From Nitrospirota bacterium (GTDB lineage: Bacteria > Nitrospirota > UBA9217), in contig CAWCKW010000012.1 in the NCBI GenBank assembly GCA_963796285.1, positions 384,001-448,000 on the forward strand: DNA of 64,000 nucleotides, read 5' to 3'. Below the pieces are notes generated by a model, which was given only the letters and a program-made list of their open reading frames with translations, had not been told where the DNA came from and made no database searches. The number at the start of each line of letters is the position of its first letter. The first letter of the stretch is position 1. The translations under genes and the position numbers were made by a program. Shown here piece after piece: positions 1 through 64,000 of this stretch.

Positions 1-744
1 TGCAGCGTGGCAGCGTGGCCATGCCGACGGCAAGCTTGAACGTGACGTAGCCGGCAACGGTGGATCTGTCGAAGGCGTTTGTGCTGGTCTCCTATCGCAA
101 CTCGGGGGGGTAGTACGATGGCAATGATTTTATACGGGCGAAGCTGACCTCGGGGACGAATTTAGAACTGTCTGCCTACGGGCGCTATCGAGTGGAACGG
201 TGGAGTGGCAGGTGGTGGAGTATGCGGGGGCACGGGTGCAGAGTGGTGATGTCTCGTTATTGGCGACGGATGGGACGAAGACGTCGACGCTGGGGACAGC
301 GGTGAATCTTCAGAAATCTTGGTTGGTCTGCACCTACAAGAGCGATAGCGGGACGCCTACAAATATTGGGCAGAAGCTGGTACGGGGGTGGTGACGGATT
401 CAACCACATTGACGTTTGATCGGAGCCAGACGGGGCCAACGGTGGATGTGACGTGGTATTTGGTGGAGTTTACGGATGAAACCACGGTTCAACGAGGGCG
501 TGCAAGTTTTGGGATAGTGGATACGGTGAATAATGTTGTGATTCAGCGGGTGGACTTAACGAAATCGATTGCTGCCGGTGAATACATTGGGAAAGGTCGT
601 CGGCCGGCTTATTCGGCGGATGACAATCCGGGTGTGGGCTGGATGAGGCTGGACCTGACAAGTGGGACAAATCTGCGAATCAGTCGCGGTGTAACAGGAA
701 ATTCTGTTGCCGATGTCGGATGGTTTGTGGTCAGTTTCCCTTGA
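1..744 (+). pseudogene. 3' part of a degraded secreted/surface protein with about three ~85-aa repeats (VQRG...VDLxKx...LTSGTNL...WxVVEF)
   Basis: Joining frames gives QRGSVAMPTASLNVT*PATVDLSKAFVLVSYRNSGG*YDGNDFIRAKLTSGTNLEL / VEWQVVEYAGARVQSG...KLVRG / VTWYLVEFTDETTVQRG...LTSGTNLRISR...VGWFVVSFP. Two in-frame TAG stops and two frameshifts (~190, ~387). Confidence 0.7.
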
Positions 745-910
745 TCTCAATGTTGCTTTCAGCCGATCCAGAATTGGATCGATAAGCTTTATGTCCGATC
801 GTTCAAGTCCGGTTCCGTGACCTTCGGAGGCCCGCGCTCCGCGGGTTCCATCGGTCCGGCCTACCCTGATAATACCAATTATGTGGTGCTGATCAGACCG
901 GCCACGGGAC

Positions 911-1096
911 ATGCGGATCAGACCGCACCGTCAACGGATCGCCTGGACGCTTTTGAACCTGGTCGCGTTCAATCTTGCAATGAACTGCAGCGAGGGTTTG
1001 CCGAACTGGTGCGCAGCCTGTGCTCTGGACGGGAGTTGCACCATCGAAGCGACCGATCTTCAGCTTTTCATGGACAACTTTGAAAGAAGTTTGTAA
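911..1096 (+). pseudogene. Remnant with dockerin-like/EF-hand repeat
   Basis: PNWCAACALDGSCTIEATDLQLFMDNF resembles a dockerin-type DLDGDGxVDxxDLxxFxxNF repeat with degenerate acidic ligands. Confidence 0.4.
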
Positions 1097-1134
1097 CAGT
1101 GAGTCAAAATTGCCTTAAAAAGGGGGAAAAATAA

Positions 1135-3033
1135 ATGAACGCCATGATCGAGCAGGACCGTCTCCATATCATCCTGCTTTGGCTGATGCTGATTGCATAC
1201 GGCCTGGGAATAATCGGATGGCTTCATCTGGATACAACACCGCCGATGTTTGACCAGTCCGTCATCTTAAAGGAGAGCCTTCACTATTATGATCTTCTCA
1301 AAGAACAACCGCTGCATAAGGCGCTCTGGAAAATGGCAACAGACTATCCTGACTACTACCCTCCGTTCGTCCCTTATATCGCTGCGGGTCTTTATTTTAT
1401 ATTCGGGAATTCATCCCATACGGCGGTGCTGGCGGTCCTCCCGTTTCTGGGGCTTCTCAGCTGGGCCATCTATGCGATGGGGAGGTTCCTATGGGGAAGC
1501 AGTGCCGGACTACTTGCGGTTTTTCTCGTTCTAACATCGCCCATGATCATCGGCCATTCCAGGGAGTTTCTGCTGGATCTTCCACTTTCCGCCATGGTGG
1601 CTGCCGGGCTTTATTTTCTTATTCGCAGTCGAGATTTTGAGGACAATCGGTATTCAACCATAACGGGTGTGATACTGGGACTCGGTATGTTGACGAAATG
1701 GGCCTTGGCGTTTTTCATGATCGGCCCCATGATCCTTATAGCGGTGCGGCTTTTCGGACGAACCTGGTCTCGGTGGAAGGATCGCGTGATTGCAGGCATT
1801 GCCGCCACGCTTATGTTTGGCGTGGGAATCGTTCTCCATGCTTCGCTTACCTCTCAAGTTAGGATGGCAGCGAAGGTCTTTCTTTATATAGCAGCCGTTT
1901 CAACTGCTATTGCGCTTTGGCCGACGGTCGGGCGTTATTGGGGAAAAGCTCTCTCATGGAAGAGAATCCCTTTGCTCAAGGGCGCCAACGAAAATGTTCG
2001 GCCGCAATGGTCGAATTTTTTCCGGGTGCTTGCGATTGCGATCATCCTGTCAGGTCCCTGGTATTTCGTTAATATCGGCCTTATGCGAGCGGACTTGACA
2101 CATTACGCCACCGAAATGGGACCCTTTGAAAATCATCCTGATGTGCTGTCCGTTCCATCGGTGATGTTCCATTTTTGGGATCTCATTAATTTTCAACTTT
2201 TCCTTCCGTTTGCTCTTTTGGCGTTTGCCGGTATTCTGTGGGCCTCGTGGTCCCGTCCTGCCGGAAAAAACGGGGCCATAATCATGAGCGCGTTTGTGAG
2301 CGGATGGATCATCCTGACCCTGATCGCAAACAAAAACCCGCGATATTCGTTGCCCCTCATTGCTCCGGCGCTTCTTTTGGGGAGTGCCTGGGTGGTCAGC
2401 CGACCGCGGATTCTGCGATATTCCTTGTCAGCTGCATTGATTGTAGTGGGGTTGATCCAGTACGGGGCGGTGAGATATGATTATGGACCGATTCATGAAA
2501 CCGTGAGCGTTCCATTGCCGAAATCAAGTCTGACGGAGTTTCGCGATTTGCCGGCCCAAATGGTGATTTATTCCACGGCAACAAAAATGTACACCGACCT
2601 CGGTATTTATTACTCTCATCCTCCGTTAAAGGAACACTGGCCTCTTGAAGAGATTTTGGATAGAACCCGCGAAGAGGATCCGGATCACCCGCCGGTCTTG
2701 GTGGTCGCTTATTTTGATCGATTTCTGAATACTTCGAATCTTTTCTACCTCGGCCAGCGAATTGGGTCTCCCGTCAAAGTGCTCGATGTCCTGTGGAAGG
2801 GCTTCGATCAGGAGCCTCGGAAGTGGGCCGGTCGTCATTATCTATTGACAAGAATGGACGATCCTCGTACAACGGCGCGTGAAGCCGCCTTGCGAGAAAC
2901 GTTTCCAGACCTGGACGCTCGCGTAGTACAAACGTGGCGCTTGCCGAATCAAACGGTGATCCAGCTTTTATGTATACAGACGGATGGGATATCAAGTTCA
3001 GCCGTAACGAACGGGAAGGTGCCGGCCATATGA
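1135..3033 (+). CDS. Membrane glycosyltransferase, GT-C superfamily (ArnT/PMT_2, GT39/83-like)
   Basis: 632-aa multi-TM ORF; motifs PPMFDQ, YYPP, SREFLLDLPL, GLGMLTKW, NKNPRY; purine-rich RBS. Confidence 0.85.
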   Translation: MNAMIEQDRLHIILLWLMLIAYGLGIIGWLHLDTTPPMFDQSVILKESLHYYDLLKEQPLHKALWKMATDYPDYYPPFVPYIAAGLYFIFGNSSHTAVLAVLPFLGLLSWAIYAMGRFLWGSSAGLLAVFLVLTSPMIIGHSREFLLDLPLSAMVAAGLYFLIRSRDFEDNRYSTITGVILGLGMLTKWALAFFMIGPMILIAVRLFGRTWSRWKDRVIAGIAATLMFGVGIVLHASLTSQVRMAAKVFLYIAAVSTAIALWPTVGRYWGKALSWKRIPLLKGANENVRPQWSNFFRVLAIAIILSGPWYFVNIGLMRADLTHYATEMGPFENHPDVLSVPSVMFHFWDLINFQLFLPFALLAFAGILWASWSRPAGKNGAIIMSAFVSGWIILTLIANKNPRYSLPLIAPALLLGSAWVVSRPRILRYSLSAALIVVGLIQYGAVRYDYGPIHETVSVPLPKSSLTEFRDLPAQMVIYSTATKMYTDLGIYYSHPPLKEHWPLEEILDRTREEDPDHPPVLVVAYFDRFLNTSNLFYLGQRIGSPVKVLDVLWKGFDQEPRKWAGRHYLLTRMDDPRTTAREAALRETFPDLDARVVQTWRLPNQTVIQLLCIQTDGISSSAVTNGKVPAI

Positions 3034-3368
3034 ATCTGCTGGGAATCTCGGAGTTCTTATCGCAGCGATCCAGGGATCTGTAGTGGCGCCATTCATTTAA
3101 ACGCCGTTCTAAGCGTCAATTTATTGTGCAATATGGAAGATCGACACCGAACAGTTAAGAGCAAACGATGCTCAACAGGCCTACAATAGAAATGACGTGA
3201 ACGATGATCTCCCCAAGGTAAGTGACGTCTGATCGACGCGATAAAATAGTATGAAATGATTAATATCGTTGCCAGCATTCATGTGACTTATGTCTGGGTG
3301 CGCCGGTAAAATAATATCAAGACGGCAGTGTCGTGATCACCTACATTGAGGAAGATTAGGATAAATCT

Positions 3369-4271
3369 ATGGATATTTCTGTAATTTTTGCAACATACAA
3401 TCGGCCCAAGATGCTTGAGGAAACCCTCGACAGATTCCTCTCATTGAAGACGGAAAATCTTACTTGGGAAATAGTTCTCGTCGATAACGCGGGAGACCCG
3501 GAGACTGAACGTGTGGCCAAAAAGTTTGCTGAATTACTGCCGATACACTTCCTGACAGTCACACAGCGCGGGAAAAACAACGCGCTCAACAGGGCTGTGA
3601 CAGAAGCGCGAGGGGACCTTTTCGTTTTTACGGATGATGATGTGGTCGTTGAACCGGACTGGCTCATCGAAATGTGGGAGGGAGCAAAGCGCTGGCCGAA
3701 GCACCACGTTTTTGGCGGAAGAATTTTACCGAAATATCCAGCGGGCCACGTGCCGTCTTTAGATCATCCATTTTTCTTAGGTGCGTACGCGATATCGGAT
3801 TGGGGTATCCCGGAGGGAATTTACGAGGCCCATCGGGTATGGGGGCCGAACATGGCGATCAGGGAGGGAATCTTTAAGGAAGGATGGAAATTCAATGCTG
3901 ATATAAGCATCGATGGAAGCATGGGAAGTGAAACAGAGCTGACAAACAGGCTCGAAAAAGCCGGAATTCCTGCCGTTTATCTTCCAAAATCCCTCGTGCA
4001 TCACCAGATACGAAAAGAACAACTTGAACTGGTCTGGCTGTATGACAGGGCGTTCCGGTTCGGACAACATTATGCCCAAATAGAGAACAAGTCAAACATA
4101 TCAAAGGTTATTGGAATTCCGCCTCGCCTGATAATAACGATTATGAAAGCCTATATTCGCATTGCACTATCGCTTTTTAGCAAGGATAAAAAAAATAAAT
4201 TCGATTGTTGGATTTTCTTGTGGGAGACACGAGGCAGGATTCGCTGGTATAGAAAATATTACCATCGATAA
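3369..4271 (+). CDS. Glycosyltransferase family 2
   Basis: ISVIFATYNR, LVDN, FTDDD (DxD), GPNMAIR, GSETEL motifs. Confidence 0.92.
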   Translation: MDISVIFATYNRPKMLEETLDRFLSLKTENLTWEIVLVDNAGDPETERVAKKFAELLPIHFLTVTQRGKNNALNRAVTEARGDLFVFTDDDVVVEPDWLIEMWEGAKRWPKHHVFGGRILPKYPAGHVPSLDHPFFLGAYAISDWGIPEGIYEAHRVWGPNMAIREGIFKEGWKFNADISIDGSMGSETELTNRLEKAGIPAVYLPKSLVHHQIRKEQLELVWLYDRAFRFGQHYAQIENKSNISKVIGIPPRLIITIMKAYIRIALSLFSKDKKNKFDCWIFLWETRGRIRWYRKYYHR

Positions 4272-5431
4272 CATCTTGATGTCTTACCAGATGATTCATT
4301 GGTTCTGCGAAGAATGGTAAGAACGTATGTAAACAGCAAAATGCCCATCGCTGTTCCCACAGTATTGCTGATAACATCGAGAAGAGAAGAATCCCGCATA
4401 GGGAGATATGCCTGGGTCAGTTCGATGGCAAGGCTGATGCAGAAGCCGGAAAGTAAGGTGCCCCAGTATGCAATCGGACGCGACATGTATTTTGAAAATC
4501 GAAGCCAGGCTGCGAGAAAAAATCCGAAGGGCACAAATCCGAGGACATTGATCACGACGTCCATCAGGTTCCCGCGGGAGAACCATTGGTCTTTTTCGGG
4601 CGCGCCGAGTATGGTCCTGCGAAGGGGCTGAAAGGTCGCGGGCATCAGGAGATGGCTCCGGTCGCCTGAGTGGTTCCGTATCTGCCGGCCGCCATGTTCA
4701 TCGAACAGATACAATGCGATGGGCCCTTGTCCCCCTGATGTAACCGGTTGTCCGCGTTTTTGCCAGCCATGGAAATGGTCAAGGACTTCGCCGCTGTTTA
4801 ATGTATGATCGTAAATGGCCATGCCGAGGAAACTGCCGGTCCAGTACGATTCACCTGTTGGCGTGTTGCCCAGAATGAGATTGCCTGGATATCTCCGCAT
4901 GTCGGTCAAGATAAGATTGCGCGAATAAGAATGTTTTCTCACACCATCCAGGTAGAGGTCGGTGCCCCGCGGTCCTGACGTTATCGTCAATAGTCGGACT
5001 TCATTCCGTTGGAGAACGTTGTCCAGCCCCCATTCATAATAACGCGCGCGTCCTTTCTTGGCCTCGTTGAAGCTCCGGATGACCAGATGTGACTTCCACT
5101 GGCCGCAGAGAACGGTTACTTCTCCACGCGAATCCAGCAGCGCAAAGATCGAGGCGAGGTACTGTGAATTGTCCTGTTCCGGCCGGATCCTGAATTCGAT
5201 GCTGATTGCGCCGGAGTCTGAAAAGCCTTTCAGAAAATCACCGGGCTCTGAATACGTGACGATTCCCTGACCGTAAAAACGTATGCCGTTCATGTCCTGG
5301 AGCCATTCCAGCTTGTTCACAGGATTGAAATCGAACGGCCAGAGGCCGGCAACGAGGATGCCGAGCGTGATCAGCAAACACATGATGCCGAGTGCTGTTT
5401 TCCCCTTATTGTCCGTTGGCGCCATGCCCAT
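4259..5431 (-). CDS. LamG/ConA-like domain plus C-terminal VanZ domain protein
   Basis: N-terminal TM; LYLDG...LILGN...WTG..AIYDHTL lectin-fold motifs; VanZ motifs NVLGFVPFGF, SLAIELTQAYLPMRDSSLLDVISN. Confidence 0.8.
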   Translation of the reverse strand: MGMAPTDNKGKTALGIMCLLITLGILVAGLWPFDFNPVNKLEWLQDMNGIRFYGQGIVTYSEPGDFLKGFSDSGAISIEFRIRPEQDNSQYLASIFALLDSRGEVTVLCGQWKSHLVIRSFNEAKKGRARYYEWGLDNVLQRNEVRLLTITSGPRGTDLYLDGVRKHSYSRNLILTDMRRYPGNLILGNTPTGESYWTGSFLGMAIYDHTLNSGEVLDHFHGWQKRGQPVTSGGQGPIALYLFDEHGGRQIRNHSGDRSHLLMPATFQPLRRTILGAPEKDQWFSRGNLMDVVINVLGFVPFGFFLAAWLRFSKYMSRPIAYWGTLLSGFCISLAIELTQAYLPMRDSSLLDVISNTVGTAMGILLFTYVLTILRRTNESSGKTSRCYRW

Positions 5432-5604
5432 GGTCTGCAGTATATCGTAAGTCGGCCCGCATAAACAATAATAAAATATTAAGTATGCTCCCTCGCAGTG
5501 CCCTTGTGTAGGAATGACCTATGATCGATTTCGCCTGGAAAGGAGTGAAGCGTGATGGACCAACACGGCTCCGATTCGTTAGCAGGAACCGCGAAGCCCT
5601 GTTC

Positions 5605-5994
5605 GATGATCGTGATCATGTGGCATTCATAATGTTTTCGCTGGTATTGCTCTGGATCGGCGGGTTCTCGCTATGTTAAGGTCTCATGTCCTTATATGCA
5701 TTAGCATTCCCATTGTTATTTCTATTCTTTACCGTACCTTTCCCCAGCGCTGCACTGGAAAGGACCATTCCCATTATCCAGGCATACTCCGCTGAAGTCG
5801 CTTACAGGATCCTGCAGGCGATCGGCATGCCGATAGAGATAGAAGGTTTTGTTTTTCATTTGTTGATCCTGAATATCGGGGTTACACCGCAATGCAGCGG
5901 GATCAGGTCATCTACAGACATCTGTCTCGCACTAAGTCGCAGTGTTCGCAAAGAAAAACAACGGCAGATGCTTGCTGAATGCTTTAATCTTTAG
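5605..5994 (+). pseudogene. Exosortase/archaeosortase family fragment
   Basis: LLWIGGFSLC*GLMSLYALAFPLLFLFFTVPFP and catalytic-Cys motif CSGIRS; in-frame TAA at 5677-5679; N-terminus and the C-terminal Arg/His catalytic region are missing. Confidence 0.75.
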
Positions 5995-6269
5995 AAGAGA
6001 AGTTATAGATCAAGTTTTTTTATCATTTAATTTATGGCCACCTTTCTTTTGAGTATTGTACTTTCTTCGCGTCCTGCGTTTATGGACGCGTTATGGCTTG
6101 TCCCCGCGCTATCGCAAGAGCAGGGGGCAACAGCAGCTACGTCTTCGCGGTAAAAAGATTTAGTTTTGTTTCATTGGTCTGGGTTTTGCCTCGCTAATAT
6201 ATTAGTATTTTCACAGTGTTCTCTGTGGTTGGTTTAGACAATACGACACTACAATAAAGGAGATTATCA

Positions 6270-7578
6270 ATGGTTCTTTTGGAAAAAATTAAAAAGCGCA
6301 GTGCAACAGTAGGTGTTATCGGTCTTGGTTATGTTGGTCTCCCGCTTGTTATCCAGTTCGTGAAGGCGGGGTACAAGATCGATCGGGTTCGATGTCGATG
6401 CAGAGAAGATCAAATACCTGAAGGCGGGGAAGACCTACATCAAACACATCCCCGGTGAAGAGGTAAGGCTGCTCAAAGGCAATGGCGGTTTTACTGCCAC
6501 GACGGATTTTTCATTGCTGAAAAAAGCGGACTGCATCATCATCTGTGTTCCTACGCCGCTGGGCAAGCATCATGAACCTGACCTCTCCTTTGTTCTGGAC
6601 ACGACAAGGATGGTGGCAAAGTACCTGCGGAAGGGCCAGCTTATCGTGCTTGAATCAACGACCTATCCGGGTACGACAGATGAGGATATGCGGTCAATAC
6701 TGGAAAGAACAGGACTTAAAGCAGGGGCGGACTTCCATCTTGCGTTCTCACCGGAGCGGGAAGACCCCAATAATAAGGATTATTCGACCAGCACGATCCC
6801 AAAGGTTGTGGGAGGCTATACTCCGGCCTGTCTGGAAGCGGCGAGGACCCTATATGACTCTGTTGTTGTAAGAACAGTCTCCGTGTCGTCCACAAGGGCT
6901 GCAGAAGCCACGAAACTGCTCGAAAACATCTACCGTTCCGTTAACATCGCGATGATCAATGAGCTTAAGATGATCTTTGACAGGATGGGCATCGACATTT
7001 GGGAGGTGATCGATGCGGCAAAGACCAAACCCTTCGGCTTTCAGGCCTTCTATCCGGGCCCTGGTCTGGGCGGTCACTGCATCCCCATCGACCCGTTCTA
7101 TCTTACCTGGAAGGCGCGGGAGCATGGCTATCATACGAAATTCATCGAACTGGCCGGCGAGATCAATACGCACATGCCGTATTACGTGGTAGAAAAGGTC
7201 ATTGACGCTCTGAATGCGAAAAAGAAGACCATACGGTCAGCCCGGATCCTCGTACTCGGCCTTGCATATAAGAAAGACATCGACGATACGCGGGAGTCGC
7301 CGTCCCTGAAGCTTATCGAACTCATGATGGAGAAGGGCGCTCATGTCGATTTCAATGATCCCTATATCCAGCGTACAAAAAAAATGCGCCACTACGATCT
7401 CAAGAAGAGCTCAGTACCGCTCACCAAAGAATCGCTTAAAAAATATGACTGCGTGATCATAGCCACGGACCATTCCTCCTACGATTACGGGTTCATCCTC
7501 AAACATGCATTGTTGATCGTGGACACCCGGAATGCAATGAAGGGGTTGAAGCATGGCGGGAAGGTTGTGAAGGCGTAA
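6270..7578 (+). CDS. wbpA: UDP-N-acetylhexosamine 6-dehydrogenase (WbpA/WecC family), one +1 frameshift near 6380
   Basis: GLGYVGLP Rossmann motif, CVPTP, ESTTYPGTT, FSPERED, GPGLGGHCIPIDP. Removing one base in aagatcgatcggg restores IGFDVD and a continuous ORF. RBS AAGGAG. Confidence 0.85.
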
Positions 7579-7649
7579 GGTACAGGGTACTGGGTACGGA
7601 CTTCTGTCGTCTGACGACTCTCCCTGAACCCTGAACCTGTCTTATTATT

Positions 7650-9716
7650 ATGACTGAACTCATTCTATCGATCATTGCAGCAATTTCCCTCTTCGCTCTG
7701 GGAATCTATGCTATCAGCAAGCAGAGGACTGCGGCAAACGTCGCCCTCTGTCTTTCTGCCGTGCTCCTTGCGGGCATTGAGCTCTTTGATCAATGGTCCT
7801 TGAGGTCAGCTGTAGATTTTGCGACGATCAAACAGATCTCGCTTTACCTGGAATCGTTCCTGCCCGGTTCACTCCTGCTTCTGGCTTTTACCTATGGCCG
7901 CAGCACGCCGTCTGACGCGATTTCGAAGACGCGGCTTGGACTTATAGCCGCTCTGATACTGATCCCGCTGGCCATAGTGCTTCTTCTGGGTAGCGATCTT
8001 TATTATGCCGCGGACTTTCCGATGAAAAGGGTCCTTTTCCTCGGGAGTGCGGGGTATTGGTATTATATCGGTATCATGATTTCACTCATCGTTGCCCTCG
8101 CGAGCGTTGAGGTCACCCTTACTGCGACGCACGGGATTGCCCGAAACCGTATGAAATTCGAGGCAATCGGGATAATGGGTTTGCTCGCAGTACTGATCTT
8201 CTATTACAGTCAGGGACTTCTGTACCGGACCATCAACATGAACCTCATGCCCATACGGTCGAGCGTAGTGATCTTTGCCGCGCTCCTGATCGGTTATTCG
8301 CGTGCTTTCAGAGGGAGCGGGACGCGTGTTTCGATATCGCGGCATATCCTGTACCGTTCCATTACCATGGTGGTCGTAGGCGTATATCTGCTCGTCCTTG
8401 GGCTTGTCGGCGAGGGAATGCGATATTTCGGTGTGACGTTCGGCAGGGATTTGACCGTTATTCTGGCATTCGCAGGCGCTATCCTGTTGATGTCCATATT
8501 TTTATCTGAAAAAGTACGAAGGAGGACGAAGGTCTATATTAATAAACATTTTTACGCGGGCAACAAGCATGACTACCGGGAGGAATGGATCAAGCTCACC
8601 AGCCGGTTTTCGTTGTGCGCGGCGCTCAGCGATGTTCAGGAGTCCATTCTCACCGTTTTCGCGGAGACATTCGGCGTTGCAGGCGCTTCGCTGTATCTTT
8701 CGAATCGGGAAGACAGGAGCTATATTCGTGTTTCTGAACTGGCCATGCCGAAAAGCCCGGTTGAGATACACATTTCCGGGGAGCTCTATAATTATTTTGC
8801 GCAACGTGAGCGTGTTTTGAATCTTACTGACGGAGAGTTTCCACTGTCGGCGTCCGAACGATCGATCTTTAGCCAGGCAGGAGCATGGCTGGTCATACCT
8901 ATGATCAGCAATAATAAAGTCATCGGGCTTGCAATGTTAAAGGAACAGATCGTTCCTGAGATGCTTATTTATGATGATTTTGACCTTATGAAAGTCCTGG
9001 CAAGGCAGGCTGCGCAGGCGATCACGAATCTCAGACTCTCGGAAGAAGTCATGGAAATGAGGGCGATGGCCGCAGTGTCAAGAATATCCACCTTCGTCAT
9101 CCACGACCTCAAGAATTTGACAACCGGTCTTTCACTTTGCGTGGACAACGCGGAAGAGTATATCGGCAATCCTGATTTCCAGAAGGATGCCATTACTACC
9201 ATGAGAAATACATTGTTCAAGATGAAAGATCTCATGCAGCGGCTCAAGTCCATCCCCGAGAAGGCCGCGCTCGATGTCAAAGTGAGCAATATCGACCGTT
9301 TGTCCCGGGAGGTTGTTGCCGAGTTCGCGAATTTGAGGCCAAAGCGCGTTGTGTATAAGGGCGCGCCCGTTTTTTCCTGCGTGGATGGAGAAGAGATAAA
9401 AAAGGTCATCGTGAATCTTGTGCAGAACGCCTTGGAGGCGAGCATTGAACAGGGGACCGTGCTGGTGGAAACACGCAAAGAGAACAATCACGTTTGTATT
9501 CAGGTTTCCGATACCGGCGGTGGAATGACAGATGACTTTATAAAAAACGACCTGTTTAAGCCGTTCAGGACCACGAAGAAGGCGGGGCTTGGCATCGGAT
9601 TGTATCAGTGCAGGCAGATCGTGGAGGCCCACGATGGCAGGATCGAAGTGCAGAGCGAGCCTGGCAAAGGGTCGGTTTTCACAACATGCCTGCCTGTCGT
9701 GGATGCCGTTGAGTAG
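7650..9716 (+). CDS. prsK: PEP-CTERM system histidine kinase PrsK
   Basis: Multi-TM N-terminus, KHFY..KHDYREEW motif, GAF, H-box FVIHDLKN, LFKPFRTTKKAGLGIGLYQCR HATPase. Confidence 0.9.
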   Translation: MTELILSIIAAISLFALGIYAISKQRTAANVALCLSAVLLAGIELFDQWSLRSAVDFATIKQISLYLESFLPGSLLLLAFTYGRSTPSDAISKTRLGLIAALILIPLAIVLLLGSDLYYAADFPMKRVLFLGSAGYWYYIGIMISLIVALASVEVTLTATHGIARNRMKFEAIGIMGLLAVLIFYYSQGLLYRTINMNLMPIRSSVVIFAALLIGYSRAFRGSGTRVSISRHILYRSITMVVVGVYLLVLGLVGEGMRYFGVTFGRDLTVILAFAGAILLMSIFLSEKVRRRTKVYINKHFYAGNKHDYREEWIKLTSRFSLCAALSDVQESILTVFAETFGVAGASLYLSNREDRSYIRVSELAMPKSPVEIHISGELYNYFAQRERVLNLTDGEFPLSASERSIFSQAGAWLVIPMISNNKVIGLAMLKEQIVPEMLIYDDFDLMKVLARQAAQAITNLRLSEEVMEMRAMAAVSRISTFVIHDLKNLTTGLSLCVDNAEEYIGNPDFQKDAITTMRNTLFKMKDLMQRLKSIPEKAALDVKVSNIDRLSREVVAEFANLRPKRVVYKGAPVFSCVDGEEIKKVIVNLVQNALEASIEQGTVLVETRKENNHVCIQVSDTGGGMTDDFIKNDLFKPFRTTKKAGLGIGLYQCRQIVEAHDGRIEVQSEPGKGSVFTTCLPVVDAVE

Positions 9717-9869
9717 ATAAACAGTCTATTTATTGATTGTCGAAATATATCGTACCCGGTCAGGACAAAAGAACAATTTCATATTTGGTCGTGAAGGATG
9801 TGAAGATATTAATCGGCCGGCAAGCCTGCATGCGTGCACAGTGACAAACGATCAGGTTCAGGAGATGCG

Positions 9870-10319
9870 ATGAAAACTGCTCTATTTGCCCTTTGCTCGG
9901 TGGTCTGGATGTCCTTGATATTTTACCTGTCCTCCATGCCGGGTGATGAGTTAGGCCCGGATATCTTGATCCTCAACCTGATTAAAAAAACCGGCCATTT
10001 TATTATTTTTGGCGTCCTCGCGGTACTGTATCTTTCCATGTTCAAGGGGAGGAAAACGCTTGTGGGTACAGGAAGCGCTTTATTTTTAATAAGCGTGTTC
10101 CTCACTGTTCTCTATGCCGTTAGCGACGAATATCATCAATCTTTTACCCCCGGTAGGCATTCGTCCGGATACGACGTGATCATCGATGCTTGCGGGGCGC
10201 TCACGGTTCTTGGTTTGTTATATAGACATAAAATAGGAAGAAACCTGTTACCTGCCTGGGTGAACAAGATGGTGAAAGGCTCATCGCGAAAGACCGCAAA
10301 GAGCACTAAGTCTGTTTAG
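9870..10319 (+). CDS. VanZ family membrane protein
   Basis: WMSLIFYLSS, KKTGHFIIFGVL, YAVSDEYHQSFTPGRHSSGYDVIID; RBS GGAG before ATG 9870. Confidence 0.88.
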   Translation: MKTALFALCSVVWMSLIFYLSSMPGDELGPDILILNLIKKTGHFIIFGVLAVLYLSMFKGRKTLVGTGSALFLISVFLTVLYAVSDEYHQSFTPGRHSSGYDVIIDACGALTVLGLLYRHKIGRNLLPAWVNKMVKGSSRKTAKSTKSV

Positions 10320-10530
10320 ATAGGGCTTTAGCCGTTCCTTCTTTGTGGCTATTGCGACCTGGCGTGAAAAAAAATTGTTGTTAGTAGCGGTTATTGGCCG
10401 GATCCTGAGCAGCTGCACGAGAGTTATTGTATCAGTCTTATCATCGCTATTTGGGACGTCACGGTAACTAGTCGTCATGCTCTCTGTTCTTATTTAATGA
10501 TGTTTCTCTTCCAGCTGTGAGGTTGCCGAT

Positions 10531-11920
10531 ATGGAAAAACTACTGATCACCGATGACAATGAAGAAATACGGACTCAGCTGAAATGGGGCTTTAGCAAGG
10601 AATATGCGTTGCTCCTTGCCAGGGATGGGACGGAAACACTCGCCTTGTTCAAGAAGAATAACCCGCGGGTCACGACCCTGGACCTAGGCCTGCCTCCTCA
10701 TGAGAACGGGACCGAAGAAGGGTTCCGGTGTCTTCAGGAAATGCTCAGTCATAATCCAAGGGCAAAAGTTATTGTGATAACCGGCAATGACCAGCGGGAA
10801 AATGCGCTTAAGGCCGTTCATCTGGGGGCCTATGACTTCTATCAGAAACCGATAAATCTTGAGGAGCTCAAAGTAATCGTCCGGAGGGCATTTTACCTCT
10901 CAGCCATTGAAGAGCAGAACCGCGCTCTGCACAGTGCCCTTGAACGACAGACAGCACAGGTCGGCGGTATGATCGGCCAGTGTGCGGAGATGCAGGCTGG
11001 TATTCTCCACTATGCGGAAGATCGCCTCATCTGACGCGGCTGTCCTCGTCCAGGGCGAGAGCGGGACCGGGAAGGAACTGGTCGCGCGGGCGATCCATGC
11101 CATGAGTCTTCGCAAAAATGGCCCCTTTCTGCCCATTAACTGCGGTGCGATCCCGGAGACGCTTCTTGAGCCCGAGCTCTTCGGTCATGAGAAGGGGTCG
11201 TTCACCGGAGCACATGCTCAAGTACAAGGTAAGGTGGAATATGCCCAGGACGGGACGCTCTTCCTCGATGAGGTCGGAGAACTTCCCCTATCGCTCCAGG
11301 TGAAACTATTGAGATTTCTCCAGGACAAGACCATCCAGCGGGTGGGCGGCAGGGAAGATATCTCGGTCAACACACGGATCCTTGCTGCAACGAACAAGGA
11401 CCTTTTAAAGGAAGTAGAATCGGGAAAATTCAGGGAGGACCTGTACTACAGACTTGGGGTGGTTCTGATAAAGGTCCCGCCGCTCAGGGAGCGAAATGGT
11501 GATATCCCGGTCCTGGCCACCTTTTTTCTGAAGCGATATTGCGATCTGTATAATAAGAGAGTTCGGGGATTTAACTCGTCCGCCCTCGAGAGCATAGAGA
11601 CATATGCTTGGCCGGGCAACATACGGGAGTTGGAGAACAAGATCCAGAGGGCAGTGCTGTTATCAGACGGTCCTTTAATCGAACCCCGCGATCTTGGGTT
11701 TGACGCGAAATTGATGACACAGAGGAAGGTGAAATCCGACATCAGGACGCTTAAGGAAGCGAAGGAAAGTGTAGAAAAGGAAATAGTGGTATTCTCGCTC
11801 GAGAGAAATGAAGGGAATATCGCTAAATCCGCGGAAGAGATGGGGATCAGCAGACCGACCCTGTATGACCTCATGAAGAAGTATGGACTGTATAACGGGA
11901 CGCTTCATCAGGAGGCATGA
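10531..11920 (+). CDS. prsR: PEP-CTERM-box sigma54-dependent response regulator PrsR, one +1 frameshift near 10997
   Basis: Receiver [23 protein letters not shown]; AAA+ [32 protein letters not shown]; [16 protein letters not shown]. Split over two ORFs at atgcaggctggta. Confidence 0.88.
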
Positions 11921-12184
11921 GAAAGGGGTTAGTCAGTTGAAAATAAAATTCTTCTCAAAACAGGCGGAAAAATTCTCTCAGAGGAGTTTGAGTTCTCAGA
12001 GAAAAGCTAATAAATATTCTGGGTTAGAACCAAGACTGAAAGGTCTTCTTGACGTCCTTTGCCTGTGCCCGCGCCTTGGCAACAGCAGGGTACGGCTTTG
12101 CGTGAGACGTGTTTCAGCTTAGACCTTTCGGTTCTGGTTTGTCCGGTTTAGGGGTTAGCAGACAGGAGACAAGGTATCTCAAGC

Positions 12185-12619
12185 TTACGGATAAGTATAA
12201 CTCATGGAATTTGAATGTGCACTCTCTATTTCCATTCCGTTAACAGTAACAATAGCTGTGACGGCAAGATAGTACGTCTTGGATGTTTCCCGCGATATTT
12301 CATCAGTAAAGACAGTATTATTTAAATCAATCAGATTGATGCTTGTAGGCGGATTAGGGCCAGAGACGAGGTAGTCGGCATACCTGGCAGTAAGGTTAGC
12401 GTCAGTATATATATATATTCGATATCCCGTGAGCTCGCCTGGCTCAATGCGGGTGGTTCCATCATTGTATGTTGATGGTGCCTCCCATGCAAGCACTGTT
12501 TTTTCGGAGCCGGATAATGCTGCAGTCCCTCCACATTCATTGCACCCTGAAATAATGGTTGCAAGGACAGTGCAAAACACGAGTAAAGGAATGGCGCCTA
12601 AACAAGCTTTGCTGCGCAT
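12185..12619 (-). CDS. Putative lipoprotein with fibronectin type III-like domain
   Basis: RBS AGGAGG; lipobox IISGC; LAWEAP...GYRIY...YYLAVTA..ESAHSN FN3 pattern. Confidence 0.7.
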   Translation of the reverse strand: MRSKACLGAIPLLVFCTVLATIISGCNECGGTAALSGSEKTVLAWEAPSTYNDGTTRIEPGELTGYRIYIYTDANLTARYADYLVSGPNPPTSINLIDLNNTVFTDEISRETSKTYYLAVTAIVTVNGMEIESAHSNSMSYTYP

Positions 12620-12924
12620 ATCAACCTCCTTTTCTGGAAGTAAAAAGATGTCCTTCATGGAACCGATGGCCAGTAGGGTTCTTCCTGAACCTTCGGTCAG
12701 TGTCGGCTTAAATGCTCAAGTCCAATCACTACTCCATAAAGTTATCGTGGACAATTATTGAAGTATCCTTTTTCCGACCATTTTTTTGTTGCGATTTTAA
12801 TTGAAAAAAACATAGATGTCAACTATTCTTTGATGTTATTGTGTTATACTTTAGTAGCTTATGCATAGACTAAAAGAAATGTCTATGCTAATCTTATAAA
12901 CCGTCTTCACTGCGTTAATTTGCC

Positions 12925-13875
12925 ATGAGAGCTAGATTTCATAAAATGATCATTCTGAACTTATTCTTGTTCCTTCTCGCGTCAGGGGCAGCTCATTCTG
13001 CTTTTGCCGGACCGGTCGAAATTCAATCCATACAGATAACTCCTTCTGAAACCACGGTCGGAAGATATCCGGAAATTACCGGCAGTATCAAAGCGACCAA
13101 GGCGCTCGCGCGAGGCAAGACCCTGTCCATAACCGTGATTGCCGTAGTGGTCCGGCCGGACCATGTCGTGAAATCGTGGAGGTGGAAGAATGTACGCATT
13201 CGGACCGGTGACGTCAGATCTTTTACCATACCGAAAGAATACGAGGCGAAATTGGCCGGGACCTACAAAGTGGATTTTAATGTATATTCCGCGGACATGC
13301 TGCCTTTGCACAGGCTCTCCAAAACATTTGTAGCTGTCGCTCCATCACTTCCGCCTGCGATAAAAAAACCCCCGATAAAGCGCGGTGCGCGTACCGAAGC
13401 GACCTCTGAGCGAGCGGCTGGTAGTCCGGCAGAATACCGGAGTATGGGCGTCGGTCTTTATGCGAACACCCTGAACAGTACTGGTGGGGCAACGATGCTC
13501 CTGTGGCCATTTAAGTATGTGGGCTTACAGGCAAGTTACACCGTTGGGCAGTTTACGATCTCTGAAGGCAGGATCCTCGCGCGATATCCATTCTCATCAG
13601 GGATCACTCCCTATCTGGGCGCAGGGTATTTGAATGTCACCACGGAGCGAACAGTGGAGATAATCGGCATCAAGACCAGGTTTCAGAATAGTGGCGTGAG
13701 CGGTGTGATAGGCGTCGAGGTCCCGCTGGGAAAAAGCGTGTTCGGTTCTATCGAACTGAGCGGCGCATCAATAGACCTGAAAAAAGAGGTGGCCAGCGGA
13801 TCTATCACGGGGACCGCATCTGTTAAGTACGCCCCTGTTACCATCGGATTAAGCATAGTTTATTATCTGTTCTGA
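12925..13875 (+). CDS. Exported protein: Ig-like N-domain, Pro/Lys linker, C-terminal outer-membrane beta-barrel-like domain
   Basis: Signal peptide (SAFA), GTYKVDFNVY, TPYLGAGY, terminal YYLF. Confidence 0.65.
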   Translation: MRARFHKMIILNLFLFLLASGAAHSAFAGPVEIQSIQITPSETTVGRYPEITGSIKATKALARGKTLSITVIAVVVRPDHVVKSWRWKNVRIRTGDVRSFTIPKEYEAKLAGTYKVDFNVYSADMLPLHRLSKTFVAVAPSLPPAIKKPPIKRGARTEATSERAAGSPAEYRSMGVGLYANTLNSTGGATMLLWPFKYVGLQASYTVGQFTISEGRILARYPFSSGITPYLGAGYLNVTTERTVEIIGIKTRFQNSGVSGVIGVEVPLGKSVFGSIELSGASIDLKKEVASGSITGTASVKYAPVTIGLSIVYYLF

Positions 13876-14027
13876 TGATTTGACTATGAAGTATTGTGAT
13901 CTTCGATAGAACTAGATCCAACATCATAGTATCTTAATTCATTGACTTCTTCTTTTTGGTTCCTGTTTGTTCACTGAAGTATGGATGGCATGAATGCGTA
14001 TCCCCCTTTGTGGTATAATTAAAAGCA

Positions 14028-14795
14028 ATGAAAACGGAAAATAAAATAAATACTAATCCAGCTAATGGAAAAGCGAAGAGGCCGGGCGCCGTTGTCCGCA
14101 CAGAAAAGAGAAGGTCCGAAGACAGGGTCACGCTGTTAAAACGCATCCGCCTCTTCTATTCTCTTACCGACAAGGAGCTCTATGAGCTGTCTCAGAAAGT
14201 ACGGCTCAAGGAATTCAGGAAAAACCATATTATTCTCCACGAGGAGGATACGAACGGCTTCATGTATATCATCGTTCAGGGGAAGGTAAAGATATATCAG
14301 ATGGGGGACGAAGGAAAGGAGATGATCCTGTCCGTACATGGCGCGGGAGAATTCTTCGGAGAAATGTCCCTCATAGACGGTAAAACAGACCCTGCGACAG
14401 TCGCAGCGATGGAGCTCTCACTGGTAGCAATCATATCACGGGACGACTTCTACGCTATGCTGTACTCCCAGAAAAAGATCCTGGAAAATCTGCTGGAGCT
14501 CCTCTGCTCCAGACTGCGTGAGTCATGGAAAAAGATCCAGATGCTGAATTTTAACGATGCTGCGCAGCGGGTCAAGATGCTCTTGCTCATGCTTGCGGAA
14601 GACTACGGAGATAAAACAGCGGAAGGGACAACCATCAGGATCAAGCTTATTCATCAAAATATGGCGGACATGACCGGTCTTTCCCGCGAGACGGTGACGC
14701 GGGTGCTCGACAAAATGAAGAATAATAGAGAGATAAAGATAACGAAAGATAAATTTATTCAGCTCTTGCCGGAGTTTGATTCAATTTCGCTGTAG
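14028..14795 (+). CDS. Crp/Fnr family transcriptional regulator
   Basis: cNMP-binding domain GEFFGEMSLIDG; HTH ADMTGLSRETVTRVL. Confidence 0.92.
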   Translation: MKTENKINTNPANGKAKRPGAVVRTEKRRSEDRVTLLKRIRLFYSLTDKELYELSQKVRLKEFRKNHIILHEEDTNGFMYIIVQGKVKIYQMGDEGKEMILSVHGAGEFFGEMSLIDGKTDPATVAAMELSLVAIISRDDFYAMLYSQKKILENLLELLCSRLRESWKKIQMLNFNDAAQRVKMLLLMLAEDYGDKTAEGTTIRIKLIHQNMADMTGLSRETVTRVLDKMKNNREIKITKDKFIQLLPEFDSISL

Positions 14796-15015
14796 CAGCG
14801 CGCTGCGGGGATTTTTAACATATCTCGTCGTATTATCCAACCACGTACCTGAACAAGGTTCAGGCTTCTACTGAAAAAGGATCCCCAAAACTGAAGTTCA
14901 GCTTGGATAAACCGATGAACACAAAAAACCTCGATACACGGCAAGCCTTACCTGGTCGCGCTCTAAGAAAAACGTCACGGGCCATCCAAACCGATGAGGG
15001 GGATGGTTTTTATCC

Positions 15016-15044
15016 TTGACAAACCCTCTGAAATTTCATAGAAT
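15016..15044 (+). promoter_or_regulatory. sigma70 promoter of tRNA-Val
   Basis: TTGACA-17 nt-TAGAAT, 26 nt upstream of the tRNA. Confidence 0.75.
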
Positions 15045-15070
15045 TCGCTCTTGCAAATGAAGACGCAGAC

Positions 15071-15145
15071 AGGCTCGTAGCTCAGGGGGAGAGCGCTACC
15101 TTGACACGGTAGAGGTCGGCGGTTCGAAACCGCCCGGGCCTACCA
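15071..15145 (+). tRNA. tRNA-Val(GAC)
   Basis: Acceptor stem AGGCTCG/CGGGCCT, anticodon arm CTACC-TTGACAC-GGTAG, T loop GGTTCGAAACC, encoded CCA. Confidence 0.97.
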
Positions 15146-15155
15146 CTAGAAACAG

Positions 15156-15189
15156 GGAGTTAGCTGACACAGGCTGACTCCTTTTTTTT
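15156..15189 (+). terminator. Intrinsic terminator after tRNA-Val
   Basis: GGAGTTAGC/GCTGACTCC hairpin followed by T8. Confidence 0.85.
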
Positions 15190-15346
15190 GTGCAGATGGC
15201 CGCCGGTTTGCAGTTGCCGGGCTGGTCCACGAAGGGGATCCAGCTTGTTCACGGCCTTCCCTTTGTTTCTCCGGGCAACGTGGGCCTCGAAGGGCCGTCC
15301 TTCGCTCCAGTCAGTCTATAATTATCTCAGTTACCATTAAATTCTC

Positions 15347-16078
15347 ATGGACATTATTATTGCGCAAAATCTCATAAAAGACTACAACGGCCTCCGGGCC
15401 GTCAATAACATTAATTTCACCATTCACCAGGGCGAATGCTTCGGATTCCTTGGCCCGAACGGAGCAGGCAAGACCACGGTGATGCGTATCATCTCCTGCT
15501 TCATGCCGCCGACATCGGGCACGGTGACGGTCTTCGGCACGGACGTTACCGCCGGACCGAGCGACATCAAATCCCGTCTCGGCATCATGCCGCAGGAAGA
15601 AAACCTCGACCCGGACCTTTCCGTGACCGAGAACCTTGTAGTGTATGCGAGGTACTTCGATATCAGGAAGAAAGACAGCCAGCGGCTTGTCCGCGAACTG
15701 CTCGAATTCGCGGAGCTCCAGGACAAGGCGGATGCAAAGATCGATCAGCTTTCCGGCGGTATGAAGCACCGGCTTCTGCTTGCCCGCTCGCTCGTGAACA
15801 ATCCCGAGATTCTGATTCTCGACGAACCCACGACAGGCCTGGACCCGCACAGCAGGCGGGCGGTCTGGGGCAAACTGAACAATCTTAAATTCCGGAACAC
15901 CACGCTTCTTCTTACGACGCATTACATGGAAGAAGCTGAGAACCTCTGTGACCGCGTGGCGATCATGGACTCGGGGAGGATCATCACGATCGATTCGCCG
16001 GAGAATCTCGTGGCCTTGCACGGCGGCAACCTTGAGCATGTATATCTCAAGTTGACGGGGAGGAGCCTTGCGGATTAA
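15347..16078 (+). CDS. ABC-2 exporter ATP-binding subunit (NodI/DrrA-like)
   Basis: GPNGAGKT, LSGGMK, LILDEPTTGLD, TTHYMEEA. Confidence 0.92.
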   Translation: MDIIIAQNLIKDYNGLRAVNNINFTIHQGECFGFLGPNGAGKTTVMRIISCFMPPTSGTVTVFGTDVTAGPSDIKSRLGIMPQEENLDPDLSVTENLVVYARYFDIRKKDSQRLVRELLEFAELQDKADAKIDQLSGGMKHRLLLARSLVNNPEILILDEPTTGLDPHSRRAVWGKLNNLKFRNTTLLLTTHYMEEAENLCDRVAIMDSGRIITIDSPENLVALHGGNLEHVYLKLTGRSLAD

Positions 16079-16823
16079 GCGAGTTTTCAGCGTCTGGCAA
16101 CGGCACTGGCTGGTCTATACCAAGCTGTATAAGACGAGCTTTGCGCTCAACTTCTTCGAACCTGCCGTATACCTGGTGGCCATGGGCTTCGGGCTCGGCG
16201 CGTTCGTGCAGAATATCCATGGTCAACCATACATCAACTTCATTGCGCCGGGCATCGTGGCGTCCTCGTCGGTCTTCGCCGCGGTCTATGAGTGTACCTA
16301 CGGCACCTATATCCGGATGACGTTCCAGAAGACCTTTGACGCCATCCTCGCGACGCCGGTGAACCTCGACGATCTCGTTGCCGGCGAGCTCATGTGGGGT
16401 GCTACCAAGAGCGTGATCTTCGGGATCACGATAATGATCGTGATCGCCCTGTTCGGGCTGGTGGGCTCATGGCGAATCGTGCTCGCGATACCCTTTATCT
16501 TCCTGGGCGGGCTGATCTTTGCCGAGCTTTCCGTTGTATTCTGCGCGATCGTGCCGGGCATCGATTCGTTCAGTTATTTCTACACGCTCTTCATGACGCC
16601 GCTGTTCCTCTTTTCCGGTATCTTTTTCCCGCTGGATGCCATGCCGCACATGGTCTCCAACCTCGCCTTCTTTTCACCGCTCTACCACCTCGTGAATATC
16701 TGCCGAGCCTTTTCAGCGGGCAGCATCGGCACCGAGCTCTGGAGCATGGTATGGCTGGTCGTTGTCGTTGCCCTCCTTGCGCCGTTCCCATTCAGGCTCA
16801 TGAAAAAGAAGATCGTTGTCTAG
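16068..16823 (+). CDS. ABC-2 exporter permease (NodJ-like)
   Basis: Six TMs; YINFIAPG, QKTFDAILATP, FLFSGIFFPLD; overlaps the ATPase gene end. Confidence 0.9.
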   Translation: MRIKRVFSVWQRHWLVYTKLYKTSFALNFFEPAVYLVAMGFGLGAFVQNIHGQPYINFIAPGIVASSSVFAAVYECTYGTYIRMTFQKTFDAILATPVNLDDLVAGELMWGATKSVIFGITIMIVIALFGLVGSWRIVLAIPFIFLGGLIFAELSVVFCAIVPGIDSFSYFYTLFMTPLFLFSGIFFPLDAMPHMVSNLAFFSPLYHLVNICRAFSAGSIGTELWSMVWLVVVVALLAPFPFRLMKKKIVV

Positions 16824-16923
16824 CCTGGAGACCGTGTCTGTTGCAAAATTAATGTTAGAGCCGGAGAATCGTGTTATAATTTCAGCAGCCACAGATCGTC
16901 AACAAGGTATGAGGTCGATTTGC

Positions 16924-17904
16924 ATGTACCATCCAAGATTTTTTGACAAGGTCGGGTCAATTACCGGAGAGCCATTAACAGCGCAGGGGATCAAGGTTTT
17001 ACAGGTAAATCTTGGATACCGGTGTAACATGGCATGCACCCATTGCCATGTGTCCGCAGGCCCCTCCCGTTCTGAACAGATGTCGCGAGAGATAGTTGAG
17101 TCCGTGTTGCGCGTCCTTGCAGACAATCCAATTAACACCCTCGATATCACCGGAGGTGCTCCGGAATTGAATCCTCATTTCCGGATGCTCATTTCCAGCG
17201 CGGGGAGGGAGGATAAACGGGTCATTGTTCGAACCAATCTATCTATATTATTGGACAAGGGGAATGAGGACCTGCCGGACTTCTACCGGGACCATGGAGT
17301 GGACCTGGTCGCTTCGCTCCCCTGCTATCTTGAAGAGAACGTGGACGCCGTGAGGGGCATCGGCGCCTTTGGCAAAAGTATCAGCGCCCTTCGCATGCTC
17401 AACAGCGCGGGCTTTGGAAACGGGCCGGATGGTCGGTCGCTCACCCTGGTCTTCAATCCCCGGGGGGCATTTCTGTCTCCCTCGCAACATGCCCTGGAAG
17501 CGGATTATAAACGAGAATTGAAAAAACGCCATGATGTGACGTTCGACCGATTATTCGCCTTTACTAATATGCCTGTGGGCAGGTTTAGAGATACACTGGT
17601 CAGAAACGGCAATCTCGAGATCTACCAGGAAATGCTCGCGTCGGCGTTCAACCCTGCCGCGCTTGAAAACATCATGTGCCGTTCAATGGTGAGCGTCGGA
17701 TGGGACGGCAGGCTGTATGACTGTGACTTTAATCAGGCCCTTGGTCTTGGTCTGGATAGCAGTGTTCCTCAGCATATCAGGAATTTTGACCATGCGGTTC
17801 TTTCCCGCCGCGTCCTTACTGTGAATGATCACTGTTTTGGATGTACGGCAGGGCAGGGGTCCTCGTGCGCAGGCGCGACGGCATCGAAAATGGTCACTTG
17901 CTGA
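16924..17904 (+). CDS. arsS: ArsS-like radical SAM protein (DUF3641, Cys-rich C-terminus)
   Basis: LQVNLGYRCNMACTHCHV, DITGGAPELNP, ASLPCY, YDCDFNQ, HCFGCTAGQGSSC. Confidence 0.8.
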   Translation: MYHPRFFDKVGSITGEPLTAQGIKVLQVNLGYRCNMACTHCHVSAGPSRSEQMSREIVESVLRVLADNPINTLDITGGAPELNPHFRMLISSAGREDKRVIVRTNLSILLDKGNEDLPDFYRDHGVDLVASLPCYLEENVDAVRGIGAFGKSISALRMLNSAGFGNGPDGRSLTLVFNPRGAFLSPSQHALEADYKRELKKRHDVTFDRLFAFTNMPVGRFRDTLVRNGNLEIYQEMLASAFNPAALENIMCRSMVSVGWDGRLYDCDFNQALGLGLDSSVPQHIRNFDHAVLSRRVLTVNDHCFGCTAGQGSSCAGATASKMVTC

Positions 17905-17974
17905 AGAATATAGGGAGTATCCCCTCACCGCAATTTTCTCCCCAATGGGGAGAGGAAGAAAAAAGGCCCCAATC

Positions 17975-19501
17975 ATGGAACAACATCCCTTAATTCTTCC
18001 TCAAGACGTACATAATCAGACTCTTGTCGACAATGTCCATCCCGCGGCATGGAGGAATCCTGAGCCGGCTCCGTACTATAACCTTGTCGTGATCGGCGCA
18101 GGCACAGCCGGTCTGATCGCTGCCGCCGGAGCGGCGGGTTTGGGGGCAAAAGTCGCTTTGATCGAACGTCATCTTATGGGCGGCGATTGCCTCAATGTCG
18201 GCTGCGTGCCTTCCAAGGGGATCATCAGGGCAAGCCGAGCAGCGTATGATGTAAAAACCGCCGGAGTGTTCGGCATCACCTGTGAAGGAAATATTTCGAT
18301 CGATTTCAGCAAAGCCATGGAGCGCATGCGCTGCATCAGGGCAAGGATCAGCTCCCGTGATTCCTTTGAGAGATTCAGCAAAGAGCTTGGCATTGACGTA
18401 TTTCTCGGAAGCGGGATGTTCACGGGGCGCGACAGGATTGAGGTGGACGGGAAGTCTCTTCGATTCAGGAAGGCAGCGGTCTGCACCGGTGAGAGGGCGG
18501 CGGCCCCGCCTATACCCGGGATCGCGGAGACGGGTTACCTCACCAATGAAACTTTATTCTGGCTGACGGAACTTCCGAAAAGGCTTCTCGTGATCGGCGG
18601 CGGTCCTATCGGCTGCGAGCTGGCCCAAGCCTTTGCGCGCCTGGGGAGCGAGGTCACGATCATCGAGGCGGTCGGCCGCGTGCTCGTGCGTGAGGACGCT
18701 GACGCCGCCGAGATCGTCCAGCAGTCCATGCTGCGCGACGGGGTAACCCTTGCCCTGAACGCGAAGGTTCTGAAAACAGAGAGGCGCGGTGCTGCCAAGA
18801 TCATCACTATCGAGCAGAATGGAAAGTCTATTGAGTTCGCTGGAGACGAGATATTGGTCAGCGTCGGCAGGGCCCCGAACGTGGACGGTCTGGATCTCGA
18901 AACCGCTGGAATCGCCTACGACCCGGGGATGGGTGTGAAGGTGAACGATATGCTCCGGACATCAAATCCGCGCGTGTATGCGGCCGGGGACATTTGCTTT
19001 CCCTATAAGTTCACGCACACTGCCGATGCCCTGGCGCGCATCGTGATCGCGAACGCGTTGTTCAAGGGACGGCAGAAGACGTCCTCCCTTGTGATTCCCT
19101 GGTGCACGTACACGGACCCGGAGGTGGCCCATGCGGGAATGTACGAAAAAGACGCTCGCGACAAGGGGATCGAGGTGCTGTCCCTGACGGTGATGCTCAG
19201 AGATATCGACCGTGCGCTGCTTGATGGTGAGACAGAAGGGTTTGCGCGGGTACACCTGAAGAAGGGGAGCGATACAATACTTGGCGCTACCATTGTCGCA
19301 CGCCATGCCGGAGAAATGATCAACGAACTGTCGCTTGCCATTACCGCAGGTCTTGGTCTTTCGGCCATTGGCAAGACCATCCATCCCTATCCCACCCAGG
19401 CCGAGGCGATCAAGCGGCTTGCTGACGTATACAACCGGACGAGGCTGACACCGTTCGTCAAGAAGCTGTTCACCGCCTGGTTGAAATGGCAGCGGTCATA
19501 A
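17975..19501 (+). CDS. FAD-dependent pyridine nucleotide-disulfide oxidoreductase (MerA/LpdA-like)
   Basis: GAGTAG, GGDCLNVGCVPSK, GGGPIGCE, HPYPT; lacks the C-terminal CC pair of true MerA. Confidence 0.9.
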   Translation: MEQHPLILPQDVHNQTLVDNVHPAAWRNPEPAPYYNLVVIGAGTAGLIAAAGAAGLGAKVALIERHLMGGDCLNVGCVPSKGIIRASRAAYDVKTAGVFGITCEGNISIDFSKAMERMRCIRARISSRDSFERFSKELGIDVFLGSGMFTGRDRIEVDGKSLRFRKAAVCTGERAAAPPIPGIAETGYLTNETLFWLTELPKRLLVIGGGPIGCELAQAFARLGSEVTIIEAVGRVLVREDADAAEIVQQSMLRDGVTLALNAKVLKTERRGAAKIITIEQNGKSIEFAGDEILVSVGRAPNVDGLDLETAGIAYDPGMGVKVNDMLRTSNPRVYAAGDICFPYKFTHTADALARIVIANALFKGRQKTSSLVIPWCTYTDPEVAHAGMYEKDARDKGIEVLSLTVMLRDIDRALLDGETEGFARVHLKKGSDTILGATIVARHAGEMINELSLAITAGLGLSAIGKTIHPYPTQAEAIKRLADVYNRTRLTPFVKKLFTAWLKWQRS

Positions 19502-19516
19502 ACGGCTGGAGATACG

Positions 19517-20200
19517 ATGGCCAAAAAAAAGCTCATTCTTGCGGCAATCGTAGGTGTGCTCATCACGCTGTTCTTCGTATTCGACCTGGGAAGGTTCCTG
19601 ACCCTGGATTCGCTCAAGGCCAACCGCGATGCGTTGACAGCGTTCTATCAGGAGAACCCGTTCGTCATGGCCGGTGCCTTTATCGCCATCTATATCATCC
19701 AGAGCGCGCTGTTCCTTCCCGGAGCCGCAGTCTTCTCCCTTGCAGCAGGCGCCATATTCGGCGCTGTCATGGGGACTCTATATGTCAATATCGGCGCCAC
19801 GGTCGGCGCGACACTGGCCTTCCTCGTGGCTCGCTATCTGTTCCACGACGTGATCCAGAACAAATTCGGGGCCCGTCTGGAAAAGATGAACAGGGAACTC
19901 GAGGCACGAAGCTTCAACTATCTCCTGTTCCTGAGACTGATCCCGGTCTTCCCCTTTTTTCTGATAAACCTCGGGGCCGGACTGACACGCATGTCCCTCC
20001 GGACCTTCTTTCTCGGCACCATGATGGGTATGATCCCCGGTAGTTTCGTGTTCTGCAATGCCGGCGCCAGTCTTGCCACGATCACCAGCATGAGCGAGGT
20101 CGCTTCGCCCCGCGTGCTCGGGTCCTTTGCCCTGCTGGGATTATTCGCTCTTGTTCCGGCGCTCTATCAGAAGTTCAAACGAAAACAGGGAGGGCCATGA
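19517..20200 (+). CDS. TVP38/TMEM64 (DedA/VTT) family membrane protein
   Basis: [32 protein letters not shown]. Confidence 0.92.
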
Positions 20201-20204
20201 AACA

Positions 20205-20664
20205 ATGAAGATCGCTATCGGAGCTGACCACGGTGGATTCCTGCTCAAGGTGGAGCTGGTAAACTATCTAACGCAGTCCGGCCAGAGTCCCCTCGATCTG
20301 GGGACTTTCAGCAGCGACGCTGTTGACTACCCGGATTATGCCCGTGCCGTTGCCATGGCCCTTCGCGGACACAAGGCTGACCGGGGGATCCTGATCTGCG
20401 GAAGCGGCGTGGGTGCATGCGTGGCAGCGAACAAGTTCCCTGGTATCCGCGCGGCTGTTTGTCATGACACCTTTTCCGCTCGCCAGGGGGTTGAGGATGA
20501 CGATATGAATGTCCTCTGTCTCGGAGCGCGAGTGATAGGCAGTGAACTGGCGAAAGAACTCGTCCGCACATTCCTGGCCGTCAACGTTTTCGAACGCGGA
20601 ACGGCACGTGAGACGGCTTGCCAAGGTGCGCGAGATCGAGAAAGAGTTCATGGAACATTCATGA
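20205..20664 (+). CDS. rpiB: Ribose-5-phosphate isomerase B, +1 frameshift near 20584
   Basis: [40 protein letters not shown]; alternative frame supplies [14 protein letters not shown] ending at TGA 20664. Confidence 0.9.
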
Positions 20665-20826
20665 GTCTTCGGCTCATATTAGAACAGGAAACTCACCTGC
20701 CTTGAACTCTCCCTGAAAAGCCGGGGAACTTGACTACTCCTCATTATGACAAGGGAAGGATCCGCGGGCTGTCTTTTCAGGTATAATAAGAATTGACCTC
20801 AACCGTTACTCGAAGAGGAGATCATC

Positions 20827-21729
20827 ATGAAACTCGGTTATATCGGCCTGGGGAAAATGGGAGCCAACATGGTAGAACGGTTCCTGGAAAAAGGTTACGA
20901 GGTCGTGGCGTACGACCGGAACGAGGATGCGGTCAAGGTTGCGAAGAATAAGGGGGCGCAGACCGCTGATACACTGGCTGTGCTCATCGCTGCACTGCCG
21001 TTGCCGCGTCTGGTATGGATCATGGTGCCTTATCACGCCGTCGACGCGGTATTAAAGGAGCTTACCCCGCTTCTTGCGATGGGTGATGTTGTGGTCGATG
21101 GAGGCAATTCACCCTATAAGGAATCGATCCGTCGGGCAAAGGAACTGGAAGCCTGGGGCATAGACTTCCTCGATGTCGGTGTGAGCGGCGGCCCCGCAGG
21201 GGCGAGAAATGGCGCCTGCATCATGGTCGGCGGTAAGAAAGACGTGTTCCAGAAGTTCGAGACAGTGTTCCGGGATCTTTCCGTTCCCGATGGATATGGA
21301 TTCATGGGCAGGTCCGGTGCAGGTCATTTTGTGAAAATGGTCCATAACGGGATCGAGTACGGCATGATGCAGGCGCTGGCAGAGGGCTTCTCGGTCATGA
21401 AGGCATCGGATTTTAGGCTTGATCTCACAAAGATCACGGACGTGTATAATCATAAGAGCGTGATCGAATCGCGGCTCGTGGGTTGGCTGCAGAGTGCCTT
21501 TGCACAATATGGTGAAGACCTCAAGGACATCACGGGCTCGGCTGCCCAGAGCGGGGAAGGGATGTGGACTGTTCAAGCAGGGAAAGAGCTTGGTATTCCA
21601 ACGCCGATCATCCAGGCAGCCCTCGACTTCCGCATCCAATCCCTAAAGAACCCGAGCTATACAGGAAAACTTATCTCTGCGATGCGGAACCAGTTCGGCG
21701 GTCACGAGGTGAAAGAGAAAAAGTCATAA
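20827..21729 (+). CDS. gnd: 6-phosphogluconate dehydrogenase, short (GntZ-type)
   Basis: GLGKMG, DGGNS, GVSGG, GHFVKMVHNGIEYG, SGEGMWTV, MRNQFGGH. Confidence 0.93.
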   Translation: MKLGYIGLGKMGANMVERFLEKGYEVVAYDRNEDAVKVAKNKGAQTADTLAVLIAALPLPRLVWIMVPYHAVDAVLKELTPLLAMGDVVVDGGNSPYKESIRRAKELEAWGIDFLDVGVSGGPAGARNGACIMVGGKKDVFQKFETVFRDLSVPDGYGFMGRSGAGHFVKMVHNGIEYGMMQALAEGFSVMKASDFRLDLTKITDVYNHKSVIESRLVGWLQSAFAQYGEDLKDITGSAAQSGEGMWTVQAGKELGIPTPIIQAALDFRIQSLKNPSYTGKLISAMRNQFGGHEVKEKKS

Positions 21730-21732
21730 TCT

Positions 21733-21802
21733 ACCGCCGAGACGCGGAGAAATGCAAATCGAAAATAATAAGATTTTTTCTGCGCCTCCGCGTCTCAGCG
21801 GT
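21733..21802. repeat. Intergenic inverted repeat (17-bp arms, one mismatch)
   Basis: ACCGCCGAGACGCGGAG ... CTCCGCGTCTCAGCGGT. Confidence 0.8.
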
Positions 21803-21847
21803 TAAACTTTATTTATTAAAGGCCTATCATCTTCAAGGAGAACGTCA

Positions 21848-23680
21848 ATGACAGATATTCACAAATTAGAGAAACTCGCGAAACTGGTCCGCTACTGGAG
21901 CCTGGTCTCGACAACGGAAGCAGGTTCCGGACATCCTACCTCGTCCCTTTCTGCTGCTGATCTGATGATCGGCTTGATGTTCGGCGGCGCGTTCCGGTTC
22001 AATGCGGACCAGCCGAAGCACCCGAACAATGACCGGCTTATCTTTTCCAAGGGCCATGCATCGCCTCTCTTTTACGCTCTCTGGCTTGCCGCCGGGAAGG
22101 TGACGGAACAGGAGATGATGACCCTGCGAAAATTCGGCAGCCCCCTGGAAGGCCATCCTACGCCGGCATTCACCTATACCGAAGCGGCAACAGGCTCGCT
22201 CGGACAGGGGCTTTCGATCGGCGTGGGCATGGCCCTGAACGCAAAGTATCTGGACAGGCTTCCCTACCGCACCTATGTGCTCCTGGGCGACAGCGAGATG
22301 GCCGAAGGGTCCCAATGGGAGGCCATGGAGATCGCCGCATATTACAAGCTGGACAACCTTGTCGGCGTCATCGACGTGAACCGGCTCGGACAGCGCGGGG
22401 AGACCATGTATGGCTACGATCTGGATGTCTATAAGAAAAAAGCAGCCGCCTTCGGATGGGAGCCGATCGTGATCGACGGACACCATTTACCGCAGATCCT
22501 TACGGCCTATGAACAGGCAGGCCGGGTCCGTGACAAGCCGGTCATGATCATCGCAAAAACCGAAAAAGGCAAGGGCGTATCGTTCATTGAGGATAAGAAC
22601 GGATGGCACGGCAAGGCGCTCAAAAAGGATGAACTCGTTCGCGCGCTCGAAGAGCTCGGCCCGTTCGATCTAACGGTCCGCGGCGAGATGCAGAGACCTG
22701 AGAACATCAAGCCAGAGGACCGAAAGGCAGAGAAGGCCAAACCGCTGTCGTATGGCGGAGACAAGCCAATGTCCACGAGGCACGCCTACGGCACGGCGCT
22801 CGAGCGGCTTTATCCCCAGTACCCGGATATCGTTGTGCTTGATGCTGAAGTCAGCAACTCGACCTTTGCCGAGATCTTCAAAAAAAGCCATCCAGACCGT
22901 TTTTTTGAGATGTATATTGCCGAGCAGAACATGGTGGGCGCGGGTCTGGGTCTCTCTCTCCGGGGAAAGGTCCCCTTTGTCTCTACCTTCGCTGCGTTTC
23001 TGACACGTGCCTTTGACCAGATACGGATGAGCCAGTACTCTGATGCAAACCTCAAGTTCTGCGGATCCCACGCCGGCGTTTCCATCGGCGTCGATGGATC
23101 TTCGCAGATGGGGCTTGAGGACATCGCCATGTTCAGGACCATCCTGCACGGCGTGGTCCTCTATCCCTCGGATGCCGTATCTGCGGAGAAACTGGTGGAG
23201 GAGGCGGCACGGCACAAGGGGATCGTCTATATTCGTACGACGCGTGAGGACACGCCGATCATTTACCGGAACGATGAGGTGTTCCGCATCGGCGGCAGCA
23301 AGGTACTGAAGAGGAGCGTGAAAGACGTTGCCACGGTGGTCGCTGCAGGCATCACGCTCCATGAAGCCCTCGCCGCATATGAGGAATTGAAGAAGGACGG
23401 CATCTTCATCGGCGTGCTCGACCTGTACAGCATCAAGCCGATCGATGTTCAGACACTCACCGGGGCCGCGCATGACACGAAGAGGATCATAACCGTGGAA
23501 GACCATTTCGCTGAAGGCGGGATCGGTGAAGCGGTCAGGAGTGCGCTGGCCGGGGTTACCGTGTCCATTCATTCCCTGGCAGTGCGAAAGACGCCGAAGA
23601 GCGGGCAGCCGAAGGAGCTTCTTGACTATGAAGAGATATCGAGTAAGGCCATTATAAAAAAAGTAAAGGAGATCTTATGA
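21848..23680 (+). CDS. tkt: Transketolase
   Basis: GSGHPTSSLS, SKGHA, LEGHP, GSLGQG, GDSEMAEG (ThDP motif), IAEQNMV, TFAAF, VEDH. Confidence 0.95.
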   Translation: MTDIHKLEKLAKLVRYWSLVSTTEAGSGHPTSSLSAADLMIGLMFGGAFRFNADQPKHPNNDRLIFSKGHASPLFYALWLAAGKVTEQEMMTLRKFGSPLEGHPTPAFTYTEAATGSLGQGLSIGVGMALNAKYLDRLPYRTYVLLGDSEMAEGSQWEAMEIAAYYKLDNLVGVIDVNRLGQRGETMYGYDLDVYKKKAAAFGWEPIVIDGHHLPQILTAYEQAGRVRDKPVMIIAKTEKGKGVSFIEDKNGWHGKALKKDELVRALEELGPFDLTVRGEMQRPENIKPEDRKAEKAKPLSYGGDKPMSTRHAYGTALERLYPQYPDIVVLDAEVSNSTFAEIFKKSHPDRFFEMYIAEQNMVGAGLGLSLRGKVPFVSTFAAFLTRAFDQIRMSQYSDANLKFCGSHAGVSIGVDGSSQMGLEDIAMFRTILHGVVLYPSDAVSAEKLVEEAARHKGIVYIRTTREDTPIIYRNDEVFRIGGSKVLKRSVKDVATVVAAGITLHEALAAYEELKKDGIFIGVLDLYSIKPIDVQTLTGAAHDTKRIITVEDHFAEGGIGEAVRSALAGVTVSIHSLAVRKTPKSGQPKELLDYEEISSKAIIKKVKEIL

Positions 23681-24540
23681 GACCAGCCAACCTGAAAACA
23701 AGGATCTTTCTGGACGGCGGGAATCCCGAGGATACAAAGGCCGTGCTGAAGCAGATCGGGTTCCTTGACGGACAAACGACCAACCCGACACTGATAGCGA
23801 AAAACCCGGAGGCACGGAAGCGGCTTGAGCAGGGGAGCAAATTCAGCAAGGAGGAGATATTCACCTTTTATCACGGTGTCATCAATACTATATCCGATCT
23901 CCTGCCGCAGGGTTCAGTCTCCATCGAGGTCTATGCCGATGCCGCCACATCTGCCGGGGAAATGCTGAAGCAGGGCAAGGAGATGTTCACCTGGATCCCG
24001 AATGCGCACATCAAGTTCCCCACATCGCGGGAAGGCTTGAAGGCTGCACAGCAGGCTGTCAAGGCAGGCCTTCGGGTGAATATGACGCTGGCATTCTCCC
24101 AGGAACAGGCCGCTGCCGTGTATGCGGCAACCCAGGGCGCGCAAAAAGGGCAGGTCTTCCTCTCCCCATTCATCGGCAGGCTGGACGACCGCGGAGAGAA
24201 CGGCATGGACGTCATCGCCAATATCATCAGGATGTATCGGAAGGGAGATGGTCACGTGGAGGTGCTGACCGCGAGCGTCAGGAGTTTCGACCATTTCCTG
24301 TATACGCTCAAGCTCGGCTCCGACATCATTACCGCGCCGTTTGAATTGATCAAGATGTGGGGGGAGAAGGGGCTGCCTATCCCCGGCAATGAATACCACT
24401 ATGACACGAAAGCACTGAAGGCGATCCCGTATCTCGATCTCGATCTCTCGCATCCCTGGGAATCCTATGACATCCACCACGACCTGACGGACAAGGGCAT
24501 GGAAAAATTCTCCGCGGACTGGAATGCCCTGATACAATGA
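23677..24540 (+). CDS. tal: Transaldolase family protein
   Basis: IFLD, TTNPTL, HIKFP (Schiff-base Lys), VNMTL, SPFIGRLDD, ASVR. Confidence 0.88.
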   Translation: MRPANLKTRIFLDGGNPEDTKAVLKQIGFLDGQTTNPTLIAKNPEARKRLEQGSKFSKEEIFTFYHGVINTISDLLPQGSVSIEVYADAATSAGEMLKQGKEMFTWIPNAHIKFPTSREGLKAAQQAVKAGLRVNMTLAFSQEQAAAVYAATQGAQKGQVFLSPFIGRLDDRGENGMDVIANIIRMYRKGDGHVEVLTASVRSFDHFLYTLKLGSDIITAPFELIKMWGEKGLPIPGNEYHYDTKALKAIPYLDLDLSHPWESYDIHHDLTDKGMEKFSADWNALIQ

Positions 24541-26072
24541 CCATGGACAAAGCGACCCCACTCTATAGAACGGTGAACAGCTGTGAGATCGAGGTCCCGA
24601 AACCCTGCGGACTGGTGATCTTCGGGGCCTCCGGAGACCTGACGAAGAGAAAACTGATGCCTGCACTGTATCATCTCTTCGCCAGCGGGATGCTTCCGGA
24701 ACAGTTCTTCATTCTTGGGACCGGACGGCGTGAGCTGGGAACGGACCAGTTTCGAGCGACCATGCTCACGGCGGTGAAAGAGTCGACGCCCAAAGACTTC
24801 AGCCAGAAGACCTGGGACGGGTTTTCCTCACGGCTGTTTCATGCGGCCTTCGATTACAGTGATCCGGCTGCCTATGGAACTGCTCTTCACGACAGGCTTT
24901 CGGTGCTTGAGCGCCAGCACCGGACGGAGGGTTCGCGCATCTTCTATCTGGCCGTGCCTCCCGCCATCTACGAAGACATCATCCGGAACCTTGGCACAGC
25001 AGGACTTGCGCAAGAAGAAACAGGGAGCAGCAGGATAGTGATCGAGAAACCCTTTGGTCGGGACCTTGACTCCGCGCGCCATTTGAACCGGGTCCTCCTT
25101 GAACATTTTCAGGAACGCCAGATATACCGCATCGACCATTATCTGGCGAAAGAAACGGTCCAGAACATCCTGATGTTCCGGTTCGCCAATTCCATCTTCG
25201 AGCCGCTCTGGAACAGGCGGTACATCGACCACATCCAGATAACCGCTGCAGAGACGCTTGGCGTGGAGCATCGGGCCGGATATTACGAGCAAGCCGGTGT
25301 GCTGCGGGACATGTTCCAGAACCATATGTTCCAACTGCTTGCCATCATCGCGATGGAACCACCCCCGGCCTTCGAAGCTGACATGATCCGCGACGAGAAG
25401 GTTAAGGTGTTCCGTTCCATCCGTTCGTTCCCGCTCGATCGCCTGAACGAACAGGTAGTCATCGGACAATACGATAAAGGCATGACCCTGGGATCGCCGG
25501 TCAACGGGTATCGTGAGGAAGAAGGGGTATCCGCTCGCTCCATTACCCCCACGTTCGCCGCAATGAAGGTGTTCATCGACAACTGGCGATGGAATGGGGT
25601 TCCCTTCTATCTCAGGTCAGGCAAGCGGCTTGCTGTCAGAAAAACGGAAATCGCGATTCATTACAAGAGCGTTCCGCACTCCATGTTCCCCGAGACCGTC
25701 GGCGGTCCCATCGATCCGAACACCCTCGTACTGCGGGTACAGCCTGAAGAGGGAATGGGCCTGACATATCAGACTAAAATGCCGGGATCGAAGGTCTGCC
25801 TCAATCCCGTGGTGATGGACTATGTATATCCCCCGGGAATGGAACTGGATGCTTACGAATGGGTTTTGCTCGACTGCATGATCGGGGACCATATGCTGTT
25901 CACGAGGCAGGATGGAGTGGAGCAGATGTGGTCCGTGCTTACGCCGGTGATCGAACAGCTCGAGACCAAATTATCGGCAAAGGACATTCCTCAATATGCA
26001 GCTGGATCGGCCGGACCAGCAGAGGCAATGCGGTTGATCGAAAAGGACAACCGCGCATGGAGGCCGTTGTGA
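24537..26072 (+). CDS. zwf: Glucose-6-phosphate 1-dehydrogenase
   Basis: GASGDL, IEKPFG, RIDHYLAKE, RDMFQNH, WNGVPFYLRSGK. Confidence 0.96.
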   Translation: MTMDKATPLYRTVNSCEIEVPKPCGLVIFGASGDLTKRKLMPALYHLFASGMLPEQFFILGTGRRELGTDQFRATMLTAVKESTPKDFSQKTWDGFSSRLFHAAFDYSDPAAYGTALHDRLSVLERQHRTEGSRIFYLAVPPAIYEDIIRNLGTAGLAQEETGSSRIVIEKPFGRDLDSARHLNRVLLEHFQERQIYRIDHYLAKETVQNILMFRFANSIFEPLWNRRYIDHIQITAAETLGVEHRAGYYEQAGVLRDMFQNHMFQLLAIIAMEPPPAFEADMIRDEKVKVFRSIRSFPLDRLNEQVVIGQYDKGMTLGSPVNGYREEEGVSARSITPTFAAMKVFIDNWRWNGVPFYLRSGKRLAVRKTEIAIHYKSVPHSMFPETVGGPIDPNTLVLRVQPEEGMGLTYQTKMPGSKVCLNPVVMDYVYPPGMELDAYEWVLLDCMIGDHMLFTRQDGVEQMWSVLTPVIEQLETKLSAKDIPQYAAGSAGPAEAMRLIEKDNRAWRPL

Positions 26073-26807
26073 CCTACGGGCTCCACGCGCAGGTCTCGAT
26101 ATATTCTGACCAAGAAACACTCAGCCATGCAGCGGCAGAACGATTTGTTTCCCTCTCTCATGCCGCGATCATCTCGCGCGGGAGGTTTGCCACAGCCCTT
26201 TCCGGCGGGTCCACACCCCGCCGCCTCTATTCGCTCCTCGGCACGCAGGTGTACCGTGATTCCATAGATTGGAAGAGGGTCCATGTCTTCTGGGCTGATG
26301 AACGGTGCGTCGCTCCATCGCACGAGGACAGCAATTACAAACTTGCTGCTGACACGTTCTTGTCAAAAGCCGCTGTGCCGGGTGAGAATATTCATCGGAT
26401 ACGCGGCGAGGAAGGACCCGATATCGCTGCTGCGAAGTATCGGGAAGAACTGCGTAGATATTTCGTCGGTTTCCAAAAACCGGTCTTCGATCTTGTGCTC
26501 CTTGGCGCGGGTGTCGATGGCCATACCGCATCGCTCTTCCCGGGATCGCCATTGCTCCAGGAGAGGTCAAGAGAGGTCGTCCCGGTATACCTGGAGAAGC
26601 CCGCGGTCAGCCGTGTATACCCTTACGCTCCCGGTGTTGAACCAGGCGGCCCATGTACTCTTTCTGGTCTCCGGCGAGGACAAGGCGGATATCGTATACG
26701 AAGTCCTGAAATCCGATAATCAGAAACAATACCCGGCAGGCTTAGTACGGCCTATCGATGGGATACTTTCCTGGTTTCTCGATAAAGCTGCGACTGCAAG
26801 GATCTGA
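26069..26807 (+). CDS. pgl: 6-phosphogluconolactonase, +1 frameshift near 26618
   Basis: ALSGGSTP, FWADER, DGHTASLFP, then TLTLPVLN...SGEDKA...WFLD in the next frame. Confidence 0.9.
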
Positions 26808-27026
26808 TTATCAGAACAACCATAGACCGCTCAGTTGTTATGATCGGGAGCAGTAAACACTGTACACCACAGAACACAGAGGACTCTGAGAGGGGACTTC
26901 TTTGCAATAAAAAACGAACTTCTTGCACATTCTCTCGGATCTCTACATACTGCGGCATAAGTGTGCTCTTCGTTGTCTTTCGGATTTGATCCGCCTAAGG
27001 GTGTTTCAATGGACCTGAATTAATCC

Positions 27027-27311
27027 CTATTTGATCTTCTTTATGAATGCTTCAACGGGAATGGCGGGGAGCGTCGTCATCTGGACCGACCCGCGCGCGC
27101 CGATCTCGACGGACATCTTCATGACCGTCTCGTTGTCCGGCGCCTCTACGATGTTCACAAAGTCATAGGAACCAAGGAGTGCGTATTGTTTGTGGATCTT
27201 TACGCCCATGGCTTCGATCTCCTTGTTCACTTCAATGATCCGTTCCGGTTTCTGCTTGATGGTCCTGCGGCCTTCATCCGTTAAGTTGCTCAAGATCACA
27301 TAGTACGGCAT
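27027..27311 (-). CDS. GYD domain-containing protein
   Basis: TDEG, LGSYDFV, GARGSV; RBS AGGAGG. Confidence 0.88.
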   Translation of the reverse strand: MPYYVILSNLTDEGRRTIKQKPERIIEVNKEIEAMGVKIHKQYALLGSYDFVNIVEAPDNETVMKMSVEIGARGSVQMTTLPAIPVEAFIKKIK

Positions 27312-27560
27312 TGTTTGTTCCTCCTTTAAAAGGGAATCGAAGAATAAACTGCAAGTCTTTGGACATATGGAGTTTCAAAGAACTTATATTCTATTATAGC
27401 TTTTTTTCAGATTCTGTGTGATCAACGACTTAGGTTATATAAGGCCGTTATGATTTCTCTACATCGCAGCGGCATTTCCTGAAAATGCTTTGTAACGATA
27501 AACAGAATAGATGTTATGGACAGTTGTCATTAAGGATAGAAATCTCATTTCCAATTTATC

Positions 27561-27589
27561 TTGATTTCCGGCAGCGCATATGTTATAGA
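27561..27589 (+). promoter_or_regulatory. Putative sigma70 promoter upstream of the cooT leader
   Basis: TTGATT-17 nt-TATAGA with extended -10 TG. Confidence 0.45.
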
Positions 27590-27797
27590 GTACATAGTGT
27601 TAATCACTGGTGATACTGTTCTATGAAACAGGAAACGAACAAAACGAGAAAACAGCGGCATTCCACCAGCGGGCAGGCATCGAAGCCTGCATGCGGTACT
27701 CTGTCATACATCGCTGAGTGCCGGGGAGCCCAGCAGAAAAGTGGTTCGATCCGATGGGCAGCGCCACCTGACAGCATCGATAAGATGGTAAGAAAAT

Positions 27798-27834
27798 AAC
27801 CCGCCGTGATTAAGAACGGCGGGTTTGTTGTTTT
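27798..27834 (+). terminator. Intrinsic terminator-like hairpin upstream of cooT
   Basis: Perfect 10-bp stem AACCCGCCGT/ACGGCGGGTT followed by TGTTGTTTT. Confidence 0.7.
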
Positions 27835-27868
27835 CAAACGTTTGTTAATACGGAAAGGTGCGCTTACG

Positions 27869-28057
27869 ATGTGCGATCTGAAGGCTTACGTGAAAAAACA
27901 GGGGACCGAGGAGCTGCTCCTTGAGTCAGTAAATAACATCCGCGTTGAAAACGGCGAAGTGGTGGTTCGTAACCTGTTCGGCGAGGAGAAAAGACTGCGT
28001 GGAGTGGTGAGTGAGGTCTCTCTGACCAGAAACCGAGTTGTTGTGGAGCAGAGTTGA
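27869..28057 (+). CDS. cooT: CooT family nickel-binding protein
   Basis: 62 aa, MCDLKAY...LLLESV...NLFGEEK pattern with Cys2; RBS AAAGG. Confidence 0.8.
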   Translation: MCDLKAYVKKQGTEELLLESVNNIRVENGEVVVRNLFGEEKRLRGVVSEVSLTRNRVVVEQS

Positions 28058-28069
28058 TCTAATCCATTC

Positions 28070-29077
28070 CTAAACAGTTGAGAAAAGAACAGGATCACGC
28101 CTCCTAACGCTTTCCCCCGTTACAATGCGGAGTGTCCGAACTCCGAACTCCTTTTTGAGAAGCTCGATATTAGAGCGATGCTGGCCGATCGCGGCAGAGA
28201 GGTCTTTGGGGTTTACCTGAAGTGTTACCTTCTCCGTTATTCCTTCACTGGTGCGTAAGGCAGAGCGCATGTTATCCAATAAGATCGAGGATTCCACCAG
28301 TTGTCTGAAGGCAGGATGATATGGCCCGGCTATGATCGTGCCAGGTCTTTCAAGTTCTGCTGATGGCTGTAGTCCGATCCTTATAACGTCTATCCCCGCC
28401 CGTTCGAACATTTCAAGAGCTTCCCGGCACAACGCAACAGCATCATCAAGCGAGAGCGGCATATAGCGACCTGATCTGTACAAGTCTTCAAGCGGCGTGT
28501 CTTTGATCACGAGTGTTGGATAGATCCTGACAAAATCAGGCTTGAGTTCAACGACCGCATCAACCGTTTTTATGAATGTTTCAGCGGAATCACCGGGCAA
28601 ACCGGGCATCAACTGAAGGCCGATGAAGAAACCGTATTTTCTAAGCCGGGTTACGGCATTCATCGTATCGTTTGCCGTGTGCCCCCGGCCAGAGCGTTGA
28701 AGAACGACATCATCCATGGACTGGACGCCGAGTTCCACGGTATTGGCATGATATTCATGTAACATCGAAAGGATATCGTCCGTAATACAATCCGGTCGAG
28801 TGGAGAGACGAATGTTCTCAATTTGACCTGAGCGGAGGAAGGGCTGGACAGCCGCGAGATATTCCTTCTGGAGATCAAGCGGTAACGCAGTAAAGCTCCC
28901 GCCGTAAAATGCCACGCGCGCGGTTTTATCTGATGTATTGATGGCCAGGTATTCCTTGATCTTCTGAGGCAATACCACCGGATCCACCGGCTTCATGTGG
29001 CCGGTAATATTCTTCTGGTTGCAGAATATACACTGGTGTGGGCAGCCGGAATGGGGGATAAAAAAAGGTATGATCAT
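28070..29077 (-). CDS. Radical SAM protein (Elp3/HemN-like, rnc-associated)
   Basis: IPHSGCPHQCIFCNQ, FYGGSFT, STRPD, ELGVQS, AGPYHPAF. Confidence 0.9.
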   Translation of the reverse strand: MIIPFFIPHSGCPHQCIFCNQKNITGHMKPVDPVVLPQKIKEYLAINTSDKTARVAFYGGSFTALPLDLQKEYLAAVQPFLRSGQIENIRLSTRPDCITDDILSMLHEYHANTVELGVQSMDDVVLQRSGRGHTANDTMNAVTRLRKYGFFIGLQLMPGLPGDSAETFIKTVDAVVELKPDFVRIYPTLVIKDTPLEDLYRSGRYMPLSLDDAVALCREALEMFERAGIDVIRIGLQPSAELERPGTIIAGPYHPAFRQLVESSILLDNMRSALRTSEGITEKVTLQVNPKDLSAAIGQHRSNIELLKKEFGVRTLRIVTGESVRRRDPVLFSTV

Positions 29078-29156
29078 AATATCAGTGGACGGGGTCCATT
29101 AAGGGGCAGGCAGGGATGGAGAAAAACATATTCACTGGTATTCGCCCGTAAGCTGC

Positions 29157-29842
29157 CTATGGCATCCTGAGTTTTTCCAGCGCTTCCCTGGCCGCTCCTT
29201 GTTCTGCTTCCTTTTTGCTCTTGCCTATCCCGCGGCCGGAAAGGTGCCCCTTGATCCATACTTCCATGTTGAACTGTTTCCGATGGTCAGGGCCTGTCTC
29301 GGAAACAATGCGGTAATCCGGAAGCTGTTTGAGGCGTTCCTGGCAGAGCTCCTGAAGCTCCGTCTTATAATCAAGAGATCCGCCCGATGTGCAGGTCTTC
29401 CTGATCATGCTTCGAAGACGCGGATAACGAATGCCTCAGCTGCGTCTATGCCCGCATCAAGGTATACGGATGCAATGAGGGCCTCAAGGCAATCTGCCAG
29501 GAGCGAATCCTTGTTCCTTCCGCCGGTTTGATCTTCTCCTTTTCCGAGCAGGAGATAGTCACCGAGACCGATCCCGCGGGAAACGGCGGCGAGGGCAGGT
29601 TCACTCACGATTGCTGCACGGAATCTCGAGAGGTCGCCCTCCGTCGAATCAGGGCAGGCCTTCATCAGATATTCGCTCACGACGAGGCTGAGGACGGCAT
29701 CGCCGAGGAACTCCATCCGTTCATTGTGATAGGGCACCCTGTTTTCGTTCGCATAGGACTTGTGCGTGAGCGCGCGCTCGAGGAGTTCCACGTCCTGGAA
29801 GGTATAGGCGATCCGCTGCTGGATGTCCGAGAGGGGAGGCAT
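29157..29842 (-). CDS. rnc: Ribonuclease III, -1 frameshift near 29407
   Basis: ALTHKSY, NERMEFLGDAVL, ADCLEALI, then dsRBD DYKTELQE...GPDH...SKKEAEQ in another frame. Confidence 0.92.
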
Positions 29843-29843
29843 C

Positions 29844-31085
29844 TTACTTCCGGAATCTGCGGAAGACCAGGCAGGCGTTCGTACCGCCGAATCCAAAGGA
29901 GTTGGACATGACTATGTCTACCTGCAGGTGTCTCGCTTTATTCGGGACGTAGTCCAGGTCACATTCAGGGTCCGGGTTCTCAAGATTGATCGTTGGAGGA
30001 AGGATCCCGCGTTCCAGTGCAAGAACGGAGATCACGGCTTCCACGCCCCCTGCTGCGCCCAGCAGATGGCCGGTCATGGATTTTGTGGAGCTTATCGGTA
30101 TTTTATAAGCAGTGTCGCCAAACACGGTCTTAATTGCCATGGTCTCGAGCTCGTCGCCGTACTTGGTCGAGGTGCCATGAGCGTTGATGTAGCCCACATC
30201 AGCCGGGTTGATGCCGGCGTCCTTGATGGCCATCTTCATACACCGGGCCGCTCCTTCACCATTCGGTGCTGGTGAGGTGATATGGTAAGCGTCTCCGGAC
30301 ATACCATAGCCGATCACCTCGGCGTAGATATGCGCCCCACGTTTTTTCGCGAATTCCAGTTCCTCGATGACAAGCAGTCCCGACCCCTCACCCATGATGA
30401 AGCCGTCACGCTCCGCGTCAAACGGACGACTAGCGCGCTCGGGCTCGCTGTTCCGGGTCGAGAGGGCCTTCATAGCGTTGAACCCGCCGACCCCGAGAGG
30501 GCAGATGCACGACTCGCTGCCACCGGCGATCATGGCATCGGCATCGCCGCGCTGGATGATCTTGAAGGCGTCGCCGATAGAGTGTGTGCCCGTGGCACAG
30601 GCAGTGACGACGCATGAGTTCGGGCCTTTCGCGCCGAAGCGCATGGAGATATGCCCGGCCATCTCATTAATGATAGACATGGGAATGAAAAAGGGTGTGA
30701 TCCGACGGTAACCCTTTTCCATGTATGCACGGTATGTTCGCTCGATCGCGGGGAGGCCGCCGATGCCGGCGCCGACCGTGACGCCCACGCGCTCGGCATT
30801 CTCGGGCGTCACGATGAGCCTTGAGCTGTCCATCGTCATTTGGCTCGCAGCGATCCCGAGATGAATGAACCGATCCATCTTCTTGATCTCTTTGGCCTCG
30901 ATGTATTGGGCCGGATCGAACCCCTTAACCTCACCCGCGATCTGCGTGGGGATGGTCTTGTCATCGAACTGCGTGATGGGGCCTATGCCTGACCTGCCGT
31001 TGATCAAGCCGTCCCAGCTCTTTTCCGTATCCAGGCCGACCGGGGTGATCATTCCGATGCCGGTGATGACAACTCTTCTTTTCAA
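29844..31085 (-). CDS. fabF: 3-oxoacyl-ACP synthase II
   Basis: [37 protein letters not shown]; TTG start after GGAGG. Confidence 0.96.
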
Positions 31086-31221
31086 AAAAAATCCCTCCTG
31101 CACACACTCCGTTAGAGAACAACGCTCCATCGGAGGCTATCTTGCTATTGTATATCACAAACCCGTCTGCATGATGAACGACGCTGAAAAGAGTCCGGAC
31201 TTTTTCTACCGGAGTAAAAAA

Positions 31222-31279
31222 TCCGAAAAGCCAAAAAACCCGCTCTCGTGGCTGCGATAGCGGTCTTCTGGCTTTTGGA
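31222..31279 (-). terminator. Long hairpin between acpP and fabF (terminator or processing site)
   Basis: Minus strand AAAAGCCAGAAGACCGCU...AGCGGGUUUUUUGGCUUUU; G-U pairs form only on this strand. Confidence 0.6.
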
Positions 31280-31312
31280 ATTTCATGAAACGGATCGGAT
31301 ATTATCTATTAA

Positions 31313-31549
31313 TTACTTTGCTTTTGCCGTGATATAGTCGATCGCGTTTTGCACGGTCGCTATCTTCTCGGCATCTTCATCCGGGATTTCCACGCCGAAT
31401 TCCTCTTCGAGCGCCATGACGAGCTCCACTGTGTCGAGTGAATCAGCACCGAGATCGTTCACGAAAGACGCTTCGGGTTTTACATCCGCTTCCGGTACGC
31501 CGAGCTGCTCGGAAATGATCTTTTTTACTTTTGCCACTATATCTGCCAT
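31313..31549 (-). CDS. acpP: Acyl carrier protein
   Basis: [20 protein letters not shown]. Confidence 0.97.
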
Positions 31550-31665
31550 TGTGATCCTCCTCTGATTAAGTTCTTGCACCTGATATTGACATAAGAACGC
31601 TCAAACCTGAAGTCCTGTATTTCCTTTGTACGTTTCCGTCTTCCTGGTCGAACCGTTTATTTGGT

Positions 31666-32406
31666 TTACATGTACATGCCGCCGTTCACATGGATCACCT
31701 GGCCGGTGATGTACGAAGCCCAGGGTGAAGCAAGGAAACGGACGGCATTCGCCACGTCCTCGGGCGTGCCGAGCTTGCCCATGGGGATCTGCTTCGCGAG
31801 TTCTGCCCTGACATTTTCGGACAGTGCCTGCGTCATGGCGGTATCGATAAAACCCGGGGCCACGGCGTTAGCCGTGATGCCGCGGTTCGCATATTCCCTG
31901 GCAATGGTCTTGGTCAGGCCGATGAGACCTGCCTTGGATGCGACGTAGTTCGCCTGTCCCGCATTGCCCATGGCTCCGACGATCGAGGCGATGTTGATGA
32001 TATTCCCGCTCCGCTGTTTGCTCATGTACTTGAGCGCTGCCTTAGTGCACAGGAACGCGCCTTTCAGGTTGATGCTGAGGACCAGGTCCCAGTCCTCGTC
32101 CTTCATCCGGAGGATGAGGCCGTCACGAGTGATGCCGGCGTTGTTCACGAGGATGTCGATCCGTCCGAGCTTCTCGACGACCTGATCGATCATGGCCGTG
32201 ACTTCGGCTGACGCGGCAACGTTCGTCTTGATGGCAAGCGATTTACTGCCTTTTGCTTCGATGTCGGCAACGGTCTTCTGCGCGGCCTCGAGGTTCACAT
32301 CGCAGATAGCGACATCAGCACCGTCGGCCGCAAGCGCGAGCGCGATATCCCTGCCGATGCCCTGTGCCGCTCCGGTGACGAGTGCTGTCTTTCCGCTCAA
32401 ACTCAT
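31666..32406 (-). CDS. fabG: 3-oxoacyl-ACP reductase
   Basis: TGAAQGIG, NNAGITRD, YVASK, NGGMYM. Confidence 0.96.
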   Translation of the reverse strand: MSLSGKTALVTGAAQGIGRDIALALAADGADVAICDVNLEAAQKTVADIEAKGSKSLAIKTNVAASAEVTAMIDQVVEKLGRIDILVNNAGITRDGLILRMKDEDWDLVLSINLKGAFLCTKAALKYMSKQRSGNIINIASIVGAMGNAGQANYVASKAGLIGLTKTIAREYANRGITANAVAPGFIDTAMTQALSENVRAELAKQIPMGKLGTPEDVANAVRFLASPWASYITGQVIHVNGGMYM

Positions 32407-32485
32407 TTTCTGCTCCTCGAACTACTACGCCACGGACCAATGGCAATGTTTTTTGACCCTTGCTACTTGACCAAGGATCCTGTTC

Positions 32486-33418
32486 TTAGAATCCCAGCAC
32501 ATTGAGCGTATCGCTCATGCTCCTTTGATCTTCGACGTTCAGCACTTTTGCGTCTTTTGCGATCCGCTTTACAAGGCCGGAAAGTACCTTGCCGGGTCCG
32601 ATCTCGATAAAAGTATCATAGCCGTCACTGACCATATTTTTGATCGAGTCTTCCCAAAAGAGCGGGGAACTGATCTGTTTGATAAGCGACGTCCTGAGCT
32701 CTGCAGCAGTCCGAATGAACTTCGCTTCCGCGTTATTCACGATAGGGTAGTTCAAATCGCTGATCGTTACCTTGATGAGTTCCTGCTCAAGCCGCTCGCC
32801 CGCCTGCTTCATCATGATACAGTGTGAAGGCACGCTCACCAATAGCGGGATCACTTTTTTCGCGCCGGCGGCCCGGGCAAGCTCCATGGCTTTTTCCACG
32901 GCCTTTTTCTCGCCGGCGATGACGATCTGGCCCGGGGAGTTGTAATTTGCAGGGGCAACTATACCATTTTTGGCGGCTTCATGGCAAGTTTTTTCTACGT
33001 CTTGCCGTTCCATCCCGAGAATGGCCGCCATAAGCCCTTCACCGGCAGGAACGGCCTCCTGCATGTACCTGCCGCGCTTTTGGACCAGCGCCACGGCATC
33101 CCTGAGTTCGAAGCCGCCGGCAGCGGTAATCGCGGTATATTCGCCAAGACTGTGGCCCGCAGCTGCGGTTGCAACAAGGCCTCTTCGTTCCAGCGGCCGG
33201 AGTATTGCGATGCTCGCTGCAAGGATCGCGGGCTGGGTGTTCTCGGTGAGGTTCAGCTTCTCGACCGGTCCGTGCATGCAGAGTTGAAGGAGGTCATAAC
33301 CGAGCACTGAGCTTGCAGTCTCAAAGACTTCTTTGGATTCGTCAAAATTTTCACTGAACTCCTTCGCCATACCAACGTACTGCGAACCCTGGCCGGGAAA
33401 GATGAATGCTATTTTCAT
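32486..33418 (-). CDS. fabD: Malonyl-CoA:ACP transacylase
   Basis: FPGQGSQ, TQPA, GHSLGEY, EIGPGKVL. Confidence 0.96.
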   Translation of the reverse strand: MKIAFIFPGQGSQYVGMAKEFSENFDESKEVFETASSVLGYDLLQLCMHGPVEKLNLTENTQPAILAASIAILRPLERRGLVATAAAGHSLGEYTAITAAGGFELRDAVALVQKRGRYMQEAVPAGEGLMAAILGMERQDVEKTCHEAAKNGIVAPANYNSPGQIVIAGEKKAVEKAMELARAAGAKKVIPLLVSVPSHCIMMKQAGERLEQELIKVTISDLNYPIVNNAEAKFIRTAAELRTSLIKQISSPLFWEDSIKNMVSDGYDTFIEIGPGKVLSGLVKRIAKDAKVLNVEDQRSMSDTLNVLGF

Positions 33419-33419
33419 T

Positions 33420-34610
33420 TTATCCCCGCATGTCCCTGATCTTCCTGATCATGATCGGAAGAACCTCGTGCACATCGCCGACAATACCATAGGTCGCAAC
33501 GCTGAAGATGGGCGCATCGGGGTCCTTATTGATCGCGACAATGACGTCCGATGACTGCATTCCGGCAATATGCTGGATTGCGCCGGAGATACCGCAGGCG
33601 ATGTAGAGCTTGGGGCAGACCGTCTTGCCCGTCTGGCCCACCTGGTGGGAGTAGGGGATCCAACCTTCATCAACGGCTCCCCTTGTTGCGGCAACCGCGC
33701 CTCCCAGCGCTTTTGCGAGTTCCTCAACCAATTGAAAGTTTTTGGCGCTGCCCAGGCCGCGGCCGCCCGCGACAATGATGTCCGCTTCACAGATGTTGAC
33801 GGTCTCTCCCAGTTCCTCCACGGTCTTGATGACCTTGGTGCGGAGATCTCCAGACGGATCATACTTCACGTCAATGATTTCACCGGTCCGTGCGTCATTG
33901 CGCGGCGCCGGTTTCATCACCTTGTGCCTAACCGTGGCCATCTGAGGCCGGTGGTTGGGGGTGACGATCGTGGCCATGATATTTCCGCCAAAGGCCGGAC
34001 GGGTCTGGTGGAGGTGGCCGGTCTCAGCGTCGATATCGAGCACGGTACAGTCTGCGGTAAGGCCGGTGTAGAGCGACGACGCGACCTTGGGAAAGAAGGA
34101 GCGGCCGATCGCCGTTGCACCCGCAAGGATGATCTCTGGCCTGTGCTGTCTCGCGAGCGCTGTCAGGACTCCGGCGTAAGAGTCGTCATTGAAATCTTTG
34201 AGCGACGGATCGTCCGCGACATAAACGATATCTGCGCCGCAGGCAATGAGCTCTTGAGCTTTATTGTGAATTCCGTGGCCGATGAAAACAGCGGCGAGTT
34301 TGGTCTTCCTCTTATCGGCCAGTTTCCTTCCTTCTCCAAGGAGTTCAAGGGCGACGCTGGATATGCCTCCTTTGTGCTGTTCGGCAAAGACCCACACACC
34401 CTTGTAGGCCGAAAGGTCGACAGCCGGGGAAGACGCCTCAACCGTTTTCTCGATAGCCTTGAATTCGCATGCCTCGACGCAGGCGCCGCACATGGTGCAG
34501 GCTTCGGTAATGAACGCCTTGCCGTCGCGCATCTCTATAGCACCGAAAGGGCATACTGATAAGCAGGTTTCGCATGCGGTGCATGTATCCGTTATGACTT
34601 TTACACTCAA
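33420..34610 (-). CDS. etfA: Electron transfer flavoprotein alpha subunit with N-terminal 2x[4Fe-4S] ferredoxin domain
   Basis: CTACETCLSVCP and CTMCGACVEACE; TGLTADCT, QTRPAFGGN, QVGQTGKTV, GISGAIQH; TTG start after AAGGAG. Confidence 0.95.
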   Translation of the reverse strand: MSVKVITDTCTACETCLSVCPFGAIEMRDGKAFITEACTMCGACVEACEFKAIEKTVEASSPAVDLSAYKGVWVFAEQHKGGISSVALELLGEGRKLADKRKTKLAAVFIGHGIHNKAQELIACGADIVYVADDPSLKDFNDDSYAGVLTALARQHRPEIILAGATAIGRSFFPKVASSLYTGLTADCTVLDIDAETGHLHQTRPAFGGNIMATIVTPNHRPQMATVRHKVMKPAPRNDARTGEIIDVKYDPSGDLRTKVIKTVEELGETVNICEADIIVAGGRGLGSAKNFQLVEELAKALGGAVAATRGAVDEGWIPYSHQVGQTGKTVCPKLYIACGISGAIQHIAGMQSSDVIVAINKDPDAPIFSVATYGIVGDVHEVLPIMIRKIRDMRG

Positions 34611-34695
34611 GGGAAGCTCCTTGTAATCAAGGGTCTGGAACCAACAGACGGCAGCGTTGGCCTGACACCTGAATTCCGACTCCCGTCTCCGGTGG

Positions 34696-35481
34696 TTAAA
34701 TAAACGACTGCTCTTTCAGTTTCTTTACTACCGTCGCGGCTTGTTCTTCGAGTGTGCCGGAAAGGATCTCCCGCTGTCCGCGTGGTGCAGGCGGGAATAT
34801 CTTTACCACCTTGGTTGGTGAACCCTTCAAGCCGCACAGATTCTGGTCCGCGTTTATGTCCGCGGCGGTCCAGGAAGTGACCTTGAGGCCCCTGGCTTTC
34901 ATTTTGCCTTTGAGCGAAGGCAGGCGCGGCTGATTGATCTCTTTCACAACGGTGATAAGGGCGGGGAGAGAGGTTTCGACAACATCGTACCCCTCGTCCA
35001 TCATGCGCTCGGCCACCATCTTCGAGTTTGTTATCTGTTCAATTTTTCTGATATAGGCTACGAAGGGAATGCCGAGCATATCAGCGGTTTCGGGGCCGAC
35101 CTGGGCCGTGTCGCCGTCGATAGCCTGTTTCCCGGCGATGATGAGATCGTAAGCGCCGATCTTTTTTATCCCCTGCGAGAGGGCATAGGATGTCGCCCAG
35201 GTATCGGCTCCGGCAAAGGCCCGGTCAGACAGGAGCACGCTGTCGTCCACGCCCAGGGCAACGGCCTCTTTGAGTGAGTCTGCCGCCTGGGGCGGTCCCA
35301 TGGTCACGGCGGTCACCTTGCCGCCGTGCTGTTCGCGCAAACGGAGAGCCTCTTCGATCGCATACATGTCGTAAGGGTTGATGATGCTCGGTACGCCGTC
35401 GCGAATAAGCGTGTTGGTCTCCCGGTTGATCTTGACCTCCGACGTGTCCGGCACCTGTTTTATCAGAACAATGATATTCAT
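34696..35481 (-). CDS. etfB: Electron transfer flavoprotein beta subunit
   Basis: KQVPDT, INPYD, DRAFAGADTWAT, GKQAIDGDTAQVG, GSPTKV. Confidence 0.95.
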   Translation of the reverse strand: MNIIVLIKQVPDTSEVKINRETNTLIRDGVPSIINPYDMYAIEEALRLREQHGGKVTAVTMGPPQAADSLKEAVALGVDDSVLLSDRAFAGADTWATSYALSQGIKKIGAYDLIIAGKQAIDGDTAQVGPETADMLGIPFVAYIRKIEQITNSKMVAERMMDEGYDVVETSLPALITVVKEINQPRLPSLKGKMKARGLKVTSWTAADINADQNLCGLKGSPTKVVKIFPPAPRGQREILSGTLEEQAATVVKKLKEQSFI

Positions 35482-35580
35482 GGTTCCAATCCTCTTGTCA
35501 AAAAGACATCAAGACACAATAGTGTTCTCTGTGCCTTAATGCCTCAGTGGTTTATGTGATCTCTGTGCTCGGTGCTCTGC

Positions 35581-36738
35581 TTACTTCTGTCTCGTTGCTT
35601 CCCTGATCATATCGAGGGCGATAACGTTTCGCTGGATCTGGTTCGTACCCTCGTAGATCTGGAGGATCTTGGCATCGCGCATCATCTTCTCGACGGGATA
35701 TTCCTTCATGTAGCCGGATCCGCCCATGACCTGTACCGCATCGGTCGTGACCTTCATGGCCGTATCGGTGGCGAAGAGCTTCGCCATGGCGGACGCCCGT
35801 GAGAAGTCTTTTGCCCCGCTGTCCATCATGCGGGCCGCGGAATAGACAAGGGCGCGGGCAGCCTCGGTCTGGGTCTGCATGTCCGCGAGCATATGCTGAA
35901 TGGCCTGAAAGGAGGTGATGGGCTGGCCGAACTGGACCCTGCCCTTGGCGAACTTGATGCACTCGTCGATTGCCCCCTGCGAAACGCCTACACCCTGGGC
36001 GCCCACGCCCGCGCGCGAGCAGTCGAGGGTCTTCATGGCCACGATGAAGCCCAGGCCTTCCCGGGCGATGAGGTTTTCTTTGGGGATGCGGCAGTTGTTG
36101 AAGATGAGCTCGGTGGTGGATGAAGCGCGGATGCCCATCTTGTTCTCTTTTTTACCGAAGGTGAATCCTGGAGTGCCCCTCTCCACGATGAAGGCCGAAG
36201 CGCCGCGGGCGCCCTTGGACTTGTCCGTGATGGCAATGACGGTGTATATCTGGGCCTCGCCGCCGTTCGTGATCCACTGTTTAGTGCCGTTCAGCACATA
36301 TTCGTTGCCTTCGAGTTTTGCAGTGGTTTGGATGCCGCTGGCATCGCTGCCCGCATTCGCCTCGGTAAGGCCGAATGCCGCGAGGTTCTTTCCCGATGCG
36401 ATGTCGGGCAGGTATTTCTTCTTCTGCGCCTCGCTGCCATGGAGGAGGATGGGGTAGCTGCCAAGTGCATTGGCTGCATAACTCGTGGATACGCCAACGC
36501 ATGCCTTGGAGATCTCTTCGATGGCGATGTAGAGCTCAAAGCTCTTTTTGCCAAGGCCGCCGTATTCCTCGGGGATGTAGATTCCGAAGAGGTCGGCCTG
36601 TGCCATGGCCTTCATGATATCAGTGGGGAACTTGTTATGCTCATCGAGCTCGGCGCGAACGGGCACGATCTTCTCCACCGCGATCTGCCGTGCAAGGTCT
36701 CGTATCATGATCTGGTCTTCTGTCAGCAAGTAATCCAT
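35581..36738 (-). CDS. Acyl-CoA dehydrogenase (Bcd/CarC-like)
   Basis: FGLTEANAGSD, NGTKQWITN, KMGIRAS, RVQFGQPI, QVMGGSGY, QIYEGTNQIQ (catalytic Glu). Confidence 0.93.
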   Translation of the reverse strand: MDYLLTEDQIMIRDLARQIAVEKIVPVRAELDEHNKFPTDIMKAMAQADLFGIYIPEEYGGLGKKSFELYIAIEEISKACVGVSTSYAANALGSYPILLHGSEAQKKKYLPDIASGKNLAAFGLTEANAGSDASGIQTTAKLEGNEYVLNGTKQWITNGGEAQIYTVIAITDKSKGARGASAFIVERGTPGFTFGKKENKMGIRASSTTELIFNNCRIPKENLIAREGLGFIVAMKTLDCSRAGVGAQGVGVSQGAIDECIKFAKGRVQFGQPITSFQAIQHMLADMQTQTEAARALVYSAARMMDSGAKDFSRASAMAKLFATDTAMKVTTDAVQVMGGSGYMKEYPVEKMMRDAKILQIYEGTNQIQRNVIALDMIREATRQK

Positions 36739-36756
36739 TGAATCCTCCAAAACTAT

Positions 36757-36861
36757 TAATTGGAAATTTAAGATTGAAAATTGGAAATTTTAAATTGCAA
36801 CCCGGAAGGAGCAAAGCATGAGAACGAACACTTTCCAATCTCCAATTTGCAATTTCCAATG
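36757..36861. repeat. Heptamer-periodic imperfect palindrome
   Basis: AAATTGG/AAATTTA/AGATTGA units ... TTCCAAT/CTCCAAT/TTGCAAT units. Confidence 0.7.
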
Positions 36862-36866
36862 AGTTT

Positions 36867-37847
36867 TTACCACCGTACCAGCGCTGATGCCCAGGTAAGG
36901 CCTCCTCCAAATGCTTCGAACAGGAGGAGATGGTTTTCCTTGATTCTGCCATCGCGGACTGCTTCGTCAAGCGCCATGGGGATCGAGGCTGCCGAGGTAT
37001 TGCCATATTTAGGAAGGGTGACCACGACCTTTTCCATCGGCATCTTCAGGCGCTGTGCCATTGCCTGGATGATCCGCAGGTTCGCCTGGTGCGGAATAAG
37101 AAAATCGATCTCTTCCGGTTTGACCTTGTTGTATGCCAGGGTCTCCTGCACAACGCCTTCGAGCGCCAGCACCGCTGCCTTGAAGGTCTCATTCCCCTTC
37201 ATCTTGATAAAGTGCATGCGTTTATGTATGGTCTCGTGCGACGCAGGATGCAGTGCCCCGCCTGCCGGAAGATAGAGGAGATCCCCGAGGGAACCGTCTG
37301 AGTGAAGATGGGTGGAGAGGACCCCGTGTTTGCCGGCCTGCCGCTGGATAACGACCGCGCCCGCCCCATCTCCGAAGAGAATGCACGTGGTCCGGTCCTC
37401 CCAGTCCGTGAAGCGGGAAAGGACCTCAGCACCCACCAGAAGGATACTCTTATACATCCCTGATTTTATGAAAGCATCGGCCACGGAAAGGCCGTAAAGG
37501 AATCCGGAACAGGCTGCATAGATGTCGAAAGCAGCTGCTTTTTTTGCACCGAGCTTTTGCTGGAGCACACAGCCGAGATTCGGCATCAACATGTCCGGTG
37601 TGGTAGTTGCTATCAGGATAAGGTCCAGTTCATTCGCGCCAAGACCCGCCGCTTTCAGTGCCTTTCGGCTTGCCTCGTAAGCGAGATCCGAAGTCGTCTG
37701 CCCCTTTTCCACGATCCTGCGTTCCTTGATGCCGGTGCGCTCCGTGATCCAGTCGTCACTCGTGTCCACCAGCTTCTCGAGGTCGTGATTGGTGATGATC
37801 TTACCCGGTACGTACGACCCGGTCCCTGTTATACGCGCATGAATCAT
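36867..37847 (-). CDS. fabH: 3-oxoacyl-ACP synthase III
   Basis: WITERTGI, AACSGF, FGDGAGA, PHQANLRI, GNTSAAS, FGGGLTW. Confidence 0.96.
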   Translation of the reverse strand: MIHARITGTGSYVPGKIITNHDLEKLVDTSDDWITERTGIKERRIVEKGQTTSDLAYEASRKALKAAGLGANELDLILIATTTPDMLMPNLGCVLQQKLGAKKAAAFDIYAACSGFLYGLSVADAFIKSGMYKSILLVGAEVLSRFTDWEDRTTCILFGDGAGAVVIQRQAGKHGVLSTHLHSDGSLGDLLYLPAGGALHPASHETIHKRMHFIKMKGNETFKAAVLALEGVVQETLAYNKVKPEEIDFLIPHQANLRIIQAMAQRLKMPMEKVVVTLPKYGNTSAASIPMALDEAVRDGRIKENHLLLFEAFGGGLTWASALVRW

Positions 37848-38857
37848 TTGGCTCTGGTCAGCTCCATATTCTTTTCAATATCCGCGCGAAGGTGCTTGTT
37901 GACCTCGCTCTTCGCGAGTTCAGCGGCCACGCGTATGGCGTTTTTAATGGCCCGGTCGGATGAACGGCCATGGCTGATGATGCTGATGCCATTGATGCCG
38001 ACGAGCGGCGCACCGCCGTATTCAGCGTAATCGACACGTCGTTTGAACGATTGGAACGCCGGGCGCATCAAGAGATATCCGAGTTTGCGCATCAGGCTGT
38101 TGCCGATACCTTCGCGAATAAAGAGGCCGATGGCCTCGGCAACGGATTCGGAAACCTTGAGGACGACGTTTCCGACAAAACCGTCGCATACGATCACATC
38201 CGCGTTGCCGGACATGACATCGCGTCCCTCGACATTGCCGATAAAATTGAGTGAGGTCTCGGTCAGGAGCTTGAATGCCTCCTTGGTCAGTTCGTTCCCT
38301 TTCGTCTCTTCTTCGCCGATGGACAGGAGCCCCACACGGGGACTGGGAACCTTTAACAGATACTTTGCGTAGACCTCTCCCATAACAGCGAACTGAAGGA
38401 GGTGATTGGGCTTGCAGTCCACATTCGCGCCCATATCGAGGATGATGGAGGTCCCGGTGATCGTGGGCATGAACGTGGCAATGGCCGGGCGCTCGATCCC
38501 TTCGAGCTTGCCCAGTACAAAGAGGGACGTGGCCATGGCAGCGCCGGTATGTCCCGCGCTGATCACGGCCACCGCTTCGCCGCTCTTCACAAGCTCATTG
38601 GCCACGCGGATGGAAGAATCTTTTTTTCTCCGGAAGACCGTGGCCGGAGAATCGAGCATGTCCACCACCTCGGTGGCGTTCCGGACCTCGAGCGGCAGTG
38701 ATTGCGCATGGGTGTGCTTCTTAAGTTCCGCCTGGATGATCTGTTCAACGCCCACCAGGATGATGCCGACCCCGTACTCCTTCGCTGCCTGTACAGCTCC
38801 GGCGACGACGGCATGGGGTGCATTGTCCCCCCCCATAGCATCAACAGCGATCTTCAT
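37844..38857 (-). CDS. plsX: Phosphate acyltransferase PlsX
   Basis: IAVDAMGGDNAP, SAGHTGA, DMGAN, GEEETKG, CDGFVGN, SHGRS. Confidence 0.96.
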   Translation of the reverse strand: MKIAVDAMGGDNAPHAVVAGAVQAAKEYGVGIILVGVEQIIQAELKKHTHAQSLPLEVRNATEVVDMLDSPATVFRRKKDSSIRVANELVKSGEAVAVISAGHTGAAMATSLFVLGKLEGIERPAIATFMPTITGTSIILDMGANVDCKPNHLLQFAVMGEVYAKYLLKVPSPRVGLLSIGEEETKGNELTKEAFKLLTETSLNFIGNVEGRDVMSGNADVIVCDGFVGNVVLKVSESVAEAIGLFIREGIGNSLMRKLGYLLMRPAFQSFKRRVDYAEYGGAPLVGINGISIISHGRSSDRAIKNAIRVAAELAKSEVNKHLRADIEKNMELTRAK

Positions 38858-38937
38858 ACAAGCTCCCCGCAATATAAAAGGCAAAGAGTCATACCGGAAA
38901 ATACAGTATCATCCCTTTGCCTTCGAGCAAGCGCCGG

Positions 38938-39120
38938 TTATATCTGCTGAACAGTTGCGATCTCGCGGCCGTTGTAGGTGCCGCAGGACAAACAGGCGTG
39001 ATGGGGCTGCTTCACTTCCTGGCATTGCGGACAGGCTGAGAGATTGGGTGCCTTGAGGTGCTTGTGGGTGCGTCTCTTGTCCCTGCGAGATTTGGATGTT
39101 TTGTGTTTTGGGTTCGCCAT
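38938..39120 (-). CDS. rpmF: 50S ribosomal protein L32
   Basis: MANPKHKTSKSRRDKRR, CPQC, PHHACLSCG. Confidence 0.97.
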   Translation of the reverse strand: MANPKHKTSKSRRDKRRTHKHLKAPNLSACPQCQEVKQPHHACLSCGTYNGREIATVQQI

Positions 39121-39140
39121 GATGCGTGTATTACTCCTTC

Positions 39141-39656
39141 TTATTTTTTCAACAAATCCTTTAATGCGGAAAATGCTCCGAATTCACCTGCACTGTCCTT
39201 CTTGCAACCACAGTCCGTTTCATTCAGGTCCGTTCCGCAGACGGGACAGAGGCCCTTGCAGTTGGGAAGATGGAGCGGAACCATGGGGATGGAAATCAGC
39301 AACTGCTCTTTTACCAGATCGAGGGGCTCTATCTCCTCGCCCTGGTAGAACTCCACGTCAAGCTCTGACCGATCAAGTTCATGCTCCGGGGAAGTCCCCA
39401 GAGCTTTCTCCGGTGCAAGGGTTATATCCAGTTCCGTATCGATGTGATACGAAAAAACTTTCAAGCAACGGCTGCACTCGAACTCCGGGTCAGCCTGAAC
39501 ACGGCCTTTTACGTGGAGGCCGCCCGCACCCGTCGGCTTGATGCCAAGAACGGCCGCAACGGCGGTGGATGCTTTCCCGGTGTCGAACAGGTCGAGCTTC
39601 TGGTTCAGTTCCAGTGCAAGCCCCTCTGGCGGTATATCGCTGATCTTCATGCCCAT
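39141..39656 (-). CDS. yceD: YceD/DUF177 family protein
   Basis: CSRCL, CKGLCPVCGTDLNETDCGC, FSALKDL; directly upstream of rpmF. Confidence 0.92.
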   Translation of the reverse strand: MGMKISDIPPEGLALELNQKLDLFDTGKASTAVAAVLGIKPTGAGGLHVKGRVQADPEFECSRCLKVFSYHIDTELDITLAPEKALGTSPEHELDRSELDVEFYQGEEIEPLDLVKEQLLISIPMVPLHLPNCKGLCPVCGTDLNETDCGCKKDSAGEFGAFSALKDLLKK

Positions 39657-39819
39657 TTTGATGACTCTGGAGGCTGCAACGCTGTAAGTGTCGGATTATA
39701 AGGGGAAGCTCCGGTTTTGTCAAGAAGAAATGCAGATTCGCCGGGGGGCAGAGGTCAGGAGCCGGTAATCAGAAACATGGCAATAGATCATGCTGTTTTA
39801 TGCCCCGTCCCGCACCCAT

Positions 39820-39999
39820 CTCGCCGAACAGGGGTTTATGTCAATGAGAACACTGTGGATCAGGATTCGCCATGCGGCTACGGCGTCCTGAGCCTGCCCG
39901 AAGGATAATTTCCGCGAACCGCCCGGTGCATTTGCGCGCCAGAAGGAAGTCCCCTTGGGGGGGCCCCGCACGCCGGGTGGTGTGGGGGCTGGGGGAGAA
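39820..39999 (+). mobile_element. 3' remnant of a group IIC intron (RT C-terminus, domain V, start of domain VI)
   Basis: LAEQGFMSMRTLWIRIRHAATAS* (39820-39891), then AACCGCCCGGTGC...GCACGCCGGGTGGTGTGGGGGCTGGGGGAGAA with CGC catalytic triad. Confidence 0.7.
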
Positions 40000-40023
40000 C
40001 ACACGCTTGACGCGCCACCTTTT
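39998..40023 (-). mobile_element. Half attC site (R'/L' arm)
   Basis: AACACACGCTTGACGCGCCACCTTTT closely resembles AACGCGCGGCTGACGCGCCGCCTTTT of the attC at 41530. Confidence 0.55.
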
Positions 40024-40302
40024 TATCTCTTTTGCAGTTGATGAGTGGGTTACATGATATAAATCCCAAGCCAGCTGCAAATTAAGCCAAAACTGCGCCT
40101 CCATGCCAAATAGTTTCTCCAGACGAAGTGCTGTGTCAGGGGTGATTCCCCGCTTCGCATGAATCAGTTCATTAACGCGAGGATATGAAACTCCGAGCTT
40201 TTCCGCCAACTCGCTCTGTGTTATTTTCAGAGGCTTGAGAAACTCCTCCAACAGCATTTCGCCGGGATGCGTCGGCGGACCATATTTAGGTATACGTACC
40301 AT
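40018..40302 (-). CDS. higA: HigA family antitoxin; natural 3' end deleted, reads through to 39841
   Basis: PTHPGEMLLEEFLKP, RVNELI..KRGITPDTALRL, FWLNLQLAWDL. Confidence 0.88.
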
Positions 40303-40320
40303 CTTCTTCTCCTTCACTCG

Positions 40321-40613
40321 TCAGTGGTAATCGGTGATTTCCACGTTTTCTACGCCATCATCCGTCCACACAAAACAAACGCGGAACTGATCGTTAATCC
40401 GTATGCTATGTTGACCCTTCCGATCATGCTTAAGGGCTTCCAGTAAATTCCCCGGCGGAATTTTCAAGATTCCAGGGAAACAACTCCATTTAGCTGTTCA
40501 AGCTTACGCTGTGCTATACGCCAGATTTGCTGCGGACAGGTTTCTCTGGCTTCTTTGGTGTTTCTTCTGTCAAAGATGTCCTCAGTGCCCTTGTCGCGAA
40601 ACGATTTTATCAC
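40321..40613 (-). pseudogene. higB: HigB/RelE family toxin, -1 frameshift near 40467
   Basis: GTG-IKSFRDKGTEDIF...AQRKL, then LKIPPGNLLEALKHDRKGQHSIRINDQFRVCFVW...ITDYH*. Confidence 0.85.
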
Positions 40614-40650
40614 CAGGCGTCCCCATCGGCTTAAGCCATCACTACGATAG

Positions 40651-40679
40651 ATTATAACGGATACCGTTATATATGGCAA
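40651..40679 (-). promoter_or_regulatory. higBA promoter with overlapping palindromic operator
   Basis: Minus strand TTGCCA-17 nt-TATAAT; palindrome TATAACGG-ATA-CCGTTATA at 40653-40671. Confidence 0.8.
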
Positions 40680-40682
40680 CAG

Positions 40683-40951
40683 CTATTTTTGGCTGTCATA
40701 ACTGGTATCTTTAGCGTTTCTCTTGAAGAGACTTGCTACTTCGCCAAAGATAATGCCGAAACCGCCGTAAAACAGGCAGGTTAGTAATGGCGGTGGACCG
40801 GCATAAGGATTCGATGCAACCTTCATGGCACCAACCTGAATTAGTCGAAGCCAGGCGCCTCCAAAAAAATGCAAAGCAAATCAGGGCAAAAAAACATCCG
40901 CAAATACAGTTGTGTTCTCGATTTGAACTGGGAATTATTGTCACTCGTCAT
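40683..40951 (-). pseudogene. Integron cassette: small 2-TM hypothetical protein, frameshifted at two A7 runs
   Basis: Shortening the A7 runs at 40863-40869 and 40888-40894 by one base each gives an 88-aa ORF starting just after the attC R' box. Confidence 0.5.
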
Positions 40952-40967
40952 GAATGTACATCGCACG

Positions 40968-41025
40968 ATACAACAACGAGTTGAGCCCCGCGCGCAGAGC
41001 GCGGGACTCGAACGAGGTGTTAGGC
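40968..41025 (-). mobile_element. attC site
   Basis: Minus strand GCCTAAC-acctc-GTTCGAG-tcccgcgctctgcgcgcgggg-CTCAAC-tcgtt-GTTGTAT; the stop codon of the upstream antitoxin lies inside R''. Confidence 0.85.
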
Positions 41026-41259
41026 ACTCTTTTGATGATGAGATGTGTACCAATCTACAAGTTGTCGGATCATTTTTTGATACGACGTGTGATGCTTTTT
41101 GGCTTCTTTCTTGAAGAATTCAATGCTCGATTTCTTCAGGGCGAGCGTCACCTTGACATTGTCCTCCTTGAGGACCAGTTGCCCCGGAGGCGGCAGAAAA
41201 TCACTCACGACTTTCAGCTTTCCCATCGGTTCATCGGTGTACTTAATTTTGCTCTTCAT
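41020..41259 (-). CDS. CopG/BrnA-like ribbon-helix-helix antitoxin
   Basis: KIKYTDEPMG..DFLPPP..VKVTLAL..SIEFFK..YQKMIRQLVD.Y. Confidence 0.85.
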   Translation of the reverse strand: MKSKIKYTDEPMGKLKVVSDFLPPPGQLVLKEDNVKVTLALKKSSIEFFKKEAKKHHTSYQKMIRQLVDWYTSHHQKSA

Positions 41260-41521
41260 ATAACTTCCTTCCTTTCCGCCAATATCCTGCTCCGTATATC
41301 CGGATGATATTTCCTCTGTACGTGAAGCGAACGGTCATAATCCCTTCTCCGACGCGACCTATGCAATAATATCGATTCTCCTCGGCACTATGTTCCTCAT
41401 CCTCCGCGATGATGCGATGAGGGTCCAGAAAAGCGTGTTGAGCAAGCGAAAAAGATATATTATGCTTTTTCTGATTTTCCTGGTCCTTGTCCTCGTTAAT
41501 TCCTCCATCAGCTTTTCGTAC
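41243..41521 (-). pseudogene. BrnT family toxin lacking a start codon and the N-terminal FEWD motif
   Basis: Open frame [72 protein letters not shown]. Confidence 0.8.
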
Positions 41522-41529
41522 CGTTCCCC

Positions 41530-41589
41530 TTCTAACGCGCGGCTGACGCGCCGCCTTTTAGCGCGTCGCTGTCGGGCCGCTCGTTTACA
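41530..41589 (-). mobile_element. attC site
   Basis: Minus strand TGTAAAC-gagcg-GCCCGAC...GTCAGC-cgcgc-GTTAGAA imperfect palindrome immediately upstream of the brnT cassette. Confidence 0.75.
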
Positions 41590-41597
41590 TTCGAGTT

Positions 41598-41718
41598 TTA
41601 CGGATTCGTCTTTGGTGCTCTGTCATCTGCATATTCTTTCATGGCATCGGATAGCAATTGAACAACCGAATTCTCGAAGGCAGCATCAAGGATGTAAAGT
41701 TGCTTCTTTTGAGAAGCC
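41598..41718 (-). pseudogene. 3' end of a truncated cassette ORF
   Basis: [39 protein letters not shown] ends 8 nt before the attC R'' box. Confidence 0.45.
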
Positions 41719-41722
41719 GAGA

Positions 41723-41854
41723 CTGCAGGCGGGCTACGACCTCCGCACGATCCAGGAACTGCTCGGGCACGCCGACATCCGAACTACGATGATTTATACC
41801 CACTGTGTGCCGAGCAGGACAATCAAGGAAGTCGCCAGCCCGCTGGATTTCTGA
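41723..41854 (+). pseudogene. intI: Integron integrase C-terminal fragment
   Basis: [27 protein letters not shown]...VASPLDF matches IntI box II and the SPLD terminus; oriented divergently from the cassettes. Confidence 0.85.
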
Positions 41855-41976
41855 TCAGCGCGGCGCATGGCGCTGACATTATCCCCACCTGCTGTTTATC
41901 TTCCCTCATGCCGCGGAAACCCCTCATCGAATACCCCGGTGTTCTGTAACGTCATCGCCCATCCATTATCGGCCCA

Positions 41977-43224
41977 TCACTCCTTACGGACGTTCGGTCC
42001 GCCGCCATTCACTCTGCTGAGCAGGACCAGGCCAATGACAAAAAAAAGCGCAATGGAGAGGATCGCGGGCCGCTGGCTTCCGAAGGTTGACGATACGAAG
42101 CCGAAGACAAGAGGACCGAGGATTGCCGAAGATTTACCCACAAGAGAGTAAACACCGAAATATTCCGCTTCACTGCCCATTGGCACGAATTGGGTGTAAA
42201 AGGCGCGCGTACCGGCCTGCACCGTCCCGAGCCCCAATCCGGCTGTGCATGCCACGGCCCAGAACTGTGGTTTGGTCTGCACAAAATAAGCGATCACGGC
42301 GACGAGGGTCCAGAGGACCAGGGAGAGCATGACGATCTTTTTGGGCCCCCAGGTGTCGGTGGGTTTTGCCAGGACAAAGGCGCCGATGAGTGCGGTGAAT
42401 TGTACGGTGATATAGAGCCCGACGAGCTCACCCATTCCGAAATGCAGTGTCGTTGCCGCAAATATGCTTGAAAAGACGATGACCGTGTTGACGCCGTCTT
42501 CATATAACAGGTAGGCGATCAGAAATTTTCTCGGTTCTCTGCGTTTCCAGAGCGCCTTGATGGTTGTCCAGGCCTGCTCAACGCCCCGGGTCCCGGCTTG
42601 CAGTGCGGTGATATCAGCCCGCGTGTCTCGCGGCAAAAAAAGGAACGCGGGAAGGGAAAAGAGTGCGAAGAAGACCGCCGTGGCGATCCACGTCAGTCCG
42701 TACTGCCCGGATTTAACAAGCGGCAACGCGATCAGGAGAGAGGCGATGGAGCCTGCATATCCGACGCTGAAGCCCCAGCCCGACACCCTGCCGTGATACT
42801 CCGCCGGGGCTATTCGTGGAAGGAAGGAATTGTAGAAGACCAGGCCGCCTTCCATGCCGATGTTTGCGAACACGATCAGGATGAATCCGGCGATCACCGC
42901 GCCCGGCGTGAGGAGCGTCAACCCGGTCAGGGCAACGACGCATATCGCGGTATAGAATGCAAGAAGCCGTTTCTGCAGACCCGCGTAGTCGGCGATGCCG
43001 CCGAGGAACGGAGAGGAAAGGGCTATGAAGAGCATGCTCAAGGAGATGGCCCGACCCCACCAGAGATCGCCCTCACCGGAGCTGTTCCCGACGATCACGC
43101 CGGCGTAATAGACCGGGAATATGACCGCGGCGATAACAGCCGAGTAGCTTGAGTTCGCAAAATCGAAGAGACACCAGCTGAGTATCTGTTTTTTGTCCAC
43201 TGTCCTCGCTAAGGGAGCATGCAT
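41977..43224 (-). CDS. MFS transporter, UMF1/Atg22-like
   Basis: SWCLFDFANS, SPFLGGIAD, FYNSFLP, VSGWGFSVGY, YEDGVNT, GKSSAILGP. Confidence 0.9.
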   Translation of the reverse strand: MHAPLARTVDKKQILSWCLFDFANSSYSAVIAAVIFPVYYAGVIVGNSSGEGDLWWGRAISLSMLFIALSSPFLGGIADYAGLQKRLLAFYTAICVVALTGLTLLTPGAVIAGFILIVFANIGMEGGLVFYNSFLPRIAPAEYHGRVSGWGFSVGYAGSIASLLIALPLVKSGQYGLTWIATAVFFALFSLPAFLFLPRDTRADITALQAGTRGVEQAWTTIKALWKRREPRKFLIAYLLYEDGVNTVIVFSSIFAATTLHFGMGELVGLYITVQFTALIGAFVLAKPTDTWGPKKIVMLSLVLWTLVAVIAYFVQTKPQFWAVACTAGLGLGTVQAGTRAFYTQFVPMGSEAEYFGVYSLVGKSSAILGPLVFGFVSSTFGSQRPAILSIALFFVIGLVLLSRVNGGGPNVRKE

Positions 43225-43411
43225 GACGCATTATCATATAAATGAATCGTAAATGCAACGTATTCGGAAAATATGCGATACAGAACCAATTTGTGATCCG
43301 ATGTTCATTAGTGCTGGTTTATTGAATGCATACCAGCCGCCACCCAAACGAATATGTTGACTTTGTGGCGAAATTTAACTACTATCATTTTCGAGCGCTC
43401 ACGTCAAAAGG

Positions 43412-44059
43412 ATGGTGATGAAGATGAAAATACGGCTTCTACTGGTTATTGTTCTCGCCATGGTGTTGTCGGCAACATCGAACAGTTTCGCAGCCATCTA
43501 TAAATATATCGATAAAAACGGCATCATTTGTTTCGCCGACGATCTTCAGTCTATTCCTGAACAGTGCCGCGCAACGGCCAAAATAGTCAGTGGTGAGCAG
43601 GAAGAAGAAAGGAAACCCGCACTACAAAAACAACCGGAGACGCAGGCGGAAGCAATGCCGGGGAATGCATCATCCTCTGACCGGGGAAAGGTATCGATTG
43701 AAGGCACTGTTAAAAGCCTTTACAGCAGCAGGCTTCTGATCTCCGTCGTAGTCGTGGTGAGCGCTCTGTTCGCTTTTGTGATCCTGGGGATCCTCGATGC
43801 GGACCATAAAAAGGCAATTAGAATTGTCCGCGCCGTCATTTTGTGGGGGATGTCTGTTTACCTGATCGTTGCTCATGCGGGGGATGTTGTTCATATGTTC
43901 AGAACGTTGGAAGGCAAGGTCGATACGGTTCACCGTGAATCCGAGGAAAAAGGGAAAAAGGCCGCTAAAGCAATAAAAGAGATGAATGCTTTCATGGAGC
44001 ACGGTAACAATGCTGCATCACAGGATTCCGGAGGCGTTGATCCGGAGAAGAGGGACTAA
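43412..44059 (+). CDS. DUF4124 domain membrane protein
   Basis: Signal peptide, IYKYIDKNG..FADD..SIPEQ, then two TM segments. Confidence 0.75.
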   Translation: MVMKMKIRLLLVIVLAMVLSATSNSFAAIYKYIDKNGIICFADDLQSIPEQCRATAKIVSGEQEEERKPALQKQPETQAEAMPGNASSSDRGKVSIEGTVKSLYSSRLLISVVVVVSALFAFVILGILDADHKKAIRIVRAVILWGMSVYLIVAHAGDVVHMFRTLEGKVDTVHRESEEKGKKAAKAIKEMNAFMEHGNNAASQDSGGVDPEKRD

Positions 44060-44071
44060 GGTCAGCACCTG

Positions 44072-45457
44072 TCAGATGGTTTCCGTTACCAGCTTGATCG
44101 ACGTAAACACGATCTGCACCATTTGCTTGAGTTCCTGAAGCGATATCGAGAGCGGCGGCATGAGTACGAGAACATCCCCGAGGGGACGAATAATAAGCCC
44201 TCGATTGCGGCATTCCAGTACTATTCTGGCGCCGATCTTGTCCACAGACGGATAGGGCATTTTCGTTGCCCTATCCTTTACCAGCTCAATCCCGACCATG
44301 AAGCCTTTCTGCCTGATATTGCCGACGTGCTTCAGTTCTGAAAAACGCGCCAATTCCTTTTTCAAATAGGCTATCTTCGGCTGGAGCCTGGTCAGTGTCT
44401 TCTCCTTTTTGAAGAGATCAATGCTGGCGATGGATGCGGCGCAGGCGAGGGGATTCCCGGTGTAGGTGTGGCCGTGGAAGAAGGTCCGGAATTCCTGGTG
44501 TTCACCGAGGAATCCGCGATAGATTTCCTCTGTGGTGAGCGTTGCCGCCAGGGGAAGGTATCCGCCGGTGATCCCCTTGGCCATGCACAGAATGTCCGGG
44601 GTCACCTGTTCGTGCTCGCAGGCGAACATCTTTCCGGTCCTGCCGAAGCCGGTTGCTACTTCATCCGCGATCATCAGAATATTGTTCTTCGTACAAAGCT
44701 CCCGGGTCCGTTTTACGTAGCCCGGCGGTTGAATGAGCATGCCGGCGGCCCCCTGGACCAGGGGCTCGATGATAAGGGCCGCGGTCACCGAGGCGTATTT
44801 CTCGATTGTTCTCTCGGCGTGCATGAGGCAGGTCTTCTGGCATTCCGGCCAGGCCAAACCGTACGTGCAGCGATAACAGTGGGGCGAATCGATTTTCCTG
44901 GTCTGGAACAGGAGTGGCCGGTAGATAGTGTGAAAAAGGTCGATGCCTCCCACGCTCACAGACCCAAGGGTATCGCCGTGATACGCCCCGCTGAGTGAAA
45001 TGAACCCGGTTTTTCGCTGGTGCGCCGGTCCTTTCTGCTGCCAGTACTGGAAAGCGATCTTGAGCGCGATCTCCACCGCTGTGGAGCCGCTGTCGGAATA
45101 GAAAACCTTTGTAAGTCCGGCAGGCGCAATTGCAATGAGTTTTTCCGCGAGCAGGATAGCCGGTACGTTGGAGAGCCCCAGCAGGGTAGAGTGGGAGATC
45201 TTCTTGAGCTGTTTTTCCAGCGCCTGGTCTATTTCTTTTTTACGATGTCCGTGAACCGTAACCCAGAGCGAAGATACCCCATCGATGTATTTTTTACCGT
45301 GGATATCGGTAAGGACCGACCCCTTGCCGCTTTCGATGATGACGGGCGTGTCCTTTCCCCAGTCCTTCATTTGGGTAAAGGGATGCCAGATATATTTTTT
45401 GTCCAGTTTTTCCAGGTGCCCTGCGGCAGGTTTTTTTGATTGGCCTTTTGGTGGCAA
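44072..45457 (-). CDS. bioA: Adenosylmethionine-8-amino-7-oxononanoate aminotransferase
   Basis: IWHPFTQM, SDSGSTAVEIALK, YHGDT, DEVATGFGRTG, AKGITGG, HGHTYTGNP. Confidence 0.95.
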   Translation of the reverse strand: MPPKGQSKKPAAGHLEKLDKKYIWHPFTQMKDWGKDTPVIIESGKGSVLTDIHGKKYIDGVSSLWVTVHGHRKKEIDQALEKQLKKISHSTLLGLSNVPAILLAEKLIAIAPAGLTKVFYSDSGSTAVEIALKIAFQYWQQKGPAHQRKTGFISLSGAYHGDTLGSVSVGGIDLFHTIYRPLLFQTRKIDSPHCYRCTYGLAWPECQKTCLMHAERTIEKYASVTAALIIEPLVQGAAGMLIQPPGYVKRTRELCTKNNILMIADEVATGFGRTGKMFACEHEQVTPDILCMAKGITGGYLPLAATLTTEEIYRGFLGEHQEFRTFFHGHTYTGNPLACAASIASIDLFKKEKTLTRLQPKIAYLKKELARFSELKHVGNIRQKGFMVGIELVKDRATKMPYPSVDKIGARIVLECRNRGLIIRPLGDVLVLMPPLSISLQELKQMVQIVFTSIKLVTETI

Positions 45458-45633
45458 AAATCATGCCCTCTTTCCCGAATGTATTGGAACATTGGCATTA
45501 TAGGCCATCAGTCATTTTTGTCAATAATAAAAAGGGCTTGAAAAGATTCGTATCTTTCTGGTAGAATAGGAATCGCTGACTAAAAAGAACTCATCACAGG
45601 TGCAGATGTATCCTCCGGAGGTCTTTCATACCC

Positions 45634-47133
<1,500 letters not shown>

Positions 47134-47324
47134 CCTCAATTGATAAATAAACGTCCACTCTCAAACGCCAGATCACAAATAAGAACCAAATAGCAAATAA
47201 TGCCAGGCACTCATTGTCAAAGTCCGAACGTTATTGATATGGAAGTGATGAGTTTGGAGCTTATTCGAGATGCGGGAATTGTCGGATGCAATGTATAAAT
47301 TTTATTTAAAAGGAGGTGAGAAAG

Positions 47325-48338
47325 ATGGGACTTATCGTTATTCGTATAATGTTTATTTCTTTAGGCACGCTGCTGGGATACTATGTTTCCACCCAGCTCT
47401 ATGATCAGGTCAGCAAGATAGAGGGGATGGCCATTGGTGTTGGTGTTACGGTACTGATTATTCTTACCGAATATTTGTTTAGAAAGGTCTCATTAAAAGT
47501 CATTGTCGGTGGTATCCTTGGTTTTATCCTTGGCCTGATGTCCGCAAATATTATAGCGACACCGCTCAAGCTCGTGCCGCTTGAACGAAGCATCGTGAAT
47601 TTCATCCTCCTGCTCATGAACGGTTTCTTCGGCTACATCGGAATTGTCATTGGTATCCGGGAGGGTGAGAAGTTCAACCCCATGAGCCTTAAAAAGCTCT
47701 TCAAAGGCGGCTCGGAAGAGAACATCAAGATCATGGATACGAGCGTGATCATCGACGGCAGGATCGCTGACGTGTGCGAGACCGAATTCATCGACGGAAC
47801 CATCCTCATCCCGCAGTTCATCCTGCACGAACTCCAGCATATTGCCGATTCCTCAGACTCACTCAAGCGGGCGCGGGGAAGACGGGGTCTTGATATTCTG
47901 CACCGTATCCAGAAGATGAGCCACATGGAAGTGCGGATCACCGAAGAGGACTTCCCCAAGATCCGCGAAGTGGACAGCAAACTGATCGCCCTGGCCAAGA
48001 AGCTCGGCGCCAAGGTCATCACGAACGATTTCAATCTCAACAAGGTCGCGGAACTCCAAGGCGTCAAGGTCCTGAATATCAACGATCTGTCGAATGCAGT
48101 GAAGCCCGTGGCGCTTCCGGGAGAGAGCATGCGGGTATTCGTTCTCAAGGAGGGCAAGGAGCTGGGCCAGGGAGTGGCCTACCTTGATGATGGCACGATG
48201 ATCGTGGTGGAGAACGGCCGCAAGCACATCAACAAGAACGTTGATGTGACGGTCACGAGCGTGCTCCAGACCGCGGCGGGACGAATGATCTTCACAAAAC
48301 TCAAGGAAGATATGGAGCACGAGCAGACGGATAGGTAG
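47325..48338 (+). CDS. PIN/TRAM domain membrane protein (YacL-like)
   Basis: Four TMs, DTSVIIDGRI, RGRRGLD, TNDFNLNK, YLDDGTM, LQTAAGRMIF. Confidence 0.93.
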   Translation: MGLIVIRIMFISLGTLLGYYVSTQLYDQVSKIEGMAIGVGVTVLIILTEYLFRKVSLKVIVGGILGFILGLMSANIIATPLKLVPLERSIVNFILLLMNGFFGYIGIVIGIREGEKFNPMSLKKLFKGGSEENIKIMDTSVIIDGRIADVCETEFIDGTILIPQFILHELQHIADSSDSLKRARGRRGLDILHRIQKMSHMEVRITEEDFPKIREVDSKLIALAKKLGAKVITNDFNLNKVAELQGVKVLNINDLSNAVKPVALPGESMRVFVLKEGKELGQGVAYLDDGTMIVVENGRKHINKNVDVTVTSVLQTAAGRMIFTKLKEDMEHEQTDR

Positions 48339-48453
48339 TTCAAACAGTAACTATTGAATGCAAAATGCAAAATGAAATATTGAAAAGTGCGAAGATAAAA
48401 GCCGCTTTGCAATTTTCCTTTTTGACATATTTATTTGAAATACAGGAGGTTTC

Positions 48454-49200
48454 ATGTCAGGACATTCAAAATGGGCAACAACGAAACACAAAAAAGCGGC
48501 AACTGATGCGAAGCGGGGAAAGAGCTTTACGAAGATCGGGAAGGAGATTACCGTGGCGGCCAGACTGGGCGGCGGTGACCCCAATGGGAACCCGCGTCTC
48601 AGGACCGCCATCGCCAATGCGAAAGCTATAAGCCTGCCTGGCGAGAATATCAAGCGTGCTATCCAAAAGGGCACGGGCGAACTGCCCGGGGTCTCGTACG
48701 AGGAGATAACCTACGAAGGATACGGCCCGGGCGGCGTAGCGGTCATTGCCGAGTCCATGACCGACAACCGGAACAGGACTGTTTCCGAGATCCGAAATAT
48801 TTTCAGCAAGGCCGGCGGCAATATGGGCGAGGCGGGCTGCGTTTCCTGGATGTTCCATAAGAAGGGGTATCTGGTGGTCAACAAAGCCAAGATCGATGAG
48901 GACAAGCTTATGACACTGGCCCTCGATGCAGGGGCCGAGGACATGCAGCCTGAGGACGATAATTTCGTGATCACGACGGCGCCGAACGATTTTGAGAAGG
49001 TGAAGAAGGTGCTTGAAGATGCGGGCGTTGCAACGGAGGTTGCCGAGATCACCATGATCCCGCAGACCTATGTCAAGCTCGATGGCAAGGAAGCCCAGCA
49101 GATGCTGCGTTTAGTAGAGACGCTCGAGGACAATGACGATGTCCAGAACGTGTATGCCAACTTCGATATACCGGAAGAGATATTGAATGCGATGCAATAG
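48454..49200 (+). CDS. yebC: YebC/PmpR family protein
   Basis: [35 protein letters not shown]. Confidence 0.96.
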
Positions 49201-49211
49201 CGACAATTAAA

Positions 49212-49343
49212 AAACAAGCACCAATGACCAAGCACCAAATAACAAATAAATTTCAATAATCAAACATCAAGTTCCAAACGTTTGGTTATTGTCATTTGGT
49301 GTTTGGTTATTATTTGTAATTTGGTATTTGGAACTTGGAATTT
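49212..49343. repeat. Heptamer-periodic imperfect palindrome
   Basis: CAAGCAC CAATGAC CAAGCAC CAAATAA CAAATAA ... centre CCAAACGTTTGG ... TTGGTAT TTGGAAC TTGGAAT. Confidence 0.8.
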
Positions 49344-49361
49344 TTCTAGGCAGGGGGATTT

Positions 49362-49925
49362 ATGAGGGTGATGGGAATTGATCCGGGGACGCTGACGAGC
49401 GGTTATGGGATCGTAGTGGAAGAGGACCATAAGTTGTTCCACGTGGTATCGGGCGGTATCAGCCCGTCGGCAAAGCAGCCATTTCCCATGCGGCTTAAGA
49501 AGATCTATGAAGAACTTGAGAAGATTATCGACAAGTACCGGCCGCACGTGGTCGTTGTCGAGGACCTGTTCGTTTCCAAGAACATCAAATCCGCGCTCAA
49601 GCTCGGGCACGCCCGGGGTGTCGCGATCCTCGCGGCCATGAATGCCGGTTTGCCTGTGTTCGAATACGCCCCGCTCGAGGTCAAGCAGGCGGTAGTGGGG
49701 AACGGCAAGGCCGAAAAAAAACAGGTGCAGTTAATGGTCAAGGCCCTGCTCGATCTTCCCAAGGTTCCCCATCCTGCTGATGCAGCCGACGCCCTTGCCG
49801 CCGCGATCTGTCATATCCATTCATCGAGGCTCAGGGAAATCCTCAAAAACCCGTCTTCCCTGCGGCAGCCCGGGAGAGGCGTGAGCGGTTTCAGGAGCGC
49901 CGGCATCCGCGGAACGCGGGCCTGA
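49362..49925 (+). CDS. ruvC: Holliday junction resolvase RuvC
   Basis: GIDPG, VEDLF, LGHARG, VKQAVVGNG.A.K.QV, DAADALA. Confidence 0.96.
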   Translation: MRVMGIDPGTLTSGYGIVVEEDHKLFHVVSGGISPSAKQPFPMRLKKIYEELEKIIDKYRPHVVVVEDLFVSKNIKSALKLGHARGVAILAAMNAGLPVFEYAPLEVKQAVVGNGKAEKKQVQLMVKALLDLPKVPHPADAADALAAAICHIHSSRLREILKNPSSLRQPGRGVSGFRSAGIRGTRA

Positions 49926-49929
49926 CCCT

Positions 49930-50532
49930 ATGATCGCATGGCTTTCAGGCAAACTCAGGCACAAGGCCACCGACTATCTGATTATCGACGTTGCCGGTAT
50001 AGGATATCAGGTCGCGGTGCCGCTCTCGACGTATCTCGGCATCCCTGATGAGGGAGAGGTCGTCAGCCTCCATATTCATACCCATGTTCGAGAAGACGCG
50101 CTTTCCCTTTTCGGTTTTTTGACCGAGGCGGAGAAGAACATGTTTTTGCTCCTTATGGGTGTTTCCGGGATTGGTTCCAAACTTGCGCTTGCAATCCTAT
50201 CCAGCCTTTCCGTCCAGGATCTTTCACGCGCTATTCAGGCCTCCGATGATTCCAGACTCCGCTTGATCCCCGGTATCGGGAAAAAAACTGCCGCGCGAAT
50301 GGTCCTTGAATTAAAAGACAAGATGAAATTGATCATTCCCGCGGTTCCAGCACCGTTGTCAGGTCCGGCTGTGGTGTCAGATGACATCGAGGACGTGACA
50401 TCGGCGCTCGTGAATCTTGGATACAAAAGACCGCAGGCGGAAGAAACGGTCAGAAAAATCAGACATGCCCGTCCTGACCTTGGGGTCGAAGAACTGATCA
50501 GGGAAGCGCTCCAAATGTTGCTGAAGAGGTAG
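49930..50532 (+). CDS. ruvA: Holliday junction branch migration protein RuvA
   Basis: MIAWLSGK, HVREDA..LFGF, GIGKKTAAR, ALVNLGY. Confidence 0.96.
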   Translation: MIAWLSGKLRHKATDYLIIDVAGIGYQVAVPLSTYLGIPDEGEVVSLHIHTHVREDALSLFGFLTEAEKNMFLLLMGVSGIGSKLALAILSSLSVQDLSRAIQASDDSRLRLIPGIGKKTAARMVLELKDKMKLIIPAVPAPLSGPAVVSDDIEDVTSALVNLGYKRPQAEETVRKIRHARPDLGVEELIREALQMLLKR

Positions 50533-50568
50533 CTCCATACTGTTTCATAAGGGACGAGGTAAACGGCA

Positions 50569-51588
50569 ATGCCGGAAAGGATCATAGAACCCGAGCAGAA
50601 CGATGACGACGTACAACTCGACCGGAGCCTTCGGCCTGTCCGTTTTGAGGACTTTATCGGCCAGGACAGGATCAAGGAGAACCTGCGAGTATTCATCGAG
50701 GCTGCCAAAGGAAGGGGTGAGGCGCTCGACCATGTGCTGTTTTGCGGACCGCCGGGGCTCGGCAAGACGACGCTTGCGCATATTATTGCGCATGAACTCG
50801 GCGTGAACATCAAGTCGACGTCCGGCCCGGTGCTCGAACGCGCCGGCGATCTCGCCGCAATCCTTACGAATCTCCAGGAGCGTGATGTCCTGTTTATCGA
50901 TGAGATCCACCGGCTGAACCGGGTGGTTGAAGAGATCCTGTATCCGGCAATGGAAGATTTTCAGCTCGATATCATCATCGGCCAGGGACCGGGAGCGCGA
51001 TCCATAAAGCTCGACCTGCCGAACTTTACGCTCGTGGGGGCCACCACGAGGACCGGTCTCCTGACGTCTCCGCTCAGGGACCGTTTCGGGGTGATCGACC
51101 GGCTCAATTTTTATTCCCCGGACGAGTTGAGGACGATTGTACAGCGTTCGGCGGACCTTTTACTGACAAAGATCGATGCGGCCGCAGCCTCAGAGATAGC
51201 CCGTCGCTCCCGGGGCACACCGAGGATAGTCAATCGCCTGCTCCGGAGAGTGAGGGATTTTGCACAGGTGGAGGGCGACGGGGAAATCACGAAGGGACTC
51301 GTTGAGAGCTCAATGAAACGGCTTGAAGTGGATGAAAAAGGTTTTGATCATATGGACCGGAGGCTTTTACTGACGATCATCGATAAGTTCGAAGGAGGGC
51401 CGGTAGGCCTCGAAACCCTTGCAGCGGCGCTGAGTGAAGAAAAGGACACGCTGGAGGATGTGTACGAACCCTTTCTGATACAGGAAGGATTCCTCGACCG
51501 CACCCCCCGGGGCAGACAGGCAACGCGCCGTGCCTATGAGTATTTCGGAAGGAAAAAGCCCGCATCGGATCAGGAAAGATTATTATGA
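50569..51588 (+). CDS. ruvB: Holliday junction helicase RuvB
   Basis: [35 protein letters not shown]. Confidence 0.97.
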
Positions 51589-51729
51589 GAAAAGTGGACA
51601 GAGGAACGAATACGGATAACAGCTTAACAGACAATGGATGGACAGGGAGAAGATCTTTGTTTGCTCTTGCGTGTCCTCCGTCATCTGGGTTCTGTTATAT
51701 TTATCACTGATGTCAGAGAGTCTGGAACA

Positions 51730-52266
51730 ATGAACGTGTTTCTCCATATATGCTGCGCTCCCTGCGCACTTTATCCTTATTTCAGGCTGAAGGAAGAAGG
51801 ATTCGAGCCAACAGGATTTTTCTATAATCCGAATATCCATCCATATCTGGAATACAAAAAAAGGCTTGATACGGTCAAAGAGTTCTCGTCCCGCGTGGGT
51901 CTTGAGGTCCATTATCAGGATGGTTACGACCTCGACCAGTTTCTCCTTCGCATTGCGGGCACAGGAACCCAGAGGTGTGAGCATTGTTACCGGATTAGAC
52001 TGAATGCAGCCGCCGCTGCCGCTGCGCGGGAAAAGGGGTTCGGCGCCTTCACAACGTCTCTTCTGTATAGCAAGTTCCAGAAGCATGACCTGATCAAAGG
52101 AATTGCGAAAGAGGCGGCGGCAGAACACGGCATCGAGTTTTATTATGAGGATTTCCGGCGCGGTTGGCGGGAAGGGGTCGTAGAGTCCAGGGCCATGGGT
52201 CTCTACCGTCAGCAATACTGCGGCTGTATCTACAGTGAAAAAGAGAGGTACGAAAAGCACTCATGA
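51730..52266 (+). CDS. queH: Epoxyqueuosine reductase QueH
   Basis: LHICCAPC, FYNPNIHP, RCEHCY, YRQQYCGCIYS. Confidence 0.92.
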   Translation: MNVFLHICCAPCALYPYFRLKEEGFEPTGFFYNPNIHPYLEYKKRLDTVKEFSSRVGLEVHYQDGYDLDQFLLRIAGTGTQRCEHCYRIRLNAAAAAAAREKGFGAFTTSLLYSKFQKHDLIKGIAKEAAAEHGIEFYYEDFRRGWREGVVESRAMGLYRQQYCGCIYSEKERYEKHS

Positions 52267-52296
52267 GCTTTCAGTTCACTGCGGAGCACGAAGAAT

Positions 52297-52347
52297 CCCC
52301 CTCTCCTCAATCCCCTCCCTCCTCGGGAGAGGGTGGGGTGTGAAGGG
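52297..52347. repeat. REP-like CCCCTC/GGGAGAGGG element
   Basis: CCCCCTCTCCTCAATCCCCTCCCTCCTCGGGAGAGGGTGGGGTGTGAAGGG; related copy at 17921-17955. Confidence 0.5.
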
Positions 52348-52356
52348 TATGTACCG

Positions 52357-53433
52357 ATGAAACATTCCATACTGTTAGGTATCGCAGTAGTTGTGTTGTC
52401 CGCTCTTCCCGCGTTTGCCTCAGAAAATATCCGTGTTGCTATTGCCGACAACCAAAGAGCAGTTTCGCTCAAATCCCTGTCCGGCTTAGTATTTGCCGGG
52501 ACACCATCAAACAGCCGTGAGAAATTACTGCATTTCACGCCGGCGTCTGTCAATGGAAAGCCGGTGCGTGTCAGGTCAACTGACGAGTTCACCCAGGTGA
52601 ACGGCAAACGGTACCGGGGCTGGGTGGAACTCAGGAAGAAAAAGAACGGGCTGCTCCTCGTAGTGAACGATCTAGATCTTGAGGAGTATCTCATGGGTGT
52701 GATCGCCGCTGAGGTCCCGCCCGACTGGGAGTTTGAAGTACTCAAGGCCCAGGCTGTGGCATCGCGGACCTATGCGCTGTATGAAAAAAGGATGGCGGGA
52801 AAGAGACCGTACCATATTCTCTCGACGATCACGAGCCAGGTATACAACGGGGTGAATGGTGAGCATGGGAAAGCGGTAAAGGCTGTAAAGGAGACGAAGG
52901 GACTTATCCTTACGTATCAAGGAAAAGTGATCCCGGCATTCTATCACGCCAACTGCGGAGGGCATACGGAAAATGCCTCTGAGATATGGGGTATTGACGC
53001 GCCCTATCTCAAGGGGGTTGATTGCGAGTGCCAGAATATCCTCAAGGACGGGGTCTGGGAAAAGAGGATAAACGTTTCCCATCTCTCCGATGTGCTGAGG
53101 CGTCTGGGTTATCGCGTAAACGATATATCGGACATTGGTATAGCCGGCATCACACCGGCAGGCAGGGTCAAGAATGTCACCCTGCATTCCGCACGCGGCA
53201 CAACAACTGTTCCGGCCGAGACCCTCCGGTCCGCCCTCGGCAGCACGGTGATTCCGAGTCTTTTTTTTGAGTTGGAGCTGTCTGAGGGGGAGGCGGTATT
53301 TTCGGGCAGGGGTAGTGGCCACGGGGTAGGATTATGTCAGTGGGGCGCGAAAGAGATGGCCGGGAAAGGCTATGAATTTAAAGCCATCCTCGCGCACTAT
53401 TATCCGGGAGCGGATCTGGTGCGGATGTATTAG
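52357..53433 (+). CDS. SpoIID/LytB domain protein
   Basis: LEEYLMGV..EV, LKAQAVASRTYA, SQVY, GSGHGVGLCQWGA, ILAHYYPG. Confidence 0.93.
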   Translation: MKHSILLGIAVVVLSALPAFASENIRVAIADNQRAVSLKSLSGLVFAGTPSNSREKLLHFTPASVNGKPVRVRSTDEFTQVNGKRYRGWVELRKKKNGLLLVVNDLDLEEYLMGVIAAEVPPDWEFEVLKAQAVASRTYALYEKRMAGKRPYHILSTITSQVYNGVNGEHGKAVKAVKETKGLILTYQGKVIPAFYHANCGGHTENASEIWGIDAPYLKGVDCECQNILKDGVWEKRINVSHLSDVLRRLGYRVNDISDIGIAGITPAGRVKNVTLHSARGTTTVPAETLRSALGSTVIPSLFFELELSEGEAVFSGRGSGHGVGLCQWGAKEMAGKGYEFKAILAHYYPGADLVRMY

Positions 53434-53669
53434 CGAACAGGTGTCAAACCAGATAGTCCGGAACCAATGATCATAACCACATTGTCATGAAGGCTCGAAC
53501 AATGTTGAGACCAATGAACATTGATAAGCGCACGTGAAAAACCATGGATCTTCTTAGTTCAAGGAGTGTTCACCTCATTAGTGTTGCTTTCCATTGACGG
53601 TGAAAATCAGAGATAAAAGAAAATTCATTTTTATTGACATCCATTCAGAGAGGATACTAGCATAGCGCC

Positions 53670-54452
53670 ATGAAAAAAACGAAAAGGGACAAAACAATAA
53701 AAAAGGCGAGAACGGAAAACGAGGAAAAACCAGCCAGCGTATCGCTCACAACGCTGTCGCTCTCCCTTCTTATCATCTGCGCCCTTGCCTCGACCGCGTA
53801 TCAGAGAAATAGCATCTATCATGATTTCATAACCCTTTGGGGCAATATAACAAAAACCTCTCCGAACAAGCGCCGTGCCCACGAGAATTACGGCCAGGCG
53901 CTTTCCACCGTGGGCCGTCTTGAAGAGGCTCTCCGGGAATTCAATACCGTCCTGGCCTTGAAGGACGACGGCAGCGTTCCTATGCGCGACCTGTACCGCG
54001 AGATCGGCGTGGTCTATTTCAGGATGAATCGCATGGATGACGCCATTTCCGCATGGAAGACGGGACTGAGACATGCGCCAAACGACCCCAGTCTTCTGAA
54101 CAACCTGTCGATCGCGCTGCTGCAGACAGGACGGTATGAAGAGGCCGCCATGCAGGCACAGACGGCGCTTTCCGCAGATCCCAATATGCCGCAGGCGCTC
54201 AATACCATGGGACAGGTTTTGATGCTCAAAAAAGACTACGAAAAAGCCGCAACATATTTTTTAAAGGCGATCGAGCAGCAGCCGGATGTCCCGGCTCGGT
54301 ACTGGAACGCGGCCCTTGCCTTGGAGCAGACGGGTAAGTACGATATGGCGATGCAGTATGCGCGCAAGTATGTGGATATGGAACAGGACAGCGCGGCCCG
54401 TCAGAGGGCCTCCGGTTTTATAGAACACCTGAACAAGATGATGGGCAGATGA
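53670..54452 (+). CDS. Membrane-anchored tetratricopeptide repeat protein
   Basis: One TM, YQRNSIY..LW...SPNKRRAHENYG, about five TPR repeats. Confidence 0.85.
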   Translation: MKKTKRDKTIKKARTENEEKPASVSLTTLSLSLLIICALASTAYQRNSIYHDFITLWGNITKTSPNKRRAHENYGQALSTVGRLEEALREFNTVLALKDDGSVPMRDLYREIGVVYFRMNRMDDAISAWKTGLRHAPNDPSLLNNLSIALLQTGRYEEAAMQAQTALSADPNMPQALNTMGQVLMLKKDYEKAATYFLKAIEQQPDVPARYWNAALALEQTGKYDMAMQYARKYVDMEQDSAARQRASGFIEHLNKMMGR

Positions 54453-54563
54453 AATTGAGGTATCTCAAGCAATGATCCTTCAGAAAAAAAGCGTCCGAAA
54501 CCCGCTGATATGCGCCCCACGGACCCTTACGAATTATTCTTTGCGTTCTTTACGAGAATGAAC

Positions 54564-55685
54564 CTATCGGCTGAAACTTACCTGATTTCTCCCATTTCTT
54601 TTTGAGACATACAGCGCATCATCGGCTTTTTTAATGAGCTTCTCAGGGCTCCGTTCTTCCCCGCTCTCGATAGCTGCAATCCCGATGCTGATGGTAACTT
54701 TGCCTTCCCGTTTATTTTCCTTAAGCGGAAACATATTATTCTCCACCGCTTTTCTAAGACGTTCGGCCACGATGATCGCATTCTGAAGATCCAGCTCGGG
54801 CATGATGATGGCGAATTCTTCCCCACCGTACCTGCAGCAGATATCGATGCTATGGCTTCTGCTCTGTTCCAGCATTATTGCAGCCAACTCTTTCAACACG
54901 GCATCGCCTACCTGGTGTCCGAAGTTGTCGTTGAACTGTTTGAAGTGGTCGATATCGAGCATCATGAGCGACAGTGTTTTTCCTGTCCTCTGCAGTCTGT
55001 TGATCTCCAGTTCAAGTCTTTCCAGGAACATCCTATGGTTATAGAGTCCTGTGAGACCATCGTGCTGAGACAGCTGTTGGATTTTCTCGAAGAGGCGGGA
55101 TTTCTCGATACCGGCGGCCAACTGATGTGAAAGGATCGCCATGAAGTCCATGTCGTCTACGCTCAGCCCGTACTTGGCGGTGTTGTCCATACCGATGATC
55201 CCGATCGTAGTATTGCGCGCCTTGAGCGCAATGCCAATGTATGATCCGTCGCGTTTTTCCTCGCCGGGAATATGGATGAAATCGTTGAAGGTTTCGTAGA
55301 ACATCGAAAGATCGTGAATATGGACGTGCTCGCCGTTCTTTACGATTCTGCCAGGCGTGCCTTCGCCGATCCGGAGCGAGATCTTCCCGGGAGCGTCGAG
55401 TCCGCTGTGGAAGACAAGCTCGAGATTCTCCCGTTTTTCATCGAGCACGTAGACCGATATGCGATCGAAGGATAGGGATTTTTGGATGATGTCGAACACC
55501 TGCCTCAGCATCTCCCGCAGGTCCAGCAGGGACCCGATGGTCCGCGAGATATGGTAATGGATATAGACTTCGCTCAGCTTTTTTTCAAGCAGATCGCTTA
55601 GCCCTTTTTCGCGGACGTGCGCGTCATTCAGCTCCCGCTCGAGCCGGACGACCTTTTCTGCTAAATCGTTATCTTGCATAGTCAC
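54564..55685 (-). CDS. GAF-GGDEF diguanylate cyclase
   Basis: Coiled coil, GAF, DGLTGLYN, DIDHFKQFND.FGHQVGD, RYGGEEF. Confidence 0.93.
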   Translation of the reverse strand: MTMQDNDLAEKVVRLERELNDAHVREKGLSDLLEKKLSEVYIHYHISRTIGSLLDLREMLRQVFDIIQKSLSFDRISVYVLDEKRENLELVFHSGLDAPGKISLRIGEGTPGRIVKNGEHVHIHDLSMFYETFNDFIHIPGEEKRDGSYIGIALKARNTTIGIIGMDNTAKYGLSVDDMDFMAILSHQLAAGIEKSRLFEKIQQLSQHDGLTGLYNHRMFLERLELEINRLQRTGKTLSLMMLDIDHFKQFNDNFGHQVGDAVLKELAAIMLEQSRSHSIDICCRYGGEEFAIIMPELDLQNAIIVAERLRKAVENNMFPLKENKREGKVTISIGIAAIESGEERSPEKLIKKADDALYVSKRNGRNQVSFSR

Positions 55686-55731
55686 TCCGGGGACCTGTGC
55701 ATACGATTGTGCAGCGTTGGTTCAGCCGTGC

Positions 55732-56541
55732 TCACTGCGCTTTCGGCTGCGCCGGTTGTATCGGGACCGGCTTTGGCCGTGAATGCGATGCCGGGGGAGC
55801 CAGCGGGGCGGTCGATGTGCTTTTGGTATCGGGAGCTGATTTTACCTGGGCCTGTGGTACGGTCTCCAGTTTTGCCGCAACCACCGGGACCATTGGCGGG
55901 TTCTCGATGATGATAACGGTCTTATGGTCCTTGATTCTGAACCCGATCGCAGGCTGTTTGGCCGAGTAGGCAGCGGCAATGAGCGTGTCCTGGCTTACAC
56001 CGTTCTTTTCAAAGTCCTTGATAAGGGCGGCTGATCGCTGTGCGGCGAGCGTTCGTGCGTCCTTCGCCGGTATTTTCTTTCTCCCTTTACCCTGCGCTGG
56101 AACAGCCTGGGTTGTGTTCCCGATAAACAGGTCTTTGCCTTTCAGCGGATCGCTTTTCAGCAGAGCTGCGAGTTCCAATCGCAGCTGCGGACTTTCTTTT
56201 GCAAAGGTATAGGAACCGGGCAGGTAGAGCAACTGCTCAGAGATGTTCACGATGACCTTATTGTCTGCCGTCAGAACTTCCACATGGCCTGATGTGATCT
56301 CTTTACCGAGGCCGATACTCAGGACCTCTGTTGCCGGTTTGAGCCACCGGGTTTCCCTGCTTTCCTTTTCTTTTAATTTTATCAATTCAGCGTTGGCCTT
56401 CTCATATGCCGGCAGGCCGGCTTTCATCCGAGCATAATCTTCTGCCAGGGGCTTGTAGGTTTTGAGGTAGAATATGGACCCGGCGCCGAGCGTCACGACG
56501 AGTATTGCTATCAAAACAGAGGTAACTATTTTCATGACCAT
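55732..56541 (-). CDS. Divergent OmpA/MotB-like membrane protein with Pro-rich tail
   Basis: N-terminal TM, coiled coil, VNISEQLLYLPGS, IGNT, LAAQRSA; RBS AGGAGG. Confidence 0.6.
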   Translation of the reverse strand: MVMKIVTSVLIAILVVTLGAGSIFYLKTYKPLAEDYARMKAGLPAYEKANAELIKLKEKESRETRWLKPATEVLSIGLGKEITSGHVEVLTADNKVIVNISEQLLYLPGSYTFAKESPQLRLELAALLKSDPLKGKDLFIGNTTQAVPAQGKGRKKIPAKDARTLAAQRSAALIKDFEKNGVSQDTLIAAAYSAKQPAIGFRIKDHKTVIIIENPPMVPVVAAKLETVPQAQVKSAPDTKSTSTAPLAPPASHSRPKPVPIQPAQPKAQ

Positions 56542-56679
56542 AAAACCTCCTTTTATAGGTAGTATGCAGAACACAGACAGCCGGCTGATGAAGTGGAAGT
56601 CTGATAACAGACTATTCGTAGTTAGACCGAATGCATAAAGCGATGATCCGGCTACTATCCATCATGTCATCTGCAATTA

Positions 56680-57873
56680 TTATCGCAGATCAATCACCGC
56701 TTTTGCAATTCTGTTGAGTCCCTTTTGAATGTTCTCCATGGACGTAGCATAGGAGAGCCGGATATACTGGTCTGCACCGAAGGCATCACCTGAAACGAGC
56801 GCCACCTTTGCTTCTTCCAGCAGATACGTTGCCAGATCCGAGGAGTTTTTCATCGTTTTTCCCAGTATTGATCTTCCGTAGAGCCTCGCAACGTTCGGGA
56901 AGGCGTAGAACGCGCCCACGGGCATCAGGCAGGATATCCCCGGTATTTTGTTCAGTTGCTCAACCATATATTTTCTTCTTTTGTCGAATTCGACGTTCAT
57001 GGTCTTGATAAAATCCTGTGGGCCGCGGAGCGCTTCGAGGGCTGCTTTCTGAGAGATGGAGCACGGGTTCGAGGTGCTTTGGCTCTGGATATTGGCCATG
57101 GCGGTGATGACATCTTTGGGGCCGGCGGCGTAGCCGATGCGCCAACCGGTCATGGCGTGGGACTTGGACACGCCGTTCACCACGATGGTCAGGTCCTTGA
57201 TCGCCTGGCCGAACGAGGCTATGCTGAAGTGTGTGAACCCGTCATAAAGCAGTTTTTCGTAGATCTCGTCGGAGATCACGTAGATCTTGTGTTTCACCGC
57301 AATTTCCGCGATCTCTTCGAGCGTTTTTCTGTCGTACGCGAGGCCGGTGGGATTGGAGGGGCTGTTCAGCACCAGCGCCTTTGTCTTTTTAGTGATGGCC
57401 TTTTCGAGCTTCTGTGCCGAGAGCTTGAATCCTTCCGCCTCCGTGGTCTCGACTATGACGGGTGTAGCATCGTTCAAGAGCACCTGGTCGGGATAAGAGA
57501 CCCAGTAGGGGGAGGGGATGATGATCTCGTCTCCGGGATCGAACAGCGCTTCTGCAATATTATAGAGGCTGTGTTTCGCCCCGCATGAGATGAGAACCTG
57601 GGATTTTTCATAGGCGAGGTCGTTATCTTTTTTGAATTTCTCTATGACCGCTTCTTTCAGCTCGTCCGTGCCGCCGGCGGGAGTATACTTGGTGAACCCT
57701 GACTGGATAGCCCTGATGCCCGCCTGCTTCACGTTCTCAGGTGTGTCGAAATCAGGTTCTCCCACCCCGAAGTCCACAACATCGATCCCCTGCATCTTCA
57801 TGGCCTTGGCTTTTGCCGCGGTAGCCAGCGTTGGGGAGGGTTTTATGGCCTGCGCTCTTTTTGCAATTCCCAT
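56680..57873 (-). CDS. aspC: PLP-dependent class I/II (aspartate) aminotransferase
   Basis: GEPDFDTP, PYWVSY, NSPSNPTG, SDEIYE, SKSHAMTGWRIG, GAFY, RLSYA. Confidence 0.9.
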   Translation of the reverse strand: MGIAKRAQAIKPSPTLATAAKAKAMKMQGIDVVDFGVGEPDFDTPENVKQAGIRAIQSGFTKYTPAGGTDELKEAVIEKFKKDNDLAYEKSQVLISCGAKHSLYNIAEALFDPGDEIIIPSPYWVSYPDQVLLNDATPVIVETTEAEGFKLSAQKLEKAITKKTKALVLNSPSNPTGLAYDRKTLEEIAEIAVKHKIYVISDEIYEKLLYDGFTHFSIASFGQAIKDLTIVVNGVSKSHAMTGWRIGYAAGPKDVITAMANIQSQSTSNPCSISQKAALEALRGPQDFIKTMNVEFDKRRKYMVEQLNKIPGISCLMPVGAFYAFPNVARLYGRSILGKTMKNSSDLATYLLEEAKVALVSGDAFGADQYIRLSYATSMENIQKGLNRIAKAVIDLR

Positions 57874-58252
57874 GCTCTCGAAATTCCCTTTCTTTCAATG
57901 AAATATACGATGATGAACTTAAATTAATTAGCATAGTAGCAGTTCAAAGTCAATGAGTTTCTTCCAATATAGGCTCTTCTGGGAGCTGCTCGCTTTATCC
58001 TCGAGACTCACCAATCAGGATCGGCAATGTCTCTCGCAAAACACCGAAAAATAGATTATAGCGAATCGTAAAATGCTTAGCTCATGAGCAATCAGCTTCG
58101 AGCGGCTTTATTCTTCTCGAACAGCGCGACGTTGCGATCGATCATTTCCCCGATAATTGATGTGAAGTTGGTTTGTGAGTTACCCATTCGTCCTATTCGA
58201 GGTTGCAAAGAGGGTGGAAGTATGATACTATTTTTTTGTGTGAGGAGGGTGC

Positions 58253-58627
58253 ATGCTCGGTTTTTTCCTGCGCTGGTCCATTAACTTACTCGCTCTCGTG
58301 ATCGCCGGATCGTTGATCAATGGGATCACCATAAGGAGCCTGGGAATAGGTGTCATCGCCGCCGGAATATTTGGCGTTGTCAATGCGGTGATCAGGCCGG
58401 TGGTGCTTCTCCTGACGCTCCCGATCAACCTTCTGACCCTCGGACTGTTCACCTTGGTGGTCAATGCCGCAATGCTTATGTTGGTGTCAGCAGTGGTGCC
58501 CGGTTTCGTGATCGAGTCATTCCGGTCCGCTTTTTTCGGGGCGCTCGTAATCAGCCTTATCAGCTGGGGAGTGAATATTTTTATAAGCGGCAGCGGAAAA
58601 TTAATTTTTATTAAGAAAGAGAGATAA
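58253..58627 (+). CDS. YvlD/phage holin family membrane protein
   Basis: VNAVIRP..LLTLPINLLTLGLF.LVVNA; RBS AGGAGG. Confidence 0.9.
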   Translation: MLGFFLRWSINLLALVIAGSLINGITIRSLGIGVIAAGIFGVVNAVIRPVVLLLTLPINLLTLGLFTLVVNAAMLMLVSAVVPGFVIESFRSAFFGALVISLISWGVNIFISGSGKLIFIKKER

Positions 58628-58812
58628 GGGGGATGGGTGAGGGGAAACAGACAAGGGAAGATTCAACGTACCCGGCACCACAGGATGTATGAATTCCCGC
58701 AACTTGCCTCGCAATCTCAAGCTGGTCGTTTGGTATTTTTGGACTTGGTGCCTGAAACTTACCGGGGTTGTGTGAAGCGAAATTTGGGAATTAGCCATAA
58801 GAAGGTTTCCAC

Positions 58813-59502
58813 ATGACCCACATGCACATACCAGACGGCATACTGCCGGTAGGTCTTTGGGTGCTCGGTTTGATCGTGATGGCGTTGGCCGTGGGGTTCA
58901 GCCTGTATCGGCTCCGGGGAATGGACATGACCAAGAAGATCCCTCTCCTCGGCGCGGTGAGTGCGGCGATGCTTGTGGCCATGAGCCTGGAGATCCTTCC
59001 ATTATTCTATCATATCAATCTTTCCGTTGTTGCCGGCATTCTTCTGGGTCCGGCCCTTGGTTTCTTAGCGGCATTTATCGCGAACCTCATTCTTGCCCTC
59101 ATGGGGCACGGTGGTATTACCGTGATTGGGCTCAATACCCTGCTCCTCGGTTCCGAGGCGGTCCTCGGCCACACCCTGTTCTATCTGCTCAAAAAGCGGC
59201 TCCCGGTGTTCTGGCGCGCCGTGACCGCGACGGTTCTTACCCTCTTCATAACGACACTGGCACTGATAGGCATCGTAGCTGTTTCTCATATCGATCCGGA
59301 ATTAGTCAGCCATGGAGATGAGCATGGCCTTATTCACAGAGGGCAGGTGTCTGTGCAGACGTTTGCGATCATGGTATTATCGCTCGGTGTCGTCGGTTGG
59401 TCCATAGAAGCGGCGATTACCGGTGCGGTGGTAAAGTTCATCTCGCAGGTCAAACCCGACCTGCTTGACCATGCGCTGCATCGTGAAAAGGTTGGAAAAT
59501 AA
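58813..59502 (+). CDS. cbiM: Ni/Co ECF transporter S component (CbiM/NikM)
   Basis: MHIPDG, YHINLS..GILLGP, GHGGIT.IGLN. Confidence 0.88.
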   Translation: MTHMHIPDGILPVGLWVLGLIVMALAVGFSLYRLRGMDMTKKIPLLGAVSAAMLVAMSLEILPLFYHINLSVVAGILLGPALGFLAAFIANLILALMGHGGITVIGLNTLLLGSEAVLGHTLFYLLKKRLPVFWRAVTATVLTLFITTLALIGIVAVSHIDPELVSHGDEHGLIHRGQVSVQTFAIMVLSLGVVGWSIEAAITGAVVKFISQVKPDLLDHALHREKVGK

Positions 59503-59519
59503 CCAATGAGGAACATGCC

Positions 59520-60224
59520 GTGATAGATGTCGCAAGGATAGATCATTGGGCCGCCAGCGGATCAGGACCTTTCCACAGGGCCTCAACGCCTGCGAAACTC
59601 CTGTTTCTGCTATTCGTGGTGTCATCAGCAGTTCTCGCCCGAAACCCCTATCCGCTCATTGCAGGATATGGGGTATTGCTTGCCATAGCAGCGGCGTCCG
59701 AACTTCCCTGGTTCAAGGTGATGGTATTGTCGTGGTATGCCGCACTGTTTGCGATTTTGTATGCGATCAGTCTCCGGGGCGGAGGCTGGCTTGCTTCACT
59801 TTTTATCGTCAAGGCAATAACGCCTTCATTTGCCATGCTCATGCTGATCGTGAGCACCCCCTACCCGAGAATATTTTCCCTATTCAGTGCTGTACTTCCC
59901 GAGATCCTGGCAGCGGGCCTGTTTATGACATACCGGACGCTGTTTATTCTCCTTGATATGATGGACAGTTTTGCGGCGGCCATACGGTTGCGCGGCGGTT
60001 TTTCTCCCGGAAGCCTGTATAAAAATAGCGCCAATATTTCTAAAGGCATCGGAATGCTGCTGGTGAGAGCGGTAGAGCGCGCCTCGCGCCTCTATGCGGT
60101 CATGGTGGTCAGGGGATACAGCGGCAGTATGGCGGAGAAGGGTACGATACGCTTCCAGAGGGAAGACTGGCTTCCACTTGGGACCGGGACCGCGGTGCTC
60201 GTGCTGGTGCTCATCTGGAAGTAA
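59520..60224 (+). CDS. cbiQ: ECF transporter T component (CbiQ/NikQ)
   Basis: HRASTPAKL, TYR.LF, RLRGG, RAVERASRLYAVMVVRGY. Confidence 0.88.
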   Translation: MIDVARIDHWAASGSGPFHRASTPAKLLFLLFVVSSAVLARNPYPLIAGYGVLLAIAAASELPWFKVMVLSWYAALFAILYAISLRGGGWLASLFIVKAITPSFAMLMLIVSTPYPRIFSLFSAVLPEILAAGLFMTYRTLFILLDMMDSFAAAIRLRGGFSPGSLYKNSANISKGIGMLLVRAVERASRLYAVMVVRGYSGSMAEKGTIRFQREDWLPLGTGTAVLVLVLIWK

Positions 60225-60255
60225 GCGGCAGCAAGTATCTTCGAAACAAATACGA

Positions 60256-61122
60256 ATGAACAAAAAACTTCTTTTCCATAAGGATTCAAAGGAATCCATC
60301 GTCAGTGTAAGTTGTCTTAAACATGTGTACCCGGATACGACCGAGATCCATATCTGCGGTCTTGATTTTGTTGTAAATCGCGGTGAGCGGGTGGTAGTGC
60401 TTGGCGGAAACGGCTCAGGCAAAACCACGCTTCTGTACCACATTCTGGGGTTGCTTGCTCCTAACGAGGGAAACGTGGCCGTGTTCGGCGTGAATCCCGC
60501 GGCGCAATACAGCGCCATACGGGAACGAATCGGTGTGCTGCTCCAGAATGTGGATGACCAGATACTTTCTCCCACGGTCTGGGACGACATCTCCTTTTCC
60601 CCACGCAATTACGGGTACGGGAAGAAGGAGAGCGGCCACATGGTCGAGCAGGTCATGGAAGAACTCGGGATCCGGCACCTGCAAGACAAAATATGCCACT
60701 ACCTCTCCGGAGGTGAAAAACGGAAGGTGGCGCTCGCGGGCGCACTGGTAATGCGGCCGGAGCTTTTGATCCTTGATGAGCCGTTTGAGGGGCTCGATTC
60801 CCGGTCACGGACGGAGTTGGTAACGCTGTTGAACAAGCGGAACAGCGAAGGCATGACGATCATCATGTCCACGCATGACCTCAACCTGGTCTCGGGGTTC
60901 GCCGACCGCGTCTATGTGCTCGCCAAAGGGCACGGCGTGATCACTGCCGGGACGCCGGCGGATATTTTTCAGCAGGTCGAGGCGCTGAAGGCTTCCAACA
61001 TCGACCCACCACTCCTTACGGAGCTTTTTCTCAAACTACGGGAGCGGGGATTGCTTGTTGACGTGCCGGTCTCTGTTGATCAGGCAGTGAGCGATCTGGT
61101 CCGTTTCGTAAAGAACCGATAA
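60256..61122 (+). CDS. cbiO: ECF transporter ATPase (CbiO/NikO)
   Basis: GGNGSGKTT, QNVDDQ, LSGGEKRKVA, LDEPF, STHD. Confidence 0.9.
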   Translation: MNKKLLFHKDSKESIVSVSCLKHVYPDTTEIHICGLDFVVNRGERVVVLGGNGSGKTTLLYHILGLLAPNEGNVAVFGVNPAAQYSAIRERIGVLLQNVDDQILSPTVWDDISFSPRNYGYGKKESGHMVEQVMEELGIRHLQDKICHYLSGGEKRKVALAGALVMRPELLILDEPFEGLDSRSRTELVTLLNKRNSEGMTIIMSTHDLNLVSGFADRVYVLAKGHGVITAGTPADIFQQVEALKASNIDPPLLTELFLKLRERGLLVDVPVSVDQAVSDLVRFVKNR

Positions 61123-61145
61123 ACCCCGCCTGTGGCAGGGAACGG

Positions 61146-62417
61146 ATGACGGAGGTACGAAGAATGCAACAGGGTGGTTTTGAACATAAAAAGGATATTC
61201 TGATTTTCCTGCTGGCACTTTTCCTGTTGGCTGCGGTTCTCATCGGCGCGACAACCGGGTATTTTATTTCGCAGGACAGCTGGTACGCTGTGTTCCTTGT
61301 TCTCGCGCTGGCTCTCCTTATTTTGCTGGCGTCGTTTGTTTTATACAAGAAAACCATCTTCCCCTATTATCGCCGTCTGGAGGATGCCAACCTCGAACTG
61401 CACCTGAAACAGGAGGAACTTCTCGATATCAAGGACGATTTGTTCCTCAAATTTCTGGGGGTGTACGATGTGAATTATGCAGCGAACTCGCCCAGGCTGT
61501 TCTCGGACCGTCTGAAGGATGTTGCCGTTACGACCGCGAGGGTCATGGAAGCTGACGCCTGTTTTATTTACCTCTACAACAAGAAAAGGGACGATCTGTT
61601 GCTTGCAGCTACCAATGGCGTCCAAGAATCCGCGATCGACAAAGTCCGGATCCCTCTCGGTGAGGGGATCGAAGGATGGGTCGGGAGGAGACTTGAACCC
61701 GTCACGCTCAAAGACTTTCATTCCGACGCAAGGTTCCGTGAGCTGACCGAGTTGGTGCTTACCGACTACCGGTCGCTCTATTGCCTGCCGCTTTACGTCT
61801 ATTCAAACGGCGCTCTTGTGGGGCTCATGGAAGTGTTCTATGATAAACCGAAGACCTTCACGGACGAGGACATCAATTTTTTTACTACGCTGTCCGGTAT
61901 CCTTTCCACAACGATCCAGAACGAACTTATGCAGGCAGAGCTGCACAAGATGAATTCCGAGCTGGAGCAGTGGGTCGCTGAAAAGACCGAGGAACTCAGG
62001 GCATCGGAAGAACGGTATCGGACGCTCGTTGAAAACGCCGGAGAATCTATTTTTGTCCTTGCCGGGAACGGAGATATCGTATTTGCAAACGAACAGGCCG
62101 CCCGGCTCACCGGACTTGCGAAGTATGATCTTCTGCACAAAAACCTTTTCGAGCTCATGGTCGACGCTACGCGGCCGCGTGAAATTCTCGAAGAGGCCAG
62201 GGAAGGCCGTCCATCGGCAAGGTACGGAGAACTCAGAAAAGATGACGGCACCGTGATTACTATCGAAGTGAGCGCCGTAACGCTTTCTCTCATGGGCAAA
62301 CGGTTTATCCAGTCCGTGGTGCGCGATATATCCTCCCAAACGCATCTCGAGCGCCTCCTGGCGGAAAAGGAACAGGAATTGTCCATTCTCAAAGCGCGAC
62401 TTAATTCCCCAAAATAA
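61146..62417 (+). CDS. Membrane sensor with GAF and PAS domains and no output domain
   Basis: Two TMs, GAF (LGEGIEGWV, CLPL, FTDED), SEERYRTLVEN PAS ending VRDIS, short coiled coil, stop. Confidence 0.85.
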   Translation: MTEVRRMQQGGFEHKKDILIFLLALFLLAAVLIGATTGYFISQDSWYAVFLVLALALLILLASFVLYKKTIFPYYRRLEDANLELHLKQEELLDIKDDLFLKFLGVYDVNYAANSPRLFSDRLKDVAVTTARVMEADACFIYLYNKKRDDLLLAATNGVQESAIDKVRIPLGEGIEGWVGRRLEPVTLKDFHSDARFRELTELVLTDYRSLYCLPLYVYSNGALVGLMEVFYDKPKTFTDEDINFFTTLSGILSTTIQNELMQAELHKMNSELEQWVAEKTEELRASEERYRTLVENAGESIFVLAGNGDIVFANEQAARLTGLAKYDLLHKNLFELMVDATRPREILEEAREGRPSARYGELRKDDGTVITIEVSAVTLSLMGKRFIQSVVRDISSQTHLERLLAEKEQELSILKARLNSPK

Positions 62418-62531
62418 TACTGATTCCCCAGTATTTTCACGGTCCTGATTTAAGTCTTTACAGAAACTAGAACCTGTGGTATAAATTATGCATATGGCGG
62501 CCCCGCAGGCCGCCATACTATCTTTAAGGTC

Positions 62532-63104
62532 TTGACTATTATGTTCAGAGTGAACTTTTATAAAGTGATCGCAACAGTCCTCATCATCACCGCATTTGCC
62601 TTTGGTGGTTACTTTCTTTTACGAGGAACAGAAATCACCATACCCGCCCTCTTTCATCCTGTCACCGGGGTGCGACTGCTCATGAGCATGGACGGGTTCA
62701 AATTCACCAAATCAGAGAACGGACGGGTCTCGTGGCGCATGAACGCCCGGAGTGCGGACCTGTATGAGAACAAGGAGGCCCAATTAAAGGACATTAAAAT
62801 TGTGTTTACGAGCCCGGAGAACAAGGAGGCAACGCTCCTTGGTGAAGCAGGGACAATGGACACGTCAAACGGGAATTCTTCTATCCGCCGGGTGACACGT
62901 GCGGTCAGGGTCATTACGAGCGACGGCTATCTGCTGACGACAGACTCACTTTTTTGTAAGGCGGTCGAACGGGTTGTCTGGACCGCTGATCCTTTTAAGC
63001 TGCTCGGAAGCGAGATATACCTCGAAGGGGTAGGACTATCTGCGAATGTGGACTTGCGTAAGATCATGGTCAAGAACAATGTCAAAGCAGTTCTTCAGGA
63101 ATAG
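62532..63104 (+). CDS. lptC: LPS export protein LptC
   Basis: N-terminal TM, W...A.SA, LTTDSL, G.GL beta-jellyroll pattern; synteny with lptA and lptB. Confidence 0.82.
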   Translation: MTIMFRVNFYKVIATVLIITAFAFGGYFLLRGTEITIPALFHPVTGVRLLMSMDGFKFTKSENGRVSWRMNARSADLYENKEAQLKDIKIVFTSPENKEATLLGEAGTMDTSNGNSSIRRVTRAVRVITSDGYLLTTDSLFCKAVERVVWTADPFKLLGSEIYLEGVGLSANVDLRKIMVKNNVKAVLQE

Positions 63105-63579
63105 CCTGTTCCTCATTGCATCCCTGCTCGTCATTGCGGCGTCATCGGCTGATGCGCGCTCCGGCAAGAGTACGCGGGAACCCCTGGTGATCACTTCGAA
63201 CCGCATGGATGCGGAAAAGCTCGGCGACAAGGTAACATTTACGGGAAAGGTGACCCTTAAAAAAGAAGGCATGACGCTAACATCGGACGTTATGATCGTA
63301 TATTACGATGTCGGATCGAAGGACATCAGAAAAGTCGAGGCGCACGGCAATGTTGAAGTACGCAAGGATGGCAGGGTGGCGCTCTCGAACGATGCGCTGT
63401 ATTCCAGGCGTGAAGAAACCATTGTTCTCACGGGAAACGCCACTATCATCGAGAACGAAAACAAGCTGGGCGGAGAAAAAATAACACTTTTCATGGCCGA
63501 TGACCGCAGCATCGTTGAAGGCGGTGGGAAGGTAATGTTTTACAAGGACAAGGCGCAGGAGAACAGGAAGAGAATGTAG
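63079..63579 (+). CDS. lptA: LPS transport periplasmic protein LptA
   Basis: PLVITSNRM, FTGKV, AHGNV, LTGNA, GEKIT. Confidence 0.88.
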   Translation: MSKQFFRNSLFLIASLLVIAASSADARSGKSTREPLVITSNRMDAEKLGDKVTFTGKVTLKKEGMTLTSDVMIVYYDVGSKDIRKVEAHGNVEVRKDGRVALSNDALYSRREETIVLTGNATIIENENKLGGEKITLFMADDRSIVEGGGKVMFYKDKAQENRKRM

Positions 63580-63584
63580 CCGAT

Positions 63585-64000
63585 ATGGATGAAACGCAGG
63601 CGCTTGAGGCCATAAAACTGGAAAAGAGCTACCGTGGCAGAAAGATCGTCCGGGGCATAAGTCTGCAGGTCGAACATGGAGAGGTCGTCGGGCTTCTCGG
63701 ACCGAACGGGGCGGGCAAGACAACGACATTCTACATGGTCGTTGGGCTTGTCCGGCCGGACCAGGGTGTGGTCCGTCTGGACGGCAAGGATATCACAAAA
63801 ATGCCGATGTATCAGCGGGCGAAGAACGGCATCGGCTATCTGCCCCAGGAACCGTCCGTCTTCCGGAAGTTGACCGTGGGTGAGAACCTGATGGCCATTC
63901 TCGAGACCATGGACCTATCAGGCCTTGAACGCAAGGAGCGACGGGACCAGTTGCTGACCGAACTGGGAATCTCGCACCTGTCCGATAACATGGCATATAC
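63585..64000 (+). CDS. lptB: LPS export ABC ATPase LptB (runs off the window end)
   Basis: GEVVGLLGPNGAGKTTTFYMVVGL, MPMYQRA..GIGYLPQEPSVFRKLTV. Confidence 0.93.
   Translation, partial: MDETQALEAIKLEKSYRGRKIVRGISLQVEHGEVVGLLGPNGAGKTTTFYMVVGLVRPDQGVVRLDGKDITKMPMYQRAKNGIGYLPQEPSVFRKLTVGENLMAILETMDLSGLERKERRDQLLTELGISHLSDNMAY

What the first reader, a model, noticed from the sequence alone, without database searches (positions are those of the whole stretch)
33420..36738. Bifurcating-type acyl-CoA dehydrogenase/EtfB/Fd-EtfA module embedded in the fatty-acid synthesis operon
Seen: acd-etfB-etfA lies co-oriented between fabH and fabD in yceD-rpmF-plsX-fabH-[acd-etfB-etfA]-fabD-fabG-acpP-fabF-rnc. 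The etfA stop (33420) is 1 nt from the fabD start (33418). EtfA carries two [4Fe-4S] motifs, and the operon has no fabI/K/L/V. Established: Bcd-EtfAB and CarCDE (whose CarE has a ferredoxin domain) reduce enoyl-CoA with NADH while reducing ferredoxin by flavin-based electron bifurcation, and fabH-fabD are normally adjacent. Inference: the module may be an undescribed FAS-II component, either an energy-conserving enoyl-ACP reductase replacing FabI/K or a supplier of butyryl/branched acyl-CoA primers for FabH.
Basis: partly seen in the sequence, partly recalled or inferred. Interest (0 to 1): 0.8.

Follow-up and report, generated by a model that had tools for sequence, protein, structure and literature searches.

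The report
Flavoprotein enoyl reductase inside fatty-acid operon
A three-gene flavoprotein set, of the kind fermenting bacteria use to reduce crotonyl-CoA while also making reduced ferredoxin, sits in this anaerobe's fatty-acid synthesis operon exactly where relatives carry the enoyl reductase FabK, so it is probably an undescribed and possibly energy-saving enzyme for the last step of each fatty-acid elongation cycle.

Summary
On the minus strand the window reads yceD-rpmF-plsX-fabH-acd-etfB-(ferredoxin)etfA-fabD-fabG-acpP-fabF-rnc, with one base between the etfA stop and the fabD start.

The organism is a Nitrospirota (Thermodesulfovibrionia-type) bacterium. No FabI, FabK, FabL or FabV was found in its genome. 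Its only FabK-like gene is a FabX homologue.

- In 121 Nitrospirota genomes, 53 carry the Acd orthologue. None of those has FabI or true FabK.
- In 151 Desulfobacterota genomes, the overlap with canonical reductases is 1 of 73, against 26 of 78 elsewhere.
- In 5 of 5 true-FabK operons examined, fabK fills the same fabH-fabD slot.
- etfA lies directly upstream of fabD in 48 of 52 Nitrospirota genomes, even where acd has moved away.
- Four closed genomes keep the trio yet have no crotonase and no 3-hydroxyacyl-CoA dehydrogenase.

Best reading (about 0.65): an Acd-EtfAB enoyl-ACP reductase, probably electron-bifurcating.

Function and ACP specificity are untested. Some genomes also carry FabK-like or FabL genes. 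No paper describing this was found. The scan has reported the same module on other genomes.

The parts
39695..39723 (-). Promoter-like site upstream of yceD (TTGACA, 17 nt, TATAAT; 12 of 12 consensus bases)
   Evidence: This is a consensus match only, not shown to function.
39141..39656 (-). yceD, first gene of the cluster
   Evidence: Pfam YceD, 91 bits.
38938..39120 (-). rpmF (ribosomal protein L32)
   Evidence: Pfam Ribosomal_L32p, 90 bits.
37844..38884 (-). plsX
   Evidence: Pfam FA_synthesis, 395 bits.
36867..37847 (-). fabH (ketoacyl-ACP synthase III)
   Evidence: TIGR00747, 449 bits, over its cut-off.
36739..36866 (-). fabH-acd spacer of 128 nt, holding a long imperfect hairpin and the acd ribosome-binding site
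   Evidence: Fold energy -32 kcal/mol, z -2.56. The roughly 60-nt hairpin core is absent from 7 of 7 relatives aligned. It is therefore specific to this genome and not part of the conserved module.
35581..36738 (-). acd: butyryl-CoA-dehydrogenase-like acyl-CoA dehydrogenase family flavoenzyme; proposed catalytic subunit of the enoyl-ACP reductase
   Evidence: All three ACAD Pfam domains are present. The best solved relatives are 5OL2_C (424 bits) and 4L1F_A. The IYEGT motif holding the catalytic Glu (recalled role) is conserved. Orthologues are 67-98% identical across phyla and form one clade.
34696..35481 (-). etfB: small Etf subunit of the bifurcating type
   Evidence: The best solved relatives are CarD 6FAH_B (266 bits), 5OL2_B, 7KOE_A, 7QH2_B and 4KPU_B (220-266 bits). 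The remaining Etf chains listed, which I take from recall to be non-bifurcating, score 57-95 bits.
33420..34610 (-). etfA: large Etf subunit with an N-terminal 2x[4Fe-4S] ferredoxin domain (the domain spans about 34431-34610)
   Evidence: It aligns over residues 1-391 with CarE 6FAH_A (413 bits), including all eight Cys. Pfam Fer4 x2, ETF and ETF_alpha match.
32486..33418 (-). fabD; its start lies 1 nt after the etfA stop
   Evidence: TIGR00128, 343 bits, over its cut-off. Junction sequence read. etfA is directly followed by fabD in 48 of 52 Nitrospirota genomes that hold the Fd-EtfA.
31666..32406 (-). fabG
   Evidence: Pfam adh_short_C2, 247 bits. It is the top hit of the FabG-type searches.
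31313..31549 (-). acpP (78 aa, counted from the ATG at 31549)
   Evidence: Pfam PP-binding. The DSL motif is conserved in 21 of 21 aligned sequences.
29844..31130 (-). fabF
   Evidence: TIGR03150, 675 bits, over its cut-off.

Best explanation
Acd, EtfB and ferredoxin-fused EtfA together form the enoyl-ACP reductase of this organism's type II fatty-acid synthase. They take the place of FabI or FabK.

Proposed mechanism, by analogy with Bcd-EtfAB and CarCDE (all steps inferred):
- NADH reduces the FAD on EtfB.
- One electron passes through the EtfA FAD to the Acd FAD, which reduces trans-2-enoyl-ACP to acyl-ACP.
- The other, low-potential electron leaves through the two [4Fe-4S] clusters of the EtfA ferredoxin domain to ferredoxin.
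- Overall: 2 NADH + oxidised ferredoxin + enoyl-ACP gives 2 NAD+ + reduced ferredoxin + acyl-ACP.
- Part of the free energy of each elongation cycle would then be recovered.

Shown here: gene content, operon position, distribution across genomes, and family membership. Inferred: the substrate (ACP rather than CoA thioester), the direction of the reaction, and bifurcation.
For: 1. No known enoyl-ACP reductase was found, while the rest of the pathway is present.
- G000 has fabH, fabD, fabG, acpP and fabF in the operon, and fabZ elsewhere.
- It has no FabI at E<=1e-30 and no FabL over the cut-off; the best FabL hit is fabG itself.
- It has no FabV domain.
- Its only FabK-like gene scores 100 bits against a cut-off of 453.
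- That gene matches H. pylori FabX structures at 227 bits over its full length, against 56-73 bits for FabK structures (PDB codes confirmed as FabX in PMC8626469).

2. Nitrospirota sample of 121 genomes.
- An Acd orthologue (>=70% identity) is in 53 genomes.
- FabI (>=229 bits) is in 52, and FabK over its cut-off is in 7. Neither overlaps with the Acd set (0 genomes).
- Fd-EtfA is in 52 of those 53 genomes and in 0 of the other 68.

3. Second phylum, 151 genomes around G167.
- An Acd orthologue (>=58% identity) is in 73 genomes.
- FabI or FabK over its cut-off is in 1 of those 73, against 26 of the other 78.

4. Same operon slot. In 5 of 5 true-FabK operons examined (three Nitrospirota, two of the second phylum), the order is yceD-rpmF-(plsX-fabH)-fabK-fabD-fabG-acpP-fabF.

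5. Linkage survives rearrangement. etfA is directly followed by fabD in 48 of 52 genomes, including families where acd lies kilobases away or on another contig.

6. No CoA pathway to serve. Closed or near-closed genomes G036, G080, G119 and G153 have 0 ECH_1 and 0 3HCDH_N matches. They also lack FabI, FabK and FabL, yet keep Acd and EtfBA.

7. G000 has a separate beta-oxidation cluster with its own 608-aa ACAD and an Etf without a ferredoxin domain.

8. The Etf subunits resemble only bifurcating Etfs closely.

9. The Acd orthologues form one tight clade. SH-aLRT support is 100, and the median end branch of the whole 88-row tree is 0.095. The clade roughly follows phyla, as expected of a conserved housekeeping gene.
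Against: - No assay or structure shows that Acd accepts ACP thioesters.
- Acd is most similar to genuine CoA-dependent Bcd (424 bits to 5OL2_C). It shows no shift in net charge against outgroups. Only a few basic residues are specific to the clade (K27, R182, K201), and I could not map them onto a structure.
- The same trio stands outside any fab context in 10 Bacillota genomes, and 6 of those have a true FabI.
- In the second phylum, 26 of 73 Acd genomes also have a FabK-like gene below the cut-off. Twelve of 73 have a weak FabI/FabL-like gene; one of these, in G154, scores over the FabL cut-off. One of 73 has a true FabI.
- Ten of 121 Nitrospirota genomes show none of Acd, FabI or FabK. These include 5 of 5 genomes in family f17, four of which are listed as single contigs. 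An unrecognised reductase may therefore exist, which weakens the argument from absence.
- The FabV search had no positive control.
- G000 is 96% complete.
- Related genomes are not independent observations, so the counts overstate the number of evolutionary events.
- Co-transcription is not shown.
Confidence: 0.65

Rival explanations
1. The trio is the enoyl-ACP reductase but does not bifurcate. It could pass NADH electrons only to the enoyl thioester. Alternatively, it could take electrons from reduced ferredoxin through the Fe-S domain (ferredoxin to Etf to Acd to enoyl-ACP).
For: The ferredoxin domain could conduct electrons in either direction. Bifurcation is inferred from similarity alone. 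PMC12630350 reports (abstract seen in the listing) that an Etf in Fusobacterium works as a canonical Etf, passing electrons to Bcd for crotonyl-CoA reduction.
Against: EtfB and EtfA score 220-413 bits against the five solved bifurcating Etfs. The remaining Etf chains listed, non-bifurcating by recall, score 57-154 bits. The CarE-type ferredoxin domain is retained in all orthologues seen. The specific NADH and second-FAD motifs were not checked, because the paper that defines them is not held.
Confidence: 0.15
2. The trio reduces a short or branched enoyl-CoA (crotonyl-, methylcrotonyl- or tiglyl-CoA) to supply acyl-CoA primers to FabH. An unrecognised protein would then be the true enoyl-ACP reductase.
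For: acd lies directly downstream of fabH. Acd is closest to butyryl-CoA dehydrogenases. Ten of 121 Nitrospirota genomes lack all known reductases without having the trio, so unknown reductases may exist.
Against: Four closed or near-closed genomes keep the trio but have no crotonase-family and no 3-hydroxyacyl-CoA dehydrogenase gene to make an enoyl-CoA. True FabK, not a primer enzyme, fills the same slot in relatives. The tighter linkage is etfA-fabD (48 of 52 genomes) rather than acd-fabH. This reading also leaves the missing reductase unexplained.
Confidence: 0.08
3. The trio runs in the oxidative direction as an acyl-ACP (or acyl-CoA) dehydrogenase, for anaerobic unsaturated-fatty-acid synthesis or lipid remodelling. 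Etf would carry the electrons away.
For: ACAD-family enzymes normally oxidise. ACAD-family members that act on carrier-protein-bound substrates exist: NCBIfam models MbtN, RedW and PigA give weak matches. The genome's FabX homologue does such a dehydrogenation and has no known anaerobic electron acceptor (PMC8626469, passages read).
Against: FabX already covers that step. FabX is not found in 8 of 8 f16 genomes that keep Acd-Etf, so the two are independent. Bifurcating-type Etfs of this clade are known with reductive Bcd and CarC (recalled). The missing reductase stays unexplained. The FabK slot equivalence points to reduction.
Confidence: 0.06
4. A catabolic beta-oxidation or fermentation Acd-Etf set has been carried along in the fab operon without a role in synthesis.
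For: Orthologous trios in Bacillota stand in unrelated neighbourhoods, and 6 of 10 of those genomes have FabI.
Against: G000 has a separate beta-oxidation cluster with its own ACAD and Etf. The trio is kept in a 1.1-Mb genome and in 1.8-2.4-Mb closed genomes that have no other beta-oxidation enzymes. Operon position and etfA-fabD adjacency are conserved across phyla.
Confidence: 0.06

Closest known systems
Bcd-EtfAB, the electron-bifurcating butyryl-CoA dehydrogenase complex (C. difficile PDB 5OL2; A. fermentans 4L1F and 4KPU)
   Same: Acd is most similar to 5OL2_C (424 bits) and 4L1F_A (404 bits) and keeps the IYEGT motif. EtfB and EtfA match 5OL2_B/A and 4KPU_B/A at 220-318 bits. The gene order is the same: acd-etfB-etfA.
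   Different: The trio sits inside the fatty-acid synthesis operon rather than with thl, hbd and crt. Four closed genomes that carry it have no crotonase or 3-hydroxyacyl-CoA dehydrogenase. EtfA has an extra ferredoxin domain. The orthologues form a clade separate from the other Bcd-like genes of the same phyla, which are <=47% identical. The proposed substrate is enoyl-ACP.
CarCDE, the caffeyl-CoA reductase-Etf complex of Acetobacterium woodii (PDB 6FAH)
   Same: It is the best solved match for both Etf subunits (CarD 266 bits; CarE 413 bits over residues 1-391). The match includes the N-terminal domain with eight Cys.
   Different: The dehydrogenase subunit is closer to Bcd (424 bits) than to CarC (318 bits). 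Genomic context and proposed substrate differ.
FabK (enoyl-ACP reductase II, an FMN TIM-barrel enzyme)
   Same: It occupies the identical slot between fabH and fabD in otherwise collinear operons of the same two phyla (5 of 5 examined). In the Nitrospirota sample its distribution is mutually exclusive with the trio.
   Different: The fold and cofactor set are unrelated. FabK is a single polypeptide. No ferredoxin output is known for it.
FabI, FabL and FabV (SDR-superfamily enoyl-ACP reductases)
   Same: They carry out the step proposed here. FabI is complementary in distribution: 0 of 53 Nitrospirota and 1 of 73 second-phylum genomes with the trio have it.
   Different: There is no sequence relationship. 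A 2022 review of bacterial enoyl reductases (PMC9260719) contains none of the terms 'acyl-CoA dehydrogenase', 'electron transfer' or 'ferredoxin' in its main text.
ACAD-family dehydrogenases acting on carrier-protein-bound substrates (MbtN, RedW, PigA)
   Same: They are a precedent for the ACAD fold accepting phosphopantetheine-tethered substrates on a carrier protein (recalled; the models are named).
   Different: Acd scores far below their cut-offs: MbtN 80 against 700, RedW 264 against 650, PigA 247 against 500. Those enzymes oxidise, and they are not Etf-bifurcating.
FabX (H. pylori decanoyl-ACP dehydrogenase/isomerase)
   Same: [quoted passage not shown] A homologue is encoded elsewhere in this genome (L001:1453-2556).
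   Different: It belongs to a different family (NMO/FabK-like) and serves the unsaturated-fatty-acid branch. Its distribution is independent of the trio.

Membership tests
Bcd/CarC-type acyl-CoA dehydrogenase with bifurcating EtfAB | Three-domain ACAD fold with the catalytic Glu in the C-terminal YEGT motif | tested here: met
   Pfam Acyl-CoA_dh_N, _M and _1 all match. IYEGTNQIQR aligns with IYEGTSEVQR of 5OL2_C. The catalytic role of the Glu is recalled, not tested.
Bcd/CarC-type acyl-CoA dehydrogenase with bifurcating EtfAB | EtfB and EtfA of the bifurcating group (second FAD and an NADH site on EtfB) | tested here: inconclusive
   The top five solved matches for both subunits are bifurcating Etfs (220-413 bits). 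The remaining Etf chains listed, non-bifurcating by recall, score 57-154 bits. The published diagnostic motifs could not be checked, because the paper is not held.
Bcd/CarC-type acyl-CoA dehydrogenase with bifurcating EtfAB | CarE-type N-terminal 2x[4Fe-4S] ferredoxin domain on EtfA | tested here: met
   Eight Cys in two CxxCxxCxxxC motifs align with CarE. Pfam Fer4 matches twice.
Bcd/CarC-type acyl-CoA dehydrogenase with bifurcating EtfAB | The substrate is an enoyl-CoA supplied by a CoA pathway (crotonase, 3-hydroxyacyl-CoA dehydrogenase) | tested here: not met
   Closed or near-closed genomes G036, G080, G119 and G153 carry the orthologous module but give 0 ECH_1 and 0 3HCDH_N matches. G000 itself has one such cluster, but it comes with its own ACAD and Etf. 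This is contextual evidence, not biochemical.
Bcd/CarC-type acyl-CoA dehydrogenase with bifurcating EtfAB | NADH-dependent, coupled reduction of ferredoxin and the enoyl thioester | not testable with these tools
   This needs an anoxic enzyme assay.
Type II FAS enoyl-ACP reductases (FabI, FabL, FabV, FabK) | Sequence membership in one of the four known families | tested here: not met
   Acd, EtfB and EtfA match only ACAD, ETF and Fer4 families. They are neither SDR nor NMO proteins.
Type II FAS enoyl-ACP reductases (FabI, FabL, FabV, FabK) | Encoded with the fab genes and complementary in distribution to the other reductases | tested here: met
   Same slot as FabK in 5 of 5 operons. Overlap with FabI or true FabK is 0 of 53 (Nitrospirota) and 1 of 73 (second phylum). 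Caveat: FabK-like, FabL-like or weak FabI-like genes co-occur in 33 of the 73.
Type II FAS enoyl-ACP reductases (FabI, FabL, FabV, FabK) | Reduces trans-2-enoyl-ACP; rescues a fabI mutant | not testable with these tools
   This needs biochemistry or genetics.
ACAD-family acyl-carrier-protein dehydrogenases (MbtN, RedW, PigA) | Score over the family model cut-off | tested here: not met
   MbtN 80 against 700 bits; RedW 264 against 650; PigA 247 against 500.

The most novel reading that the evidence does not exclude
Acd-EtfAB is a fifth, structurally unrelated class of bacterial enoyl-ACP reductase, and the first that is electron-bifurcating. Each elongation cycle of lipid synthesis would yield one reduced ferredoxin, so strict anaerobes recover energy from membrane synthesis. 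In the samples searched it is the main reductase candidate of Thermodesulfovibrionia-type Nitrospirota and of about half of the Desulfobacterota genomes. It also occurs in MAGs labelled Omnitrophota, Margulisiibacteriota, Saganbacteria, Rokuibacteriota, Actinomycetota and others.
Probability: 0.45. Interest if true: 0.9.

Novelty: new variant of a known kind. Interest (0 to 1): 0.8.

Why it matters
Enoyl-ACP reduction is an essential step and a drug target. The recognised bacterial enzymes are FabI, FabL, FabV and FabK. A 2022 review of them (PMC9260719) has no mention of an acyl-CoA-dehydrogenase or Etf type.

If this reading is right, three things follow:
- A large share of strict anaerobes have been annotated with a gap in fatty-acid synthesis that is in fact filled by an enzyme labelled 'butyryl-CoA dehydrogenase/Etf'.
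- Metabolic reconstructions that read these genes as butyrate or beta-oxidation markers would be wrong for those organisms.
- Flavin-based electron bifurcation would extend from catabolism into a core anabolic pathway. That changes the energy budget of membrane synthesis in energy-limited organisms.

The hypothesis can be tested directly with cultured Thermodesulfovibrio-type strains or by expression in E. coli.

Tried and rejected
- Complex prediction of an Acd dimer with AcpP gave no verdict (score 0.00, controls not run). It says nothing for or against binding.
- RNA evidence. Two metatranscriptomic runs (X1, X2) hold contigs 90-96% like acd, etfA, etfB, fabD, plsX and others, so they come from relatives. 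None of the listed pieces bridges fabH-acd or etfA-fabD. DNA carry-over in those libraries cannot be excluded. Co-transcription is therefore neither shown nor refuted.
- FabV search with PF12241 found nothing in 121 genomes, but also nothing in the 14 controls. It is uninformative.
- Search for an ACP-docking signature. Twenty clade-specific columns were found, including K27, R182 and K201, but there was no net-charge shift and I could not map them onto a structure. Inconclusive.
- Chain-length pocket residues: I compared positions by eye from recalled MCAD and VLCAD knowledge and found nothing discriminating. Dropped.
- I first considered the FabK-like gene of G000 as a hidden FabK. This was rejected because it is a FabX homologue and is not found in 8 of 8 f16 genomes that keep the trio.
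- Butyrate-operon context for the Bacillota trios: 10 neighbouring genes in 4 loci are unrelated housekeeping genes, with no thl, hbd or crt among them.
- Literature searches for an ACAD/Etf enoyl-ACP reductase or for acd-etfBA in a fab operon found nothing on the topic. PMC10553843 notes bifurcating-type etfAB in syntrophic sulfate reducers without linking it to lipid synthesis (passage read). Its S7 Table could not be seen. Garcia Costas et al. 2017 is not held.
- The hairpin in the fabH-acd spacer is not conserved in relatives, so it is not part of the module.

Full report
**What is in the window**

ORF listing and family scans confirm a co-oriented minus-strand cluster:
- yceD (39141-39656)
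- rpmF (38938-39120)
- plsX (37844-38884)
- fabH (36867-37847)
- an acyl-CoA-dehydrogenase-family gene, acd (35581-36738)
- etfB (34696-35481)
- etfA (33420-34610)
- fabD (32486-33418)
- fabG (31666-32406)
- acpP (31313-31549)
- fabF (29844-31130)
- rnc

The etfA stop TAA (33422-33420) is followed by one base and then the fabD ATG. acd most likely starts at the ATG at 36738, which has GGAGG 7 nt upstream.

A perfect sigma-70 consensus lies upstream of yceD (39723-39695). Of the eight terminator-like hits in the scan, the three on the coding strand all fall inside plsX or fabG, not between genes. These are pattern matches only.

EtfA carries an N-terminal domain with eight Cys in two CxxCxxCxxxC motifs.

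**What the three proteins are**

- Acd has the three ACAD domains. It is most similar to the Bcd subunit of the C. difficile bifurcating complex (5OL2_C, 424 bits) and to A. fermentans Bcd (4L1F_A, 404 bits). The IYEGT motif is kept.
- EtfB best matches CarD (6FAH_B, 266 bits), then 5OL2_B, 7KOE_A, 7QH2_B and 4KPU_B (220-240 bits). The remaining Etf chains listed, which I take from recall to be non-bifurcating, score 57-95 bits.
- EtfA aligns end to end with CarE (6FAH_A, 413 bits, residues 1-391), including the ferredoxin domain.

By similarity, then, the trio is a Bcd/CarCDE-type complex of the bifurcating kind. I could not check the published diagnostic motifs, because the paper is not held.

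**The genome lacks every known enoyl-ACP reductase**

The window lies in a 3.58-Mb, 13-contig assembly that is 96% complete. Related records are labelled Nitrospirota, Thermodesulfovibrionales or Thermodesulfovibrionia.
- FabI model NF005717: nothing at E<=1e-30. E. coli FabI scores 293 bits on this model.
- FabL model NF005975: the best hit is the operon's own fabG, at 176 bits against a cut-off of 328.
- The four strongest of the eight SDR matches are three FabG-type proteins and a pteridine-reductase-like protein. No match reaches the FabI threshold or the FabL cut-off.
- FabV domain: no hit, but this search had no positive control.
- FabK model: the best hit is 100 bits against a cut-off of 453.

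That FabK-like protein (L001:1453-2556, 367 aa) matches the H. pylori FabX structures 7E1Q/R/S at 227 bits over its full length. FabK structures score only 56-73 bits. The paper confirms that those PDB codes are FabX, a decanoyl-ACP dehydrogenase/isomerase of unsaturated-fatty-acid synthesis (PMC8626469, passages read).

FabZ is present elsewhere in the genome. The pathway is therefore complete except for the enoyl reductase.

**Distribution within the phylum**

In an even sample of 121 Nitrospirota genomes:
- An Acd orthologue (>=70% identity) is in 53 genomes: all of families f1, f3, f4, f11, f12, f13, f15, f16, f18 and f20, counting G000.
- FabI (>=229 bits) is in 52 genomes (f5, f6, f7, 6 of 11 in f8, f9, f10, f14, f19).
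- FabK over its cut-off is in 7 genomes (f2, f7).
- No genome with the Acd orthologue has FabI or true FabK.
- One genome, G103, has a divergent FabI-like gene (151 bits) beside a fabF-like and an NMO-like gene.
- The ferredoxin-EtfA orthologue is in 52 of the 53 Acd genomes and in 0 of the other 68, always as a single copy.
- Ten genomes (5 of 5 in f17, 5 of 11 in f8) show none of the three. This is a caveat for any argument from absence.
- The FabX-like gene is not found in 8 of 8 f16 genomes that keep Acd and Etf, so it is not the hidden reductase.

**Distribution beyond the phylum**

A scan of one genome per species found 590 relatives. The best 80 are 67-95% identical. Their records are labelled Nitrospirota, Deltaproteobacteria or Thermodesulfobacteriota, Omnitrophota, Margulisiibacteriota, Saganbacteria, Rokuibacteriota, Actinomycetota, Elusimicrobia, Verrucomicrobiota, Vulcanimicrobiota and Bacillota.

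tblastn with the window's proteins sorted the 80 loci as follows:
- 32 loci show acd and etf genes flanked by fab genes, mostly as plsX-fabH-acd-etfB-etfA-(fabD)-fabG-acpP-fabF.
- 6 have acd next to fab genes without etf.
- 3 have acd-etfB-etfA-fabD.
- 15 have acd with etf genes (13 with both etfB and etfA) and no fab genes. Ten of these are Bacillota.
- 24 have acd alone. Some of these are cut by contig ends.

A tree of 81 orthologues and 7 outgroups puts the orthologues in one clade (SH-aLRT 100). Branches are short (median end branch of the whole tree 0.095), and the order roughly follows phyla. The Bacillota rows are basal and unresolved.

**A second phylum as replicate**

In 151 genomes of the phylum of G167 (a record labelled Deltaproteobacteria):
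- 73 have an orthologue at >=58% identity.
- True FabI (>=237 bits) is in 22 genomes. Only one of them (G181) has the orthologue.
- FabK over its cut-off is in 5 genomes, none with the orthologue.
- Canonical reductases are thus in 1 of 73 genomes with the orthologue, against 26 of 78 without. Fisher p is 6e-8, overstated because related genomes are not independent.

Against the reading:
- FabK-like genes below the cut-off occur in 26 of the 73 (against 44 of 78).
- Weak FabI/FabL-like genes occur in 12 of the 73. One of these, in G154, scores 382 bits on the FabL model, over its cut-off.
- 39 of the 73 have no candidate at all.

Among the 44 non-Nitrospirota genomes reached through loci, the six true FabI hits are all in Bacillota genomes whose trio is not linked to fab genes. 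Two complete chromosomes with a fab-linked trio have no FabI, no FabK-like gene and no FabL over its cut-off. They are G153 (Omnitrophota, 1.1 Mb) and G167 (3.6 Mb).

**Same slot as FabK**

I fetched five operons that hold a FabK over its cut-off: G034, G030 and G025 (Nitrospirota), and G206 and G213 (second phylum). All five read yceD-rpmF-(plsX-fabH)-fabK-fabD-fabG-acpP-fabF.

The trio therefore stands exactly where a proven kind of enoyl-ACP reductase stands in otherwise collinear operons. This test was prompted by earlier notes of the scan.

**Linkage that survives rearrangement**

In Thermodesulfovibrio-like closed genomes, acd lies 4-6 kb or about 380 kb from the etf genes, yet etfB-etfA-fabD stay contiguous.

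Across the phylum sample, etfA is directly followed by fabD on the same strand in 48 of 52 genomes. The exceptions are:
- two genomes with a divergent fabD-like gene 2.5-2.8 kb downstream;
- one with the fabD-like gene on another contig;
- one with no fabD found.

**No CoA pathway to serve**

G000 has one beta-oxidation cluster (contig C1, 104-116 kb). It comprises an 800-aa fused 3-hydroxyacyl-CoA dehydrogenase/crotonase, a 608-aa ACAD, and an Etf without a ferredoxin domain. The fab-linked trio is therefore not needed for degradation.

Closed or near-closed genomes G036, G080, G119 and G153 give 0 crotonase-family and 0 3-hydroxyacyl-CoA dehydrogenase matches, yet keep the trio. An enoyl-CoA substrate has no evident source there. 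This also argues against the primer-supply idea.

**Most likely mechanism**

By analogy with Bcd-EtfAB and CarCDE (established for those enzymes, inferred here):
- NADH reduces the EtfB flavin.
- One electron goes through the EtfA flavin to the Acd flavin, and from there to trans-2-enoyl-ACP.
- The other electron goes through the two Fe-S clusters to ferredoxin.

The large potential gap between NADH and the enoyl/acyl thioester couple (recalled values of about -320 mV and -10 mV) makes this thermodynamically reasonable. I put the reductase role at about 0.65, and reductase plus bifurcation at about 0.45.

**What remains open**

- ACP against CoA specificity is not shown. The complex prediction gave no verdict, and the sequence signature analysis was inconclusive.
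- Co-transcription is not shown.
- The role of the trio in Bacillota that also have FabI, and in Desulfobacterota with FabK-like or FabL genes, is open. It could be a second, condition-specific reductase, as several bacteria carry two (recalled).

**Novelty**

Seven full-text searches found no paper that describes an ACAD/Etf enoyl-ACP reductase or this operon arrangement. A 2022 review of bacterial enoyl reductases does not contain the terms 'acyl-CoA dehydrogenase', 'electron transfer' or 'ferredoxin' (PMC9260719, term search of the main text). Subscription journals are largely outside the library.

The scan itself has noted the same module on at least 15 other genomes, with the same reading. 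One of those reports is marked 'part of it fell', without detail.

I class it as a new variant of a known kind: a known enzyme complex type in a new, untested role.

Noticed in passing
window 29157-29896 (-): rnc (RNase III) is split between two frames. The catalytic domain is at 29405-29896 and the dsRNA-binding domain at 29157-29408. A relative's contig has one extra T behind 29407 (table 4). This is either a homopolymer assembly error or a real frameshift.
   Followed up: partly
window 36739-36866 (-): The fabH-acd spacer holds a roughly 60-nt palindromic insertion that folds into a long hairpin (-32 kcal/mol, z -2.56). It contains two copies of AAATTTCCAATT. It is absent from 7 of 7 close relatives and has no other copy in the window.
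   Followed up: partly
G000 contig C12:1992072-1992854 (L001:1453-2556): A 367-aa homologue of H. pylori FabX (227 bits to 7E1Q over the full length) sits in a strict-anaerobe lineage. The only electron acceptor found for FabX is oxygen (PMC8626469), so its acceptor here is unknown.
   Followed up: partly
G000 contig C13:547-549.6 kb (L005, L134): A second fab-like cluster holds a FabG-type reductase (313 bits on TIGR01830), a divergent FabF-like synthase (332 bits, below its cut-off) and a FabZ-like gene with one in-frame TAA. It may be a secondary lipid pathway.
   Followed up: no
G000 contig C1:104-116 kb (L124): A separate beta-oxidation cluster: an 800-aa fused 3-hydroxyacyl-CoA dehydrogenase/crotonase, a 608-aa ACAD, and EtfB/EtfA without a ferredoxin domain.
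   Followed up: partly
relatives G018, G112, G016, G011, G014 and others: Open frames of 2300-2800 aa carry an ACAD-like segment and, in G018 and G112, a FabK-like segment. They look like giant PKS or PUFA-synthase-like proteins. No such frame turned up in G000.
   Followed up: no
Nitrospirota family f17 (G089, G105, G113, G128, G136): Five genomes of 99-100% completeness, four of them single contigs, have fabD. None shows FabI, FabK, a FabV domain or the Acd-Etf trio. Their enoyl reductase is unidentified.
   Followed up: no
G103 contig C22:210.7-214.1 kb (L108): A divergent FabI-like gene (177 bits at best on FabI models), a fabF-like gene and a 355-aa NMO/FabK-like gene form a cluster about 20 kb from that genome's acd-etf-fabD genes.
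   Followed up: partly
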